Source: a virus (Duplodnaviria; Caudoviricetes). From it: a stretch of DNA of 64,000 nucleotides. Position numbers and translations under genes: made by a program. The stretch lies in IMG/VR virus record IMGVR_UViG_3300007770_000001. One strand, written 5' to 3'. How positions within the stretch are numbered: position 1 is the stretch's first letter; every line of letters begins with the position of its first letter. The notes below the pieces were generated by a model, which searched no databases, was not told the DNA's origin, and saw nothing but the letters and a program-made list of their open reading frames with translations. Shown here one piece after another: positions 1 through 64,000 of this stretch.

Positions 1-1
1 C

Positions 2-700
2 ACACCCTATGAGAGTCAGACCAAGAGAGACCGCAAGCGTCTCCTCAACAACCTTCCTGTGGGAACCCGCCGAGTCCGGATTCTCAATGCACAGGGGAAG
101 CAGCAGTACAAGCGGCCTGAGGACGTCGACGTCGATCGGGATATCATCCCTCTGAACAAGAACGGTGTCCCCATTGTGATGCGGAAGAAGCCGGGGGCTC
201 CGGTCAAGACCCGCTCCCAACTCAATCCCCTGTCGTCCCAGATCGGTCAGGTCATGGACGCTCGGGACGAGTGGATCTCCACCAACGATCTCCTGTCCCA
301 GGCTATGGATGACGCCTCGGGAGATCCCTTCCTTGACCTTGTGCTGGTCAACATGATCGCGGAGGCCGTCAACATCGAGTTCGAGCGGGTGGAGCTCCAG
401 CGCCATGGCCAGGGTTCCGATGCTGCGGATCTCTCGACCAAGCGTGCTCGTGTCCTCAAGGCGATCGCTGACCTGGTCCTCAACCGTCGGAAGATCGCGG
501 ACGGGGCTCTGATCGACCTCGACTCTCCGGTCTTCAAGGCGCTGTTCACTCTCCTGCTGGAGACCTTCCGTGAGGCCATGGCCACCGGAGGCTGTCGCTC
601 CGAGCAGATCGAGCAGACCTTCACCCATATGGTGTCCTCCCTGGATGGTGACTCCTGGAAGGGTGAGGCGCGTGCCCGGATGAAGGATGCCTTGAAGTGA
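2..700 (+). CDS. Hypothetical protein, 5'-truncated; possible terminase small subunit
   Basis: Frame of the 59..700 ORF stays open back to position 2 (TPYESQTKRDRKRLLNNLPVGTR...). Its TGA overlaps the terL GTG. The function is inferred from position only. Confidence 0.45.
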   Translation, partial: TPYESQTKRDRKRLLNNLPVGTRRVRILNAQGKQQYKRPEDVDVDRDIIPLNKNGVPIVMRKKPGAPVKTRSQLNPLSSQIGQVMDARDEWISTNDLLSQAMDDASGDPFLDLVLVNMIAEAVNIEFERVELQRHGQGSDAADLSTKRARVLKAIADLVLNRRKIADGALIDLDSPVFKALFTLLLETFREAMATGGCRSEQIEQTFTHMVSSLDGDSWKGEARARMKDALK

Positions 701-2640
701 GCCTCGCTGACCTGGCTGCCGCGGTCGGTAGAAGGTCCTCCGATCAAGAGGTCACCAAGGTCGCGGATATCATCACCTTCGTTGAGTCCCCCTGGGGACT
801 GGGGCTCCGCCTGTATCCTGTCCAGAGGGTCATCCTCAAGGCCCACTATGGGATCGCCCTGGATGACAATCCTCACAACTTCCCTCTCGATGTCCCCATC
901 CCCAAGGACCACCCCGCCTATGACGAGGAGTTGGTCGACGTAGACGGGTTCTACAAGTTCCGCATCCCGATTACGGATTGGCGCCGGGAGAACGAGAAGT
1001 TCTTCACTGAAGCGGGATACCTGGCCTGGCTGTTCAAGCAGGGCCGCTGCAACATCGAGAAGGTGGTTCCGGGCCAGCAGCGCCGAGAGATGGTCCTCTC
1101 GATTGGACGCCGGTCGGGCAAAACCCTCATCACCTCTTGCATCGTCGCATACGAGACCTACAAGCTCCTGCTCAAGCCCAGCGCTCAGGAGTTCTACGGG
1201 GTCTCCCCCTCCAACATCATCCAGCTGATCTCTGTCGCCACGGACAAGGACCAGGCAGGTCTCCTGTACCAGGAAGCCTCCGGCCACTTCCAGAAGTGCA
1301 AGTTCTTCGCCGCCTATGCGGCCAACGCCACCCAGAGCTTCGCTACCTTCCAGACTCCTCATGACATCGACAGGTACGGCACCTACAAGGACAACAACAA
1401 GGCTCGGTTCTCCATCAAGGTCACCTTCAAGTCCTGTGTTGCGAAGGGCCTTCGGGGTGGGAACAATATCCTGGTCGCTCTTGATGAGGCGGCCCACTTC
1501 GGGGAGAAGGGACAGGCTTCGGCAGATGAGGTCTACCAGGCCGTGGAGCCCTCCACCCGAACCTTCTCCCCGAAGACCAAGAGGGACAAGACTCGCGTGG
1601 TCCGGGACCCGAAGACAGGGAAGCCGATGCCCAACGAGGGGCGGATCATCATGATCTCTTCCCCCCTCGGGAAACAGGGTCTCTTCTACAAGTCCTATCG
1701 TGTGGGATTCGGAGACAACCTGGCGGCGCAGAACATGCTCTGTGTCCGAGCACCTACCTGGGAGGTCAATCCCACGGTCCCCGGAGAGACTTTCGTCGGA
1801 TCGTACCTCAAGGACCCGGCTGTCTTCGCAACAGAGTTCGGGGCTGAGTTCACTGATCGAACCCGGGGTTGGGTCGAGAACGCCAAGGATCTGTTGGACT
1901 GTGTGGATCCGGATCTCCGCCCCCGCCGCCGCGCGCCGGCTCGAGTCCCCAACTTCATGGGAATCGATGTCGCGCTTGTCGGTGACTGGTGCTCGTTGGT
2001 AATCGGACACAACACCCCAGACAAGCGCGTCGCGGTGGATTTCTACGAGAGGATCCGCGCTGGAGAGGGGGACTACGTCGGGCTGGATCGCTTGGAGTTC
2101 GAGGACGTCGCTGACTGGATCGCCTACTGGGCAAAGAGGTTCTACATCTACGAGGGGATCTTCGATCAGTGGGCCGGAATCCCCCTGGAACAAGCCCTGA
2201 AGCGCCGGGGGCTGAACCAGCTTCTCTCCGTGACGCACAACCGGAAGCTGTCCAGCCAGATGTACCAGAACCTCAAGAACATGATGCTGGATCGCCGGCT
2301 GGTCCTGTATGACTGGCCCCTCCCTCCCGAGGGCAAGGGACACAGCCCTCTGATCCAAGAGCTCCTGGAGCTCCAGGCAGAGAGGATCTCCAAGTACGTC
2401 ATCAAGGTGTCCGCTCCTAACGAGGATGGGAAGCACGACGATATCTCTGATGCCCTCTCTCGTATGGTTTGGTCCGCAGTCAAGAACGGGGGTCGGGTCA
2501 ATCGGGTGACTGGCGTATCTCGGAACACGAACCCCGGCTCGGGGGTTCGTTTCGGGAGGGCTCCTCGGATGGCTCGAAGAGGGGGCTCCCATGTATCCCG
2601 TCAGCCTCGGATGGCGAAGCTGGGGTACAGGAGGAAGTAA
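697..2640 (+). CDS. terL: Terminase large subunit
   Basis: Walker A VLSIGRRSGKT, Walker B ILVALDEAAH, coupling motif IIMISSP, RNase H-like nuclease motifs FMGIDVA and HDDISDA; upstream of portal. Confidence 0.9.
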   Translation: MSLADLAAAVGRRSSDQEVTKVADIITFVESPWGLGLRLYPVQRVILKAHYGIALDDNPHNFPLDVPIPKDHPAYDEELVDVDGFYKFRIPITDWRRENEKFFTEAGYLAWLFKQGRCNIEKVVPGQQRREMVLSIGRRSGKTLITSCIVAYETYKLLLKPSAQEFYGVSPSNIIQLISVATDKDQAGLLYQEASGHFQKCKFFAAYAANATQSFATFQTPHDIDRYGTYKDNNKARFSIKVTFKSCVAKGLRGGNNILVALDEAAHFGEKGQASADEVYQAVEPSTRTFSPKTKRDKTRVVRDPKTGKPMPNEGRIIMISSPLGKQGLFYKSYRVGFGDNLAAQNMLCVRAPTWEVNPTVPGETFVGSYLKDPAVFATEFGAEFTDRTRGWVENAKDLLDCVDPDLRPRRRAPARVPNFMGIDVALVGDWCSLVIGHNTPDKRVAVDFYERIRAGEGDYVGLDRLEFEDVADWIAYWAKRFYIYEGIFDQWAGIPLEQALKRRGLNQLLSVTHNRKLSSQMYQNLKNMMLDRRLVLYDWPLPPEGKGHSPLIQELLELQAERISKYVIKVSAPNEDGKHDDISDALSRMVWSAVKNGGRVNRVTGVSRNTNPGSGVRFGRAPRMARRGGSHVSRQPRMAKLGYRRK

Positions 2641-2643
2641 TCC

Positions 2644-3174
2644 ATGGGCCAGCATTCCAACATAGACGACACCGGAGATGTGGATATCCTGGTCCGTGGG
2701 GATTCCTTCCCTGTGTACGCAGGGCCAAGTCTCCGAGACTCGGGTTGGCGTGGAGGTCTGTGGGTCCAGTATGTGGACGGAGACCAAGAGTTCACCGTAG
2801 AGGTTAGCGACGGGAACTCCGTGGCCGGCTTCCTTCTGGCTCCTTCCGAGACTCGAGTCCCTCCAGGCTCCGTCCAGAACTGGACGTCTATCCAGCTGCG
2901 AAGGCTTCCCGGAGTTACGACTCTATCGAGCGAAGGCCCTCGAGGCTACTTCAAAATGTTCGAGACTGTGGCTCTCTCAGGAGGCACGCGCTCTGGTTCC
3001 GCCATTACATACACCAGGGGGGAGAGCCTCAAGGTCAGCGAGAACGGCCTCCTCTGCAATGACTCGGATAGCGAGCTTGCCCTTGCGGGAGTTACGGCTC
3101 CTCATGTAGTGGGTATCGTATCCTCGCCCCCGACGCGGAATCAGTCCCGTCTGGGTGCGGACATCAAGTACTGA
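2644..3174 (+). CDS. Virion protein, paralog of the decoration-like gene at 23236
   Basis: FETVA...TYTRGESLKVSENGLL aligns by eye with FETQA...TYTAGMGLMASRNGYL of 23236..23892. Confidence 0.45.
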   Translation: MGQHSNIDDTGDVDILVRGDSFPVYAGPSLRDSGWRGGLWVQYVDGDQEFTVEVSDGNSVAGFLLAPSETRVPPGSVQNWTSIQLRRLPGVTTLSSEGPRGYFKMFETVALSGGTRSGSAITYTRGESLKVSENGLLCNDSDSELALAGVTAPHVVGIVSSPPTRNQSRLGADIKY

Positions 3175-3181
3175 GGGTGTC

Positions 3182-3502
3182 GTGGAAAGGAAGGCCCTAC
3201 AGGATCGGGATGCGCGCGTGGGTTCCCATGTGTTCACCGCTCTTCAAGAGATAGAGTCTGCCATCCGCATCTCTCGCGACCACACCCAAACCCGACAAGC
3301 GCGGAAGGCGCACCGGGATCTTCTTCATATCCGGGACGGCCTGAAGAGAATCTCCTCCGCATCCCCCAACTGGTCCGATCCGGACACTATTCCTGAAGAG
3401 GAATGGTCTCGGAGGGCTCGGGAGAAAAGAGAGCAACGACGGAAAGAGCTCATGGAGAAGAAGCTGAAGCAGGCGACCCAGGCGGAGGCCTCTGATGAGT
3501 AA
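3182..3502 (+). CDS. Hypothetical helical protein
   Basis: GTG at 3182 after GAGGG; stop overlaps the portal start. Confidence 0.55.
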   Translation: MERKALQDRDARVGSHVFTALQEIESAIRISRDHTQTRQARKAHRDLLHIRDGLKRISSASPNWSDPDTIPEEEWSRRAREKREQRRKELMEKKLKQATQAEASDE

Positions 3503-5195
3503 AGACAAACAGGAGGGAGTCCCTGTAGGGAAGGTGAGTAGCGGCGACGGGAAGAAGCGCGCCAAGACAGGGAAGCCTCGGAAGATCATCGTCGGGAGCA
3601 TGCGTTCTCGGTACGCAGCAGTCGGATCCATGGCCAACACGGTCCAGGGATACGGGGGCAACTTCTACAGTCCTGAGCTCTCCACGGACTTCCTCGAGCT
3701 TCCCCAGAGCCTCCACGAGAAGTGGGCCTATTACCGGTTCTTCTATGAGAATGAGCCGTTCGTAGGGCAGGCGCTCAATCTTCATGTTGAGCTCCCCATC
3801 TCCAAGATCCGGATTGGGATCCCCAAGGCCAAGAACCGAGAGATCGCTCTGGCGGCCACCCGGTTCTGCACCAAGTGGGCCCGTCGGGTTCGTCTCGTAG
3901 AGCGCCTCATGTCGATGGTCCACGAGAGGAATCTGATCGGAGAGGCGTTCGTCTGGTTCGAGGATGAGAACCCCGAGATGCCTCAGGAGGTTCGCCATGA
4001 AGCGCGGAGGACCCTGACTACAGAAGGGGAGGCTGTAGAGGAATGGGTCCTCCGTGAGGATGCCGACCAGCGCGCTTCCAAGTGGCTCCGGAAGAACTAC
4101 AAGGGATGGACGGACGTCCGGTGTCTCCCTCCGGAGCAGATCCGCTTCGAGTCCTTCAACTTCACAAGCGAGATGCTGTTCGAGGTCATCCCGGATTCGA
4201 AGACCAAGCGCATCGTGGATCGCGCAAAGCAGGGAGATCCCCAGGCCCAGCGGGTCGTCAAGACGATGTCCGCCGATGTGGTCCGTGCCTGTGTAGAGGG
4301 GCGCAATGTCCCCCTGAACACCGACCCTGATGCTGGCTCCTTCATCTACTATCTGGCCAACAAGCGGTCGGACTACCAGGCGCGCGGGACTTCCATTCTC
4401 CAGCGCTGTATCCGTGCTCTTGTCTACCGGGACAAGCTCCGCCAAGCCCAGACCAGCATCGCCTCTCGCCATATGACCCCCATCCGGATTGTCTGGGGGG
4501 AAGACATGAGCGAGGGGGATGTCGAAGATCTGCGCGAACAGGTCGACATGGCGCTGATGGATCCGGACTACTCCATCATCACCAACTTCCAGGTCAACTG
4601 GGAAGAGATGGGGGCGGACCAGCGTCTGCTGGATCTCAACGGAGAATACGACCTCACCGATCGGCAGCTGTACGCAGGACTCTCGGTTACCGAGGGTCTT
4701 CTCTCGGGGGAGTCCTCCTACTCTGGGGACCGGGCCAACCTCGAGGTCATCAACACTCGGTACATGTTGCTCCGAGAGCAACTCCAAGCCTTCGTTGAGG
4801 ACTTCGTGTTCCGGCCGATGTGTGCTCGGATGGGGTTCATCGAGAAGGACGAAGATGGCGAGGATGTGGTGGTAGTTCCCTCCCTGACCTTCACTCGTCT
4901 GGCTCTCCGCGACAACCGCGACACCTTCGATGCTCTGTACAACCTGTACACCAAGGGCAGCTTGGACGTCGAGACCATCCTTGAGCTCCTGAACCTTGAT
5001 CCTGTCCTGGTCCGCGAGCGGATCGAACGGGATCTCTGGACTGTCAACGATCCGACCTTCAACGAGGTCCTGCGGGGCATCTACGGAGATGCGGGTCGTG
5101 AGCTCGTTGGATCTACGAACATCCTTGAGGTCTTGGCCAAGGCCCTCAAGCTCGAGTACAACCCGCCCTCTGATGACGGCGACGGCCGGTTCTGA
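3495..5195 (+). CDS. Portal protein
   Basis: 566 aa, largely helical, downstream of terL in the head module. Size and synteny are typical; no diagnostic motif is certain. Confidence 0.72.
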   Translation: MSKDKQEGVPVGKVSSGDGKKRAKTGKPRKIIVGSMRSRYAAVGSMANTVQGYGGNFYSPELSTDFLELPQSLHEKWAYYRFFYENEPFVGQALNLHVELPISKIRIGIPKAKNREIALAATRFCTKWARRVRLVERLMSMVHERNLIGEAFVWFEDENPEMPQEVRHEARRTLTTEGEAVEEWVLREDADQRASKWLRKNYKGWTDVRCLPPEQIRFESFNFTSEMLFEVIPDSKTKRIVDRAKQGDPQAQRVVKTMSADVVRACVEGRNVPLNTDPDAGSFIYYLANKRSDYQARGTSILQRCIRALVYRDKLRQAQTSIASRHMTPIRIVWGEDMSEGDVEDLREQVDMALMDPDYSIITNFQVNWEEMGADQRLLDLNGEYDLTDRQLYAGLSVTEGLLSGESSYSGDRANLEVINTRYMLLREQLQAFVEDFVFRPMCARMGFIEKDEDGEDVVVVPSLTFTRLALRDNRDTFDALYNLYTKGSLDVETILELLNLDPVLVRERIERDLWTVNDPTFNEVLRGIYGDAGRELVGSTNILEVLAKALKLEYNPPSDDGDGRF

Positions 5196-5202
5196 CGGTA
5201 CG

Positions 5203-5221
5203 CTGCCTATGCCATAGGCAG
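5203..5221. promoter_or_regulatory. Perfect 8-bp inverted repeat CTGCCTAT-GCC-ATAGGCAG containing the CTAT element
   Basis: Directly read between the portal stop (5195) and ATG 5239. Confidence 0.55.
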
Positions 5222-5238
5222 GGACGGAGGCCTATCTG

Positions 5239-6795
5239 ATGGCACAGTCCCCTCTTCTGGTTGACGCTGTACAGATTGAGCCCGGAGCTTCCGGGACTCG
5301 GCTCATCGAACGGGACACCGCTACAGGGGGTCTGGCGTTCTCTGACGCGGAGATCACCACTGCAGTTCTCCTGTCCCAGCTGGTTGGCTTCCGGGCGATC
5401 ACCGGAGTGTTCGTCGTGGGGCGCGCGGGCTCGGGGGCCCAGTACACTGCGATCCAAGATGCCCTCGACGCAGTGCCGGATTCTTCGAGTGCGGCCGCTC
5501 CTTCTCTGGTTCTGATCACCGCAGGTGTCTACACGGAGAACGTAGTCATCCAGAAGGATGGTGTGGTTCTCCATGGGCTGGGGGGCGCCAAGATCTCCAA
5601 CTCTGGAGATGACGAAACCGTCACGGTATCTGCCTCCCTCGACACCACCCCCCTCAGCGTCGTTCTCCGGGGACTGGAGATCGAGAACGACCAGGATGGC
5701 CGGTCCTGCGTCCGTATCCTGGGGGCAGACACCTTTGCCAGCGGAACCGTCACCTGCAACACAGCACCGCTTGCTGCGGGCGACACTCTGACGATCAACG
5801 GGAATGTCCTCACCGGGATCGCTGGGACTCGCAACTCAGGTTCGAACAACTTCTCCGTTCTCGGGTCAACCACCACCGCTATCGCAGCGGAGATTGCAGC
5901 GGCCATCAACGATACGGCGAACTCCTTCTCCGGAGATGTGTCCGCGAGCGTCGCTTCGAACATCATCACCCTCCAGGCGGTGACTGCTGGATCGGGTGGG
6001 AATGCCATCACTCTGGCGGACTCTACAACGCCCTCTGGCGGCTTCTCCCTCTCCGGCGCTACCCTTTCCGGGGGTTCCTCCGATGGGAGTGTGGTAGTGT
6101 CCCAGGGACTCCTGGTAGAGTCCTGCACGCTGGTGTCCTCGGGGAACTCCGGCTACCAGATCAACGCGGATACTGCCAATCATATCCTGGTCCGCCAAGG
6201 CACCTGGAGAGGCTCTGCTTCGACATCCTCTTGTCGCGCTGCGGACTGCGCTTCCCTCCGGGTGTTCGGTGTCGAGTGGGCGAATGACTTCGCTCTCTCC
6301 TTCGACACGGGGAACGACAACCCGAGCGAGACCCCAACCACCTACGAGGTCCAGACCTGCGGGCGCGTCGGGGATATCGTAGCAACTCTCACCTCTGCAG
6401 GGGCTCTGGACCTGCGGGAGAACCCAGTCGTTGGGAACCTGACTGTTGGGGGCACTCAGGCTGTCTCCGCTGTCTCCTGTGGGTTCGGGGATCTGGACTT
6501 CTCCGATACGGTGGTCGCCACGCTATCTCGGTGTGCCCGGGGTTCTGCTGTCTCATCCAGCGGGTCCCCGACTCTCGATGAGTCTCGGATCCTTGGGTCT
6601 GTCAGCTTCACTTCCTCTACTCAAGAGTCCGTTGTCTTCGACGTAGAGAACTCCGACGCCGACTACACCGTTGTTCTGGAGAGCCCCAGTACTGTCGCTT
6701 TCGGGGTATCCTCCAAGGCGGCAACTGGCTTCGATATCGACGCAGCCTCCGCGATCACAGGAACCGTCAGCTACGTTGTTCAAAGGGATACCTAA
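5239..6795 (+). CDS. Virion appendage/spike-like protein with a pectin-lyase-like beta-helix start motif
   Basis: AQYTAIQDALD...LITAGVYTENVVI motif; rich in G/S/T/A. Confidence 0.55.
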   Translation: MAQSPLLVDAVQIEPGASGTRLIERDTATGGLAFSDAEITTAVLLSQLVGFRAITGVFVVGRAGSGAQYTAIQDALDAVPDSSSAAAPSLVLITAGVYTENVVIQKDGVVLHGLGGAKISNSGDDETVTVSASLDTTPLSVVLRGLEIENDQDGRSCVRILGADTFASGTVTCNTAPLAAGDTLTINGNVLTGIAGTRNSGSNNFSVLGSTTTAIAAEIAAAINDTANSFSGDVSASVASNIITLQAVTAGSGGNAITLADSTTPSGGFSLSGATLSGGSSDGSVVVSQGLLVESCTLVSSGNSGYQINADTANHILVRQGTWRGSASTSSCRAADCASLRVFGVEWANDFALSFDTGNDNPSETPTTYEVQTCGRVGDIVATLTSAGALDLRENPVVGNLTVGGTQAVSAVSCGFGDLDFSDTVVATLSRCARGSAVSSSGSPTLDESRILGSVSFTSSTQESVVFDVENSDADYTVVLESPSTVAFGVSSKAATGFDIDAASAITGTVSYVVQRDT

Positions 6796-7250
6796 TGCCA
6801 CGCTTGCGCAAGATTCTCGCTTCTGAGGGGCTGGAGAGAGCCGCTTCTGATCTCCCCAGCGTGTCCTTGGTCAAATCTCAACTGAAGAGCGCTCTCACGG
6901 GGAAGCGTGTCGGGAAGTTCTACGACACGTTCGTAGTGGATGTGCAGGTGATCTCCGACTACGCTGTGGATGTGGTCATTGGCTTCCGGTGGCGGAACTC
7001 GGATCGGGTGGTAGACTCATCCACTGCCATTTTTGATCTTGTGTCTCCAATCAAGAAGCTGTTTCTCGACTTCGTGGCCTCTCACGACTGGGCAGAAGGG
7101 TTGGGTACTCAAACTTCTCGTGATGGTGTGTACGTCTCGACGCACCGAGATTCCAGAGCCCCCATCTCCCAACCTGAGTATGCTGTCCTGCGGGCTCGGA
7201 TCTTCACTCCTGTCGTCATGAGTCGGACCTTCCCGCATCTTCTCCGGTGA
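6795..7250 (+). CDS. Hypothetical protein
   Basis: TAATG coupling to the upstream gene; fills the gap to 7257. Confidence 0.55.
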   Translation: MPRLRKILASEGLERAASDLPSVSLVKSQLKSALTGKRVGKFYDTFVVDVQVISDYAVDVVIGFRWRNSDRVVDSSTAIFDLVSPIKKLFLDFVASHDWAEGLGTQTSRDGVYVSTHRDSRAPISQPEYAVLRARIFTPVVMSRTFPHLLR

Positions 7251-7256
7251 GCCTCT

Positions 7257-8492
7257 GTGCACTACGAGCTCTCCGATTCCATCAAGCGTCGGATCATCCT
7301 GGAGCTCCGGGAGTTCTGGGCGCAAGACCCCAAGTACAGGGATTCCCTGGTCGGGAACATCCAGGGCCGACACTCATTTGATGAGAGGCCTCAACAGGCG
7401 CTGGTAGTCAAGGGAGCCTCGGCTCTCCCTATCCGATTCTCCGCGGACAACTTCCAGGGGACGGTGGTCTCCTATTGCTCTCTGTTCAAGACGGCGGCCC
7501 AGCCCGGCACCTCTGTGGAATGGGTTCGGGAGGATGTCCGGGCGATCCAGAAGAACGGGGGTGTGTTCCCATCGGAAGCAGGGATCTACTACATAGAGGT
7601 GCGGCGTGAGGAGTACGCCTGGCAAGGAGTGCCGCGCCAGTACCTGGTCTTCTATGTAGACCCCCTCTTGTCGGTCCTGGACGAATCTCCCTCCAAGAGC
7701 GCGGTGGATCCCCGGATCTACACAGTGTCTGCAGGGTCCTTTCATCCAGGATCTCTGGCAGTCTATGAGATGCCTGGGAACCTTCCCCTCACGGATGGGA
7801 TCAACTTCTCCTCGGACCCCATTACAGGGGAAATCACTCTCGTCCGCCCTCTCCCGACCCAGTCCAGCCTGTCCGTCGACTACAGGTATGCTGGGACCAG
7901 CACAGGCCCCTTCCCTGTAGAGGAGAACGGAGCTAACAACTCAGCGATCCCCGGAGTGATCCTGGCCTTCGGCCGACGCGCTCAAGAAGGGGATGTGATG
8001 GCCGTGCGGGTCTCCAACCTCCGGGAACCTTCGGCGCGGGAGTACGGGGGTCGGTTCGAGGTCTCCCTTGATATCGATGTCCTTGCTCGGGATGTCCATG
8101 CCCAGGCAGAGATAGCGGACCGTACCTTCATGTACCTCCAGGCGGAGCTCAGGGACCGCCTCTCCTTCGAGGGCATCGAGATCGATCAGGTCTCCAATTC
8201 AGGAGAGGCGGAGGAATCCTACGACGAGAACGAGGACTCCCTCTACTACACCGCTTCCTTGTCTTTGACCATCATGACCAATTGGTCAATCCGTCTCCCG
8301 CTGGGCCCCGCGTTCACTCGAATCATCGCCAACACAGTGGAGGCTGAGCAAATCGCTTCGGCTCTCGATGACGACCAGCTCATAGACATGGGATCCTCGA
8401 CCGGGTTGGTCATGGCAGAGCAGCTGGGTCTCCAGCCCCTGCAGGATCCTTGGTTCCGGAACCGTTCCCGGAACTACGAGATGATTCGGTAG
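7257..8492 (+). CDS. Probable neck/head-tail completion protein
   Basis: 411 aa in the head module. The C-terminal SLDIDVLARD...AEIADRTFMYL...YYTASLSLTI segment resembles tail-terminator/completion folds. Confidence 0.45.
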   Translation: MHYELSDSIKRRIILELREFWAQDPKYRDSLVGNIQGRHSFDERPQQALVVKGASALPIRFSADNFQGTVVSYCSLFKTAAQPGTSVEWVREDVRAIQKNGGVFPSEAGIYYIEVRREEYAWQGVPRQYLVFYVDPLLSVLDESPSKSAVDPRIYTVSAGSFHPGSLAVYEMPGNLPLTDGINFSSDPITGEITLVRPLPTQSSLSVDYRYAGTSTGPFPVEENGANNSAIPGVILAFGRRAQEGDVMAVRVSNLREPSAREYGGRFEVSLDIDVLARDVHAQAEIADRTFMYLQAELRDRLSFEGIEIDQVSNSGEAEESYDENEDSLYYTASLSLTIMTNWSIRLPLGPAFTRIIANTVEAEQIASALDDDQLIDMGSSTGLVMAEQLGLQPLQDPWFRNRSRNYEMIR

Positions 8493-8529
8493 ATGAACTA
8501 TCCTCCAGGACCTGTCGCAAGGAGCCAAG

Positions 8530-9081
8530 ATGTCTGACCTGTGGGAAAACCTCCTCGCCGGGCACACCGCGTCCAATCATGAGACGACAGTGGATGCCCA
8601 CCTGTCTCGGTCTCAGCTCACCGCTGCGTCCCTGGTAGATCTCACGGAGCGGGGTCGGGCCTCCAATGCTCTCAAGCTCCCGGTCTCGGAGGGCACTCGA
8701 GTCGCCTTCAAGGGAACCTTGGGTGCAGTGCTCTCGATGACGGATCCTCCGGCACGAGGGGACACGGGAGAGGTGGTGGCGGTCCGCTCAGGGAAGACTT
8801 ACATCACCAGTCACGATGGCATGGTCTTCGTGAAGTGGTCCGATGGCAGGTTCCGGCCGACCCACGCTGAGTTCCTCATGATGGCTCCCCAGGGCCGCAC
8901 CGGCTCTCATCGGCTCCGGGTGGCATCCCTGGGCGACCTTTCCGGGTTCCTCAAGACCTCCAGTGGCCGGTTGGTCCAGAAGAGCACTCGAGACCTCTGG
9001 TCTATCCACAAAGATGGGGATGGCGGGGGCTTCGTGGTCGAGCGACTCTTCTCCGGCGATGGCAAGCCCCTCAAGGGATAG
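8530..9081 (+). CDS. Hypothetical protein
   Basis: GGAG RBS, CTAT element 32 nt upstream, phage-like codon usage. Confidence 0.65.
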   Translation: MSDLWENLLAGHTASNHETTVDAHLSRSQLTAASLVDLTERGRASNALKLPVSEGTRVAFKGTLGAVLSMTDPPARGDTGEVVAVRSGKTYITSHDGMVFVKWSDGRFRPTHAEFLMMAPQGRTGSHRLRVASLGDLSGFLKTSSGRLVQKSTRDLWSIHKDGDGGGFVVERLFSGDGKPLKG

Positions 9082-9093
9082 GGATAGAAGAAC

Positions 9094-9795
9094 ATGAAGC
9101 GCATCTCCAGAGAGCAGCTTCCAGGCCTCCTCCAGAAGGCTGCGTCGCTCCCCGCAGGGAACCCCGAACGCCGGGCCATCTTGGCTCGGATCATGCTCGG
9201 CGGTCCCATCGTGTTCCAACGCAAGGACATGCAGCGCATCCTCAAGATGCTTGACAAGTCCCGGGACGAGACGCATCTCCTGGCGTAGGCCCGCCAGATG
9301 GCTCGATCGATCAAGGACTGGAAGAAGGCCCAGCGTTGAGGTCTCGCGGCGGAGAATGAGAATCTCCATGGCGTCGCGAAGATCTTCTTCGACCGAGCAA
9401 AGGAACTCAACCCAGGGGAAGCGGAATCTCCGGTGGTCCCTCTTCGGAATACCCGATACCAGGAAGTACACGTCCTTCCGATGGGCGTCGTGGATCTCAA
9501 GACGGGCAACAACAAGGTCTTCAACTACGTCCGGGAGTGGGGTGGCGAGCCCTCTCAGATGACCGTCGCCGAGAACCTGGACAACAACCGTCGGGTCCTG
9601 ATCAACGGTTGGGGATCTCCTTCTGAGCTGTTGCCTCGGGGGACTCATTTCTTCATGTACCATGACCAGACCCGGAGGGAGATTGGAAGGTTCATCTCCG
9701 TCAGTGTGGTCACCGGGGATATGTCTCTCGATCTCCTGGCGCAGACTGCCCGGAAGGCAGGCAAGAACCGGATGTACGGGTACGTCCTCAAGTAG
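9094..9795 (+). pseudogene. Hypothetical gene interrupted by two in-frame stops (TAG 9286-9288, TGA 9337-9339)
   Basis: ORFs 9094..9288 and 9433..9795 share a frame, and the intervening sequence reads as protein: HLLA*ARQMARSIKDWKKAQR*GLAAENENLHGVAKIFFDRAKEL. Confidence 0.65.
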
Positions 9796-9803
9796 GAAGG
9801 ATC

Positions 9804-10136
9804 ATGGATCTCAAGAAGTTCCTCAAGAAGCACGTCGGTCGCAAACGGATCAAGACCAAGAATCTGCTGGGCAAGGACTACCACTCGGTCAAGGGGAACT
9901 TCTCCTATGAGCTGAAACGGGCCCTCGAGAAGGAGGGGTTCAAGGTGTTCGACTCCCACTTCAGCAGCTCGACCATCTACCGGATGACCGACGGTACGTT
10001 CCACATAGAGCTCTCGTACAGCCCCAGCAACCAGACCACCTCCATCGGCGAGTCCGGGTTGCTTCCTCCGCGGAACCGCGCGGCTCGTCTGAAGCTCATC
10101 CTGGCCTCTGAGGGCTTCGACCTCCCGAAGCGGTAG
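9804..10136 (+). CDS. Hypothetical protein
   Basis: AGGA RBS, normal codon usage. Confidence 0.65.
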   Translation: MDLKKFLKKHVGRKRIKTKNLLGKDYHSVKGNFSYELKRALEKEGFKVFDSHFSSSTIYRMTDGTFHIELSYSPSNQTTSIGESGLLPPRNRAARLKLILASEGFDLPKR

Positions 10137-10171
10137 ACCACCTATCAGGACGCAGATGGACAGGAGTCTCC

Positions 10172-10810
10172 ATGCGTCCTGACCCAAAGAAGGTTGCTGC
10201 TGCTTTCCTCGCGCAGAAGTCCGGTATGTCTCGGACGGCGGGTGAGGTTCGGTTCGTCAAGGATCGTGGGGGTGACAAGTCCGAGTGGGGTTGGAACACC
10301 CCCGGCCCGTCTGAGAGAGATATCTCGGACAACTTCGTGTTCAACGCGGAGAACCTGAAGCCGTTGGCTTTGGTGATGCGGTCGGTCCTGATGGGATTGG
10401 GCCACGCCACTTCGGCGCACACTCGGATGGTGAAGATCAAGAGCCGGAACGTTAGCCCTGATGGGGCTCTCGGAGGCAAGGGGTACATTCAGAAGATCCC
10501 GGACCTGCGGCGCCAGCTCATGAACTGTGTCGAGGTTCTCTCTGCGATTTCCGATACCCTGTACGATGAGATCAAGGCCCCTCACTGGGATCCCTCCGAG
10601 GACAAGATGACTCCACGGGACCGCGACGAGGTTCGTGAGATCGTAGAGGACGCTGAGGAGATCAAGGAAGATCCTGAGGCCTGGGCGGATGAGCAGGAAG
10701 AAGAGCTCGATGAGGAACACGACACCCTCGCTGTCCACAAGCAAGCAAGCCAGAAGGTGAGCTTGCACCGGGTGATCCGGAACTTCCAGAGGAGCACCGA
10801 TGTCGGATAG
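10172..10810 (+). CDS. Hypothetical protein with N-terminal PKKVAAAF motif (candidate head-internal protein)
   Basis: CAGGAG RBS, CTAT element 30 nt upstream; stop overlaps the next start. Confidence 0.7.
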   Translation: MRPDPKKVAAAFLAQKSGMSRTAGEVRFVKDRGGDKSEWGWNTPGPSERDISDNFVFNAENLKPLALVMRSVLMGLGHATSAHTRMVKIKSRNVSPDGALGGKGYIQKIPDLRRQLMNCVEVLSAISDTLYDEIKAPHWDPSEDKMTPRDRDEVREIVEDAEEIKEDPEAWADEQEEELDEEHDTLAVHKQASQKVSLHRVIRNFQRSTDVG

Positions 10811-13208
10811 CACGATCCACCAGCTGGGCAATGCGGAGCTCCCCGCTGACCTGTTCACGGAGACCCTGGCGAACGGCTTTGGGCTCGGTGAGTACCCTGA
10901 CATGCAATACGGAATGGGGTCTCAGTCAGCCGTTGTCCTGCAGGACGGCCCCACGACTGCACCTGCTGTTCCTGACGGTCTGGCGAAGGGGTCCGCAGAG
11001 GATCTCGATCTCCGTTCTCTGATCGCCGAGACCGTCCCCGATCTCGATTGGCTCGACGCCAGCCTCCTGGAGCAGGATCCCGCGCGCCTTCCGAAGAACC
11101 CAACGGACGTGATCCCGGAGCTCGTTGACGCTTGGAGCTCCGACGGCCCTTCTCTCACAGCACAGACTCGAGACCTTTCCCGCGTTCGGTACGAGGAATC
11201 TCTCAAGGAGGGCTCCGGGACTTCCCAGAAGGCTTCCGTCAAGCAGATGCGAGAAGTGGCTTCCAAGGCGATGCGTCGGTCTGTGATGGGTCACGATATC
11301 GCGACCATCATCCGCGAGGCTCAGGAGTGTATGGGGGAAGAGGCGGCCCGGTTGGAGCCTCTCCTCAAGATGGTCCTCGCTGAGCATGGCCTGGCGGGGA
11401 ATGTGTTCATTCGAGCTGCTGCCTATCCCAAGTACGGGTCGGGCCAGTGGGGAGCCCACCTCCGGAGATATGCACGGGACGCCCGGTATGTGGTGGTCTC
11501 TGAGCGGGATCTCAAGAACGCAACCTGGATCCAGAACGGTCGGTGCTCTCTCACCGGCAAGTTCGCCGTCACGAAGGTCCCCTGGGAAGAGGCAGTCACC
11601 CACTACAAGTCTCGGCTGGCTGGCCGCTCTCCTTCTCGCACTGGTCTGCGTTCTGCGTTCCTCCAGAGGGAGGGTCTCTCCAAGAAGGCCAACAGCTGGC
11701 TTCCACACCACACGGCTGCTGCTGATCGGGTCTCCACTGAGGAGGCGTGGAAGGCGTTCGCGTCGTACAAGCCCGAGGTTCCTCAGCTTCGGGATCCGAA
11801 GGCCGTGCGGCTGGCTTCGGACAAGCGGGCGGCAGAGGAGAAGATCAACTCCCTCGTCGCTCAGGGAGTTCTCCCTGAGGTGGACCGGGATCGTATCCTG
11901 GCCTCTGGCGCTTCTCCCTCTGACCAGTTGAAGGCGGCAGCTCAGATCGCTGCTCTCCCCAAGGTCTCTGCGTACCAGGGAGTGCAGAACAAGGCCAACG
12001 AGGTCAATCGAGATCTGTATCTGGCGCGGCTCGAGATGAGCCACCTGGCTGCTCAGGAGCGTGTCTCCCGCCTCCGTGTCGAGGCTTCGCGCCGCTCTCA
12101 GGCAGCCATTCAGGACCTGGTGGATCGAAAGATCCTCAAGGCCTCCGAAGCGAAGGCGATGCTGGAGTCCGGCAAGTCGGTCCACGCAATCCTCCGCGCA
12201 GCAGCCAAGATCTCCCTCATCCGACAGGGTGAGTTCAGCGGCCAGAACAACAACGCAGCTGAGGCGGGAGTCCAGAGGGTTGTCTCCGGAGCAGAGAAGA
12301 ACCAGGCTCGTATCCGCACTGCCCAGACCAACATCGACCGTCGTGTCCGGAGGGAAGCAGCGGAGAGTACCCTCGAGGCCCGCGCCGCCCAGGATCGCGT
12401 CACCCGGCTCAAGGCAGGGTATCGGGAGGTCCGCCGGGCGATCGAGGCTGGCGCCCGTGGTCAGGTCCTCAAGAACATCATCGCCAAGACGTTCCATGGG
12501 AACGATGCCGAGATTGGCCGTCGTATGCTCGCTGGCCTCCTGGAGCGCACAGGAGCCCTGAAGGAGCCCACCAAGGCCAACTATGAAGGGAAGTCCTTCA
12601 AGATCCATCAGGCAGAGGCTCGGAAGGCTCGGTTCTCTGGGACCGAAGCCCGGAAGGTCCTGTCTTGGCTCGGCCGGACCCTCTCTGAGGGCTTCGCAGG
12701 GAAGCCCTTGGATGAGCTCATCCAGCGTCGGTTCACTGCTCGGACACGGGAGGCTCTCAAGAGCGAGATCTTCGTAGCTCGGACCTCCCACGAGGGTGGT
12801 GCAGGGTTCGTCTATGTGGACGCCTCTGCGTATGCAACCCTCAAGGGGGTCAAGGGGTGCGAGACCGGGGCCCTCAAGCACCGGGCGAATCAGATCCCCT
12901 CCGTCCTGGAGATGAGCCGGTGCGCTTCTTGCTCCCTGGTCTCGACTCGGGAGAACGGCGAGCGGGTTTGCTCCCTGTACAACAAGGTCCTGCTCGCCGA
13001 CGCTCGGGGTCCCGAGATGGACCGCATCCGTTCGGCCAACGTCCAGGTAGCCAACATGAGCCGCGCGGAGCAGACCCAGTCTCTGTTCGCCGGTGTCTAC
13101 GATCCAGCGGAGTTCGATCTCCAGAACACCAATCTGGAGGGGATCTCTCCCGGGATGCCTGAGACGGACAAGTTGGCTGAGATCTTCTTCGAGACGCGAC
13201 TGCAGTGA
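10800..13208 (+). CDS. Large helical hypothetical protein (candidate head-internal protein)
   Basis: 802 aa, coupled to both neighbours; Cys pair C(A)SC near the C-terminus. Confidence 0.7.
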   Translation: MSDSTIHQLGNAELPADLFTETLANGFGLGEYPDMQYGMGSQSAVVLQDGPTTAPAVPDGLAKGSAEDLDLRSLIAETVPDLDWLDASLLEQDPARLPKNPTDVIPELVDAWSSDGPSLTAQTRDLSRVRYEESLKEGSGTSQKASVKQMREVASKAMRRSVMGHDIATIIREAQECMGEEAARLEPLLKMVLAEHGLAGNVFIRAAAYPKYGSGQWGAHLRRYARDARYVVVSERDLKNATWIQNGRCSLTGKFAVTKVPWEEAVTHYKSRLAGRSPSRTGLRSAFLQREGLSKKANSWLPHHTAAADRVSTEEAWKAFASYKPEVPQLRDPKAVRLASDKRAAEEKINSLVAQGVLPEVDRDRILASGASPSDQLKAAAQIAALPKVSAYQGVQNKANEVNRDLYLARLEMSHLAAQERVSRLRVEASRRSQAAIQDLVDRKILKASEAKAMLESGKSVHAILRAAAKISLIRQGEFSGQNNNAAEAGVQRVVSGAEKNQARIRTAQTNIDRRVRREAAESTLEARAAQDRVTRLKAGYREVRRAIEAGARGQVLKNIIAKTFHGNDAEIGRRMLAGLLERTGALKEPTKANYEGKSFKIHQAEARKARFSGTEARKVLSWLGRTLSEGFAGKPLDELIQRRFTARTREALKSEIFVARTSHEGGAGFVYVDASAYATLKGVKGCETGALKHRANQIPSVLEMSRCASCSLVSTRENGERVCSLYNKVLLADARGPEMDRIRSANVQVANMSRAEQTQSLFAGVYDPAEFDLQNTNLEGISPGMPETDKLAEIFFETRLQ

Positions 13209-16174
13209 AGCCGAACCCAGCCCGCGTGGCTGTGCGTTGGGCCGTATCCCAGCAGCAAGCAGCCCCGAAGCCCATGGCGCCCGTTGGGAAGCCAGGGGTT
13301 CATGTGGGTCTGTTCTTCCCCGTCCCCGAGGATATCGCTGATCAGTTCCCGGAGAAGGAGCAGGACAAGTCCAACCCCCACGTGACCTTCCTGTATGTGG
13401 GAGAGGTGGAAACCTCTCGGGAACAGGAGCTCGTAGAACTGGTCTCCGACTTCTTCCTGGAGCTGCCGGCTATCCGGGCCTCTCTGGGCCCTATGGACTA
13501 CTTCCTGACGCCAACCCAAAAGGTGGTGTTCAGCTCGGTCCGTTTCTCCCATGACATCTCGAGTATCCGAGACCAGATCCGGGAAGCTCTCCTGAAAGCG
13601 GGCTTCCGTGTCAAAGATGCCTCCCCTATCCGATGGCATCCCCACGTAACCATCGCGTATGTCAGCCCGGAGGAGAACCTCAAGCTGGCGCCGCCCAAGG
13701 GGTCCTGGGATATCGAGACTGTGCGGGTCTGGGGCTTCTCCAAGGAGCACACGATCCTGTTCGGAGGTGCGGGCCGCCGTCCTACCTTCAAGAGCATGTC
13801 CCATCGGGTCGCTGCCAAGTACAAGTCCAAGAAGGATGTCAAGGGTCCCGACGGCAAGACCCACACGATCTACGAGTACTCGGACCAGCACAACGCGAAC
13901 AAGGACAAGGACAAATCCAAGAGGGTCGAGAAGCTCCGCCAGAGCCTCTCGAAGCTCCGGAGCAAGTACCGTAAAGGGCTGTCAGCAGAGGACGCTCGAG
14001 AGCGTCTCACGGCCCTCGCCGTTGCTCTGGTAGACTGCACCTACGAGCGCGTCGGGAATGACGGCTCCGCCAAGGAAGGACACTTCGGTGTCACCGGCTG
14101 GCAGAAGAAGCATGTCACCATCTCTGGGAATACAGCCACCTTCAAGTACACCGGGAAGTCGGGGATCGACCACGAGAAAAAGGTCACCAACTCCAAGGTG
14201 GTCGGGGCTCTCAAGAAGGCACTCGAAGGGAAGAAGCCCGGGGACAAGATCCTTTGCGATGGCGATGAGTGTGTGATCTCAGCCACCCAGGTCAATCAGT
14301 ACCTGTCGGAGTTCGGAGTCACCGCCAAGGATATCCGAGGCCTCCACGCCAACGAGGAGATGAAGAAGAGTCTCTCGGCCATCCGCAAGAAGGGACCCAA
14401 GCTTCCCTCCGACAAGAAGGAGCGGGAGAAACTCCTCAAGGATGAGTTCAAGCAGGCCCTCGAGTCCGCAGCCGAGGCAGTCGGCCACACCACCTCCATT
14501 CTGCGCTCCAGCTATCTGGTTCCGGGTCTGGAGGACAAGTTCATGCAGGACGGAACGGTGATCAACAAGCTGAACAAGGCTGGCCGTACAAAGACGGCTG
14601 CCTTTGACATCCTGCGGCACTGCCCCCACTGTCTGGGGATTGTGTCTGACCTGGCCAAGTTCTGGGATACCTGTACGGACTGTGGCTACGAGGTCAATCT
14701 GGGAGGCTTCTATAATGGGCGTGGTGATGCTCCTCACGGAGGAAAGCCTGTCGAGAGGATGGCCCGCGAAGACGCGTGGCAGCCGATTCCTGAGACGGAT
14801 CCTCGCCTGATCAAGCAGGCCCTGGATACCTTCTCCCAGTACTCCCGAGGTCCAATGATGTGGATCGGGGAGGAAACACGCCTGGCCACACTTGAAGAGC
14901 TCGCCCAGTACCTGGAACGTGTCGGAGCTCCCATCCCTGCCGTTCCCCATACCAAGACTGCTGCGGGGAACCAAGAGGTCATCGAGGCTCCTCACAACTT
15001 CCATCGAGTCAAGGTAGAGCCCCCACGAGCCAAGCGGAAGGTGTACCCGTTCGAGGGCTACATCGACTTCCAGGGCATCCAGATCGATGTAGAGAACAAG
15101 AAGGGGTCCTCTCGCTCCGGGGCGGATCCCGACGGGAACAAGTGGTCTATCAAGATGCACGCCCACTACGGGGAGATCCGTGGGACCGAGGGCACCGACG
15201 GGGATAAGCTTGACGTCTACGTGGGGGAGAACCACGATTCCTCGGTGGTGGTCGTAGTTCACCAACAGGACCCCAGCACTGGCAAGTTCGACGAGGACAA
15301 GGTCCTGTTGGGATTCGACTCTCCTGAGGAGGCCATCGGTCTCTACAAGAAGCAGTACGACAAGCCAGGCTTCTTCAAGGAGGGCGAGTTCCTGACCATG
15401 CCCATTGGCCAGTTCTGGCGCTGGGTCAACGATCGGAAGAACAAGGGGAAGAAGGTGAAGGCTCGGTACTGGAGACCTCTCTCCGATGCTGTCGGGCTCA
15501 AGACTGCCAAGAAGGGCTCCTGGCAGGAGAGGTACTGGAAGACTGCCATTATCCACCTCTGGAACGCAACAGACGGAGAGGGTGATCTCCGGGGGAATCC
15601 CGGTCTTCAGTCGAGCCTGACTCTGTACGAGCGCGCGCTGATACAGGAGCTCTTGATTCATGAGCAGCCCATTCTCCGGACGGGCGAGCACTACCACGTC
15701 CGGGACCACCGACTGGATCCCGAGGCGGTTGGGGAGCTCATCGGCGCAGGATATCTCGAGGAACTGGAGGACGGTTCGGTTGTCGTTTCTCCGATGTACC
15801 ACGCCAAGGCACGCCTGTATGGTGGGGGTCTGACTCTGAAGGAGCAGATCATGGCCTACGAGCTCGGGTACGACCACACCAAGTCTGCTGCGCGTCACGG
15901 TCCTCCGACTCAGGTTGGTCTCTCCTCTGTTCTGAAGCGGAAAGGTCTGGAGCCGGTCGATATCTGGTTCGGACAGGTTCGTCCCCACCGCCGGCCGACG
16001 GTGACCAAGCTCGAGGCTCTGCGCACACGCGCCGGAGATATCGTCTACTTTGCCGGGATGGATGGCAAGGGCGAGCCTGTCGTTGGCCGCACTGAGCGGG
16101 AAGCAAAGGAGCTCGCCAACGAGATCGTTAAGCTCCGCCTTCGCCACCAAACCCCAACGATCCACAGCACCTGA
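13205..16174 (+). CDS. Polyvalent protein: 2H phosphoesterase + DNA topoisomerase IB catalytic core + phage polyvalent inorganic pyrophosphatase-like domain
   Basis: 2H motifs PHVTF and PHVTI. Topo IB pentad ERVGN (R), GKSG (K), KDIRG (R), GHT (H), RSSYL (Y). InPase-like IDVENKKGSSRSG...YGEIRGTEGTDGDKLDVYVG...FDEDKVLLGF. Confidence 0.82.
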   Translation: MKPNPARVAVRWAVSQQQAAPKPMAPVGKPGVHVGLFFPVPEDIADQFPEKEQDKSNPHVTFLYVGEVETSREQELVELVSDFFLELPAIRASLGPMDYFLTPTQKVVFSSVRFSHDISSIRDQIREALLKAGFRVKDASPIRWHPHVTIAYVSPEENLKLAPPKGSWDIETVRVWGFSKEHTILFGGAGRRPTFKSMSHRVAAKYKSKKDVKGPDGKTHTIYEYSDQHNANKDKDKSKRVEKLRQSLSKLRSKYRKGLSAEDARERLTALAVALVDCTYERVGNDGSAKEGHFGVTGWQKKHVTISGNTATFKYTGKSGIDHEKKVTNSKVVGALKKALEGKKPGDKILCDGDECVISATQVNQYLSEFGVTAKDIRGLHANEEMKKSLSAIRKKGPKLPSDKKEREKLLKDEFKQALESAAEAVGHTTSILRSSYLVPGLEDKFMQDGTVINKLNKAGRTKTAAFDILRHCPHCLGIVSDLAKFWDTCTDCGYEVNLGGFYNGRGDAPHGGKPVERMAREDAWQPIPETDPRLIKQALDTFSQYSRGPMMWIGEETRLATLEELAQYLERVGAPIPAVPHTKTAAGNQEVIEAPHNFHRVKVEPPRAKRKVYPFEGYIDFQGIQIDVENKKGSSRSGADPDGNKWSIKMHAHYGEIRGTEGTDGDKLDVYVGENHDSSVVVVVHQQDPSTGKFDEDKVLLGFDSPEEAIGLYKKQYDKPGFFKEGEFLTMPIGQFWRWVNDRKNKGKKVKARYWRPLSDAVGLKTAKKGSWQERYWKTAIIHLWNATDGEGDLRGNPGLQSSLTLYERALIQELLIHEQPILRTGEHYHVRDHRLDPEAVGELIGAGYLEELEDGSVVVSPMYHAKARLYGGGLTLKEQIMAYELGYDHTKSAARHGPPTQVGLSSVLKRKGLEPVDIWFGQVRPHRRPTVTKLEALRTRAGDIVYFAGMDGKGEPVVGRTEREAKELANEIVKLRLRHQTPTIHST

Positions 16175-18027
16175 TGATTGTCTCCCCCGAGCGTGTGGCC
16201 CGTCTGTTCTTGGCGACCAAGACACGTTCGGAGAAGGAAGAGGCTGAGGCGGAGCGGCTGATCAGGCCCTCTCCGAAGAAGAAGCCTCCTCGTCGGGATC
16301 TGGAACGAGGTCGGGTCAACGATAGCGAGGACGACCCGGACGAGAAGCAGGACAAGAAGGACCGGTCCCACAACTACAAGGACTCAAGCTTCGACCTGGT
16401 AGCTTGGTGGTTCAAGAACGCTCGGGACACCAGTACGGTCAGGATGCGCAAGGTGGATACCGGGCGCGTCGTCGACGTCTCTCCGGACACTGTCTCTGAG
16501 AACCCAGGCGCGTACGAGGAAGTCACTGGGGACGATGCAACAGATACGGACGACGCTGATCCTGATGCAACCGAGGACACCCCTTCCGACACTCCCAGTT
16601 CTGATCCAAAAGGGGATGCCCCTCCCAAGCCTGACCCCTCCTCTCTCCCAGGGCCTACGGACCTCCCGGACAAGGACGCGTACGAGAAGTTCCGCTCCGA
16701 TGCCATGGCTCGCTACACAGCCTTGGGGATAGCTGAAGACGAGGTTACTGAGATCTTGGACATGGTCTCGAACCAAGGGGACGCTGAGGAATCAGTGGTC
16801 CTGTTGGATGAGCTCGCGGATACGGCTGCTGCGGAAAAGGCGGACCGAGAGAAGGCCGAGAAGGCCGAGGCCGAAGCTCTCCAGAAGGAGCAGACCGAGG
16901 CTGAAGAGGCTCGGAAGAAGGAGGAGCGGGACAAGCTCACCAAGGATCTCACTCAGGGTCTGCCGAGGGACCAGGAGTCTGCTCTTGAGAGGTCCCTCGG
17001 GAAGCTCTCTCCCGAGCAGTTCCAGGCGTTCTCGGAAACTCTGCAGAACCGGGTGTCTGACCTCAACGCGAGTCGTCCGGACATCAAAGAGTTCATGGAG
17101 GACCTCTCCGCGCGGAAGAAGGATCTCCGGGAAAGCACTGACCCGGCCCGGTTGGGAGAAGCCCTCGCGGCCGTGACCTACTTCAACACGGTGGTAGACA
17201 ACCCTGCTGTGGATCTGGATAACCCTCTTCCGGAGAAGGGAGGGGACGAGCTGGAAGGGGATGCTCTGACTGAGGCCCGGAAGAAGTCGGTCGAGAGGTC
17301 CTCACGTGCAGTAGAGAAGTATCGTGCGATGTCCTCCGAAGATCGGAAACGTCACCTCAAGCGGCTGGACCAAGAGCTCCTGGATCTCCCAGACGGATCG
17401 CCCCGCCGAGTAGAGCTTGAGGCGATTGAGAAGGGGTTGGGAATCGCTGCTGTCCTCGAAGAGGGAGACTCGGTTCGAGGAGCCGGCTCTGCAGTAGCCG
17501 GAGTCATCCGTGCTGCCGATACAGCTGGGGATCTTGACAAGATCCTATCTCTCTCTGTGTTGGAGAGCACCGATGCCCTGGGTTCGGATGACCAGCATAT
17601 CATCCGTGGTGTCTACAACAACCTGGGCTCTATGGATTTCGTAGATGTGGTCGCCAAGGACCACCCCGCCCGTCCCCTCGCTGAACTCCTTGCGGACCCG
17701 GCGGGGAGCAAGAACATGTCCCGGGCGGACAGGGCGTTCATGAAAGAACTCCTGGTGGATGCCCTAGTCGCGGACACTGCCTTCCTGGATCCCCTCGTTT
17801 CAGGGGAGAGCGAAGGCCTCACGGTCAAGGAACACCGCAAGAAGTCTCTGAAGAAGCGGAAGAAGTTCACCCCATCGACCAAGATCCCAACGGACGTCAA
17901 GGGCGCTCGTGGTTGGTTCGAAGAGTTCCTCGAGAACCTCTCCGCACCGTTCCGAAAGAAGTCCTCCTCCCACATTCCTTGGGATTTCACCCCCTGGAAC
18001 CCCGAAACCATCACCTTCCAGACCTAA
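16174..18027 (+). CDS. Acidic helical hypothetical protein with N-terminal PERVARLF motif
   Basis: 617 aa, TGATG coupling to the polyvalent gene. Confidence 0.7.
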   Translation: MIVSPERVARLFLATKTRSEKEEAEAERLIRPSPKKKPPRRDLERGRVNDSEDDPDEKQDKKDRSHNYKDSSFDLVAWWFKNARDTSTVRMRKVDTGRVVDVSPDTVSENPGAYEEVTGDDATDTDDADPDATEDTPSDTPSSDPKGDAPPKPDPSSLPGPTDLPDKDAYEKFRSDAMARYTALGIAEDEVTEILDMVSNQGDAEESVVLLDELADTAAAEKADREKAEKAEAEALQKEQTEAEEARKKEERDKLTKDLTQGLPRDQESALERSLGKLSPEQFQAFSETLQNRVSDLNASRPDIKEFMEDLSARKKDLRESTDPARLGEALAAVTYFNTVVDNPAVDLDNPLPEKGGDELEGDALTEARKKSVERSSRAVEKYRAMSSEDRKRHLKRLDQELLDLPDGSPRRVELEAIEKGLGIAAVLEEGDSVRGAGSAVAGVIRAADTAGDLDKILSLSVLESTDALGSDDQHIIRGVYNNLGSMDFVDVVAKDHPARPLAELLADPAGSKNMSRADRAFMKELLVDALVADTAFLDPLVSGESEGLTVKEHRKKSLKKRKKFTPSTKIPTDVKGARGWFEEFLENLSAPFRKKSSSHIPWDFTPWNPETITFQT

Positions 18028-18126
18028 AACTACTCTGCTGTTCCCGATTCTTGCGGTACCAGTTTTATATGGCTTCCGCTAAAGGTGAGTCGGCTCAGCC
18101 GTCCCTATCTCTGTGGAGACTGTGAA

Positions 18127-19065
18127 ATGACCAACAAGCTGACCCGGCTCGGTGCTCGGAACCTGACTTCGGCGATGGACAACGTCGCCGATACGATCCA
18201 GACCCACTTCGCTCTGCTGGGCATCGACCCGAAGATCGCCGGGGACTATGCCCTGCGGACCGATCTTCTCTCCGATGTCATCGAGCGGCGTGCCTCTGAG
18301 AACTTCCCCAAGAACGCGGACATGGATCTCTCCGTCATCGGAGAGACCACCACCGCTTCCTCTGTCCCCGGCTACGCAGGGTTCACCGCTCAGATCCGTG
18401 AGCTGGAGGGCCTCGCGACCCAGGCTGCTGAGATCTCCGCCCAGGTGGAGGAGGCCGTCGGCCCTCTCCTGCGGGAAGGCTCGGTTCTGGACGCCGGCCA
18501 GAAGAAGATCCACAAGGCCATCGTCGACGGGTACAAGCAGCACCTGGGGCAGATCGGAGACATCATCATCGAGCGCAAGACAGCTCTGGTGGGCGCTCGT
18601 GCCCGCCTCAAGGTCACCCAGGTCCGCCGGACTCCCAACCAGGTTCAGGGGGAGCTCCTCACGGCCGTTACTGAGCGCTACGGCGCTGAGGTCGCTGACT
18701 TCATCGCCACCACCCAGTCGGCCCTCCGGGATGCCGAGAAGAACCTGCGGATCGCCTTCAAGGGCTTCGAGCTCGAGCAGCGTGCTCTCACCGCCTCCGG
18801 CAAGACGGCGGGCCTCGCCGATCTTCTGGCCCGGTTCCAGGAGACCCTGTCCAAGACCTGGCAGCGTATCGTTCAGGTGGTCCAGAACGCCGTCGGTCTG
18901 GTCTCCGGGGCGGCCAAGCGCGTCACCACGGCCCATGACGACTTCATGGAGGCCTTCTCCGCAGCACAGTCCAAGGCTGCCTCTGATGACGAGGATGCTG
19001 AGGACACCGACAAGGAAGCCTCCCAGACCGACAAGGTCGCGGGCCCCTTCAACCTCTTTGCGTAG
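18127..19065 (+). CDS. Coiled-coil hypothetical protein (candidate head core protein)
   Basis: ATG 18127 after GGAG, strong C-ending codon bias; shares DTDKEAS with the scaffold. Confidence 0.65.
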   Translation: MTNKLTRLGARNLTSAMDNVADTIQTHFALLGIDPKIAGDYALRTDLLSDVIERRASENFPKNADMDLSVIGETTTASSVPGYAGFTAQIRELEGLATQAAEISAQVEEAVGPLLREGSVLDAGQKKIHKAIVDGYKQHLGQIGDIIIERKTALVGARARLKVTQVRRTPNQVQGELLTAVTERYGAEVADFIATTQSALRDAEKNLRIAFKGFELEQRALTASGKTAGLADLLARFQETLSKTWQRIVQVVQNAVGLVSGAAKRVTTAHDDFMEAFSAAQSKAASDDEDAEDTDKEASQTDKVAGPFNLFA

Positions 19066-19079
19066 GTCGATCTGATCGG

Positions 19080-19559
19080 ATGACTCGCTCCGCTTCCAAC
19101 TTCGTCGACTTCCAGTCTCGGGCTCGTGAGTTCTCCGAAGGGGACCTCGCTGCCCCCTTCGGATATTCCGTGGACCAGGCAGGACGGGTCACCAATGTGT
19201 GGCCTGCCGTCGGGATGGTGGATGTGGAGTTCGCGACGGGGAACCGTCGTCTTCCGGCAGAGGATCTCCAGAAGTTCACTCCTGATGGAGATCCTGACCC
19301 CCCGAAGACCAACTCGGTCACCGGACCGAGTTCTACCAAGGTGGCACTCTACTGGGCTCAGCGGGATCGCAAGTATCGGATGTCTCGTCCTGAGATCATC
19401 GATGGTTGTCCCTGCTGCCCTCGCTGCCCGGACAAGCCCAAGCTCAGCCGCGCCATCTACAAAAGGTTGGACGGCGCCAGCGAGCGGCTCCTCGGTTGCA
19501 AGTCCTGTCTCTTCCTGATCAAAAGTTCTGATATCGTCAATATGGGGGGTGGGGGATGA
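19080..19559 (+). CDS. Hypothetical protein with C-terminal Zn ribbon (CPRC...CKSC); 3' end appears recoded
   Basis: Two CxxC pairs; the last codons use AAA/TCT/GAT/AAT, unlike the rest of the gene. Confidence 0.7.
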   Translation: MTRSASNFVDFQSRAREFSEGDLAAPFGYSVDQAGRVTNVWPAVGMVDVEFATGNRRLPAEDLQKFTPDGDPDPPKTNSVTGPSSTKVALYWAQRDRKYRMSRPEIIDGCPCCPRCPDKPKLSRAIYKRLDGASERLLGCKSCLFLIKSSDIVNMGGGG

Positions 19560-20389
19560 CTCCGGGCATTTATTCCATCCTCAACACCCAGAATGGGAAG
19601 AGGTACGTCGGGAGATCCAAGAATATGGAGGCCCGGTGGCGAGGCCATGAACGTTCGCTGGTGGCGGGGTCTCATTGCAACAACCATCTCCAGAGGTCCT
19701 GGAACCTTTACGGATCCTCCACCTTTCAGTTTGAGATTCTTGAGGTAGTCCCGGATGCGATGACGCGGGCCCACAGGGAAGCGTTCTGGTGTGGCCACTT
19801 CGATACCCACAACCGAGACAAGGGCTACAATATCGGGGATGTCCGGACAGATGAAGGGTCGGTTTACGTTTCAGACGAAGTTCGTTTGAAACGTTCTGCA
19901 GCGCGGCTTGGGAAGACTATGTCGGCAGAGACGCGAAGGAAGATTTCGATCGCCAACAAGGGGCGAAAGAGGACATCTGAGGTTTGCGAGAGGATTCGGC
20001 AAGCACGTACCGGGACCAAGGCTTCCGAAGAAACCCGGAAGAAGATGTCCGTGTCTCGTAGGAAATGGAACCACAGCCCGGAGACAGTGGCGAAGATAGC
20101 TGACTCCAACCGAGGACAGAAGAGATCCCCTGCCATTTGCCAGGCTATGTCAGAAGCCCGAAAGGGGAGGCCTGGACGCCCTCACACCGCTGAGACCAAA
20201 GCCAAGATCTCAGAGAAACTCCAGGGGCAGAAGCGCACGCCGGAGCAGTGTGCGCGGATTTCCGTCTCGAAGCAGGGGCCTCGGAAACCGCATTCTGAGG
20301 AAACCCGGAACAAGATAGCGGCTTCTCTCAGAGCCTATTGGGCTCGGCGGAAGAGTTCCGACATCGTCAACAACCCAAGCTGCGCATAG
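19556..20389 (+). CDS. GIY-YIG homing endonuclease with NUMOD3 repeats
   Basis: GIYSILNTQNGKRYVGRS...RWRGH...FEILE...GYN; multiple NUMOD3-like units (MSAETRRKIS, SEETRKKMS, HSPETVAKIA, HTAETKAKIS, HSEETRNKIA). Confidence 0.92.
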   Translation: MTPGIYSILNTQNGKRYVGRSKNMEARWRGHERSLVAGSHCNNHLQRSWNLYGSSTFQFEILEVVPDAMTRAHREAFWCGHFDTHNRDKGYNIGDVRTDEGSVYVSDEVRLKRSAARLGKTMSAETRRKISIANKGRKRTSEVCERIRQARTGTKASEETRKKMSVSRRKWNHSPETVAKIADSNRGQKRSPAICQAMSEARKGRPGRPHTAETKAKISEKLQGQKRTPEQCARISVSKQGPRKPHSEETRNKIAASLRAYWARRKSSDIVNNPSCA

Positions 20390-20390
20390 A

Positions 20391-21848
20391 ATGGCTCACT
20401 CCAAGAAAGCATATGCGATGCTCACCCATCCCCGGATCACCGGGCGTGGTTGGGGCAAAATGCGTCGGAAGGCGACGTCCGGGGCTTCCTCGGCCAACCT
20501 GTCGGATCAGGCTCGTCTGATCCTCGGCGGGCCTCTGGATCCCGACAAGTACCTCTTCTCGCACTGCACCATCGTGGCGTCGGTGGATATCGATCCCGTC
20601 CCGGGTGTCCGTATGGGCACTGTCAAGGTAGGGAACTCGACCATTGACCGTCGCTATGGCGACTACTACATCAGGCCCACCAGTTCCCAGTATGTGAACA
20701 ACAACGGGGACTCTTGGTCTCGCCCAGTGCTGCTGGCCAGCTATCCGACCTTCGTCGGGGGCCACAACTTCCTCGAGCATGTCCAGGTTGCCTCCAAGTC
20801 CAAGGGCCGGATCATCGATGCGGTCGCTCGGGATGTTGGGGACTCGGTCTACATCGACATCCTGGTCGCGACCAATCGGAAGCATGCTTCCCTGATCTCG
20901 GACATCAAGTCCGGACGTCTCAACACCCTCTCGATGGGCTGTACCACCGACTTCACGATCTGCACCAAGTGCGGACACGTGGCGGTGGACGAGACCGACC
21001 TCTGCGACCACGTCAAGGTTGCCAAGCTCGACACCTTCCTCGACGAGCGGAACGAGCGTCGGATCATCGCCGAGCTCTGCGGCCACATCTCTCACAACGA
21101 GACGGGGGGTGTCAACTTCATCGAAGCCAGCTGGGTTGGGATCCCGGCTTTCACTGGCGCGGTGATGCGAAACATCCTGCAGATCGCCAACCTCGATGAG
21201 CGCGAGTCCGAGATTCGCCGGATCCTCGCCAGTCAAGGTCCCTCGTGGTCGGAGGCTGCCATGATGAAGGCAGCCAAGTTCGACCCCCAAAGGTTCCTGG
21301 TTGGACAAGGGGACGAGGACAACGAGGATCAAGAGCCAGAGCCAACCCCGGAGCCCGAGACCAAGGACACTCTCCAGAAGCTCGAAGATGACCTGGTTGA
21401 CCGAGTCAAGGACCGCGTGCAGGACCGCCTCCGCTCCGAGATGCGTTCCGATGAGGGTGACAAGACCCTTGGGGACTCCGACTGGCCCAATGACACTCTG
21501 AACAGGGAAGCCCGGACCCGGGTAGCCTCCAACACCCGCCGTCGCTACAAGATCGCGGTGGAAACGGCTCTCCGGCATGCGACCTCTCAGATCGCTCTCG
21601 TCGACTCGGTCGCTCGGATCAACATCGCCCACGATATCCGGATCCCCGTCTCCATCTATCGCGCCGCTCTCGAGGCTGGCTCCTCTTCTCGCTACGCTGG
21701 AACTCAGCAGTACGTGAATCGGATGCAGCACCTCCTGGGTCGCCGCATCAGTCCCGCCGAATTCCGGGTTGTTGTCCGGGTCGGCTCCCTGCTCTCCCAG
21801 TGGGAGCAATTCAACAACCCGCAGTCATCCTCCCCGAGGAGTTCCTAA
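20391..21848 (+). CDS. Prohead maturation protease
   Basis: NFLEH (His), IDILVA (Asp), LSMGC...CTKCGH (Ser plus Zn knuckle), FIEASWV; directly upstream of scaffold and capsid. Confidence 0.78.
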   Translation: MAHSKKAYAMLTHPRITGRGWGKMRRKATSGASSANLSDQARLILGGPLDPDKYLFSHCTIVASVDIDPVPGVRMGTVKVGNSTIDRRYGDYYIRPTSSQYVNNNGDSWSRPVLLASYPTFVGGHNFLEHVQVASKSKGRIIDAVARDVGDSVYIDILVATNRKHASLISDIKSGRLNTLSMGCTTDFTICTKCGHVAVDETDLCDHVKVAKLDTFLDERNERRIIAELCGHISHNETGGVNFIEASWVGIPAFTGAVMRNILQIANLDERESEIRRILASQGPSWSEAAMMKAAKFDPQRFLVGQGDEDNEDQEPEPTPEPETKDTLQKLEDDLVDRVKDRVQDRLRSEMRSDEGDKTLGDSDWPNDTLNREARTRVASNTRRRYKIAVETALRHATSQIALVDSVARINIAHDIRIPVSIYRAALEAGSSSRYAGTQQYVNRMQHLLGRRISPAEFRVVVRVGSLLSQWEQFNNPQSSSPRSS

Positions 21849-23020
21849 TGGCACGTCAGCGCCTCTCATGGATCGAGGAAGCTCGTCGAGCTTCCGCCCA
21901 CCCCGCAACCCCCGACGAGGGTCCGGCCTCTCCCGCAGGCAACGGTGAGGACCCCACCGCCGACGCCTACGAGAACGGCGACACCTCCTCGTGGGCCTCT
22001 GACCCGCACCCGCACCCCGGCCCCTACCCGGACAGCGCCCACCCCGCCACGCCCGACGAGGGCTCGGACCACCCGGCCGGCAAGTCCGCCTCCGACGAGA
22101 TCTCTCCCGAGACGAACCGTCGCGCCTCCCAGTGCGTCCGCATCGCGACCGCCATGCTCGGCGAGCCCGACAGCCCCGCCAAGGTCGCCGCCATCGAGGC
22201 GCAGGCCATCGAGCTGATGCACCTCCCCGACGCTTCCATCACCGCCAGCCTCAAGCGGCTCGGTCTGGACGGCGACGGTGAGGACGACACCGACAAGGAA
22301 GCCTCTTCCAAGATCTCCAAGAACACCGACCGGATCGCCCGGCTCGAGCGCGTTCTGATCCGCCTCGCCGACGACGACCTGGACGAGGAGGCCGCCACCA
22401 AGAAGGCTTCGGCTGAGCTGGAGACCCGCGTGGCGCGGCTCGAGCGCATCCTCGTCAAGCTGGCTGAGGAAGACGAGGATGACGACGGCGACCGGATCGC
22501 CCGGCTCGAGCGCGTTCTGATCCGCCTCGCCGAGGAGGAGGAGGAAGAGGACCCCGCCCCGAAGGCTGCCGCCACGGACAAGAAGGCCGACGACCTGCTC
22601 CTCGAGGAGATGCTCCGCGAAGAGGGGATGCTGGACAAGAAGGCCGACGACCTGCTCCTCGAGGAGATGCTCCGCGAAGAGGGGATGCTGGACGAGCCCT
22701 GCGGCATGGGTGAGCCCTCCATGGACGAGCCCTCCGGCGACACCGAGCTCGAGATCGATCTCGCTGAGGAGGATCCCATGACCATCCTCGCCGACGACGA
22801 CCTGGACGAGGAGGCCGCCACCGTGCTCGCCTCCCTGTACAGCGAGACCCCCGGCGCGAACCGCGAGGCCGCCACCGAGCCCGAGCGCCGGCCGCAGCCC
22901 AAGAAGGCGAGCACCGGTGCCTCCAGCCTCGGCAACGTCCGGACGGCGTCCAACGACTCCGACGTGGCTCAGCTCGAGAACCTGTGGAAGTCGGCTCCCG
23001 ACGTCTCCGCGCTCATCTGA
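21848..23020 (+). CDS. Capsid scaffolding protein
   Basis: TAATG coupling at 21846-21850; very acidic with coiled-coil repeats; amphipathic C-terminal tail DVAQLENLWKSAPDVSALI; lies between protease and capsid genes. Confidence 0.75.
   Translation: MARQRLSWIEEARRASAHPATPDEGPASPAGNGEDPTADAYENGDTSSWASDPHPHPGPYPDSAHPATPDEGSDHPAGKSASDEISPETNRRASQCVRIATAMLGEPDSPAKVAAIEAQAIELMHLPDASITASLKRLGLDGDGEDDTDKEASSKISKNTDRIARLERVLIRLADDDLDEEAATKKASAELETRVARLERILVKLAEEDEDDDGDRIARLERVLIRLAEEEEEEDPAPKAAATDKKADDLLLEEMLREEGMLDKKADDLLLEEMLREEGMLDEPCGMGEPSMDEPSGDTELEIDLAEEDPMTILADDDLDEEAATVLASLYSETPGANREAATEPERRPQPKKASTGASSLGNVRTASNDSDVAQLENLWKSAPDVSALI
22328..22533 (+). repeat. 44-bp direct repeat (DRIARLERVLIRLA) at 22328-22371 and 22490-22533
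   Basis: Identical nucleotide copies; a diverged third unit (TRVARLERILVKLA) lies between them. Confidence 0.85.
22576..22693 (+). repeat. 57-bp tandem duplication (DKKADDLLLEEMLREEGML x2)
   Basis: Identical units starting at 22576 and 22633. Confidence 0.9.
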
Positions 23021-23046
23021 TCGGATCAGGCCACAGAGCCTGATAG

Positions 23047-23088
23047 CTGGCCCGTGGAAGTCCAATCCACGGGCCAGTTCTGTTTTTT
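23047..23088 (+). terminator. Rho-independent terminator after the scaffold gene
   Basis: 12-bp stem CTGGCCCGTGGA/TCCACGGGCCAG, 7-nt loop, followed by TTCTGTTTTTT. Confidence 0.85.
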
Positions 23089-23235
23089 AGATGCTGGAGG
23101 ACTTCTTTTTCCTTCAGACTCCCAATACCGGATTTATATCCGTCCCTGAAGGTGGAGCTACTGGCTCTGGCGAAGGGTGGGTCCTCCCCCCAAGCCTCCT
23201 CAACCACTCTCTGTGAACAATGAGCAGGAGAACAA

Positions 23236-23892
23236 ATGCCTCTGCTTGGACAGGCGAGCGGTGGATGGACCGAGTCTTCCTCTGCCCTTCGGATTCTGCA
23301 CGTCGGCGTGCGGAACACGGTGGGTCAGCTGGCGGCCGATGCCTTCACCCAGACCAACCCTCCCAACCTGACCACCTCCAGCACCGTGTCGACCAACGTT
23401 GACACCGCCGTGCTGGGCGTCCTCTCCGGATCCGTGGCGTTCACCCGCCCCGACGAGGGCGACAACTACATCGGCGGCCCGTCCGAGGCCGGCTCCGCGC
23501 ACGACGCGTTCAACACGTCGCCGCTGGGCCTGTTCATCAACACCGCCGTCGGCAACAGCTTCGAGAACCAGCCGGGTGTGGCCTCCAACAAGGGCCCCTA
23601 CACCTCGGCGCAGGGAACCCACGCGTCCCAGCTGTTCGAGACGCAGGCTGCCGCTTCCACCGGTGCCTACACCATCGGTGACGACCTGACCTACACCGCC
23701 GGCATGGGCCTGATGGCCAGCCGCAACGGCTACCTCGTGCCGACGCACGACTCCGCCGTGGCTGCTCTCAACGCCACCGCCGCCTGGTCTTCCGAGGTCA
23801 CCAACGGTCGCACCACCGCCACCACCCTCGCTGTCCTCAAGATGCCCTCGGACTCTACGCAGGCCGAGATCGTCTTCGACCAGCGCGTCTGA
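23236..23892 (+). CDS. Capsid decoration/cement-like protein
   Basis: Immediately upstream of the major capsid gene; CAGGAG RBS; extreme high-expression codon bias; beta-rich. Confidence 0.6.
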   Translation: MPLLGQASGGWTESSSALRILHVGVRNTVGQLAADAFTQTNPPNLTTSSTVSTNVDTAVLGVLSGSVAFTRPDEGDNYIGGPSEAGSAHDAFNTSPLGLFINTAVGNSFENQPGVASNKGPYTSAQGTHASQLFETQAAASTGAYTIGDDLTYTAGMGLMASRNGYLVPTHDSAVAALNATAAWSSEVTNGRTTATTLAVLKMPSDSTQAEIVFDQRV

Positions 23893-23904
23893 GGAGGGAC
23901 TACA

Positions 23905-24777
23905 ATGCCCGCAACCAACGCAGTCAAGGCTCGCCTCATCAGCGAGTTCATCGGCACCCAGGCTGGCCGTCACAAGCTCGCCGCGTCGATGACCCAGCCC
24001 CTCCGGCTCCGCCGGGACTACATGGCCGTCGGCCGGAAGACCTTCCTCGTGGAAGAGCTCCCGGATGGCGCGCTGCCCATCTACGACAAGGATCCGGACG
24101 TCACCGCGTACCTGGTCGGTGAGGAAGGCGAGAACATCGTCGCCGTCACCAAGCCCCGGCGCGTGTCCTTCCCGCTGTTCGAGATCGCCTCGAACCCGGA
24201 GATCCCGCTGACGCAGATCAAGGAGCGCCGCTTCGACCTCATCGAGCGCGCCCAGGACCTGGCCCGTGCCCAGATCCAGGCCGCCGAGGACGAGCGCGTC
24301 TTCGCGATCATGGACTCGATCGCCACCAACGGCTTCGACTCCATCGCCGGTGGTGAGAACCCCGACATCCCCGTCGTCGCCCCGATCTCCGGCGCTGTCC
24401 TCGCGGACGCCTTCGCCGCGGTCGAGCAGCACGACCTCCGGGTGGCCCGGGTGTTCATGAACGCCGTCGACTACGCGGACATCCGCAAGTTCGGCCGGGA
24501 CATCCTCGACGTCGAGACCCAGCGCGACCTCATCCAGACCGGCCTCATGGGTCGCCTCTGGGGTGCCAGCGTCATCGTCAGCCGCCTCGTGCCGGCCGGA
24601 TTCGTCTACATCTGCTGCGAGCCCGAGAACTTCGGTCGGATTCCGGTCCGTACCGAGCTCACGGTCCTCAGCGCCGACGACCCGCGCGCCCGCACCATTG
24701 GCTTCAGCGTTTTCGAAAACTTGGGCATCGGGGCCTTCAACCCCAAGGGCCTCTGCCGCCTGACGATCGCACGGTAG
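23905..24777 (+). CDS. Major capsid protein (HK97 fold)
   Basis: 290 aa, GAGGAGG RBS, strongest codon bias, follows protease and scaffold; HK97-like QIQAAEDERVF and ARVFMNAVDYADI segments. Confidence 0.85.
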   Translation: MPATNAVKARLISEFIGTQAGRHKLAASMTQPLRLRRDYMAVGRKTFLVEELPDGALPIYDKDPDVTAYLVGEEGENIVAVTKPRRVSFPLFEIASNPEIPLTQIKERRFDLIERAQDLARAQIQAAEDERVFAIMDSIATNGFDSIAGGENPDIPVVAPISGAVLADAFAAVEQHDLRVARVFMNAVDYADIRKFGRDILDVETQRDLIQTGLMGRLWGASVIVSRLVPAGFVYICCEPENFGRIPVRTELTVLSADDPRARTIGFSVFENLGIGAFNPKGLCRLTIAR

Positions 24778-24801
24778 TCCAGGCTCTGCCTGGCCGCCGT
24801 C

Positions 24802-24829
24802 ATGGCCGCCCCCTCTCCGGGGCGGCCAT
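24802..24829 (+). terminator. 11-bp GC-rich hairpin after the major capsid gene (terminator or mRNA stabiliser; no U tract)
   Basis: ATGGCCGCCCC-CTCTCC-GGGGCGGCCAT. Confidence 0.6.
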
Positions 24830-24881
24830 AGCTGTGTTGGGCATTGTGGGATCAAGCGGTAACTCCAACCCTGGAGCTACC

Positions 24882-25679
24882 ATGCCCACTACCCATTGCC
24901 TCCCTCCTGAGTTCCCTGCGGGGTTGGATCTCTTCATCGTCTTCACGGACGGGACGGAGATCCATACGCAGACCACGGGGAGGAAGTCTGGGATCCCTGG
25001 CTTCGCGACTACCCACTCTCTACGCCCGAAGACGTTCGACTATGGGGGGTCCTCCTGGGAGACGGGAGATCTGGTGATCCCTCTTGATCGGAGGGAGTTC
25101 TACCTCACCGTCTACGCTGGGAAGGAATCCAGAGTCCCCCAGCGTAGAGAGATCGCAGAGATGTGGGTCGACGGACGCCACGCCATCAGCCAGTACCCCG
25201 TCACAATCGAGGAGCGGGAGGGGGAATCCGGTCGGGAGTTCCGCATCATCTCCCTTCGACGAACCCTGGTGGGAGATTGGACACCTATCGACCAGATCGC
25301 CTTCTCCGGCGGGAAGCCTGAGTACTACGGGATCTCTCTGGGAGGGGCCCCTCCCATCCTCCTGCAGAAGGTCTCCGACACACGGGCGATCCCCGAGAGA
25401 TCCTCTGAAGAACTCCCGTTGGCGGTCCGGGTTCGGGTCCTCCCTATCGGCGCTATCGTCAATGTCAAGACCGAGGCCAAGACTGTGAGAGGCCAGATCG
25501 TCGATGGCTCCACTGACGCAGACGAGATCTACCTCTCTGTGGTGGTAGGGGGATTCCCTCGGGTGTTCTCTCTGGTGATCGACATCGAGGTAGTCCGACT
25601 CTCCTACAAAGCGGAGGACCTCGAAACCGTGATGGAGATCCAGCTCATCGAACTCCCTCCCGAGATGGAGGTCCAGTAG
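24882..25679 (+). CDS. Hypothetical protein
   Basis: ATG 24882 after GGAG; coupled to the next gene. Confidence 0.6.
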   Translation: MPTTHCLPPEFPAGLDLFIVFTDGTEIHTQTTGRKSGIPGFATTHSLRPKTFDYGGSSWETGDLVIPLDRREFYLTVYAGKESRVPQRREIAEMWVDGRHAISQYPVTIEEREGESGREFRIISLRRTLVGDWTPIDQIAFSGGKPEYYGISLGGAPPILLQKVSDTRAIPERSSEELPLAVRVRVLPIGAIVNVKTEAKTVRGQIVDGSTDADEIYLSVVVGGFPRVFSLVIDIEVVRLSYKAEDLETVMEIQLIELPPEMEVQ

Positions 25680-26150
25680 ATGGCCATGCTCTGGTTGACC
25701 AAGCCTTCTCACGGGTTCGGCCGGATCACGTACCTCCGTCTGGGCTGGCGTGGGATTCTCGAGGTCTGTCACGACAAGCTGATCATAGAAGAACAGGAGT
25801 ACATGGAGCGGTGGTACTTCCGCACCTTCCTGTTCCAGATACGGCTCCACAAGATCCTGGCCTCAGACGACCCCAAGCGCCCCCTACACGATCATGCGGT
25901 GGGGATGGTATCCCTCATCCTCAAGGGATCCTACAGGGAGGAGACTCCCGAAGGGGACTCTTTCTTCAAGGCTCCTGCGATCAACGTGATTCCGGCGGCT
26001 CGTCCTCACCGGCTCACTCTCGGGCATACTCCGGTCTGGACTCTGGTCCTCACCGGCCGAGCAGTTCGGGAGTGGGGGTTCCTAACCCGCCAGGGCTGGA
26101 TGCATCACGAGCGGTTCTTCGAGAGCCTGGCGGACTCCGAACCTACATAG
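25680..26150 (+). CDS. Cupin-like protein
   Basis: LHKILASD...LHDH...SLILKGSYREET...PHRL...WTLVLTG...REWGF, a His-rich cupin pattern common in phages. Confidence 0.65.
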   Translation: MAMLWLTKPSHGFGRITYLRLGWRGILEVCHDKLIIEEQEYMERWYFRTFLFQIRLHKILASDDPKRPLHDHAVGMVSLILKGSYREETPEGDSFFKAPAINVIPAARPHRLTLGHTPVWTLVLTGRAVREWGFLTRQGWMHHERFFESLADSEPT

Positions 26151-26532
26151 GGTGTCCGTTCAAGTCTTCCTGATCCCAGGGCAGCCTCTTCAAGAGAGTG
26201 AACCCGTGCGCTTCTGCCATAGCACGGGCCTCGTTGAGAGCCTCCCTGCTGGTATCGAAGGGACCGATCTCTGTCTCGGCGGGGTCTTGGATGAACCACT
26301 TATCCCCGTCGGAGAACACCTCGAACTCGCTCAAGGCATTGGGGTTGGCGGGGGCCAAGCTTGACACGGACTCTCGGAAGGCGTAGAACTTCCATCCGTT
26401 GTCTACCTTGACCGGAGGGAGTAGGGGCTTGAAGACCTTCCCCCTGTCCCGGCGGAGGCTCTCCCTCTCCATGATTGCCCTGTTTGTGGGGTCGTCCAAC
26501 AGGGCTGCCATCATTTGGTATCTCTGTGACAT
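26143..26532 (-). CDS. Hypothetical protein, probably leaderless
   Basis: GGTAGAGT ends 5 nt before the ATG on the minus strand; no RBS. Confidence 0.6.
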   Translation of the reverse strand: MSQRYQMMAALLDDPTNRAIMERESLRRDRGKVFKPLLPPVKVDNGWKFYAFRESVSSLAPANPNALSEFEVFSDGDKWFIQDPAETEIGPFDTSREALNEARAMAEAHGFTLLKRLPWDQEDLNGHPM

Positions 26533-26598
26533 GTAGTACTCTACCGAGAAGGGAAGCGGTTGCTGGCCTATTCAGGAGCCCTCCCAGAAGGGGTCATC

Positions 26599-29500
26599 GT
26601 GGCTGCGAGAATCCAAAGTCTCCGGAATGGTGGAAGTGCCGTAGATGAAGCCAGTCGGGATGACTTGGTCGCTACGGACGTTGTAGTTGTGTCCTCTCTG
26701 GACTCAGCCACGACCTACAACTGGACTCTCGTGTTCGTTCCAGAGGGCTCTGCCGCAACGTTCTCGGGAACCACCACTGCGGTAAGTCCCGGCTCGTTCA
26801 CGGTTGACATCCCCGGCCCGTACCTCGTGCGACTTGTCGTAGATTCGGGACTCCCAACTGAGGACACACAGTACGTCCGGCTCCGAGCACTCACCGAAGA
26901 GTTGGGCCTCACACTGGTCGCAGCTGGCGAGCGTCGTGACGGCACCGGCACCATCCCGGTAGATGTGGATCCTGAGGGTTGGGCGAACGAGCAGAACGCC
27001 AATCTGAAGGCTCTTGAGACTGCGGTCACCCTCGCCTCGAGCCCTGGAGTCCCTGAGTTCGTGTTCCGTCCCGGAGGCACCCAGACAGGGAACATCTTCA
27101 CGGACTTCGCTGACCTGTACGCTGCGCTGACCGCAGCGGAGGGGAAGAAGCGTCTCGTCTTCGACAACTCCATCTCCTCGCCTTGCACGATCCCTGCGGG
27201 GGCCTACGATTTCGCGGATACGACCTGGGTGGGCGTGGGCTTCGGCGTCCTCCTTCCGGCTTTTGAGGCCCAGCCGCGCGTCGAGTTCGCCAACGGGGTG
27301 GCGATCACGAACCTGACTCGGATCCAGCACCTTCTGATTGCGATGACTGCGGGAGTGTCTACTCCAATCACCTTCTCGGGGGTGGTACACATCCTGCAGA
27401 TCCGGCTGAGCAAGCTCCTGTCGGAGGCTGGCGCCAACCCGCTGTTCGTGTTCTCGGGTGCCGGAGCGCACCTGATGGATCTCACCCAGACGGTTCTGGG
27501 CGGGAGTAGTCAGGAGGTCATCGACCTACAAGGTACGGTGAGCCTGGGATTCAATCTTCAGGTCCGAAGCCTCATCCAGACTGACGCGATCTCCGGGGCG
27601 GCGGGGACGTCTCTGTCTAAGACACTGGACGCGTCATCCAGTGTCGCCACCTTGTCGGCTTTCTCCGGAACCGACGCGGGCGACACCTTCATGGACGAGG
27701 CCGAACGGGTTGGCTTCGACGACTCAGGTCTCCAGCACATCTCCGCAGACGATGTTCAGAAAGCGATCGAGGACATCGATGTCGCCATCGATGACCCGGC
27801 GGGTCTGATCACCGTAGCAACTGCAGGTGCAGACCACACCACCATCGAAGCGGCGCTGGCCGAAGCTGCGGGAGTGGCGTCCCCCAGCAATCGTATCCTG
27901 GTCGAGATCTACCCTGGCGACTACTCAGAGAACAACCCGCTCACGATCCCCGCCTACGTCAGTGTCAACTGTCCGGGCCGACACGCGGTCACTCGGCTCA
28001 TTTGCCAGAACTCGGGAGCGGGGCAGCACGGCTTGGTCCTGACCAACGACACCGATGTCGTTGGTATTCAGATCCAGGGAGCTTCCGGATCGGGTGCAGC
28101 GGGATTCCACTTTCCCGCCGCAGCGGCGGATATCGAGCTCCAGGACTGCAGGATTCAGGACTGCGACATCGGTTGGCTGAGCGAGGCTTCCGCGAACAGT
28201 CCGGGCATCAGCGTCAGGACCCCGTTTATCACTGCAGGGACGACTTCCAGCGCCTTCAAGTGCTCTGCAGGCGGCTTGATGAACGTGGAGGGGGCTCTGG
28301 TTCTGGCTGCCGCCACTGTAGGCAAGGTGTTCCACAGCGATGGGGCGAACTCTACCCTCCGAGCTTCGGGCTGTCGAACCAATGGGGACCTGACGACCCA
28401 CGCCTGCTACGTCGAGAACACCGGCGAAATGCAGCTCTTCGCGAACTACCACAATGGTGTGGCAACGGGTGTTGAGATCACCGCAACGGGGGGGACCCTG
28501 GAGTCTTCGGGCTGCACCTTCATCACAACCGGGAGCAGCATCGTACTGGCCGATACGGCGCTGGCTTCCCTGACTGTTCGGGGCGTGTCGCTGGACAGCT
28601 CCACTTTTAGTCTCGGGGCTGCCGCTACCTTCGCAGGGAGCTTCACGGACACGGGGTCCGTATTCCCTGGCTTCAACGCTATCGAGGAGCTCTGGGCCGG
28701 CGCCACGACCATCGAGCGCGTCCCTCTCGCCACCTACACCCGCGAGACTGCGGCGACTGCTTGGGTCGAGGGCGGGTTGGTTACCATCAACTCTGGATTC
28801 ACCCTGGACGTGGCGGCGGGGAAAGGGTTCGTCAACACGGGGACTGGAGTTGTCTACGTAGTATGGAGCGGGCAGCAGGTCATCGCTTCGGCGGATAGCG
28901 ACTTCTACGTCTATGTGGATTCAGCGGGGACTGCTTCCCTGGCTGGTACCACCCCGGACCTCGAGACCAACGTCCTTCTCGCGGCAGGGCGTACCGATGA
29001 CTCTGTCGTTGCCTTCCTGTCGCGTAACATCGTCCCCTCTCAGTTCCTCCGTTTGCGGCGTCATGAGTGGGTGGCGACAGCTGTGGGGTCTGTTTGGATC
29101 ACCGGGCTGGCCGTCACAGAGTACTCAGGACCCAGTCTGCAGTTCCAGGTAGGGGCGGGCAGGTTCTACCAAGGGGATGTCGAGTACACAGCTTCTGCTT
29201 CCGCCACTCCCTGCGTGTTCAACTACTGGTATCGGGACGGGGCGACTTGGGATGTCACGGTCGCCGCCACTGCTCTGGACGCTACCAACTACGATCCCGC
29301 CGGGTCCGGGCTCTCTCCGATCACTGCAGGTCAGTGGGTCAAGTGCGCGGTCTACGTCAATATCAACGAAGGCACGACCTATTGGCATGTCGTGTACGCG
29401 CAGGCGGAGTACGCCTCTCAAGTGGCGGCTGAAGGGGCTTCTCTGGCGGTCCCTCCGGAGATCTTCAACGCCAACGCTCTTCCTCTGGCAGCTTTCGTCT

Positions 29501-30582
29501 ACCAGCAGGGAACGACGGATATCGTTTCCATCCTCGACATCCGACCCTCTATTGTGGCGGAAGGTCCTGGATCAACAGCGGCTCCTGCCGAACATTCGGC
29601 GCTGGCAAACCTGCATCTCGACGACCACAACCAGTACATGTTGCTGGCGGGCAATGCCGCGCGGAACGCCCTCACGGGTGCGCTGGATGCTTCCGGAGGC
29701 ACGATCGTTGTTCCGACTTCCACGAGTCCGGTCCAGACGACCGAGGGCTCTGTAGTTTGGGATTCGGACGATGACGTCCTCACGGTGGGTGATGGGTCCT
29801 CTCGGAAGACCTTGGTGGACACGAACTCCACCCAGACCCTTTCCAACAAGACGATTGTCAATCCGACGATCACCGACCACAGCAACGCGACGCATGACCA
29901 TTCGAACGCAACCAATGGGGGCCTGGTCGTACAGGCGACGGAGACTCTCAGAGGCGCGGCGGAGGTCGCTACCCAGGCGGAGGTCGACACAGGGACGGAT
30001 GACGCTCGATTCGTGACTCCCGCAAAACTGGCTGCTGCAGCTACGGTGATCCAGTCGGGACAGGCGGCCGGTGGTGATCTGCAAGGCAGCTATCCGAACC
30101 CTACAGTGGTGCAGGCGTCCACCACCGTCGCCGGCAAGGTAGAGCTCGCGACGCAATCTGAGGTGGACTCAGGAACTGACACCACTCGGGCTGTGACTCC
30201 TGCAACTCTGGCGAGCGCGCCCCGAAGAGCGGATATCCACATCATAGAGACGGATACGTTGAGCAACATCAGCTCTCCAACCCCGTCCATCGTGACTGGG
30301 ATGTCCTGGACACCTCCTGCGGGAACTTGGCTGGTGGTGTTTGATGCGGAGATCGAGGGCCACGGCAACGCTGTGACAACAGTGCAGATCTACATGGATG
30401 CTGCAGCCCAGGGCTATCCTCGCAGAATCTCCATCACCACCAACGATTTCGACTCCATCATGGCACGCGCCCTTGTAACGACGACAGGCTCTGAAGTTGT
30501 GTCCCTGCAGGCGTCTGTGTCTGCCCATGACGTAGATTTCCGGGGACGCGCGTTGACGCTCATCCGGGTGGGCATCGTATGA
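26599..30582 (+). CDS. Long tail fibre/spike protein
   Basis: GTG 26599 after GAAGGGG. N-terminal module shared with 30609; beta-helix start motif ADHTTIEAAL; two T4 gp34/gp12-like repeats (ATQAEVDTGTDDARFVTP, ATQSEVDSGTDTTRAVTP); C1q/BclA-like C-terminus. Confidence 0.75.
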   Translation: MAARIQSLRNGGSAVDEASRDDLVATDVVVVSSLDSATTYNWTLVFVPEGSAATFSGTTTAVSPGSFTVDIPGPYLVRLVVDSGLPTEDTQYVRLRALTEELGLTLVAAGERRDGTGTIPVDVDPEGWANEQNANLKALETAVTLASSPGVPEFVFRPGGTQTGNIFTDFADLYAALTAAEGKKRLVFDNSISSPCTIPAGAYDFADTTWVGVGFGVLLPAFEAQPRVEFANGVAITNLTRIQHLLIAMTAGVSTPITFSGVVHILQIRLSKLLSEAGANPLFVFSGAGAHLMDLTQTVLGGSSQEVIDLQGTVSLGFNLQVRSLIQTDAISGAAGTSLSKTLDASSSVATLSAFSGTDAGDTFMDEAERVGFDDSGLQHISADDVQKAIEDIDVAIDDPAGLITVATAGADHTTIEAALAEAAGVASPSNRILVEIYPGDYSENNPLTIPAYVSVNCPGRHAVTRLICQNSGAGQHGLVLTNDTDVVGIQIQGASGSGAAGFHFPAAAADIELQDCRIQDCDIGWLSEASANSPGISVRTPFITAGTTSSAFKCSAGGLMNVEGALVLAAATVGKVFHSDGANSTLRASGCRTNGDLTTHACYVENTGEMQLFANYHNGVATGVEITATGGTLESSGCTFITTGSSIVLADTALASLTVRGVSLDSSTFSLGAAATFAGSFTDTGSVFPGFNAIEELWAGATTIERVPLATYTRETAATAWVEGGLVTINSGFTLDVAAGKGFVNTGTGVVYVVWSGQQVIASADSDFYVYVDSAGTASLAGTTPDLETNVLLAAGRTDDSVVAFLSRNIVPSQFLRLRRHEWVATAVGSVWITGLAVTEYSGPSLQFQVGAGRFYQGDVEYTASASATPCVFNYWYRDGATWDVTVAATALDATNYDPAGSGLSPITAGQWVKCAVYVNINEGTTYWHVVYAQAEYASQVAAEGASLAVPPEIFNANALPLAAFVYQQGTTDIVSILDIRPSIVAEGPGSTAAPAEHSALANLHLDDHNQYMLLAGNAARNALTGALDASGGTIVVPTSTSPVQTTEGSVVWDSDDDVLTVGDGSSRKTLVDTNSTQTLSNKTIVNPTITDHSNATHDHSNATNGGLVVQATETLRGAAEVATQAEVDTGTDDARFVTPAKLAAAATVIQSGQAAGGDLQGSYPNPTVVQASTTVAGKVELATQSEVDSGTDTTRAVTPATLASAPRRADIHIIETDTLSNISSPTPSIVTGMSWTPPAGTWLVVFDAEIEGHGNAVTTVQIYMDAAAQGYPRRISITTNDFDSIMARALVTTTGSEVVSLQASVSAHDVDFRGRALTLIRVGIV

Positions 30583-30608
30583 TCCAGCATCTTGCAGGAG
30601 ACCTGTAG

Positions 30609-33600
30609 ATGGCTACTGCATCTATCGAGAGCTCTGTCACCGCACCGGTAGCGAAGCCGAGTGTCATCAATGCGTCTCGGGACGACCTTGAGATCAATGA
30701 TGTAGTCCTGCTGGACTCCGTCAACGCGGGAACCGTATACTCCTGGACGATTGCCTTCGCTCCCGAAGGCTCCACGGCATCCTTCTCGGGATCCGCTGTC
30801 GCCAAGAGCCCTGGTTCCTTCACCGTTGATGTCGAGGGGCCCTATCTCATCCGTCTGGTGTTTACAGACGGAACAGGAAGCACCGAACAGTTCGTGCGGC
30901 TCCGGGCGCTCACCTCCCTCGGGGACCTGAAGCTGGTTGCTGCGGGTGAGGGTGTCTATGCAGTCCCCGTTCCAGTAGACGGAACAGCAGCGGGGTGGGC
31001 GGACGACCAGAACGGGAACCTCCTTTCTCTCCTCTCTCTGATCACCAAGGCGGGGTCAGGAGGGCGGCTCCTCTATGTGGACCCCGCACAGGGAGACTAC
31101 CAGACGATCCAGGAGGCCCTCGACTACGCTCAGACACAGACCCCTACGGCGATTGCTCCGTGGGCTGTCTTGGTCCGTCCAGGCACCTACACAGAAGACC
31201 TCACCTTCTACTCGCATGTTCACGTCTTCGGGGCCCCTGGGGGTGGGGAGACCAAGGTGGTCCGTATCCAAAACGATACGGCAGCCCACTCCGTCTTCCT
31301 TGCGGGATCCTTGGACGAGGTCAACCTCACGAATCTGTACTTCGAGAATCCCGACACTTCAGCCAATGCTGTACTCAGCCTTTCCGGGGCAGGAACCCTC
31401 ACCCTGTCCCAGTGTGTAGTCTCGGCGGAAGGAGGGGCCTCTCCCCAAGGACCTGCTATCCTCACTGCAGGGACGAGCGCTCTTCGGGTTCGGGGTGGAA
31501 TCCTCTCCTCGAACTCAGGAGCCTCGGCAGACAGCTATGCGCTCATCGTAGGGGATGGGACAACAGCATCCCTCTGGAATGCGACCGTCGATATCCGGGG
31601 GATCCATGCCCGGGCAGGGTCGACCCTCGAGCTCCGGGACTGTTCCATTGCGTCGAGCGGCTCCTATGGGATCCGCTCCGAGGCCGACTTCCTCGATGTT
31701 GAGCTCACGAAGATCTCTGGTGCGGCTACCCAAGACATAGCCTTCAATCCTGGCGGGGGTGCCGTTACTGGGGATGTGGTGTCAGTCATCCGTTGGAGCC
31801 GCTTCGGCGCTCTTCTGTATGACACGGCAGGCATCTCAGGGACCACCTCTCTCACTATGGGGAGTGTTGACCACGGGGCTCTCTCGTTCCCCTCCGGGAA
31901 CCCTGGAGTCCTCGCAGCTACGGTTCTCTCAAGCACTCAGTTCTTCGACAACACCGCTACGGGACTGGCGGCAGAGAATGTACAGGCCGCTATCGATGAG
32001 GTTTGGGGAGTCGCAGTCGCGGTTCGTACTCTCGATGACGCCTACGATGGCGGGGGCTCTCCGGGCTCCGGTCGTCGTATCGTGGCGGATCAAGGCGCAG
32101 TCGAGATCGTCGACGCCGCTGCCCCCTCCGATCCCATTCCCCCAGGAAGCACCGACGGGGGCCTCGATATTGTCGGGCGTTTCAGGCTGGGGGCTATCAA
32201 CAAGCCGGAGCTCCAGCTTAGTCCCAACCCGTACGGAAATGGGCCTGAGGTCCTTATGGGCCAGGAGATCTGGGCTCCTGATGCTCCCTTCGGGTCCACT
32301 GCATTCCTCCTGGCGAACGCTACAGGAGTTCCAAGCCACCACAACTACAACATCCGTGTGGGGTCCAAGTCTGCGGCTGGTGGGAACCAAGTAGGTCGAG
32401 CGATCCTCCGAGGGGGTGATTCCCTCGCGAATCCTCTCCCCGCAGGCTCTGTCTATGTCCAAGCGGGTCGTGGTGCTGCCGCAGGGGGCGGAGATGGAGC
32501 CTCCCTGTACCTGGTCCCTGGAGACTCCGAAGCCGGAACAGTTGGAGACGTGGTTCTCGTCCGTCCGGAGGCCGCCACTCCTGCGACTCTCCAAGCATCT
32601 GGTGCCTTCGTCGGGGGTGTCACCGGAACGGTGCGGTTCGGGACCGACATGGGGGCGGTCGAGGTCGCAATAGACGCGGCTGACAACCTGTTCGCGGTCC
32701 TGGGGAAGCTCAACGCTACTCTGGAGCTTGTTGCCTCAGACGCAGGCGGTGGGGTCATTCTCCTCACCACTGCCTCTCGAGGGGAAACAGCTGAGGTCTT
32801 CTTCCTCAATGCAGACACAGGCCTGGACGTAGCTCTCGGAGGGTTCGCCAGCCAAACCATGACGGCGGGCACCTTCCCTGAGGCTGTGCGGATTCGAGTC
32901 ACAGCGGCGAATGAGATCACCTTCGGGGTCGGCGACGCCAACCCGATGATCTACAACACAGATACCGGGAAGCTCACTGTCCCTGGTCCCCTCGACCCCA
33001 CCTATCTGATCCAGACGGAAGCCCCTCCCACAGCGTTCATCTCAGGCAAGGGGGTTCTGTGGGTTGGGGACGGAGCTGGTGGTTCTGTCCTGGGGGACCT
33101 TTACTACATTCATGAGCATGGGACCTCCTCAGCTACGGCAATGAACCTGACAGGAGGTCTTGGGTCCATCACCGTAGAGGATGAAGGGACCGGGCTCGGT
33201 GCGTTCAAGATTCTCAACTTCACCGGCTCTGGAGTCACGGTTACGGACGCTGGAGGAGGCCAAGCCAACGTCGTCGTAACTGGAGGCGGGGGTGGCGGGG
33301 GCTCCCTTGTGGGAGCCGCTCAGGACGTGTTTGCGGCCACCGACTTTGCCTGGGACGGTTCGGTCTCCTCGGTGACTCTGTCCTCTATCCCAGATTCAAA
33401 TGTCATGAATGCTGGGATCATCGTCCTGTTTCGGAACGGCGTCTCGGACATCAACAACGTGGGCCCCACAGCCCCTACAACTGAGTTTGAGTATCGGATC
33501 GTCTCCAATGTCCTGGAGATCGGAGCGGACGTTACCCTGGATCCCACCGACACATACAGGATCGTCTACCCAATCATTAGCGCGGCTATCCTGGCGGGAA

Positions 33601-33863
33601 TTCAGCAGGATCTCTTCCCAAGTGCCTCCTTCACCTGGGACGGGACTGTGTCCAGCGTGGCGATCACTGAGACTCTGGATACAGCTGCTGACCTGGCGGG
33701 CTTCGTCATCCTGTACAAGAACGGGATCGCTGAGGTGGATAACGTCGGTCCTGCTGTCCCGACCAACGAATACGAGTATCGGATCAACGCAGGGAACCTC
33801 GAGATCGGTGACGACATCACCATCGAGACTCACAACTATCGGCTCGTGTACCCGAAGACCTGA
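30609..33863 (+). CDS. Tail fibre/spike protein 2
   Basis: N-terminus paralogous to 26599; GDYQTIQEAL...VRPGTYTE beta-helix motif; Gly-rich linker; duplicated 94-aa C-terminal domain. Confidence 0.72.
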   Translation: MATASIESSVTAPVAKPSVINASRDDLEINDVVLLDSVNAGTVYSWTIAFAPEGSTASFSGSAVAKSPGSFTVDVEGPYLIRLVFTDGTGSTEQFVRLRALTSLGDLKLVAAGEGVYAVPVPVDGTAAGWADDQNGNLLSLLSLITKAGSGGRLLYVDPAQGDYQTIQEALDYAQTQTPTAIAPWAVLVRPGTYTEDLTFYSHVHVFGAPGGGETKVVRIQNDTAAHSVFLAGSLDEVNLTNLYFENPDTSANAVLSLSGAGTLTLSQCVVSAEGGASPQGPAILTAGTSALRVRGGILSSNSGASADSYALIVGDGTTASLWNATVDIRGIHARAGSTLELRDCSIASSGSYGIRSEADFLDVELTKISGAATQDIAFNPGGGAVTGDVVSVIRWSRFGALLYDTAGISGTTSLTMGSVDHGALSFPSGNPGVLAATVLSSTQFFDNTATGLAAENVQAAIDEVWGVAVAVRTLDDAYDGGGSPGSGRRIVADQGAVEIVDAAAPSDPIPPGSTDGGLDIVGRFRLGAINKPELQLSPNPYGNGPEVLMGQEIWAPDAPFGSTAFLLANATGVPSHHNYNIRVGSKSAAGGNQVGRAILRGGDSLANPLPAGSVYVQAGRGAAAGGGDGASLYLVPGDSEAGTVGDVVLVRPEAATPATLQASGAFVGGVTGTVRFGTDMGAVEVAIDAADNLFAVLGKLNATLELVASDAGGGVILLTTASRGETAEVFFLNADTGLDVALGGFASQTMTAGTFPEAVRIRVTAANEITFGVGDANPMIYNTDTGKLTVPGPLDPTYLIQTEAPPTAFISGKGVLWVGDGAGGSVLGDLYYIHEHGTSSATAMNLTGGLGSITVEDEGTGLGAFKILNFTGSGVTVTDAGGGQANVVVTGGGGGGGSLVGAAQDVFAATDFAWDGSVSSVTLSSIPDSNVMNAGIIVLFRNGVSDINNVGPTAPTTEFEYRIVSNVLEIGADVTLDPTDTYRIVYPIISAAILAGIQQDLFPSASFTWDGTVSSVAITETLDTAADLAGFVILYKNGIAEVDNVGPAVPTNEYEYRINAGNLEIGDDITIETHNYRLVYPKT

Positions 33864-33933
33864 TATAAATAGTGGGCCTATCTGGGCTCCGTAGGGCGAG
33901 AGCAGTCTCCCCCCCCCCTTCACGGAGTCCTTC

Positions 33934-36222
33934 ATGTCAATCGCCTTCGAGCAGCTTCGGATGGCCACCAACCCTGGCGTCGAGGACGACGGTTCCGGGG
34001 GAATGCAGGTCAAGATCGGTTTCGGTATGACGCGAGACGCCGACGGCGTCAAGCTCGCTCCGAACAACGACACCTTCAAGACCCCGGTCCGCGTCAAGGC
34101 GCAGGGGAACATCAACCTGACCGGCGGCTCTTCCCCGGACGCGGTTGATGGCGTTACCCTGTCGGTCGGTGACCGGATCTTGGTTCCCGCCCAGTCCACC
34201 GCCAGCCAGGACGGCCTCTACGAGATGACGGTCGACGGTGGCGGCACTGACGACAACACCTGGGCCCGGACCAAGGACGCTCCCACCGGCGCTGAGGCAG
34301 CTGGCTGGTACGTGCAGGTCCTCGAGGGCTCCACCGATGTCGACAAGCTCTTCCGCGTGGATGCGGACCAGGGCGGCGCGACGGTCGGAACCGATGGCTG
34401 GACGGTCGTCGAGGTCGGCGGCGCGACCTCCGACACCCTCGCTGGGGATGGCCTGGTCGCCAACGGAGCGGCTCTCGATGTCAACGTCGACGACTCCTCC
34501 ATCGAGACCAACGCTGACGTGGTCCGGGTCAAGGCGCTCGGTATCACCAACGCCATGCTGGCCGGCTCCATCGCCAACGCCAAGCTCTCCAACTCCAGCG
34601 TCACCGTCACGGCGGGCGACGGTCTGAAGACGGGCGGCTCGGTGGCTCTGGGTGCCGCGGTCACCCTCGACGTCGACGTCTCTGACTTCGCGGGAACCGG
34701 TCTGGAGGATGACGGCTCGGAGAACCTCCGTCTCGCCGCGCAGGGCAACGGTATCGCAGGCGGCGCGGGGTCGACCCTGAGCGTGGACCTCGATGGTGCG
34801 ACTCTCGCAGTGGGCGTCTCGGGCGTCAAGGTGGCTGACGGTGGTGTCACCGAGACTCAGCTCAACACCTCCGTGGCTGGCAACGGTCTCACGGGCGGTG
34901 GTGGCACGGTCCTCGCGGTTGGCGCCGGAACGGGCATCGTGGCGAACGCCAACGATGTCGCGGTTGACGTCGGCTCCGAAGTCACCTTCAACTCCAGCGC
35001 CGACTGGACCTTCCCGAACGGCGTCACTGCCAAGGGTCTGTTCGTCACCGGCACCATGATCGACGCCAACCACGTCGCCAACAAGGCGTATGTGGATGCC
35101 GCTGCCTCCGGGCTCAAGTGGCTGGCCCCGGCTGTCGTCCTGGACTACCAGGGCACCCGGACCGTGGCTCAGATCGACGCCCTCTCCCCCTTGGCGGGCT
35201 GGGCGGTCGTGGCCGGTGACGCAGGAACCCCCTCGGCGGGCTCCTCGGATCTCCTGGCGGCCGGCGACATCGCTGAGTACAACGGCACCGACTGGAAGAA
35301 GATCGTCTCCCACAGCGGCGGTTTCGTGCCCTCCGGCACTCGCTGCATCGTCTCGGCCGGCGCTCTCTTCGCCCCCCTCTCCGACGGGACCGACGAGAAC
35401 AAGCTCGCCGACTTCGACGGAACCAGCAACACCCCGACGCTCACCGCGCCGGCAGAGGGCAACGCGGCGCTGATCACCGGCGAGGCCTCGTACTACGAGA
35501 ACCTCGGCTACACCTACGACAACACCGCGTGGGTCCAGTTCACCGGTGCCGGCCAGATCAACGCGGGTGCGGGTCTGACCAAGTCGGGCCAGACCTTCGA
35601 TGTCGGAGCCGGCAACGGTATCACCGTCCTCGCCGATACCGTCGGTGTGGACGCTGACTCCACCACTGGCGGCAACATCCAGCCGGTCAACGTGGTCGCG
35701 AACGGTGTCGGTGTCGACATCAACGCCATCGCGGGCACGGGCCTCGAGGCCGACGGCTCCGCCAACCTCCGACTCGCCGCGCAGGGCAACGGTATCGCCG
35801 GTGGTGCGGGCTCCACGCTCAGTGTGAACCTCGACGGAACCACGCTGTCCGTCAGTGCCTCTGGTGTCAAGGTCAACAAGATCACCGATACCGAGTTCAA
35901 CGCGAACGTCCTCTCCCTGGACCGCCTGAACATCCGGTTCCGCGAGGAGACCCACGCGGCGGGCACCTTCACCAACGCCAACCCCTCCACGAAGGACCTG
36001 GCGGTGGCTGCCCTCATCGGCACCAACGAGGACAACTACAACGAGGTGTACCGCAACGGTATCGCGGACATGGCCAACCAGGGCAACGGCGGCTCGCCTT
36101 CCGGCGCCACCCAGTACAAGATCGACAACACGGGAGCGGGCTCGATCGGTCGGGTGACAATCGGAGCGAACATCTTCGCCTCCGGCCACACCTACCGGGT
36201 CAAGTACCTCAGCGTCACCTGA
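33934..36222 (+). CDS. Tail fibre-like structural protein
   Basis: AGxGL fibre repeats, ANKAYVD motif, about 53-aa internal repeat (34675 and 35716), high-expression codon bias. Confidence 0.75.
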   Translation: MSIAFEQLRMATNPGVEDDGSGGMQVKIGFGMTRDADGVKLAPNNDTFKTPVRVKAQGNINLTGGSSPDAVDGVTLSVGDRILVPAQSTASQDGLYEMTVDGGGTDDNTWARTKDAPTGAEAAGWYVQVLEGSTDVDKLFRVDADQGGATVGTDGWTVVEVGGATSDTLAGDGLVANGAALDVNVDDSSIETNADVVRVKALGITNAMLAGSIANAKLSNSSVTVTAGDGLKTGGSVALGAAVTLDVDVSDFAGTGLEDDGSENLRLAAQGNGIAGGAGSTLSVDLDGATLAVGVSGVKVADGGVTETQLNTSVAGNGLTGGGGTVLAVGAGTGIVANANDVAVDVGSEVTFNSSADWTFPNGVTAKGLFVTGTMIDANHVANKAYVDAAASGLKWLAPAVVLDYQGTRTVAQIDALSPLAGWAVVAGDAGTPSAGSSDLLAAGDIAEYNGTDWKKIVSHSGGFVPSGTRCIVSAGALFAPLSDGTDENKLADFDGTSNTPTLTAPAEGNAALITGEASYYENLGYTYDNTAWVQFTGAGQINAGAGLTKSGQTFDVGAGNGITVLADTVGVDADSTTGGNIQPVNVVANGVGVDINAIAGTGLEADGSANLRLAAQGNGIAGGAGSTLSVNLDGTTLSVSASGVKVNKITDTEFNANVLSLDRLNIRFREETHAAGTFTNANPSTKDLAVAALIGTNEDNYNEVYRNGIADMANQGNGGSPSGATQYKIDNTGAGSIGRVTIGANIFASGHTYRVKYLSVT

Positions 36223-36244
36223 TCCTGACGAGTCCCAGACTCTC

Positions 36245-36271
36245 GAAGGCCCGGCCCTGCGTCGGGCCTTC
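36245..36271 (+). terminator. 10-bp hairpin after the fibre gene
   Basis: GAAGGCCCGG-CCCTGCG-TCGGGCCTTC (one G-U pair). Confidence 0.65.
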
Positions 36272-36314
36272 ATCGTAGGTAGAGTGGGAGATCCCTCATC
36301 CGGAGATCTCCCAC

Positions 36315-36764
36315 ATGGCTGGAACGCGCGTCATCCTTGTTGTCCTCAAGACCGACAACCCCAAGAATGGGTCAGTCACAGTCTGCTGTGGGGAGATCAG
36401 GCAGGATCCCCTCCTCCCCACCCATCTCCTGATGGTAGGTATCACGGGACTCTCATGGCCCTTCGGCGGGGCTTGGGTAGGTGTGGAGCGGTGGTCCGTC
36501 CCCAAGGACCTGGTCATGAACTGGAAGCTCGGACCTATCCGGAGCCAGCCCACCCTGACCATGGACAAGCTCAACAACGAGGGACAGGACATCCCCCGTC
36601 TTCCCGGAACGGTTCCCAGCAGGGATATGGACAACGACCCTGCCGCTATCGGAGAGCTTGTCCAGAACTCCGATGAGCAGGCAGAGCGGGCTCTCCAGGC
36701 CCAGGAAGCCATGGCTCGTCGTGCCAAGGTGGATGAGAGCAAGAAGGAGACGGACAAGAAGTAG
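36315..36764 (+). CDS. Hypothetical protein
   Basis: GGAG RBS; upstream GGTAGAGT -10-like box at 36278-36285. Confidence 0.55.
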   Translation: MAGTRVILVVLKTDNPKNGSVTVCCGEIRQDPLLPTHLLMVGITGLSWPFGGAWVGVERWSVPKDLVMNWKLGPIRSQPTLTMDKLNNEGQDIPRLPGTVPSRDMDNDPAAIGELVQNSDEQAERALQAQEAMARRAKVDESKKETDKK

Positions 36765-36817
36765 CGGGTCGGAACGGTCCTCTCCCTATCGTTCTGAACC
36801 TCTGAGGGAGAGTCTGC

Positions 36818-39800
36818 ATGCCTGTCTACCTGCCTGGCCTGACGTTCGGTGGCCTCGGATATGGTGGCGCAGCCTACGGACACTCCTCGTATGGCGGAGC
36901 GGCTTTCCCAAGATCTCCGATTGCCGTCACAAGTGGCTATGGTGGATCCCCCTACGGGACCGGACCTTATGGGTCTCTGGATGCGATTCCTCCGAAGGTC
37001 TCCTCTGCCAGTTCCCTTGACGGGTTTCGGGTTGAGATCTTCTTCAGTGAGGAGATGGATCCCAATCCTGCACTGACCACCCCTTCCAACTACACCTTCA
37101 CTGATGTGTACGGGGTCCCACTCACGCCTCTCTCCGTAGCTCTGGGGACTCCAGGATCCTATGGGGGCTACACATCAGTCATCGTCACTCATTCAGGATC
37201 CACTCTGGGCGGGCAGTACCAGGTCTCGGTGGTTGGAGTCCAGGACCTCTCGGGGAACCCGATATCCCTGAGCTCCGCTACCTTCTCGAGCTTCGGGGAT
37301 GTCTCCCAGGTCCAGATCTCATTCCCCTCCCCAGACGACGGGCGGACTGTCGTCTTGGACTTCGAGAACTCCAACGGGAACCCACAGCCCTTGTTGGCGG
37401 AGTCTGTGTTCTCTCCGGGCGTGGATGACGTCGCCTCCTATAGCGTCACGACCAGCTATCCAGCCCCTCCTACCTTGGGGTCCGCAGCTCAAGATTCTTC
37501 AGTCCTCTCTCGGGTGGTGTTGGATCTCCACCCGATGACGTCCACCACATACAACTTGACCGTAGGCCCTGCTGGGGCATACACCTACGACGGGTCCGTA
37601 CTTCCAGACGCAGATCCCAACCTGGACGGGGCGGAACTCGGGTCTGGGACTTCCAGCACGTCCGGAACAGGGCTCATTCTCTCGAAGTCGGCGGGCTTCT
37701 CCTATGGCTGGTCCTTGGGGGACACCTCCGGGAGACTCCTGACGGGCACGTCCTTCCGCGCGGACTTCACTCTCGACGTCTCCTCTGCTTCGATCATTCC
37801 CTCCCCCCTGAACAGCAGTGTAGTCACGTTCTCTGTCTCGGACGGAACGGTCCAGATAGACCTGGTCCTTGAAGATGTGTCCGGAAACAAGGTCATCTCT
37901 GTCCTGAGCGGTGCTCTCTCCCTACAGGTCCCTGCTGTCTGGGACCTGGCTGAGACGACGGTTTCCTTGGTCCGGAACATGAAGGGAGCTTTCTACGCTC
38001 TCCTCGTGGATGGAGTGCCACTGCTCACCTTTGCTCTGTCTGCTCCGACAGGATCCCCTGTCTATGCGGCAGGGACAGCGGTTCTCCTGTCAGCCCCTCC
38101 CGAAATCAACTTGTTCCGTTTGGGTGGTGTGGACGTATCTGCTTCGGCGACTGTCTTCACGGATGCCTGGAACTTCATCCACGACCTCTCCGACACCTTC
38201 ACGGGGAGTTCTGTCCTCACTCAGGATAGGATCCGAACCCTTCGAGGTCCTCTGGTTCGTGGGTGGGGAGACGCTACTCCCGCGAGGAAAGAAGACGTCA
38301 CGGTTCGCGTTGAAGGGACATCTGTTCCCGTAGCTTCGATCAATCCCTACATTGGGGAGATCGTTCTGGAGACGCCCATTCCCCGGACGGCTCCTGGAAC
38401 TCTCAGCATCGACGTCGACTACATCTGGGCGTCCAATCCGGTCTTCCCCATGGCTGGTTTGAACACGCCAGGTCTCACCCTGAACACGTGGTCCCGCCCA
38501 GGTATCCGTCCTCCAGGAGGCGTCTCCGGAACGACAGGGGCTGCCCGGACCTCTCGCTTCCCTATGAGTGTGGTTCTTCAAGGAGGCCAGCGCACCTCTC
38601 CGAAGCGTATCGGCCACCGATTCGTCGGGTTCCAGAGAGGATACTCTGCCCTCCTCAACTCTCCGACCACACTTCTCCTCAACCAGAGCCCCACGGCGGT
38701 CTCCAAAGGGACGATCTCTGCAGATGCCCTCTACGAAAGCGGCGGGTTCCTCGGTACGACAACTCCAGAGGCCGCAGCCACCCCCTGGAGCCTTGTTGGT
38801 ACTGACACGGGGGCCTTGGTAGGGGACGGGACCTACCGTCTTGTAGACGCCTCTACAGGCTCCTACGGGACAGGCGCCGGAGCGTACTACAAGAGGGATG
38901 TGGACCTCTCGATGACCACCCAGGTCACGGAGAGCGGCCGGTTCTATGTCGAGGAATACACGGCAGATGGGGTGTTCACTGGAGTAGGGTTCGGTGTCCA
39001 TGATGGGAACCAGATCCTCCTGGTGGGTGCTCTCCTGGTGGGTGGTGTTCAGCATCTGGGGGTGCTCCTTGATGGGGAGAATCCTCACCTGGAAGCCAGT
39101 TGGGATATCGGCCCTCAGGTGACTGGAACAGCGACCAGCCAGAGCACAATCCAAGTGCCCTTCGCTGATCTCCCCACTGGAGTCTCCGACGGAAACCGCT
39201 TCCGGGTGGCCTCTGGAAATCAGGCCGGGGTGTACACGGTATCCGAGTGTGGTGTCGTCCAAGCAGAGGACGGTCTCACCTATGAGCTCACGTTCTCTCC
39301 GGAACTCCCAGCGGACATCTCGGGCTTCGGGAATGACGAGCCCGAGATGCTGTTCGAGATCAAGTGGGACTCGGATCTCATTTCGGTGAGGACCACCTCT
39401 GAGTTCCCGCTTGGCGGGGCCACTGTCCTCGTAGGAGGTCCTGTATCCGGAGAGGTCGCTGTCCTTACGAGCCTCCCGGCCTTCCCTGCCCAGACGGCGC
39501 TGTTCCTCCCTGCAACCAAGAAGGGAGTCTCCTTCTGGGGTTCCCTATCTCGCCGCGCCACCAATCAGTCTATCTGGGACCTGGTCCTCTACTCGTCTGT
39601 ACCGGAGAGGCTCACGAAGACCCTTCAGGGGTTGACAGTCCAGACGGAGATGAACACTCTCCCTCCGGATGATCCCAATGATCCCTGGTATGAGGTCGGA
39701 GGGTTCGGCTACGCTGTATCCCCCATCACCGAAGAGCTGCTCCTGAAGGCGACCTCTTCGGATCCCGGGATTGGGCTGACGTTCAGCTATTCCAGGGTGG

Positions 39801-42160
39801 AGCCGTTCCTCACCAACAAGGTGTCCACAGACTTCGAGGCGCGATTCCGTGTTGAGTCTGGGGTTCTGGGAGCCGGCGATGCCCGAGTCACCATACTGGA
39901 CGGGGTCCGGGAGATCATCCTGGATACCCTCCTGTACACACAGGATGCCAACTCGAGGTCCCTGGTCGCGGATCTCCCGAAGGCTTCCCTCTCCGGGCTC
40001 CGGGCTCCGGTAGATGCAGGCTGGACACAGAACCCCTCGTTTGGCCTTCAGCCCCCGTTCGTGCGGGGACAGACTTTGGAGATCTCCAAGGCGGCAACTG
40101 AGACAGGGATCTGGTCCCGAAGTCTCCCTGATCCCTCGTCAGTCACCTATGAGGGTCTGGTCTCCGAAGCCCGGTTCTCCGTGACATCCAGCACCTCGGG
40201 ATCGGTAGGGATCGGGTTCCTGTTCGGAGTAGACGTCACGGTCGCGACAAACACTGTCCGCTCCGTCCGTATTGGATTCGATACGGGGTCTATCCTCCTC
40301 TTGGACGGCTCTCTGGCCACTATTGGGACCTTGGCCTATGCCTGGGATGATGAGCCCCATACCTATCGGATTCTCTGCGATCCGGTTGCTGATACGGTCG
40401 TCCTGTTGGTGGACGATGTGGTGATTGGAGGGACCCCCCTCAGCGGGTTCGCTTCCTCCACAGGTTCTGCCCAGGCGTTCCTCGGAGCGGAAGGCTCCGG
40501 GGTCTGCGAAGTAGTCCTGGAATCAACCAGCGCTGTACCTCTTCGTCCTGTGGCTCTGCCTGGCTCTTCCCTCGGTCGCACCTTGGGGATCAAGCTACGA
40601 GAGGGAACGGGGATCGATGGGTACAGGATCCCACGTGCAGATACGAGCTCGGCGGCGAACTCCTCCGCTGTCGCGATCCCTGTCATCATGGACTGGCAGA
40701 ACTTCCTCCATACACGGCTCTATCTGGATCCGACATGGGGCGTGAGTCTCTTCCGTCCGGATATCCCTCTGCCCCCCTCTGCAACGGGGGACTTCGCGAC
40801 GGAGACTACGGACCCCACTGCTGCGTGGGCTACGGTCGAGTACGTCCAACTCCCAGTGAACAAGCAGGACAGGGGCTGTGTGGAGTTCGGCGCTCCAGAC
40901 CCAAACTCCATCAGCCAGCAGCGCTGGGATTTTGTCCGCTATCGAATCCGAGGCGCAGTCGACGGAGTAGGGATCGCCCCCCAGGGCATGGTCCTCAACC
41001 GATACGTGACGGCTTCCTCTGGTGAGTTCCTGAGAGATACCACGCCGCAGGTAGTCACTATCACCTCCCGGACCTCGACTCTGGTGTACGTCCCAGACTC
41101 GGCTATGTTCGCGGACAGGGTGTTCGTGGTCCAGGTGGATGGAGCGGTCCTGCCTGTTAGCGACTGGGGGTTCGACAAGAACAGCCAGAACCTCATCCTG
41201 AACTCCCCTCTTCCTGAGGATAACCATCCCGTTACGGTCACTTTCGCACCCGGTCGTCCCGTTACGAAGACGTACCTGTGTGGAGAGCCTATTGAGAACT
41301 CCTCGATTCTCCTGAACGAGGGGACGCCTCCGTTCGAGAAGAGTTGGGACAAGCCTGCCACCGCAACCGTCACGGCAGGGACTCCCATTGATGATCCGGA
41401 CGATGACCTTGATCCCGCTGAGTCTCTCATTCTCACGGATCCCTATCAGTATGTCAAGTTCACGGATGACCCTGAGTCCCGTTATGCTGACCTTGATTTC
41501 TGCGAGGTTGAGGAAGGGAAGAGCGTCCACCTCTCCAGCATGTGCGACGGCCCTGGACCCGAGACAGGTCTGGTAGGGATCACGATCGAGGGCCTGTTCA
41601 CCACGGATCCCTTCTCTGTTCCGGAAGGTCCTGGGGGTCCTTGGGGCCAACAGTCTCCGTTCATCAAGGGGTCTGCCTCCCAGTTCGATCCGACCAAGGT
41701 TCTGCTGGCCTCTGGAGGGGTGGTTCAGGGAGGCACTCTGGGCCCCGGAACCGCGATCCTGTATCCGAACGCACGAGGCCCTTCGGGGAATCCTCCTCCT
41801 GGAGGCATGGGTCTCAACCAGGAGATCTTCCTCGTTATCCAAGAGGTCTCCCCTCGGGAAGAGACCTGGGGCATCCAAGGCACGCTGGGAGATAACGTTC
41901 CGCCCAGCTCAGTGTCTGGAGATCCCAACCCAGACGGGACTCCTGGAGCCACTGGGAATGGCGCTGCTGTCTACATGATGGAGGACTTTGCAGGCGCCAC
42001 CTACTCGAAGCTGGGCCCTTGGGGAGGACTGGACGCCCTGTCCGTTCGGTCCCTCCTTGCAGGGGGCTCCCCTCTCTCCGGGGTGGAGCTCACACTATCA
42101 GGCGGGTCTGCGCTCCCGGGACCTACTGTCACCACAGGGCAGATCGAGGCAGCGAACTAA
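36818..42160 (+). CDS. Very large virion protein, probable baseplate wedge/hub component
   Basis: 1780 aa, beta-rich, with N-terminal GYGG low-complexity repeats and an Ig-like VRVEIFFSEEM segment; CTAT element upstream. Confidence 0.6.
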   Translation: MPVYLPGLTFGGLGYGGAAYGHSSYGGAAFPRSPIAVTSGYGGSPYGTGPYGSLDAIPPKVSSASSLDGFRVEIFFSEEMDPNPALTTPSNYTFTDVYGVPLTPLSVALGTPGSYGGYTSVIVTHSGSTLGGQYQVSVVGVQDLSGNPISLSSATFSSFGDVSQVQISFPSPDDGRTVVLDFENSNGNPQPLLAESVFSPGVDDVASYSVTTSYPAPPTLGSAAQDSSVLSRVVLDLHPMTSTTYNLTVGPAGAYTYDGSVLPDADPNLDGAELGSGTSSTSGTGLILSKSAGFSYGWSLGDTSGRLLTGTSFRADFTLDVSSASIIPSPLNSSVVTFSVSDGTVQIDLVLEDVSGNKVISVLSGALSLQVPAVWDLAETTVSLVRNMKGAFYALLVDGVPLLTFALSAPTGSPVYAAGTAVLLSAPPEINLFRLGGVDVSASATVFTDAWNFIHDLSDTFTGSSVLTQDRIRTLRGPLVRGWGDATPARKEDVTVRVEGTSVPVASINPYIGEIVLETPIPRTAPGTLSIDVDYIWASNPVFPMAGLNTPGLTLNTWSRPGIRPPGGVSGTTGAARTSRFPMSVVLQGGQRTSPKRIGHRFVGFQRGYSALLNSPTTLLLNQSPTAVSKGTISADALYESGGFLGTTTPEAAATPWSLVGTDTGALVGDGTYRLVDASTGSYGTGAGAYYKRDVDLSMTTQVTESGRFYVEEYTADGVFTGVGFGVHDGNQILLVGALLVGGVQHLGVLLDGENPHLEASWDIGPQVTGTATSQSTIQVPFADLPTGVSDGNRFRVASGNQAGVYTVSECGVVQAEDGLTYELTFSPELPADISGFGNDEPEMLFEIKWDSDLISVRTTSEFPLGGATVLVGGPVSGEVAVLTSLPAFPAQTALFLPATKKGVSFWGSLSRRATNQSIWDLVLYSSVPERLTKTLQGLTVQTEMNTLPPDDPNDPWYEVGGFGYAVSPITEELLLKATSSDPGIGLTFSYSRVEPFLTNKVSTDFEARFRVESGVLGAGDARVTILDGVREIILDTLLYTQDANSRSLVADLPKASLSGLRAPVDAGWTQNPSFGLQPPFVRGQTLEISKAATETGIWSRSLPDPSSVTYEGLVSEARFSVTSSTSGSVGIGFLFGVDVTVATNTVRSVRIGFDTGSILLLDGSLATIGTLAYAWDDEPHTYRILCDPVADTVVLLVDDVVIGGTPLSGFASSTGSAQAFLGAEGSGVCEVVLESTSAVPLRPVALPGSSLGRTLGIKLREGTGIDGYRIPRADTSSAANSSAVAIPVIMDWQNFLHTRLYLDPTWGVSLFRPDIPLPPSATGDFATETTDPTAAWATVEYVQLPVNKQDRGCVEFGAPDPNSISQQRWDFVRYRIRGAVDGVGIAPQGMVLNRYVTASSGEFLRDTTPQVVTITSRTSTLVYVPDSAMFADRVFVVQVDGAVLPVSDWGFDKNSQNLILNSPLPEDNHPVTVTFAPGRPVTKTYLCGEPIENSSILLNEGTPPFEKSWDKPATATVTAGTPIDDPDDDLDPAESLILTDPYQYVKFTDDPESRYADLDFCEVEEGKSVHLSSMCDGPGPETGLVGITIEGLFTTDPFSVPEGPGGPWGQQSPFIKGSASQFDPTKVLLASGGVVQGGTLGPGTAILYPNARGPSGNPPPGGMGLNQEIFLVIQEVSPREETWGIQGTLGDNVPPSSVSGDPNPDGTPGATGNGAAVYMMEDFAGATYSKLGPWGGLDALSVRSLLAGGSPLSGVELTLSGGSALPGPTVTTGQIEAAN

Positions 42161-42327
42161 CCCTCGCTTCTGTCCCTCTGAACCCGCTCCCAGTCCTCAG
42201 GACTGACCCAGCGCTCTCCGTCCCAGACTCGTCCGTTCCTCTCCTCCCCCACCTCGGGACTCTTGGTAGGAGGGAGGTAAACCTGAACCGGTCTCCGGAA
42301 AGCAATCCCTGTCTTGGTCATGGCCAT
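42157..42327 (-). CDS. Small hypothetical protein
   Basis: ATG 42327 with AGGAG RBS and a perfect TATAAT upstream. Confidence 0.55.
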   Translation of the reverse strand: MAMTKTGIAFRRPVQVYLPPTKSPEVGEERNGRVWDGERWVSPEDWERVQRDRSEG

Positions 42328-42352
42328 AACCATTCTCCTGTACGACACCTAC

Positions 42353-42358
42353 ATTATA
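42353..42358 (-). promoter_or_regulatory. Sigma70-type -10 box TATAAT
   Basis: Reverse complement of ATTATA, about 25 nt upstream of ATG 42327. Confidence 0.55.
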
Positions 42359-42404
42359 GTGCGTCTCTACCGGGTACAGCCAGAGTACCTCCTCTGGAGT
42401 TCTC

Positions 42405-42680
42405 GTGTCAGAGTCCCACAAGAACGTGTCCTGCCCTGTCGATGATCCGACAGATCTGTTTGGCGTGTTCGCCAACGCTATCCGGTTGCGTTCAGATGGT
42501 CCTGATGTCCTCGTGGATTTTTGCGTGTACTCCTCTACTGAGAACCGCGCTCGGGTAGTGTCGAGAATCCGTGTCCAGAGATCCTTCCTTCCAACGATCC
42601 AAGAGAAGATCGCAAACGCCGTCCCCGGGCTCGTCCGGGAGGAAGCGATCCTCGTCATGCCTCTCCTCGGTGAGACCTAA
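42405..42680 (+). CDS. Small protein resembling DUF3467
   Basis: FANAIRL...VLVDF...ARVVSRIRV pattern. Confidence 0.5.
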   Translation: MSESHKNVSCPVDDPTDLFGVFANAIRLRSDGPDVLVDFCVYSSTENRARVVSRIRVQRSFLPTIQEKIANAVPGLVREEAILVMPLLGET

Positions 42681-42689
42681 GGAGTCCTC

Positions 42690-43733
42690 GTGAGTGAATA
42701 CATTGTGAACACCAAGATCCGCGTCGGCGGTCAGGACCCTCTCGTAGAGCTCTACAAGGGGGAAGTCGTCCGGTTCCAAGGGAGCATGATCACCCGGGAG
42801 AACGGCGACGAGATCCGGCTCACCAACCCAGGGAGTATCCGACAGGCCATCAAGCTGGGGTGGATGGGTCTCGCCAGCCAAGGCCAGGGTGAGTACCGTT
42901 CCCGTCCCGCCCCCATCCAGGTCCACTCCCCCGAGTCGAGGGGGCGGGACCGGACCTCGATCAAGATGAACACCGCCCACGAGGAAGAGACGGAGGTCGG
43001 AACCGTAGAGAGCGTCCGCCCCGACAACGCCCCCCGGACTCACCAGGCCAAGAACGCGGGCCAGTACACTGTTGTCGAGGAGCAGGAAGGCCAGGTGGTC
43101 GGCCGGTTCAAGTCCTCGGCCAAGGCCGGTACTGTCGAGGTGGGCAAGAACGATCAGCAGATCAAGCGTCAGCTGGACAACAACCCCCGACGGGGTGTGG
43201 AGCGCGTCGCCCCTCGGATCTCTCAGCCGGACAATCCCCGAGAGGGCGTCACAGTCACTGGAGGAAGCTCCATTGGAGGAGAGGAGACCGGACGTGTGGT
43301 CGGCCGTGTTTCCCGCGAGGAGCGGACTCCCGCCCCCCAGGTAGGCCCTGCCCCTACCCCCCGCCCTGCAGCTTCTCGGAAGGGACGTCGCAGTCTCCCG
43401 AAGGACGCCACTGCGGCTCTCCGTGAGTGGGTGTTCGAAGGGGAGACCTGGGATGGTCAGCCGATGGACATGAAGTCGGTTCGCACTCTCCTGGGCAAGC
43501 ACTTCCGCACCCTGGACACCAACACGATGGTGTCTCGTGCAGAGGCGGCAGCCTCCGAGCCTGCAGCCCCCCAGGACGAGCCTGTCTGGAACCTCTCCCT
43601 CCACTGGAAGACGCGTGAGTCCCGGGTACGCCACCACGCGGAGAACGAAGAGGTCCTCCAGTGGATCCTGGACAACGACTCGAGCAACGCCGTCAAGAAG
43701 AAGGCGCGTCGGTTCCTTGAGGATCTCCTGTAG
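42690..43733 (+). CDS. Hypothetical protein
   Basis: AAGGAG RBS, typical codon usage. Confidence 0.7.
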   Translation: MSEYIVNTKIRVGGQDPLVELYKGEVVRFQGSMITRENGDEIRLTNPGSIRQAIKLGWMGLASQGQGEYRSRPAPIQVHSPESRGRDRTSIKMNTAHEEETEVGTVESVRPDNAPRTHQAKNAGQYTVVEEQEGQVVGRFKSSAKAGTVEVGKNDQQIKRQLDNNPRRGVERVAPRISQPDNPREGVTVTGGSSIGGEETGRVVGRVSREERTPAPQVGPAPTPRPAASRKGRRSLPKDATAALREWVFEGETWDGQPMDMKSVRTLLGKHFRTLDTNTMVSRAEAAASEPAAPQDEPVWNLSLHWKTRESRVRHHAENEEVLQWILDNDSSNAVKKKARRFLEDLL

Positions 43734-43778
43734 GTCCGGTATCTTCGCTATTCACAGCGAACCCTGCTGGAGCTCTAC

Positions 43779-44414
43779 ATGAAAATCCTCAAGGAAAGGT
43801 TCCGGAGCTTCTCCGACCAGGTTCGGATGCTCCTGGGTCTGGTCTACGAAGATAGCTTCCCCACGCCCAAGAAGGGGGAGGTCTTCATCCGGGTCGAGGA
43901 CGCCGACACCGGCGAGCTCATCGAAGAGCGTCACATCAAGAATGTGATCACCCTCGATGCAGGCCTCTTGGCCTCTACGTTGATGCTTGCGCCGACCTCT
44001 CGGAACGGCATCAACATGTTGGCCGTAGGGACCGGCGCCACTGGAGCCGTCCTGTCTCCGGACGCTCCGGACCCCAAGCAGAGGAAGCTCAACGCGGAGA
44101 TCGCTCGGAAGACGTTTTCCTCGACTACCTATCGTGACGCCAGCGGGAACGCGGTTTCGATCCGGACCGACATCCTCGACATGACCACGACCTTCGAAGC
44201 GGGAGAGGCGGTTGGTCCGCTCAACGAGATGGGTCTCATGTCCACCATCTCGGACAACACGGGTGTCCAGAACCTGAATCCCGACACGTACCCGACTCGG
44301 GACGTCACGGTGGATGTGGATGACTACGACATCCTCGTGAACTATCTGACGTTTGGCGTGATTTCTATCCCGGCGACCGCCAGATGGAGCCTTACCTGGA
44401 GAATAACCTTCTGA
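43779..44414 (+). CDS. Tail collar/baseplate-associated protein; 3' end recoded
   Basis: LAVGTG...LNAEIARK...TTTFEAGEAVGPLNEMGL...TWRITF resembles tail-collar fibre N-terminal-like proteins; CTAT element 31 nt upstream. Confidence 0.6.
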   Translation: MKILKERFRSFSDQVRMLLGLVYEDSFPTPKKGEVFIRVEDADTGELIEERHIKNVITLDAGLLASTLMLAPTSRNGINMLAVGTGATGAVLSPDAPDPKQRKLNAEIARKTFSSTTYRDASGNAVSIRTDILDMTTTFEAGEAVGPLNEMGLMSTISDNTGVQNLNPDTYPTRDVTVDVDDYDILVNYLTFGVISIPATARWSLTWRITF

Positions 44415-44494
44415 TTTCAGTGGGTTACAGGCCAAGGTAGTTTACCGGGATATCATAGATAGCGGCCTACACCGACTCAGGGTATCCTGGTTGT

Positions 44495-45640
44495 ATGCCT
44501 CTTCAGTGTCCTGTGTGCTCTCGGAACGGGTTCAAACGACTCACGCGCCACTTGAAACAGGCCCATTCTCTTTCGAAGCCTGAGGCCCTTGCGCGCTATC
44601 CGGGGCTGGTCTTCGAGGAACCCCTTCCTTCTCGGGAGATTCCCTGCTCAAGCTGCGGGGAGATCGTTCCTGGGGTTTCCCCGCGTGCGACCTACGTCAA
44701 GTGCGAGAAGTGTCGAGTCCCCCCATACACAGGACCCCAGGTATCCTGCGCACTATGTGGAATCTCCCGAAGGAGTCTTCGGAACCACCTCAGGGCGTCT
44801 CATGAGTTGACACCGGACCAGTATCGTGCCAAGTATCCAGGAGAACCCGTAGAGGTTCCTGGGATCCGAAAGAAGTCTCCAGAGACCCGCACCAAGATGT
44901 CTGCCGGAGCTACTCGTCGGTGGTCCGACCCTGAGAAGAGAGCAGAGCAATCCGCTAAGCTGAAGCAGGTAGCTCCCTGGAAGGGGAAGAAGCTATCTCC
45001 AGAGCATAGGGAAGCCATATCCAAGGCTGTCACAGGGTGCGACTACAACCTATCGGAAGAGGGGCGTAGGATCCGAGCAGAGTGTGGTCGGCGTGCTCTT
45101 GAGAAGATTCGCCAGAGACCTGGATATTGGGAGCGCGTTCGGAAAGGCCAGAAGGAGTCTCGTGCAAGAAGAGCTCGGGAGGGAACTCTCTATTTCCCAA
45201 ACGGAAGAGGGATATCCGGGATCCGGAAGGATGTTGGACACTTCACCAGGTCTACGTTGGAGGCCAACTTTTCCCGGGTTCTCCTCCTCAACAAGATCCC
45301 CTACCAATATGAGCCGAAGTGCTTTAATCTGCAGATAGGGGGGAACACGGTCCTCTATCTCCCAGACTTCTACCTTGAGGAACCTTTGTCCCACGACGGG
45401 CGAGTTCTTGTCCCTGCAGGTTGGGTTGAACTGAAAGGTTGGAGACCTAAACCGAGCGATATCCCTTGGATTGCTCAGGAGAAGATAGACGCCCTGTCCC
45501 TTCTGGTAGGGTCTTCAGTAGCCCTGGTGGTCCAATCCGAGCCCTCCTGGACAGATATCCGAGACATTTGGAGACCGCAGATACCCTTGTGGGAGACGGG
45601 ACGTAGGAATCTGCGGACGAACCCTCAGATGTTTCGTTGA
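44495..45640 (+). CDS. Homing endonuclease: MucR/Ros-like Zn fingers + NUMOD3 + PD-(D/E)XK nuclease
   Basis: CPVC...HLKQAH and CALC...HLRASHELTPDQYRAKYP fingers; KSPETRTKMS and LSPEHREAIS units; RSTLEANF...YQYEP...YLPDFYL...WVELKGW nuclease motif. Confidence 0.8.
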   Translation: MPLQCPVCSRNGFKRLTRHLKQAHSLSKPEALARYPGLVFEEPLPSREIPCSSCGEIVPGVSPRATYVKCEKCRVPPYTGPQVSCALCGISRRSLRNHLRASHELTPDQYRAKYPGEPVEVPGIRKKSPETRTKMSAGATRRWSDPEKRAEQSAKLKQVAPWKGKKLSPEHREAISKAVTGCDYNLSEEGRRIRAECGRRALEKIRQRPGYWERVRKGQKESRARRAREGTLYFPNGRGISGIRKDVGHFTRSTLEANFSRVLLLNKIPYQYEPKCFNLQIGGNTVLYLPDFYLEEPLSHDGRVLVPAGWVELKGWRPKPSDIPWIAQEKIDALSLLVGSSVALVVQSEPSWTDIRDIWRPQIPLWETGRRNLRTNPQMFR

Positions 45641-45720
45641 TCTTGATGGAGTCTGACTTGGCGGATCACCTTCTAACAGGCGTGTCCCGCCGGTAAAGTC
45701 TCCCGTTGGCGGGAGACCCT

Positions 45721-46782
45721 ATGAGAACGCTCACGATACGAGCGCCGGACGACATGCATCTCCACCTACGGCAAGGGGAGATGCTTCCCGATCTGGTGTC
45801 CTATTCGGCGATGCACTGGTCTCGCGGCATCGTGATGCCCAACACCAAGCCCCCAGTGCTAACGCACTGGGATGCCGCCGGCTATTGTGCGAAAATCATG
45901 GAGGCCGGCACGGGCTTCCAGCCCCTCATGACCCTCTACATGACGGATGGGACCACTCCTCAGATCATCGAGGACGCGGCGGAGTCTGGATTCATCTACG
46001 GGGTCAAGCTCTATCCCCACGGAGCCACAACCAACTCCGATGAGGGCGTCACCGAGATCGAGAACATCTATCCGGCCCTGGCGGTGATGGAGGAGCACGG
46101 GCTCCCTCTCCTGGTGCACGGGGAACTCACCCACGACTACATGGGTGAGGTGGACTTCTTCGACCGCGAGGAGAGATTCCTCCATGCGGTCATGCGTCCC
46201 ATCCTGGACCGCTACCCCGACCTTCGGGTGGTCCTCGAACACATCACGACCCGAGCAGCCACCTCTTGGATTCGGATGGTGCAACCCGAACTCCCGGAAG
46301 ATGTCAAACCCGGAGTACCTCAGATCGCTGCAACGATCACGGCCCATCATCTCCTGGAGAACCGGAACGCTCTCTTTCGGGAGGGGGCCAACACCCACAA
46401 CTTCTGCCTTCCCGTCCTGAAGCGCGAAGTCGATCGACAGGCCCTGGTGTCGGCGGCAACCTCCCGGGAGCCCTGGTTTTTCGCGGGGACTGACTCTGCC
46501 CCCCACACTGTCTACGCCAAGCACAACCACGGTTGTGCCGGGTGCTACACAGCCCCCCATGCGCTCCAGCTCTATGCTGAGGTCTTTGATCAGGTGGGTC
46601 TCCTCGAGAGACTGGAGGACTTCACCTCTCGATTCGGGGCGGAGTACTATGGACTCCCTCTCAACCCCCACAGCATCACCCTCAAGGAGGAACCCTATGT
46701 GGTCCCCCTACACCACATGATCGGGAACAAGCCTGTGGTGCCCTTCTGGGCGGGTCGGAGGTTGGCGTGGTCCGTAGCCTGA
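45721..46782 (+). CDS. pyrC: Dihydroorotase, E. coli-type (class II)
   Basis: DDMHLHLR, MPN, VKLYP, VHGE, LEHITT, FCLPVLK and GTDSAPH motifs; GGGAG RBS before ATG 45721. Confidence 0.95.
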   Translation: MRTLTIRAPDDMHLHLRQGEMLPDLVSYSAMHWSRGIVMPNTKPPVLTHWDAAGYCAKIMEAGTGFQPLMTLYMTDGTTPQIIEDAAESGFIYGVKLYPHGATTNSDEGVTEIENIYPALAVMEEHGLPLLVHGELTHDYMGEVDFFDREERFLHAVMRPILDRYPDLRVVLEHITTRAATSWIRMVQPELPEDVKPGVPQIAATITAHHLLENRNALFREGANTHNFCLPVLKREVDRQALVSAATSREPWFFAGTDSAPHTVYAKHNHGCAGCYTAPHALQLYAEVFDQVGLLERLEDFTSRFGAEYYGLPLNPHSITLKEEPYVVPLHHMIGNKPVVPFWAGRRLAWSVA

Positions 46783-47792
46783 GCTTCCTCGACTTCATCT
46801 ATCGCTACGGGCTCAAACAAGTCCTGTTCCCTCTGGATGCTGAGAGATGTCACGAGGCCATGCTCTGGTCCGCTCGACACTTCTCCCGGTTCCTCCCGAT
46901 GACTCCTTTCCCCAAGGGCATAGAATCCAAGATCGGGGACATCGAGATTCCGGGTCCTGTGGGTCTGGCCGCAGGGATGGACAAGAACGGGGACGCCCTC
47001 CCTCTATGGGAGCGCCTTGGGTTCGGATTCATCGAGATAGGCTCAGTCCTCCTCCACCCCCAGGAAGGGAATCCGCGCCCGCGTATCAAGAGGCTCCCTG
47101 AGGAGATGCTCTGGAACTGGATGGGATTCCCCAGCGCTGGCATGGTACGGGTGAAGAGGAACTTCCGCCACTGGCAGGACTGCGGTCTCTGGCCTTCGGT
47201 TCCTGTTGGGATCAACATCGGTCTGAACAAGGAGGTCGAGGCCAAGGACGCCCCTCTCCACTATGCATCAGTGGCCAACTTCCTGTCTCAGTTCGCCGAC
47301 TACTTCGTGGTGAACCTGTCCTCCCCGAATACTCCCGGACTGCGGAGCCTCCAGCACCGGGAGAACTTCAAGAGGATCGTCGGGGCTGTCCTAAAGGCAG
47401 TTCCCCACGTCCGAGTCTTCGTGAAGCTCAGTCCTGACCTCCCTCCCCTCCCCTACATGGAAGTTCTGGAAGCCGCTGAGAGAGTCGGAGTTCACGGGAT
47501 CATCGCGACGAATACCTCGGGACACTCAGGCCTCAACCCTCGAGGGCACGGAGGGGTCTCAGGATCCTACCTGTACCACAACTCCCAGGAGAAGGTCCAG
47601 GCTGCTCTCCAGGGAACTCGACTTCCTGTGATTGCCTGTGGAGGGATCAACTCCACCTATCGAACCCAGAAGGCTCTCCTGGATGGTTGTGCTGCTGTAC
47701 AGCTTCTCACGGCCCTTGTCTTCAAAGGCCCGGCCTTCCCCCACCGGATCAACCAGGGGCTCTACAAGCTCCTACAGGACGCTCCAGAATAG
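46767..47792 (+). CDS. pyrD: Dihydroorotate dehydrogenase (quinone), class 2
   Basis: GLAAGMDKNG, IEIGSV...PQEGNPRPR, VNLSSPNTPGLR (catalytic Ser), VKLSPD, IATNT, GGVSG, CGGI, VQLLTALVFKGP. Confidence 0.95.
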   Translation: MVRSLSFLDFIYRYGLKQVLFPLDAERCHEAMLWSARHFSRFLPMTPFPKGIESKIGDIEIPGPVGLAAGMDKNGDALPLWERLGFGFIEIGSVLLHPQEGNPRPRIKRLPEEMLWNWMGFPSAGMVRVKRNFRHWQDCGLWPSVPVGINIGLNKEVEAKDAPLHYASVANFLSQFADYFVVNLSSPNTPGLRSLQHRENFKRIVGAVLKAVPHVRVFVKLSPDLPPLPYMEVLEAAERVGVHGIIATNTSGHSGLNPRGHGGVSGSYLYHNSQEKVQAALQGTRLPVIACGGINSTYRTQKALLDGCAAVQLLTALVFKGPAFPHRINQGLYKLLQDAPE

Positions 47793-48375
47793 CTCGAGCG
47801 CGGGCTACGTCTTCGTCCCGAAGTCCGTGTCGGGAGCTCACTCGGATGAACCGGGAGAAGCTCTCGGGATCTGGTTCCGGCATCCGAGCCTCCCAGCCTT
47901 CCCACGGGCCCCACTCTTCCACCCAGTTGGATGAGAACCACTCCCGGGTGTATTGACACCTCTCCTCTGAGAATGGTAGGTCTCGGTCGTCGAAGATCAC
48001 GTAGGAGAGGATCTCTCGCCCCTTCATCCAGTCGCGGATCTGTTGGGGGCGGTCTGGCCAGGTGAGGCTCTCCGGCCCCTGGTCTGTGTATCCGATGACG
48101 AGCTCGTTGGGGACTCCACACTCCTCCAGGTCTTGTATGGCAAACTGGACTTTCTCCTCCAAGGTGTATGTAGATTCCTCAAACATTTGGACAGCGTCTG
48201 ATATGATGACGACCCGAGCCCCTGTTTCGTCGCAGAGGTCCTTGATCCGGGCCCCGCACAAGGGGTCGAGCCGTTCATCCCGGTCCAGATCTCTACGGAG
48301 AGGTCCGTCCATGACCCCGTAGAAGTCCAGGAAGATGATCTTCAACGCGTCGGAATGGTCTTCCACCACAGACAC
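47749..48375 (-). CDS. HAD-like protein of the Swiss-army-knife RNA-repair type (HAD_SAK-like), with variant motif I
   Basis: IIFLDFYGVM, VVIISD, IGYT...RPQQIRDW...YVIFDD; the second Asp of DxD is Tyr. Confidence 0.65.
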   Translation of the reverse strand: MSVVEDHSDALKIIFLDFYGVMDGPLRRDLDRDERLDPLCGARIKDLCDETGARVVIISDAVQMFEESTYTLEEKVQFAIQDLEECGVPNELVIGYTDQGPESLTWPDRPQQIRDWMKGREILSYVIFDDRDLPFSEERCQYTREWFSSNWVEEWGPWEGWEARMPEPDPESFSRFIRVSSRHGLRDEDVARARAILERPVGACRAPG

Positions 48376-48952
48376 CCCTCGGCAGGCACTGAAGTGTACC
48401 CCCAGGTGCCGTCATGGGGGCAGGGGACCCACGGGGCCAGGCCCACCCCCTGCTTCGAACTGTAGATCTGGTCCGACCCTCGAGGACCTGAGTACTCCCC
48501 CTCGTGGTTCCGGCCCTCGCTGTCGACGGTGTCTGCGTAGCCGGCCTGTTCCATCGCACAGAAGGAGCACCACCCTTTGACGCTGTCCCCGAAGATGTGA
48601 GTCCGCCGCCAGAGCTTGACACCAGTTCTGCCACACTTGTGGCAGAAGTAGATGTCGCGCTGGGAATCGGAGAGGCGGTAGCCCTTGAGGTTCGCCACGC
48701 CCTCGGCGAAGAGCGGAACCACGTCGTAGTTCTTCTTGCCTCCCAGGGAGCCAAACATCCGGCTCTTGGCGGTGGTGAAGTCCTGGGGGAGGACCAGCGG
48801 ATCCTCCGGTCCCTCTTCCTGTTCCGTAGCGGGGGGACCTCGTCAATGACGGCCCGGATCTTCTGGCGAAGCATCCCATCAGAGAGGCTCAGCCAGGCAG
48901 CGTGGCTGAGGAGTTCGTCGCAGAGTTCGATGGCACGGGCAAGGGAAGCCAT
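48342..48952 (-). pseudogene. Cys-rich phage protein with an apparent frameshift at the G6 tract 48831-48836
   Basis: ATG 48952 has a GAGG RBS. Adding one base in the tract joins MASLARA...DEVPP to ATEQEEGPEDPLVLPQDF...CHKCGRTGVKLWR...WGYTSVP. Confidence 0.55.
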
Positions 48953-49038
48953 GGGGTTCCTCGGTTTGGGTTCACTTGGGATTACCGGCGGGGAGCTCTT
49001 TTCCGAGGGTTTCCCGGTAATGGGCGCCAGGAGGAGAT

Positions 49039-49560
49039 ATGTCCAAAGCATCAGATGCCCTGCGAATGCTCCGTGCGGGGGCCACCAATCAAGAGATCCA
49101 AGCACACTGCAAGGAGAAGTACGGGAAGGGAATCTCCACGCAAACTCTGGCCAACTACCGGAAGGATATGCGGGAGAAGGACTCCACCAGACAACAGGCC
49201 CTGGCGCGGGCTGGGTTCCTTCTCTCGGAAGGGAGGACTCGGAACGCAGCTCAAATCGAGATCAAGAAGCTCTATGGTGTCACCCTCAGCTACAAGACCC
49301 TCAATGGTCTCATGCCTCCTTCCGAGACCGCTCCTCCGGATCCGGAACCGCGAGCCCCGGCTGGGGCAGGCCCGGAGGCTGTGACCGCCCTCACAGTCCC
49401 GACGGAGGTTCTGACCTCCACAGCGGATGACCTGGAGTCCCGTCTGGAACAGACCTACCAGTGGATGAAGGCTCTTGGGGTCGAGACACTCAACATCTCT
49501 GGCGGGGAAGCCACCGTCACATTCAAACAGAGGTTCAACCTCGGAGGAGACACGCCGTGA
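49039..49560 (+). CDS. Probable DNA-binding protein with two HTH-like repeats
   Basis: AGGAGG RBS; two similar segments (GATNQEIQ...KYGKGISTQTL and GRTRNAAQ...LYGVTLSYKTL). Confidence 0.55.
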   Translation: MSKASDALRMLRAGATNQEIQAHCKEKYGKGISTQTLANYRKDMREKDSTRQQALARAGFLLSEGRTRNAAQIEIKKLYGVTLSYKTLNGLMPPSETAPPDPEPRAPAGAGPEAVTALTVPTEVLTSTADDLESRLEQTYQWMKALGVETLNISGGEATVTFKQRFNLGGDTP

Positions 49561-49940
49561 AGCTACGTCTCAAAGGGATCATCATGTGCTCCTTCCAGCG
49601 GAGCGAGGCCACCAACCTCAAGATCTACCGGAAGTCCCCGGAGTACCCTGGGGATCTGCAAGAGGGGGAGGTCTTCCTGTTTGTCTCCCGTGGGCTGAAC
49701 CAGGTCATCTTCGTGTTCCGCGACAAGGAGGGGATCACCAAGGATGGCTGGGAATACGATATCCTGGATTCCCGTCGTCTCCGCTTGGCCGGCGCGACCT
49801 GGCACCCGTACATGCTTCAGGAGTACGCCCGTCAGGTGGGTCTCAGCCTGATTGGCATCCGGTCGTTCGGGGAGATCCTCGAGGAGCGTCGCCAAGAGCA
49901 GCGGGAGCAGCGTCTCGCGCGGAAGCGTCAGGGCAGATAG
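49557..49940 (+). CDS. Protein weakly resembling IS66 Orf2/TnpB accessory protein
   Basis: GTGA coupling with GGAGG RBS; GEVFLFVSRGLNQVIFVF is reminiscent of the IS66 TnpB LFVFxNRRRDRIKIL strand. Confidence 0.35.
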   Translation: MKLRLKGIIMCSFQRSEATNLKIYRKSPEYPGDLQEGEVFLFVSRGLNQVIFVFRDKEGITKDGWEYDILDSRRLRLAGATWHPYMLQEYARQVGLSLIGIRSFGEILEERRQEQREQRLARKRQGR

Positions 49941-50110
49941 ACGCCATCCTTGGTGAGCCTCTCCCGGCAGCGGGGGCAGGTCACTCTCCGGTTGTTGGGG
50001 TTCTCGGTTGCTCTGTGTACCGAGACCATTTCCCCACACCAAGCTCTACGGACCCTTTTACCGGGAGGTCCTTGGATGTCCTGGTCTTGCGCCGCGTGGA
50101 CGACGCTCAA
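49928..50110 (-). CDS. Small Zn-finger-like protein
   Basis: TTGA overlap with the upstream gene; VTCPRC motif. Confidence 0.45.
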   Translation of the reverse strand: MSVVHAAQDQDIQGPPGKRVRRAWCGEMVSVHRATENPNNRRVTCPRCRERLTKDGVYLP

Positions 50111-50841
50111 CGGGAGTGCTCCGCCCTCATCTTGTTGAGGCGGGCCATCTCTGCCGGGTTCTTCTTGAGCTGCTGCCAGCCCTTCTGCATGCCATCATGC
50201 CAGGCGCTGGCGTAGATCTCCCGCAGAGCCGCTCGTGCCTGCCGGGTCGTGTAGTAGGGCTGGTGGCGCTCGTAGTACTCCATGGGCTTGTGCGTCCCAG
50301 AGTCCAGAGCCATGGAGAGGCGATCCCACAGAGCCTGCACCTTGCCGGGAAGGCTCCACTCCCAGTTCTGCCCTACGTCGGCGGAGATGCCCTCGAGGTA
50401 GCCGGGGAAGGCATCTTCATCGGCTCTGTCCTGGTACATCCCGCTCACGTCCATGTTGACGTAGAGGTCTGCGGCATAGGCAGGGTCCGGCTTGCCGACT
50501 TCCTTCCAGATGGTTTGGAGAAGCTTCTCCCAGAGTTTGGGGATGTCCGGCCCGCGCTTGGAGGGGCCCGTCCGAGGCGCTCGGGGAATCGCCCGGCCGG
50601 TGGCGCCGAGATCCTTCAGGGTGACGCTCTTCCCCCGGACAGGAGAACTCTGATTCACCCAGGCGTCGGGGATGCTCTTGTCTCCCCGGAGATACATCCC
50701 CAGATCCATGCCGGGCTTGACGCCCATCCCACGGAGCCAGTTCGCGAAGGCGAGGCTCTCGATCCGGAAAGTCTTGCCCGACTCAGTGGTGAAGAGTTCT
50801 TTGCCCATGTCCGACACCTTCCTTCGGGAGAGTCCTCCCAT
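50107..50841 (-). CDS. Hypothetical protein (true start probably about 50818-50809)
   Basis: Typical codon usage from MSDMGKELF; GAAGGAAGG RBS-like sequence. Confidence 0.6.
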   Translation of the reverse strand: MGGLSRRKVSDMGKELFTTESGKTFRIESLAFANWLRGMGVKPGMDLGMYLRGDKSIPDAWVNQSSPVRGKSVTLKDLGATGRAIPRAPRTGPSKRGPDIPKLWEKLLQTIWKEVGKPDPAYAADLYVNMDVSGMYQDRADEDAFPGYLEGISADVGQNWEWSLPGKVQALWDRLSMALDSGTHKPMEYYERHQPYYTTRQARAALREIYASAWHDGMQKGWQQLKKNPAEMARLNKMRAEHSR

Positions 50842-50890
50842 ATATCAGATACCGTCTCGGAGGGCGTTTGGGAAACCGGTAATCGAGGTC

Positions 50891-51484
50891 ATGGAACCCA
50901 TCAAATACGACGCTCTCTCGACGACCAACGAGGCCCTGGATGCCCTCATCTCAGGCGCACGGGACAACTGCCCGGGCCTCCCCATCGGGAGGATATCGGT
51001 GTTCTCCGGAGAGGGAAGCACCCCAAGCGTCCTGGCTACGGTCTGCATTTTCAAGGCTCTGGCCGGAAGCCGGGAGGCTCTGGCGATTGACTTCGCGGAA
51101 GACTTCTCCCATGAAGCCATCGGGGGCCCTTATCAAGAGATGGTTTCGGTCCTGCAGACTCGGTGCCCTGTCTTGGCTTCAAAGATGGCAGTTGTGGCCC
51201 CAAAGAGGTCCCTGTTGATCCTCAACCGGCCGGACCGAGCTCTCTACAACGAGGACTTCTCATGGGCTGGGTTCCTGAAGGATCTCCGGAAGGTCCTTCA
51301 GGAGCGGGAGTCTATTCTGCTGATTATCCTTCCACCTCTCTCGGAAATCGAGGTGGATCGCACCTGGCGTTCCCCTTCCTCCCTCTGGGCCAACATCGAA
51401 GACCGGGAAGACGGTGTCTACGCAACCATCCGTAAATCCATGGTCTCCGACTCCATGGGCAGAACAGAGAGGATCCTTGCATGA
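50891..51484 (+). CDS. Degenerate RecA-like protein (no Walker A lysine)
   Basis: LSTTNEALDALI...GLPIGRISVFSGEGSTPS...ALAIDFAEDF parallels RecA ISTGSLxLDxAL...GLPxGRIVEIYGPESSGKT...AFIDAEHAL. Confidence 0.5.
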   Translation: MEPIKYDALSTTNEALDALISGARDNCPGLPIGRISVFSGEGSTPSVLATVCIFKALAGSREALAIDFAEDFSHEAIGGPYQEMVSVLQTRCPVLASKMAVVAPKRSLLILNRPDRALYNEDFSWAGFLKDLRKVLQERESILLIILPPLSEIEVDRTWRSPSSLWANIEDREDGVYATIRKSMVSDSMGRTERILA

Positions 51485-52077
51485 TCGTTCCCACAGGCTT
51501 CACTACGCTCGACCACCACGCCAAGGGGTTTCCCCGACCGGGGATCACTCAGATGTGGGCTCCTCTGGGAACCGGCTTCTCGGAAGTCGCGGTCCAGGTT
51601 CTCAAGACAGCCATCGACCACGGGCACCGGGTCCTGTTCCTCGACTACGTGATGGCTCTCTCCAGCGAGGCTCTCGCCAAGCATGGGCTTCGGTTCACGG
51701 ATGATGCGCTCATCTACTGCTCCCCGGGAACCGTACTGGACACCGAAGCGTTCATCGAGCAGCACCTGTCCGACCCCGACGGACCGCGGATCGTCCTGAT
51801 GTACCACCCGGACTACGTGGCACACACCCCTGGAACTCCCCAGTTCGCCCTCTGGACCGATGCTCTCCCCCGAATCCAGGCTCGAGTCATGACGGCGAAC
51901 GCCTGCGTGGTCGGATTCTTCTCGGAGCCTCGGTTCAACGACGAACCCCCCAACGGCACCTGGCGACACCACGCGAGTATGCGGATCCGTTGGATGCCAG
52001 ACCCCAGCACGGGCCTCTGGAAAGTCCACATGAGGAAGTCTCGGGACATCGTCCCCGAGAGGCCCTTCTCTATCTGA
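51481..52077 (+). CDS. Degenerate RecA-like protein 2
   Basis: VPTGFTTLD...GFPRPGITQMWAPLGTGFS...VLFLDYVMALSSEALAKHGL...NGTWRHHASMRIRW tracks the RecA core; the Walker A GKT reads GFS. Confidence 0.62.
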   Translation: MIVPTGFTTLDHHAKGFPRPGITQMWAPLGTGFSEVAVQVLKTAIDHGHRVLFLDYVMALSSEALAKHGLRFTDDALIYCSPGTVLDTEAFIEQHLSDPDGPRIVLMYHPDYVAHTPGTPQFALWTDALPRIQARVMTANACVVGFFSEPRFNDEPPNGTWRHHASMRIRWMPDPSTGLWKVHMRKSRDIVPERPFSI

Positions 52078-53056
52078 CCTGGGAGATTCTCTCCCAGGAC
52101 TTGCCCTCGAGGAGACTCCACATCCGGAGTTGCTCCAGGGCATGGCGAAGAAGACCGATGTCCCGAGCGCCCTTGTCTATCTCGACGGGGGCATCTGATA
52201 CGGTCTTCGCGAGCTCCCAGGATACCCGTACCTGTTGGGCGTTCTCTCGGAGCTTCTTGGAGAGGCTTGGGGACCTCCACCGCTTGCCCTGGAACTCTCC
52301 CGTCAGTATCCCCGCCTCAGCGTCCTGGAGGAGCTGGGGGATGCTTCTGGGCGGTCCTGCGAGGAGCTTCTTCGCCCACCCAGGCCCACATCCAGGGCAT
52401 CCTGGGATGTCATCCGCTCCGTCCCCCGCAAGGCCCAGAACCTCGGCGACTCTCTCCGGACCGACTCCCCAACGCTCGCGCACGGTGTCTGGGGTCCAGA
52501 TCGCGTCGCTGTCCTTGGGACGGGCTGAGATGACGTGGACCTTGTCCGTGACACACTGGTGGAGATCCTTGTCCCCTGTGTAGAGCGCGACTCGGGAACC
52601 CTGGCTCCCGTAGCGCGCCGCGAGGGTAGCCATCGCGTCGTCCGCTTCGAATCCGGAGGCACGGGCCTGACTCCAGCCGAGGATTCCCAGGAGTCTCCGA
52701 AGGACTCTCTGCTGGGCGAACATGGAGTCCATCTGCGCCTGCTTCTCCGGGTCCGGGGGCACTCGGCGGCTGGCCTTGTATCCCTCATAGAGGGCCGTTC
52801 GGTGAGTGTAGCCTCCTTCCCAGCACACAGTGACTGAGCAGGGCCTGTCGGCGTACCTCTTCCAAACACGGCCGACGACCGAGAGGAACCCGTAGATCAC
52901 TCCCGTGAAGATCTCTCGCCCCTCATCGTTGACGAACGAGAGTTCCGAGTGCGCATAGGCGGAGCGATGGACCAGGTGCTGGCCGTCGATCAGAATGTGC
53001 GCGTAGTCGTCGTTCTCTTCGAAGAAGAATGGCATGGTCACCTGGTGGCTGGCCAC
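52070..53056 (-). CDS. 5'-3' exonuclease / flap endonuclease (Pol I N-terminal, T4 RNase H family)
   Basis: LIDG, HRTALYEGYKASR, EADD, TGDKD, LAGDGADDIPGCPGCG motifs. Confidence 0.92.
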   Translation of the reverse strand: MASHQVTMPFFFEENDDYAHILIDGQHLVHRSAYAHSELSFVNDEGREIFTGVIYGFLSVVGRVWKRYADRPCSVTVCWEGGYTHRTALYEGYKASRRVPPDPEKQAQMDSMFAQQRVLRRLLGILGWSQARASGFEADDAMATLAARYGSQGSRVALYTGDKDLHQCVTDKVHVISARPKDSDAIWTPDTVRERWGVGPERVAEVLGLAGDGADDIPGCPGCGPGWAKKLLAGPPRSIPQLLQDAEAGILTGEFQGKRWRSPSLSKKLRENAQQVRVSWELAKTVSDAPVEIDKGARDIGLLRHALEQLRMWSLLEGKSWERISQVR

Positions 53057-53061
53057 CGAAG

Positions 53062-53358
53062 TTACCGCCCTTCCACGTCGACGGGACGGGCCCAGTCCTG
53101 GAGGGTGCGCGCGGCCTCGCGGCGGGCGCGGCGGATAGCCCTCTCGACGGTGCTGGAGTTGACGGAGCTCAGGGAGAGCTCGACACCCTGGACGCCGAAG
53201 CGGATGGTGGTGGTGACGAGGTTGAGACTACCGGGGTTGATGGTGGTCGTGGCCTCGAAGCCATCCCAGAAGGCCCAGCCGGTGGCCGCGTCGTCGGAGA
53301 CGTCGATGTTGGCGTGGGCGGGGAAGCAAGCGGCGAAGGCGGTGCGGTCGATAGTCAT
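53062..53358 (-). CDS. Small protein, paralog array member 1
   Basis: GAGG RBS, strong codon bias; ends RAIRRARREAARTL. Confidence 0.7.
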   Translation of the reverse strand: MTIDRTAFAACFPAHANIDVSDDAATGWAFWDGFEATTTINPGSLNLVTTTIRFGVQGVELSLSSVNSSTVERAIRRARREAARTLQDWARPVDVEGR

Positions 53359-53418
53359 GGGGTTCCTCGGGTCCTTTCCTCGATACTGTTACGTCGAGGC
53401 CGCCCCAGAGGAAACCCT

Positions 53419-53715
53419 CTACGGGTCGATTTCTTTGGCTCGCTCTCGGAGAATCCTCGCCGCCTCTCTTCGAGCCCGCTCGATGGTTTCTCGCGGAGAG
53501 TTCCCGGAGAACTCTGCGAGGTGGAGACCGTTGAACCACACCTCCACGCTGTATCGAGCCTTCTTGTCCGGACCGTAGTCTCGCACCTTGAGCCCGAAGT
53601 TGCCCCAGTAGGTCCCAGCTTCGGGGGGATTCCTGTAGGGGTCAGACCACAGGTGCTCGGGGTGGGGGGAGATCTCCTGGATCGCCTGGAGGACCTGGCT
53701 ACACATGTAGCTCAT
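53419..53715 (-). CDS. Small protein, paralog array member 2
   Basis: YWGNFGLKVRDYGPDKKARYSVEVWFNG...IERARREAARIL. Confidence 0.65.
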   Translation of the reverse strand: MSYMCSQVLQAIQEISPHPEHLWSDPYRNPPEAGTYWGNFGLKVRDYGPDKKARYSVEVWFNGLHLAEFSGNSPRETIERARREAARILRERAKEIDP

Positions 53716-53722
53716 GAGGCCC

Positions 53723-54010
53723 CTACGGCTTGATGTTCCGGGAGAGGTCCTGGAGGTGGGTGTGGGCCAGATACCGAGCGTCCCGGACTGCCTGTTTGAG
53801 GGCGCACCGGGAGGCCTCTCCAATAGGCTTGCCGCTGAACCACACCTTCGCTGTGTATCGGAGGGTTTTCTCAGGTCCGTGGTCCCTCAGATAGATGCTG
53901 AAGTTGTCCCAGCAGAGAACTGCTTCCGGGAAATCGGGAAGATGGTCTACTCGAGCCTGCACAAGTGGTGGGGCCAGACTGCGGAGGGTCTTGATGTCTT
54001 CGGGGGTCAT
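53723..54010 (-). CDS. Small protein, paralog array member 3
   Basis: CWDNFSIYLRDHGPEKTLRYTAKVWFSG...VRDARYLAHTHL. Confidence 0.65.
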   Translation of the reverse strand: MTPEDIKTLRSLAPPLVQARVDHLPDFPEAVLCWDNFSIYLRDHGPEKTLRYTAKVWFSGKPIGEASRCALKQAVRDARYLAHTHLQDLSRNIKP

Positions 54011-54017
54011 GATATCC

Positions 54018-54326
54018 TCAGGCGAGATCGATGATGTAGAGGTCTTCGGACATTTCCCGGAGCCGGGAACCGGCCTTCTGGCGGGCCTTCAGGATGGCGA
54101 GACGGAGGGTGACTTCCTGGACGTGTCCCAAGGGACACCCCGCATCGAGGCCGTCGATGAAGATGCAGACCCCGTAGGGGAGGGGGAAGCGCGGTGACTT
54201 CTTCTCCGTCACCAGGGCCCTGAACACCCCCCACCTCACCTCGGCGTAGGGATGGTCCTCGGAGATCGTGACCTGGGCTCCTGGGGGGAAGCGGGGGGCC
54301 AGGTTCTCTACGGTGAGTTCGCTCAT
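54018..54326 (-). CDS. Small protein, paralog array member 4 (most diverged)
   Basis: GGAGG RBS; WGVFRALV...LAILKARQKAGSRLRE. Confidence 0.55.
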   Translation of the reverse strand: MSELTVENLAPRFPPGAQVTISEDHPYAEVRWGVFRALVTEKKSPRFPLPYGVCIFIDGLDAGCPLGHVQEVTLRLAILKARQKAGSRLREMSEDLYIIDLA

Positions 54327-54328
54327 GA

Positions 54329-54823
54329 CTACATATCCTCCAGCTTGGTGCCAACGAGGGCAATGGTGTCCCCACCGAGGGTCTGGCACAGAGGGCCTCC
54401 TGCGTGGGTGAGTGCGATTTCGGTCCTCTCGTCCCCATTGCGAACAACGAGGATGACCGGGAGATCGTTCCGCTCGGACCAGTTCCGACGATCGTTCTCG
54501 GCGAGAATGCGGCCGATGCGCTCGTGGAGCTTGCGAAGAGAGAGGGTCCGGTCAAGGACAGCACGACGGCAGGCCCCCACTTCCTGTAGACGGGCCTGCC
54601 GGACTGCTTCTTCTCGCTTGGCCCTCTGCGTGAGCTCATCTCGCCGAGCCTCTGCACAGGGCTTGCAGGTACGACCCTTGCCGCCTCGAGCGGACACGAC
54701 TTGGTGGCCGCCTCGTCCGAGGCTCTCTCGCCACTGTGCCGTGTACTTCCGGACCACCCAGATCGGGGCTGTTTCGATTTCTCCCAAGTAGGGAGTGTTG
54801 CAGCGGGGGCAGCGACGAGACAT
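54329..54823 (-). CDS. Zn-ribbon hypothetical protein
   Basis: CPRC and CKPC pairs. Confidence 0.6.
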   Translation of the reverse strand: MSRRCPRCNTPYLGEIETAPIWVVRKYTAQWRESLGRGGHQVVSARGGKGRTCKPCAEARRDELTQRAKREEAVRQARLQEVGACRRAVLDRTLSLRKLHERIGRILAENDRRNWSERNDLPVILVVRNGDERTEIALTHAGGPLCQTLGGDTIALVGTKLEDM

Positions 54824-54898
54824 AGGGTTCCAAATGCGACTGGGTTCGGGGGAGTTACGCCCACCCCGAACCCAGGGAAACCCAGCCAGGCCCTTGAA

Positions 54899-55195
54899 CT
54901 ACCGGACGGCTCGGAACTGCGCTGCTGCCTGCGCGATGGCCTTGTTGTTCCGAGTGGACGTGCTCTCCAAGGCTTCCACCAGATTGGGCAATCCGGCCGA
55001 TGCCTGGATCTTCTCCGCGATGGTCGCTTCGAAGAGCCTCACGAATACCCTGTCCGTGCGTCGGATGTAGAGACCCCATTCCTGTCGATGGTTGGCAAAG
55101 TACAGACTCTTGCCGTTCTTCAGGGTGACATCAGCAGAGACCTCTGGGAATCTCCGGCTGAGCTCCCGATCCTTGTCCTGGCTGAAGTTGGGCAT
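54899..55195 (-). CDS. Hypothetical protein
   Basis: ATG 55195 with AGGAG RBS. Confidence 0.6.
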   Translation of the reverse strand: MPNFSQDKDRELSRRFPEVSADVTLKNGKSLYFANHRQEWGLYIRRTDRVFVRLFEATIAEKIQASAGLPNLVEALESTSTRNNKAIAQAAAQFRAVR

Positions 55196-55205
55196 CTGGG
55201 ATCTC

Positions 55206-57563
55206 CTACTTGGCCGCTGCCGCCTGGGGCTTCTGGACGGTGTACCAGGAGGTCTCGGGGACGATGTTGACCACCAGACCCCCAGAGAACGTGAAGAAGA
55301 TGCCCTCCTTCTCGTCCTTGCCCAGCTTGACACCGAACTGAGTGGCGAACTCATCCGCCTCGTAGCGGGTGGCGACAGCCTCGAGAGCGCGGGGCAGGAG
55401 GCCGGTACAACCGATTTCCATGACCAGACCCTGGAGGGCGTCGTTGGCCTCGTTGATGGTGTTCGTCGCCACGTCGAGGTAGGCGACGATCTCCTCGTTG
55501 GAGGCCCGCTCGTCGGAGAGCAGGAGGGCGTCGAAGGCGGTGGCCATCAGGTCGTCGGCATCGGTCCAGGCCCCGCGTCCCCGTGGCTTGACGGTGTAGG
55601 TGTCCCCGTTCTGGTAGCCCTGCAGCGTCGGCTTGGCGATCGCCGTCTCCCCGTTGGCGACCTTGTACCGCTTCTTCAGGAAGGCGTTCCCAGACTTGAA
55701 CTTCTTCTTGCTCAGGATGCCCACGGTGCCGAAGTTGACCCGATACCGTGTGTAGGCGTCGATCTCGCCCTTGCGCACAGCCTCGTCCCGGTCCGTGTAC
55801 TCGTACATGGTTGGGGGAGAGAAGTACAGGGCGGGGGTCAGGTGAACAGCCTTGAGGGCGGCGACCTGGGTTCCGCTGTACGGAGAGGCCTGTCCCTTGC
55901 TGACCATTGCGGAGAGGGCCTTGGAGCGGGCCATGGCCTGGTTCCGCGAGCTCACCAGGGCCAGGATGTCGGAGGGAGTCGGGCAGGTGTCCGACTCGAG
56001 CCGGAAGCGGCGCATCTCGATGTGCACCAGCTGCCCGGGCCGGAAGCCCTTGGCCACCTCGCTCGGGATCATGAACGGGGTCAGGGCGGTCCAGGCCTGC
56101 TCCGTGTAGATCCGCAGGGGGATCTTGTCCACGTTGCGCTCGCCGCTGGAGATCACCGTGTAGGACCGGAAGTCCTGAAGGCGGCTCACGTCGACGAACT
56201 GGACCTCCCGGACGATCTCGCCCTCGGACAGCTTGAGATCGACATCCCGGACCGTCTCCAGCTGCACGGAGGCGTCGGTCGTGTTGAACTTCATCCCGCG
56301 GATGAAGACCCGGTTTCCTCGTGGCTGTAGGGAGGCGGCCAGCGGGATGACGTTCCCCTCCGGGTCCCGGCGACCCGGGATGCGACGCAGAGAGCGCCGC
56401 CGGTAGGAGGAGAGGAAGCGGTCGGTGTCCAGGCCAACGCTGCGGGCGGGGAGCCCGTTGAGAACGTCAGCCAGTGTGAACAGGTTGTACTGGGGCCGGA
56501 CGTTGCGGCCCATCTCGTAGGCGTCACTGTTGCCCGCGAGGACCCAGGCGATGAGGTCCTCGAGCATGTCGGACAGGGTGGAGGGGGTCATAGCGCTCTG
56601 GTGCGCATCCCACAGCGTCTTGTTGCCACTGGCGAACAGGACCTCCTTCGCCTTCCGGAGATCCTGGAGGCTGGTGAGCGCCATGGTCAGGGCCCCGTGG
56701 AGGTAGGTGTCCTCCCGAGAGACGGCGTGGACACCCTTGGCAGCCTTGGTCGTCGCGGGGACCTCGGTGATCTCGTAGATGTCCACCACCTCGTTGGCGC
56801 CGACACCTGCGAGGTTGAGCTCGCTGTGGGAGGCGTTGACCTGGCCAGTGGTGCGGTTGATCGCCAGGAGGAGCCCGTCGTTCTGCGGGGTGATGGTCGT
56901 AGCCGGGGCGACGCCTGCGGAGAGCAGCGTCTGGGTGTCCTTCATCACAGTGAGGACTTCCCGGAAGGATCGGGCACGGACGGTGGTGCCGGAGAGCGCG
57001 TTGGACATCGCGTTCATCCGGGGCCAGTCGCACCAGGATCGGTAGCCGATGCAGTTCAGGAACAGACCACCCACCTTCCGGGCGTCGGAGACGAATCGGT
57101 CGAGGTTCCGGTTCTCCTGGTAGGAGGAGGGGGAGTTGGCGTAGCCATCGGTGAAGAGGCTCATGCCGGTGGTCTCGCCCTTCCGGACGTGCTTGAGGCC
57201 GAGGTTGAGGGCCTGGCTGATCCCGGTCAGGAAGCTGGCCCGGATGGCCCGGAGCTTCTTGAGGTAGGGGTTGTCCAGCTTGAGGACCTCGGACACGGGG
57301 ATGCGAACCCAGTGCTCGGTGACGTCGCCGTGGGTCGAGAACGAGATCAGGGTGGTGAGCACCCCCTCGTTGGTCATGGACTCGACGGCGAGGGACTGCT
57401 CGAGGCTCTGCTTGAGCTTCTCGATGTCGCCCCACATTGAGCCGGAGCGGTCGATGACCATGATGTGGTGGCCCACGGTGGCCGAGGGGGTCGGAGGGGT
57501 CTCAGGGGTGAGCGGCTTCAGCAGGAACAGGGAGCTTGCAGTGCGAATGAATCTGGTCGACAA
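55206..57563 (-). CDS. von Willebrand factor A domain protein (about 785 aa)
   Basis: MIDAS VIDRSGSM...T...LFTDG; TTG start after GGAGG; strong codon bias. Confidence 0.8.
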   Translation of the reverse strand: MSTRFIRTASSLFLLKPLTPETPPTPSATVGHHIMVIDRSGSMWGDIEKLKQSLEQSLAVESMTNEGVLTTLISFSTHGDVTEHWVRIPVSEVLKLDNPYLKKLRAIRASFLTGISQALNLGLKHVRKGETTGMSLFTDGYANSPSSYQENRNLDRFVSDARKVGGLFLNCIGYRSWCDWPRMNAMSNALSGTTVRARSFREVLTVMKDTQTLLSAGVAPATTITPQNDGLLLAINRTTGQVNASHSELNLAGVGANEVVDIYEITEVPATTKAAKGVHAVSREDTYLHGALTMALTSLQDLRKAKEVLFASGNKTLWDAHQSAMTPSTLSDMLEDLIAWVLAGNSDAYEMGRNVRPQYNLFTLADVLNGLPARSVGLDTDRFLSSYRRRSLRRIPGRRDPEGNVIPLAASLQPRGNRVFIRGMKFNTTDASVQLETVRDVDLKLSEGEIVREVQFVDVSRLQDFRSYTVISSGERNVDKIPLRIYTEQAWTALTPFMIPSEVAKGFRPGQLVHIEMRRFRLESDTCPTPSDILALVSSRNQAMARSKALSAMVSKGQASPYSGTQVAALKAVHLTPALYFSPPTMYEYTDRDEAVRKGEIDAYTRYRVNFGTVGILSKKKFKSGNAFLKKRYKVANGETAIAKPTLQGYQNGDTYTVKPRGRGAWTDADDLMATAFDALLLSDERASNEEIVAYLDVATNTINEANDALQGLVMEIGCTGLLPRALEAVATRYEADEFATQFGVKLGKDEKEGIFFTFSGGLVVNIVPETSWYTVQKPQAAAAK

Positions 57564-57650
57564 GGGTCCTCCAGGGTGGATTGCCCTTCTGGTTACCGTA
57601 TCGCAATGCATTGTTAGGCAATATCGCGACTATAGATTTGGTCAGGTGTC

Positions 57651-59879
57651 ATGACTGATTCACGCCGCCAAGCTGTCCGCGCCGTCATTGCTGGGTCATG
57701 GGGATACCTCCCCTGGGAAGGTGATGGTCCTCATGATGAGCGTTGGCGTGTCCTAAACAAGGTGAAGTCCAAGCCGGCCTTCGACTACCTCAAGAAGGAG
57801 CTGACCCGCATCCGGAAGCAGAGCGAGGATCCTGAGAGAGACAACGTGTTCGAGTACTGGACCTGGTTGGGCGCTCTGTTCCTCTCTTCAGACTCCCTCT
57901 ACGCTGCGGTGCCAAAGCCACTCCTGAAGGAAGCTCTCAAGGCGCTGGACGAGATGCGGGACTGTGGGGGATACGAGGCCTGGGTCGCCCAGTGGAAGGA
58001 GCCGGGGAGCATCGGTCCCGCGCGCAAGGAAGTCAAGGAAGCCCTGGAGCAAGCTCTGAAGAAGCCTGCTCCTCTCCACATGTGGCGCACTGATTTTGAG
58101 AAAACGTCGGCGCTCCGTGTGCTTCTGAAGTTCGCAGAGACTCGAGACCCCAACGACTTCGGCACCAAGACGCACGTGACCCACAACTCGGAGATGGGCC
58201 TCCCCACCGGGAACAATGGGTCTGATGAGGTGTCATATTCGGCTCTCCCCCCGGATGCTGCCCATCCGGGAGCCCACGGCCGGGCAATCGGTCCCACCAA
58301 CTTCAACACTCCGGATATGGACCGCGACCTCCAGCCCCGGACTCTGGGTGTCCCTGGTGCTCAGACAACCGAGCACCCTGTCAACGACACTACGGATGGA
58401 ATCGTGACCCGTAGACCCCAAGCTTCCGGCTCCTGTACGATGGGACACTCCCTGGGATGGATCTCACCGAAGGGAGTGATTCATCGCATCCATGTAGATC
58501 ACGGAGTATGGGCTCTCAATCGTTTCGAGAAGGATCCTCAGTTCCTGGCCTGGCGAGGGCCCAAGCCCAAGTTCGGGAAGTCTCCTCGTGATTGGCTTGT
58601 ATCTACAGGTTGGGTGGCTGTCACGAATCTGTACGCAATACAGATCGGCGGGGGCCTCAAGGACCTCTCCCCAGGGGCACGTCAGGGGCTCCTGGAGCTC
58701 ATCAATGACTGTGCAGGCTCTGCGATTGTAGACCCCTCCAAGACTGTCTTCTTGGACCAGGAGAAGGGAAACGCCTCGGATTCCCGAAGGATCCCTCTCG
58801 AGGAGTTCGTCAAGGAAATCGGCGGGCAGAAGGCTCAGGACGAGTTCTTCGATGCGCTCCTGTCCCGAAGGGCCTTCCTCCGTCTGGCCGTGTGGAAGCA
58901 GAGGTGGAAGCCCGGCAAACGGCGGCGGAAGCAGAGGGGACAGGCTCGAGCCAAGAGTCGCGCCTACTACCGCAAGAACCGGGCGAAGCTCCTTCGGAAG
59001 CAGAGGCGTCGTCGGTCCAAGAGCTCCTGGAAGAACAACCCTGCTCGGAAGCGGAGCGAGGCGCGGCGGAAGAAGCAGAACCGGAAGATGATTGGCTCTC
59101 GCTTCTCCGTCAACATCCGCCGGGTGGCTCTCCTGGCTTCCAACTATGCGGTTCCTACAGAGCGGGGTGGGGAGAACGGACGCCCCCAACGTCGACAGCG
59201 CACCACGGACAAGCGCAAGGACCAGATTCGGTATCGAAAGAACAAGAACCAAAACCGGCTGAAGTCCCGTCGTCGCTACCACCTGAAGTGCAAGAAGAAT
59301 CCTCGTTGTATGAAGCGACGCGAGATGTACCGGAAGAACCCGGGACGCTACGAGAGACGTGCGCCCAAGAACGCTTCGGTCCTCACGATTCCGCAGATCA
59401 CCTTCGTCCTGGGTCCGGAGCACCTCCTCTGCCACGTTCACTCGGTCTCTCCCCTGACCGGCGTCGTCACCTTCCAGGTCCATGAGCGGGATGTGTCTCC
59501 CATCGCGTCCCTCCCTGTAGAGGTCCTCCTCCGCGTAGCGACCTTCATGTCGGATGCGGATACCCTGGCCTTCATGGAGCTCGTAGAGACCGAAATCGGT
59601 CTGGATGCCTATGAGGATCTGGACCACGAGGGTCTCTTGGCTTGCGCCCAGATCCAGGGCTATGACGTGGCTTCCGAAGAGTTCTCGGCCAAATGCGCTC
59701 CGTTCACGGACGGGCTGGGTCTCGAAGATCTCCAGCCTGCCAACATCGAGCTGATCGCAGATGCTCTGATCGACGGGGCTCACCTGGCCCCTGCCCCTCC
59801 GGAGAACGTGGATGTTGAGGATATCGACTTCTCCTCCCACCTGTTCTATGGCCAAGTGAGCCACAGAGAGGAATCATGA
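57651..59879 (+). CDS. Mosaic protein with WISPxG domain, long Arg/Lys-rich tract and acidic C-terminus
   Basis: 742 aa, coupled to the next gene. Confidence 0.7.
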   Translation: MTDSRRQAVRAVIAGSWGYLPWEGDGPHDERWRVLNKVKSKPAFDYLKKELTRIRKQSEDPERDNVFEYWTWLGALFLSSDSLYAAVPKPLLKEALKALDEMRDCGGYEAWVAQWKEPGSIGPARKEVKEALEQALKKPAPLHMWRTDFEKTSALRVLLKFAETRDPNDFGTKTHVTHNSEMGLPTGNNGSDEVSYSALPPDAAHPGAHGRAIGPTNFNTPDMDRDLQPRTLGVPGAQTTEHPVNDTTDGIVTRRPQASGSCTMGHSLGWISPKGVIHRIHVDHGVWALNRFEKDPQFLAWRGPKPKFGKSPRDWLVSTGWVAVTNLYAIQIGGGLKDLSPGARQGLLELINDCAGSAIVDPSKTVFLDQEKGNASDSRRIPLEEFVKEIGGQKAQDEFFDALLSRRAFLRLAVWKQRWKPGKRRRKQRGQARAKSRAYYRKNRAKLLRKQRRRRSKSSWKNNPARKRSEARRKKQNRKMIGSRFSVNIRRVALLASNYAVPTERGGENGRPQRRQRTTDKRKDQIRYRKNKNQNRLKSRRRYHLKCKKNPRCMKRREMYRKNPGRYERRAPKNASVLTIPQITFVLGPEHLLCHVHSVSPLTGVVTFQVHERDVSPIASLPVEVLLRVATFMSDADTLAFMELVETEIGLDAYEDLDHEGLLACAQIQGYDVASEEFSAKCAPFTDGLGLEDLQPANIELIADALIDGAHLAPAPPENVDVEDIDFSSHLFYGQVSHREES

Positions 59880-61735
59880 GCCACACGTTCCTGTATGATC
59901 GGGAGTCTCCCGACCAGCCTGAGAAGGCTGGGAACCCGTTCCCCCAAGGAGAGGCCCCTGGGAACTCTGGTGGGAATTCCCCCGCTCACGACAGCATGAA
60001 CCCCGCCTCGTCGAAAGTGATCCCCGACCACCTCAAGCATGGCTTCAAGCTCGAGCTGAATCCCGCGTGGGTGTCCCAGGTTCGGGAGGTCATTCGGAGA
60101 GGTCTTCGTCGCAAGTCGAGCCTGGTGTTCCGCCCCAAAGGGTGGAGAGCACTTGGGAGCGAAGCCCTCCAGGAAATGGGGTCTTGGCCTCGGAACCTGG
60201 TGTGGCGGGGAATGACCCAGGCGGAGTTCAAGAACACCGTGGGGTCTCTCAAACCTATCTGGAGTACTGGAAGATTCTCCCTGGAGGGGGAGGGCACCAA
60301 CTTTGCGGAGGACCCGCGAGATGCCGAGTCCTATGTGAACTTTGGTCGTGACGACCCTCGCAATACCAACCAGAACACGTATCTTGTGGGGGTCCGGCGC
60401 CATCCGGATATGAGAAAGGAACGGGACGGATACATCAAGATGCCCTCTCCCCTACCTCTCGATTTTGTTGAGGTGGTGTGGGAGATGTATCCTGAGGAAG
60501 GGGCCGTGGTTGGGAGGACAATCCGATCCTCAACCCGGACAGCCGCGACCTCTCGGGACATACTGGATAGGACGTCCAGAAAGGTCCTGGACAGCGCGCG
60601 CAGGGTTCGGCTCACCCCGGTAGCCTCGGGGGAGCGGGACGGCGTCTACACCCTCCGAGCAGCCGGGAGCAGCGGCACACATACGGTCAAGATCCGGACT
60701 TCCCGGAACCACGTCTGGTGTGCCTGCTCGTGCCCCTTCTGGCAATACCAGGGACCCGAGTTCTGGGCCAAGAATGGCGGCTATCTTCTGGGAGATCCCC
60801 GAGGAACAGCAACCCGTCCCGACAAGAGAGATCCCAAGGGGCAGAACTGGTGCTGCAAGCACGTAGCTGCCGCTCTCCGGATGTATCCAGAGGTGCGGGG
60901 GAAGACAGCTTCCTTCCATGCCCTGCCCTGTCCCAAGCGCGTTGCTATCCGGTTTGCTATCTCGAGGATGGAGCATTCCTGGGCTTGGATCTCCCCCTCG
61001 GGTCGGTTCATCGAAATCAGGGATCACGGTCGTTGGGCTTGGAAGAATCACCCAGATATCCTTCTCTCGTATGCCCTGGAGGAATGGCCCTCCCACTACA
61101 AAGCCCCTGCTGGATACATGGAGGACATCCTTCCATCCTTGACCCGTGATTCAAGAATTGTTGAGAGACAGGACACTCCCGGGTTGGTCGGAACCGAGGT
61201 CCTCCAGTTGAACTCCTCTGTCTTGAACTCTCGTCGGTTCAAGTCTCGTCAAAGATGGATGGATGTCCTGGGCAAGGGCTATTGGCTCCCTCATGAAAGG
61301 CTCTCCCGAGAGGAAGAGAAGTTCATCGAGCGGGCGCATCAGGAGCACGGGTCCGTATTCTCAAAGGAGACACGGGTCCTGGAAGACTCCCCAGCCAACA
61401 AGGCTCGTCGGAAGTTCTGGAAAAAGGAGCGTCAGAGGATTGGGATGGATCTCCGGGAATGGGCCTCTCGGGCTCTTCACGAAGATGGATGGATGTCCGC
61501 TTCCAATACCCAATCTGTGAGCTTGGCGGACGGAGAGAAGGGGAACCGTGCCCAGTGGGACGCCTTCTTCCGAGTGGTGCTCTCAGAGTTCGAGAAGTCC
61601 CGCCAGAAAGAACTTCCTCCCGATCTCTATGTCACCACCCCCCGGACTATCCGAACGCTCTCTTATGAGGATGCTTTGGAACAGAAGGCCAGCAAGAGAA
61701 CCCAGGACGCCTTCTATGAGTGGCTTCTCAGGTAG
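59876..61735 (+). CDS. Mosaic protein: ART-like segment + SWIM zinc finger + WISPxG domain
   Basis: SWIM WCACSCPFW...CKHVAAAL is clear; WRGMTQAEF...GTNFAEDPRDAESY is ART-like (weaker). Confidence 0.7.
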   Translation: MSHTFLYDRESPDQPEKAGNPFPQGEAPGNSGGNSPAHDSMNPASSKVIPDHLKHGFKLELNPAWVSQVREVIRRGLRRKSSLVFRPKGWRALGSEALQEMGSWPRNLVWRGMTQAEFKNTVGSLKPIWSTGRFSLEGEGTNFAEDPRDAESYVNFGRDDPRNTNQNTYLVGVRRHPDMRKERDGYIKMPSPLPLDFVEVVWEMYPEEGAVVGRTIRSSTRTAATSRDILDRTSRKVLDSARRVRLTPVASGERDGVYTLRAAGSSGTHTVKIRTSRNHVWCACSCPFWQYQGPEFWAKNGGYLLGDPRGTATRPDKRDPKGQNWCCKHVAAALRMYPEVRGKTASFHALPCPKRVAIRFAISRMEHSWAWISPSGRFIEIRDHGRWAWKNHPDILLSYALEEWPSHYKAPAGYMEDILPSLTRDSRIVERQDTPGLVGTEVLQLNSSVLNSRRFKSRQRWMDVLGKGYWLPHERLSREEEKFIERAHQEHGSVFSKETRVLEDSPANKARRKFWKKERQRIGMDLREWASRALHEDGWMSASNTQSVSLADGEKGNRAQWDAFFRVVLSEFEKSRQKELPPDLYVTTPRTIRTLSYEDALEQKASKRTQDAFYEWLLR

Positions 61736-61764
61736 CTGGGTATCTTGGAGTCTCTGGAGACCTC

Positions 61765-62148
61765 ATGCCGACCTATACCTACCACTGCGATGCCTGTGAC
61801 CACCCCTTCGAGAAGATCCTTCGGATGTCCCAGTATGCGGATCCTCAGGACTGTCCGGAGTGTGGAGGGGCCGCTCGGAAGACTGTATCTCCTGTAGGAT
61901 TCGTCCTCAAGGGAGATGGCTGGACAGGGAAGAACCTCAAGATCAAGCGCCAGATGGCCAAGAAGAACCAGCGTCTTGATGCCAAGGCAGCGGACCGCCG
62001 TCGCTCCTCCTCGGGGCCCAAGTTGGTCCCCAATGTCGGCGGGGAGCGGACCGAGTCTTGGTCCGATGCTGGGAAGCTCGCCAAGTCCAAGGGGTTGGGC
62101 ACCTCGGGATACGAGAAGAAGGCGGCTTCGGAGAAGTCCTCTTCCTGA
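61765..62148 (+). CDS. FmdB-family zinc ribbon protein
   Basis: MPTYTYHCDACDHPFE...CPECG...GFVLKGDGW. Confidence 0.85.
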   Translation: MPTYTYHCDACDHPFEKILRMSQYADPQDCPECGGAARKTVSPVGFVLKGDGWTGKNLKIKRQMAKKNQRLDAKAADRRRSSSGPKLVPNVGGERTESWSDAGKLAKSKGLGTSGYEKKAASEKSSS

Positions 62149-62198
62149 ACTCCGGTGGACCCCCTATCGCATCCCAAGTTTCCTGAGTAGGAGAGCCC

Positions 62199-62885
62199 GT
62201 GACGGTCTCGCCCAATCTGATCAAGAGATATGTTGGGGTCATCGACCTCACGATCCGTCGTCGGGCTGGAGTCTACTCGTACAAGGTTGGGGCGGCCCGT
62301 TCTCTGGATGCGGCGTTCACGGGGACCACTGAACTCGCGACGGTTCGGTCTGGGCGCCATGTCCGGAGCCGTACTCTCCGGAGAACTCGTCGGGGGATGG
62401 ACGCCATGTCCATCCGGAACCTGACCCGCTTCGCGTATGCCCCTGAGGATTTCGTCTCCGCGACCGTCCCCAGCGACGAAGAGATCGCGTTCATCCGTGT
62501 GTCCGAAGTTGACCTTGGAGGGAACGATCTCGGAGAAGGCCCTGTCCTGGTAGTGCCTCCCGCAGGATTCTTCGCCAGTGGCCGCAACACCCTCTTCCTG
62601 CCGGGAACTGGACCTGACGTGTCCGGTCTCGCAAACAATCTCCCCCCGCCTGATGCGCTCATCATCGACTTCCCAAAGTTCATCGATGAGCTCAACATCC
62701 AGAACACCGATGGAACGAACTCTCTGTTCGTGTCTCCGGGCCCGGGTCTCCCGGAGCGGGAAATCTCTGCTGGTGAAGACATCACGATCTACCAGGGCAG
62801 AGCGGGCCCTCTCTACATCAGAGGAGACTCAGCTGCCGTTGGATTCCAGATCACTGCTGTCCTTGTTAGCGGAATCCAGAGCTGA
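62199..62885 (+). CDS. Hypothetical (probable virion) protein
   Basis: GGAG RBS, CTAT element upstream. Confidence 0.65.
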   Translation: MTVSPNLIKRYVGVIDLTIRRRAGVYSYKVGAARSLDAAFTGTTELATVRSGRHVRSRTLRRTRRGMDAMSIRNLTRFAYAPEDFVSATVPSDEEIAFIRVSEVDLGGNDLGEGPVLVVPPAGFFASGRNTLFLPGTGPDVSGLANNLPPPDALIIDFPKFIDELNIQNTDGTNSLFVSPGPGLPEREISAGEDITIYQGRAGPLYIRGDSAAVGFQITAVLVSGIQS

Positions 62886-62961
62886 CTCTTCCAATAGATA
62901 GGAAATACCGCATCTCAAGGTAGGGTCCGAGCCCTGCACGTCTCCACGGAGTATTCCAACA

Positions 62962-63633
62962 ATGGCCAACACCGCATACGTCTGCCGGCTCCGGACCGAT
63001 ATCCCTGCCGGCACTCTCCAGCTGCTCGATCTGCAGCCCAACACCTCCAGCCGCAACCTCACCCTCGAGCCTGTCGGCCAGTCCGGCTACCTCGGGGACC
63101 GGGTCGAGAACGACACCCTTGCTGCCCTGACCGGCGGCACGGACACCGCTGCTGTGTACAAGGGTCTCGCCGCGTACCTCATCGACAACGTCATCGACGG
63201 CACCTCCAACGTCACGATCACGGTGACGGTCGCCAACGACGGGGCTGCTGGCCTCATCGCTCTGCTGGATGCCGGCTCTGCGCTGACCGAGGCTGCCATC
63301 AACGCTGACCTGATCGCCACGGGCGGAGCAGGAGCGGGCACCGACATCAACGCAAACAGCTCCTCGGGGAGTGTCAAGGACATTCTGAAGATCATGAGCG
63401 GCGGTAAGTACACCCTGCCCTCCGGATCGACGGTCGGTGGCCTCTCCGCTGCTGCGGAGCTCGGCTCCTTCGACGACGACGCCTACCGTCAGCTGTACGG
63501 AACGAGCGCCCTGCAGATCTCCTGCGGCTCGGGTCGGATCGCCACCTTTGCGGCGGCGGCCTTCTCGTACAGCGGGACTGCGGGTGCTGCCCTGGTCGTG
63601 TACGACCACGAGGGCAACGTCCTCTCCGCCTGA
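62962..63633 (+). CDS. Highly expressed structural protein of unknown role
   Basis: Codon bias like the capsid genes; rich in A/G/S/T. Confidence 0.7.
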   Translation: MANTAYVCRLRTDIPAGTLQLLDLQPNTSSRNLTLEPVGQSGYLGDRVENDTLAALTGGTDTAAVYKGLAAYLIDNVIDGTSNVTITVTVANDGAAGLIALLDAGSALTEAAINADLIATGGAGAGTDINANSSSGSVKDILKIMSGGKYTLPSGSTVGGLSAAAELGSFDDDAYRQLYGTSALQISCGSGRIATFAAAAFSYSGTAGAALVVYDHEGNVLSA

Positions 63634-63728
63634 TCCAGTTCTCCTTTGAGGACGTTGCCCCGTCCTCCTTGGCCTGTCGCGTCTGCGTTCTCCGGTTCGT
63701 GGACGCGACTCTGCGTTTGGGAGGCTGA

Positions 63729-63956
63729 ATGTTCAGGACCAAGGATCTGTACTTCGCCGCGTACCTGAAGGTCGCCGCCCTCACCTATGTGGGGACTGAG
63801 CGAGAGGGGGCTCAAGTCACCTGGGTCTTCGAACATCCAGGTCGGGATGTCCTCGGGGCTCTACGTCATCAGTTCTACGCGGATACGGCGCGGGTCCCTG
63901 CCCTCTCCTTTGTTCAGGCGATCAAGGATCTCAAGCGTTCCGTCTATCGGGAGTAG
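63729..63956 (+). CDS. Small protein resembling DUF5659
   Basis: GGAGG RBS; FRTKDLYFAAYL pattern. Confidence 0.55.
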   Translation: MFRTKDLYFAAYLKVAALTYVGTEREGAQVTWVFEHPGRDVLGALRHQFYADTARVPALSFVQAIKDLKRSVYRE

Positions 63957-64000
63957 TGGAGTAGAGAAGCTATCTCTCCCCCCTGATAGGAGGTCCTCAT

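Follow-up and report, generated by a model that had tools for sequence, protein, structure and literature searches.

Why is the end of one phage gene present twice, once in the gene itself and once beyond an adjacent endonuclease gene, with the same peptide written in different codons? This question was raised by a locus in the window, by which we mean the whole 64 kb stretch of viral DNA that was analyzed. The features of this locus that are given with coordinates below lie on its plus strand. The gene concerned (43779..44414, 211 aa) encodes a conserved huge-phage protein (phrog_5417). Its homolog in Tunturiibacter phage Tunturi_5 is 30% identical, is annotated as 'virion structural protein' and lies two genes after portal.

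Two codings of one gene end

An earlier note on this DNA had reported that the peptide WSLTWRITF and a stop codon occur on both sides of the endonuclease gene, with synonymous differences only. Both copies were confirmed. The working copy (44385..44414, stop TGA) is in frame with the host gene and ends it. The second copy (45647..45676, stop TAA) begins, as read directly from the sequence, six bases beyond the stop codon of ORF 44495..45640. Between the two copies 7 of the 30 bases are different, namely 6 of the 27 sense bases and one in the stop, and not one amino acid is changed. Based on codon degeneracy, the chance that exactly this 9-residue peptide and a stop recur within ~2 kb was estimated to be of the order of 1e-10. 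A window-wide scan for same-strand peptide repeats of at least 9 residues, at most 3 kb apart, found others only in large repeat-bearing ORFs or antisense shadows. The identical arrangement was present in contigs from four marine sequencing runs of two studies and is therefore not an assembly artefact. Six DNA runs, all in the form of contigs, contain this locus, and no RNA run was listed for it. Each of the four runs compared contained one full-length contig, with no joints and no endonuclease-free form, although contigs drop rare variants. Two in-frame stops precede the second copy, which thus lies outside any long ORF and is referred to here as the stranded tail. Because of the same two stops, we rejected the possibility that translation reads through from the endonuclease ORF to this tail. 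The exact stranded sequence had no match in viral_contigs, and the tail peptide in any codon choice had none in viral_contigs or genome_contigs.

The two copies follow different codon usages, as the earlier note had also described. Compared with 29 reference genes, the upstream copy was atypical (P=0.0125), whereas the stranded copy, which includes the pair TGG CGG, was typical of the genome (P=0.44). ATA, AGA and CTT make up 3.4%, 5.3% and 8.7% of the codons for their respective amino acids in the reference genes, but 29%, 16% and 27% in the endonuclease ORF, and the upstream copy fits the usage of that ORF. In a log-likelihood comparison the upstream tail favoured element usage (LLR +2.3), the stranded one that of the genome (LLR -3.2). 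As for the near-complete recoding claimed earlier, two independent codings of WSLTWRITF are expected to differ at a mean of 4.7-5.6 bases, so that the 6 differences seen amount to saturation at synonymous sites. Both copies encode W-S-L, which among 120 homologs is unique to the lineage of the window. This shared peculiarity suggests that the upstream tail would have come from a fairly close relative. Alternatively, with a crossover inside a 7-mer shared by both borders, only S and L would need to coincide.

The 7-mer is GATGGAG, found identically at 44383..44389 and 45645..45651, and the exact crossover point is therefore ambiguous. Between the working stop and the endonuclease start lies a spacer (44415..44494) with a promoter-like layout, in which a -35-like element (44460-44465) is followed by a 17-nt gap, a -10-like element (44483-44488) and, 6 nt further, the ATG. 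This layout is common to long-form family members and recurs in L026, L027, L028, L030, L049, L050 and L051. On the strength of this conservation across loci we regard the spacer as carrying a putative promoter. Beyond the stranded tail, an 8-bp GC-rich hairpin (45698..45717) precedes the next gene, pyrC (ATG at 45721). The hairpin is present in both the MFE and the centroid structures, with a region z-score of only -1.5, and is probably the original 3' hairpin of the host gene, now downstream of the inserted DNA. A generic promoter and terminator scan called neither the spacer promoter nor this hairpin.

An endonuclease tied to one gene

The ORF at 44495..45640 has its own start codon and encodes a protein of 381 aa with two ROS/MucR-type C2H2 fingers, a zinc ribbon, a NUMOD3 helix region and a C-terminal PD-(D/E)XK domain (residues ~238-365). 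In the alignment of 34 homologs the catalytic motif E273, P290-D291, E312-L-K314 is kept. The predicted model has a mean pLDDT of 89, and its residues 238-365 superpose on TnsA (Z 6.6), I-Bth0305I (5.8) and Vsr (5.5), and also on VRR-NUC and Hjc; these fold-match scores are middling (Z 5-8). When the whole multidomain model was compared with the PDB by Foldseek, the top rows were all PD-(D/E)XK nucleases at E >=0.02, and no match was obtained at E <=0.001. With the nuclease domain, the best Foldseek match was I-Bth0305I. The acidic-acidic-lysine motif and the predicted fold support the assignment to the PD-(D/E)XK superfamily that the earlier note had made. Together with the separate ORF and the lack of an Rfam intron match, the intact motif is consistent with a free-standing homing endonuclease gene.

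The likeness to I-Bth0305I is limited to the fold. The EDxHD motif is absent from the family alignment, the family profile gave no match to 3r3p (I-Bth0305I) at E up to 1, and membership in the EDxHD family was rejected. The profile did match the T7 endonuclease I structures 2pfj and 1m0d (E 0.009-0.05). PF05367 (T7 endonuclease I) was not listed by the Pfam scan of the window protein and is carried by two distant homologs, P0168 and P0169. The GC3 of the endonuclease gene is 0.59 as compared to ~0.72 for window genes, and no paralog was found elsewhere in the 64 kb window.

Homologs of the endonuclease in viral_contigs were not detected with a single-protein query and were found with an alignment query. 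In all 30-odd loci with enough upstream DNA, a set gathered partly with the endonuclease as bait, the endonuclease gene directly follows a homolog of the host gene. The usual site of the family is intergenic, right after the stop codon of that gene, and is plainly so in ~27 other lineages. Empty sites were also observed (L001-L003, L006, L009, L011, L014, L018, L022, L024, L076, L077 and L079), where the stop is followed by a short spacer and the next gene. The family is polymorphic for presence and absence at one fixed site, and on the host-gene tree its distribution requires at least 6 gains or losses. In the endonuclease tree the window copy groups with L028, L026, L027 and L049, and the host genes nearest to that of the window come from the same four loci. 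L079 and L027 were considered as a matched empty and filled pair, since both have a downstream 85-aa gene, and rejected because the two genes are unrelated. In the collections searched we found neither an endonuclease-free allele of this phage nor an endonuclease-free relative closer than 65% protein identity; the native allele is therefore one that we infer rather than observe.

A respelled gene end that accompanies the endonuclease

The element-like, lower-GC3 usage in the window's host gene is not confined to the duplicated codons. A change point of modest significance (LLR 4.0 nats, P=0.036), together with a family-wide boundary at codon -23/-24, delimits a tract of the last 23 codons and the stop (44343..44414). 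In 29 endonuclease-linked alleles the GC3 of the tail was 0.196 lower than that of the body (Wilcoxon p=6e-8), whereas in 13 endonuclease-free alleles it was 0.046 higher (linked versus free, Mann-Whitney p=1e-5). The depression is limited to codons -24 to -1. In independent sister contrasts, 9 of 9 agreed on a lower tail GC3 in the presence of the endonuclease (p=0.002). Since the dip is seen in linked alleles and is absent from free ones, the endonuclease and the recoded gene end travel together. Judged by composition, this argues for a co-inherited flank, that is, a co-conversion tract. We propose a donor origin for 44343..44414, which would move together with the endonuclease as a co-converted or immune tract. 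The dip could partly reflect expression signals of the endonuclease, such as a GGAG ribosome-binding site in short-form loci, and not co-transfer or immunity.

A second difference concerns the arginine of the TWR motif. Because raw CGG counts might be a GC artefact, they were re-tested against expectations computed from each gene's own arginine usage. CGG was seen in 2 linked alleles against 11.4 expected and in 7 free alleles against 2.8 expected. Across the family, TGG CGG, the pair found in the stranded copy, is preferred in free alleles; unlike this trend, the free allele L077 uses ATA and AGA nearby. The CGG depletion is a hint that makes it plausible that recoding removes the putative target of the enzyme, as had been suggested before. 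The tail motif TAR...TWRITF, considered as a mark of endonuclease-linked alleles, was rejected, as it is simply the norm of the clade.

Probable one-sided homing and its alternatives

We consider it probable that ~44343-45646 is a mobile cassette left by one-sided homing, consisting of a recoded end of ~23 codons, the spacer with its promoter and the PD-(D/E)XK endonuclease gene. The family would normally reside directly after the virion gene and spread through intronless homing. The enzyme presumably targets alleles that lack the endonuclease, cutting in or close to the conserved final ~70 bp of the gene, and repair would copy the donor's gene end along with the endonuclease. Here the donor would have been a related phage of lower GC3, with a downstream flank unlike that of the recipient, as the next gene here is pyrC. 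With such a mismatch, the left side would be repaired by homology within the gene and the right side joined illegitimately, at the 7-base microhomology. The last 9 codons of the recipient, its stop and its 3' hairpin would be left stranded beyond the cassette. The host gene is intact, with no need for splicing, and the recoded tract would probably give the carrier immunity to its own enzyme. Insertion within the last codons, with a replacement tail supplied by the element, had been proposed in the earlier note, and this is supported by the codon composition, the lack of any intron signature, the nuclease motif and fold, the linkage and the recoded tract found in linked alleles only. The element-like tract is longer than was thought, covering ~23 codons (from ~44343) rather than 9.

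Stranded tails were kept in 2 of ~29 lineages only, the window and the distant lineage L046, where the two ends (L046:2472-2492 and L046:3430-3450) are flanked by a 9-base microhomology. The usual route may thus be two-sided homing, with the window a rare accident. An unrelated GIY-YIG gene in the window (19556..20389) shows the same footprint, and its two ends encode different amino acids at family-variable positions.

The duplication could instead have arisen in situ. According to this explanation, insertion duplicated ~30 bp of the native tail and the working copy was then recoded synonymously under selection, either for escape from the enzyme or against repeat-mediated loss of the cassette. 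The lineage-specific W-S-L encoded by both copies would fit, as would the depletion of CGG in linked tails, and many changes could be required for immunity, since I-Bth0305I tolerates most single substitutions (PMC3239194). On the other hand, seven changes in the working copy and none in the unconstrained stranded copy would require an event at once old and recent. The altered codons agree with the usage of the endonuclease gene itself, and the element-like tract runs upstream beyond the duplication as far as codon -23, as is the case family-wide. The ends of the GIY-YIG case differ at variable residues, as a foreign donor end would. We therefore hold an origin in situ to be unlikely.

It is quite improbable that the cassette has been inherited vertically for long, with the downstream copy retained to serve the next gene or the 3' end of a transcript. 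Such a role is conceivable in L046, where GGAGG occurs in the stranded tail 11 nt ahead of the start codon (ATG) of the following gene, with which the tail's stop overlaps, and the window has a hairpin after its tail. In addition, the host-gene subclade of the window, as sampled with the endonuclease, is wholly endonuclease-positive. Yet the stranded tail in the window lies 45 nt before the next start and the promoter and terminator scan found no signal in it, and constraint on regulatory DNA would not leave the encoded peptide free of any non-synonymous change. The GC3 of the endonuclease has not converged on that of the genome, and among host-gene relatives that were found without using the endonuclease the nearest ones lack it.

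Removal of 44385-45646 at the RNA level, by a self-splicing intron or otherwise, joining the gene body to the downstream tail, has next to no chance of being correct: the endonuclease ORFs found within phage genes frequently reside in introns, and the two tails might be exon boundaries, but no Rfam family matched 43500-46200 even at E up to 1, the shared 7-mer gives no splice pair of a 5' exon ending in U and an intron ending in G, GUGYG is absent at the left border, the same endonuclease is intergenic in the ~27 other lineages, and splicing would alter nothing in a gene that is already complete unspliced. A group I or group II intron was accordingly rejected, with no ribozyme core match and no canonical splice sites, and the earlier view that the gene is intact without splicing stands.

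One-sided homing of a cassette has parallels in known systems. Fungal mitochondrial mORFs make 'gene hybrids', as in atp6 of Allomyces macrogynus and in atp6, atp9, cox2 and nad3 of Glomus, and Endoconidiophora has partial C-terminal duplications of cob and atp6 (PMC3630166, PMC6279837). In these hybrids an inserted foreign C-terminal piece is followed by the endonuclease ORF and the displaced native C-terminus, splicing is not needed, and the native piece is closer to endonuclease-free relatives than the inserted piece is. The same three-part layout is found in the window and a second time in L046. The enzymes of mORFs are LAGLIDADG or GIY-YIG proteins of organelle genomes, in many cases made as in-frame fusions with the host gene. 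In contrast, the window, which belongs to a dsDNA phage of ~339 kb, has a PD-(D/E)XK enzyme whose gene starts at an ATG of its own behind a promoter-like spacer. Its stranded piece is only 9 codons long, and the inserted end tracks the endonuclease in ~29 alleles.

Free-standing GIY-YIG or HNH homing systems share the intergenic endonuclease, its patchy presence among relatives, the presumed cut in a conserved neighbour gene, the co-converted flank and the immunity of the carrier through differences in the target sequence. Co-conversion was shown there by crosses, whereas for the window linkage we infer it from composition. What sets the window apart is the sharp border of the tract, ~70 bp before the end of the gene, along with a stranded end that would record a one-sided event. 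Homing on one side, with the double-strand break repaired illegitimately at microhomologies, was shown experimentally with the T4 td intron by Parker, Belisle and Belfort (1999), as reviewed in PMC2988022. Homology on one side and microhomology junctions are common to both, and the 7-base (window) and 9-base (L046) repeats fit; the T4 case was a laboratory construct with an intron, while in the window an intronless cassette would have moved naturally. A further phage homing enzyme that has additional DNA-binding domains is I-Bth0305I (PMC3239194), a multidomain Bacillus phage protein of the PD-(D/E)XK type (Vsr-like, 'EDxHD') that footprints ~60 bp. It differs in being intron-encoded and in its EDxHD site, where the window protein has a classical E...PD...ExK.

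The ~60 bp footprint and the substitution tolerance of I-Bth0305I offer an analogy for the multiply changed tract of ~63 bp. This tract may be a selected immunity patch covering a long recognition site, and not a mere hitch-hiker, a tentative reading against which we lean slightly. The recognition site would then span the final ~23 codons of a virion gene that is essential, and the cassette would bear a multiply recoded, peptide-preserving version of it, since single changes would not protect. If so, such a 'coding patch' would be a third general route, beside introns and inteins, for colonising the ends of essential genes and would be common in uncultured phages, and the window would keep part of the susceptible site beside the immune one.

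In summary, the locus would be a natural before-and-after record of a phage homing event. The recoded gene end as a companion of the endonuclease across ~29 alleles is new here and gives a family-level rule, in that the last ~23 codons of the neighbour gene are respelled wherever this endonuclease sits. From sequence comparison, the respelling predicts the region that the enzyme would bind and cut and the bases that would confer immunity (e.g. TGG CGG versus TGG AGA). With these predictions, the specificity of an uncharacterised PD-(D/E)XK homing endonuclease family can be tested directly. For annotation, short orphan gene ends and odd 3' codon usage in phage genes can mark endonuclease traffic. 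The strategy of mitochondrial mORFs would operate in huge phages too, with at least 2 unrelated nuclease families in one genome.

Two copies of one gene end

The host gene, a 211-aa gene on the plus strand (43779..44414), ends in WSLTWRITF followed by TGA (44385-44414, the working tail). The same nine residues followed by TAA were found on the same strand at 45647-45676 (the stranded tail), six bases past the stop of the endonuclease ORF (44495..45640). The copies differ in 6 of 27 sense bases, every change being synonymous, and the stop codons are also unlike. Both copies are thus present as an earlier note, made from the sequence alone, had described them. The identical arrangement was observed in contigs from four marine runs of two studies, and every contig encoding the exact protein carries it. 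Therefore, the duplication is real, and an assembly artefact is excluded. When the whole window was scanned for same-strand peptide repeats, nothing comparable appeared except internal repeats of large ORFs. Long in-frame repeats with partly synonymous divergence lie at 34690-35830 and 21890-22830, including a 14-residue unit 1041 nt apart (8 of 42 bases different) and several others ~141-423 nt apart. These are internal to large proteins and have no relation to endonucleases.

Codon usage was compared with 29 reference genes. The working tail was atypical (P=0.0125) versus a typical stranded tail (P=0.44), which agrees with the rare codons that the earlier note had assigned to the upstream copy and the genome-typical ones of the stranded copy. 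ATA, AGA and CTT are rare in the genome and common in the endonuclease ORF, and the log-likelihood ratio of element versus genome usage was +2.3 for the working and -3.2 for the stranded tail. The arginine context reads TGG CGG in the stranded and TGG AGA in the working copy. Third-position GC (GC3) of the endonuclease ORF was 0.59, compared with about 0.72 for window genes. A change-point test placed the onset of element-like coding at 44343, corresponding to the last 23 codons (LLR 4.0, P=0.036).

The recoded tract and its endonuclease across loci

In each context examined, the endonuclease homolog (37-52% identity) is the next gene downstream of a host-gene homolog. With a family alignment, viral and metagenome contigs yielded about 30 distinct loci that include upstream DNA. 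The endonuclease directly follows the host gene in all of them, in a set gathered partly with the endonuclease as bait. In 29 distinct linked alleles (with endonuclease), GC3 of the last 12 codons was 0.196 below that of the own gene body (Wilcoxon p=6e-8). In 13 free alleles (without endonuclease) the difference was +0.046 (linked versus free, Mann-Whitney p=1e-5). Overall GC of linked host genes was no lower. The depression is restricted to codons -24 to -1 and is gone from -25 upstream; resolved by codon, it starts at Tyr -23, which is also the onset codon in the window. The endonuclease ORFs have a GC3 0.135 below the gene bodies. Sister contrasts of endonuclease presence and absence agreed in 9 of 9 cases (p=0.002). 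CGG at the TWR arginine was observed twice in linked alleles (11.4 expected) and seven times in free alleles (2.8 expected). A respelled gene end of ~63-70 bp is thus a constant companion of this endonuclease. One endonuclease-free allele alone had a depressed tail GC3 (L077:3098-3136, 0.67 versus a body value of 0.79). AGA and ATA occur near its end, as in the working copy of the window, and it may represent a lineage that lost the endonuclease and kept the recoded end.

The empty site in endonuclease-free alleles consists of the stop codon, a short spacer and the next gene. An endonuclease-free allele of the window's phage was not found among contigs encoding the exact protein, in tail searches of viral_contigs and genome_contigs, or in the contigs of the four marine runs. 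Relatives were also sought independently of the endonuclease, and the three nearest all lack it. On the host-gene tree, 8 changes are required to explain where the endonuclease is present, and well-supported branches force at least 6 of these; presence clusters no more than with shuffled labels. The endonuclease tree tracks two main host clades and groups the window copy with L028, L026, L027 and L049, the loci that also hold the window's nearest host genes. So exchange occurs mainly among related phages.

Long-form members share a promoter-like spacer layout, with a -10-like hexamer either 5-6 nt ahead of the start codon or, where a Shine-Dalgarno sequence is present, 16-18 nt ahead of it. 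A generic promoter scan of the spacer did not call this layout, and its conservation across long-form members suggests a promoter. In the short form (for example at L007, L013, L019 and L032) the first ~80 residues are absent and the start codon overlaps the host-gene stop. A further subgroup (loci L004, L010 and L023) is divergent, at 33-37% identity, and makes up a separate clade with good support.

The endonuclease and its host gene

The 381-aa ORF carries ROS/MucR-type zinc fingers and a NUMOD3 motif, and the C-terminal motif E...PD...E-x-K is conserved over 34 homologs. The structure model was confident (pLDDT 89). Residues 238-365 align solely to restriction-endonuclease-like folds (TnsA Z 6.6, I-Bth0305I 5.8, Vsr 5.5, also VRR-NUC and Hjc), and I-Bth0305I was the best Foldseek match. 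The family profile weakly matches T7 endonuclease I. By conserved motif and modelled fold, the PD-(D/E)XK identity proposed earlier holds at superfamily level. The protein does not qualify as a member of the EDxHD family.

Homologs of the host protein form a large family in uncultured huge phages (858 matches, contigs up to 620 kb), and the protein matches phrog_5417, where no function is assigned. A homolog in Tunturiibacter phage Tunturi_5 (30% identical) is annotated as virion structural protein, two genes past the portal. The family C-terminus is conserved as T-W-R-(I/L)-(T/S)-F-stop, and the W-S-L of the window's tail copies is unique among 120 homologs. Directly after the cassette follow a dihydroorotase-like amidohydrolase (pyrC) and a dihydroorotate dehydrogenase (PF01180, E 6e-57) at 45721-47792; these pyrimidine-synthesis genes sit inside a phage virion-gene neighbourhood. 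A 208-aa product is encoded on the minus strand at 47749-48375. It contains HAD_SAK_2 (PF18143, E 2e-13), which is the HAD domain found in 'Swiss Army Knife' RNA repair proteins.

Proposed origin of the working tail

Among linked lineages, a stranded tail is kept only in the window and in the distant L046, a 381-kb phage contig (381-444 kb; same phage as L073) with a host protein 45% and an endonuclease 40% identical. Its host tail (L046:2472-2492) recurs at L046:3430-3450 with synonymous differences only, overlapping the last endonuclease codons in another frame, and 9-base identity is found at both borders. The stop of the copy overlaps the ATG of the next gene, and the copy itself includes GGAGG, 11 nt ahead of that ATG, so the remnant may have been retained as ribosome-binding site of the next gene. 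An unrelated GIY-YIG/NUMOD3 gene of the window (19556..20389) leaves the same footprint. The preceding gene (19080..19559) ends in KSSDIVN-MGGGG with A/T-ending codons (19521-19559), and the GIY-YIG ORF ends in KSSDIVN-NPSCA with G/C-ending codons (20351-20389); the KSSDIVN part differs synonymously at 4 of 21 bases. In relatives, the conserved end is made up of KSSDIVN-like residues and the final few positions are variable, as a foreign donor end predicts.

The best reading of these sequences is intronless homing, in which a gene end that is probably immune is inherited along with the endonuclease. The homing event in the window would have been one-sided. The left side of the break would have been repaired via homology inside the host gene. 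The right side would have lacked homology because pyrC follows here; a 7-base microhomology (44383-44389 and 45645-45651) would have served for joining, leaving the 9 terminal codons of the recipient stranded along with its 3' hairpin (45698-45717). We take the non-canonical pyrimidine-gene flank to have forced this repair. One-sided homing joined at microhomology has been shown experimentally in T4 (PMC2988022). Since W-S-L is unique and present in both copies, a fairly close donor is needed. Under strong purifying selection, synonymous sites can be saturated while the 9-residue tail stays identical, and the W codon falls inside the ambiguous junction.

The main rival, duplication in situ followed by selected recoding, we consider unlikely: it is the poorer fit, given that the stranded tail has not changed and that the new codons follow the usage of the endonuclease. 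An intron was rejected, since an Rfam search of 43500-46200 (E up to 1) matched no family, the 7 bases common to both junctions offer no splice pair with a 5' exon ending in U and an intron ending in G, and the host gene is complete in unspliced form, intact without splicing as had been claimed. The codon usage of the copies, the family-wide tract and this null result support the earlier proposal that an inserted element supplied a recoded replacement tail.

Gene hybrids with mORFs are described in fungal mitochondria, and their layout equals that of the window's cassette (PMC3630166, PMC6279837). The dynamics of the endonuclease family resemble T4 Seg/Mob homing. Our literature search turned up no phage in which a replacement gene end had been described together with a stranded native one. 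The present analysis adds a new endonuclease family linked to a single virion gene, and demonstrates statistically a recoded tract with sharp bounds.
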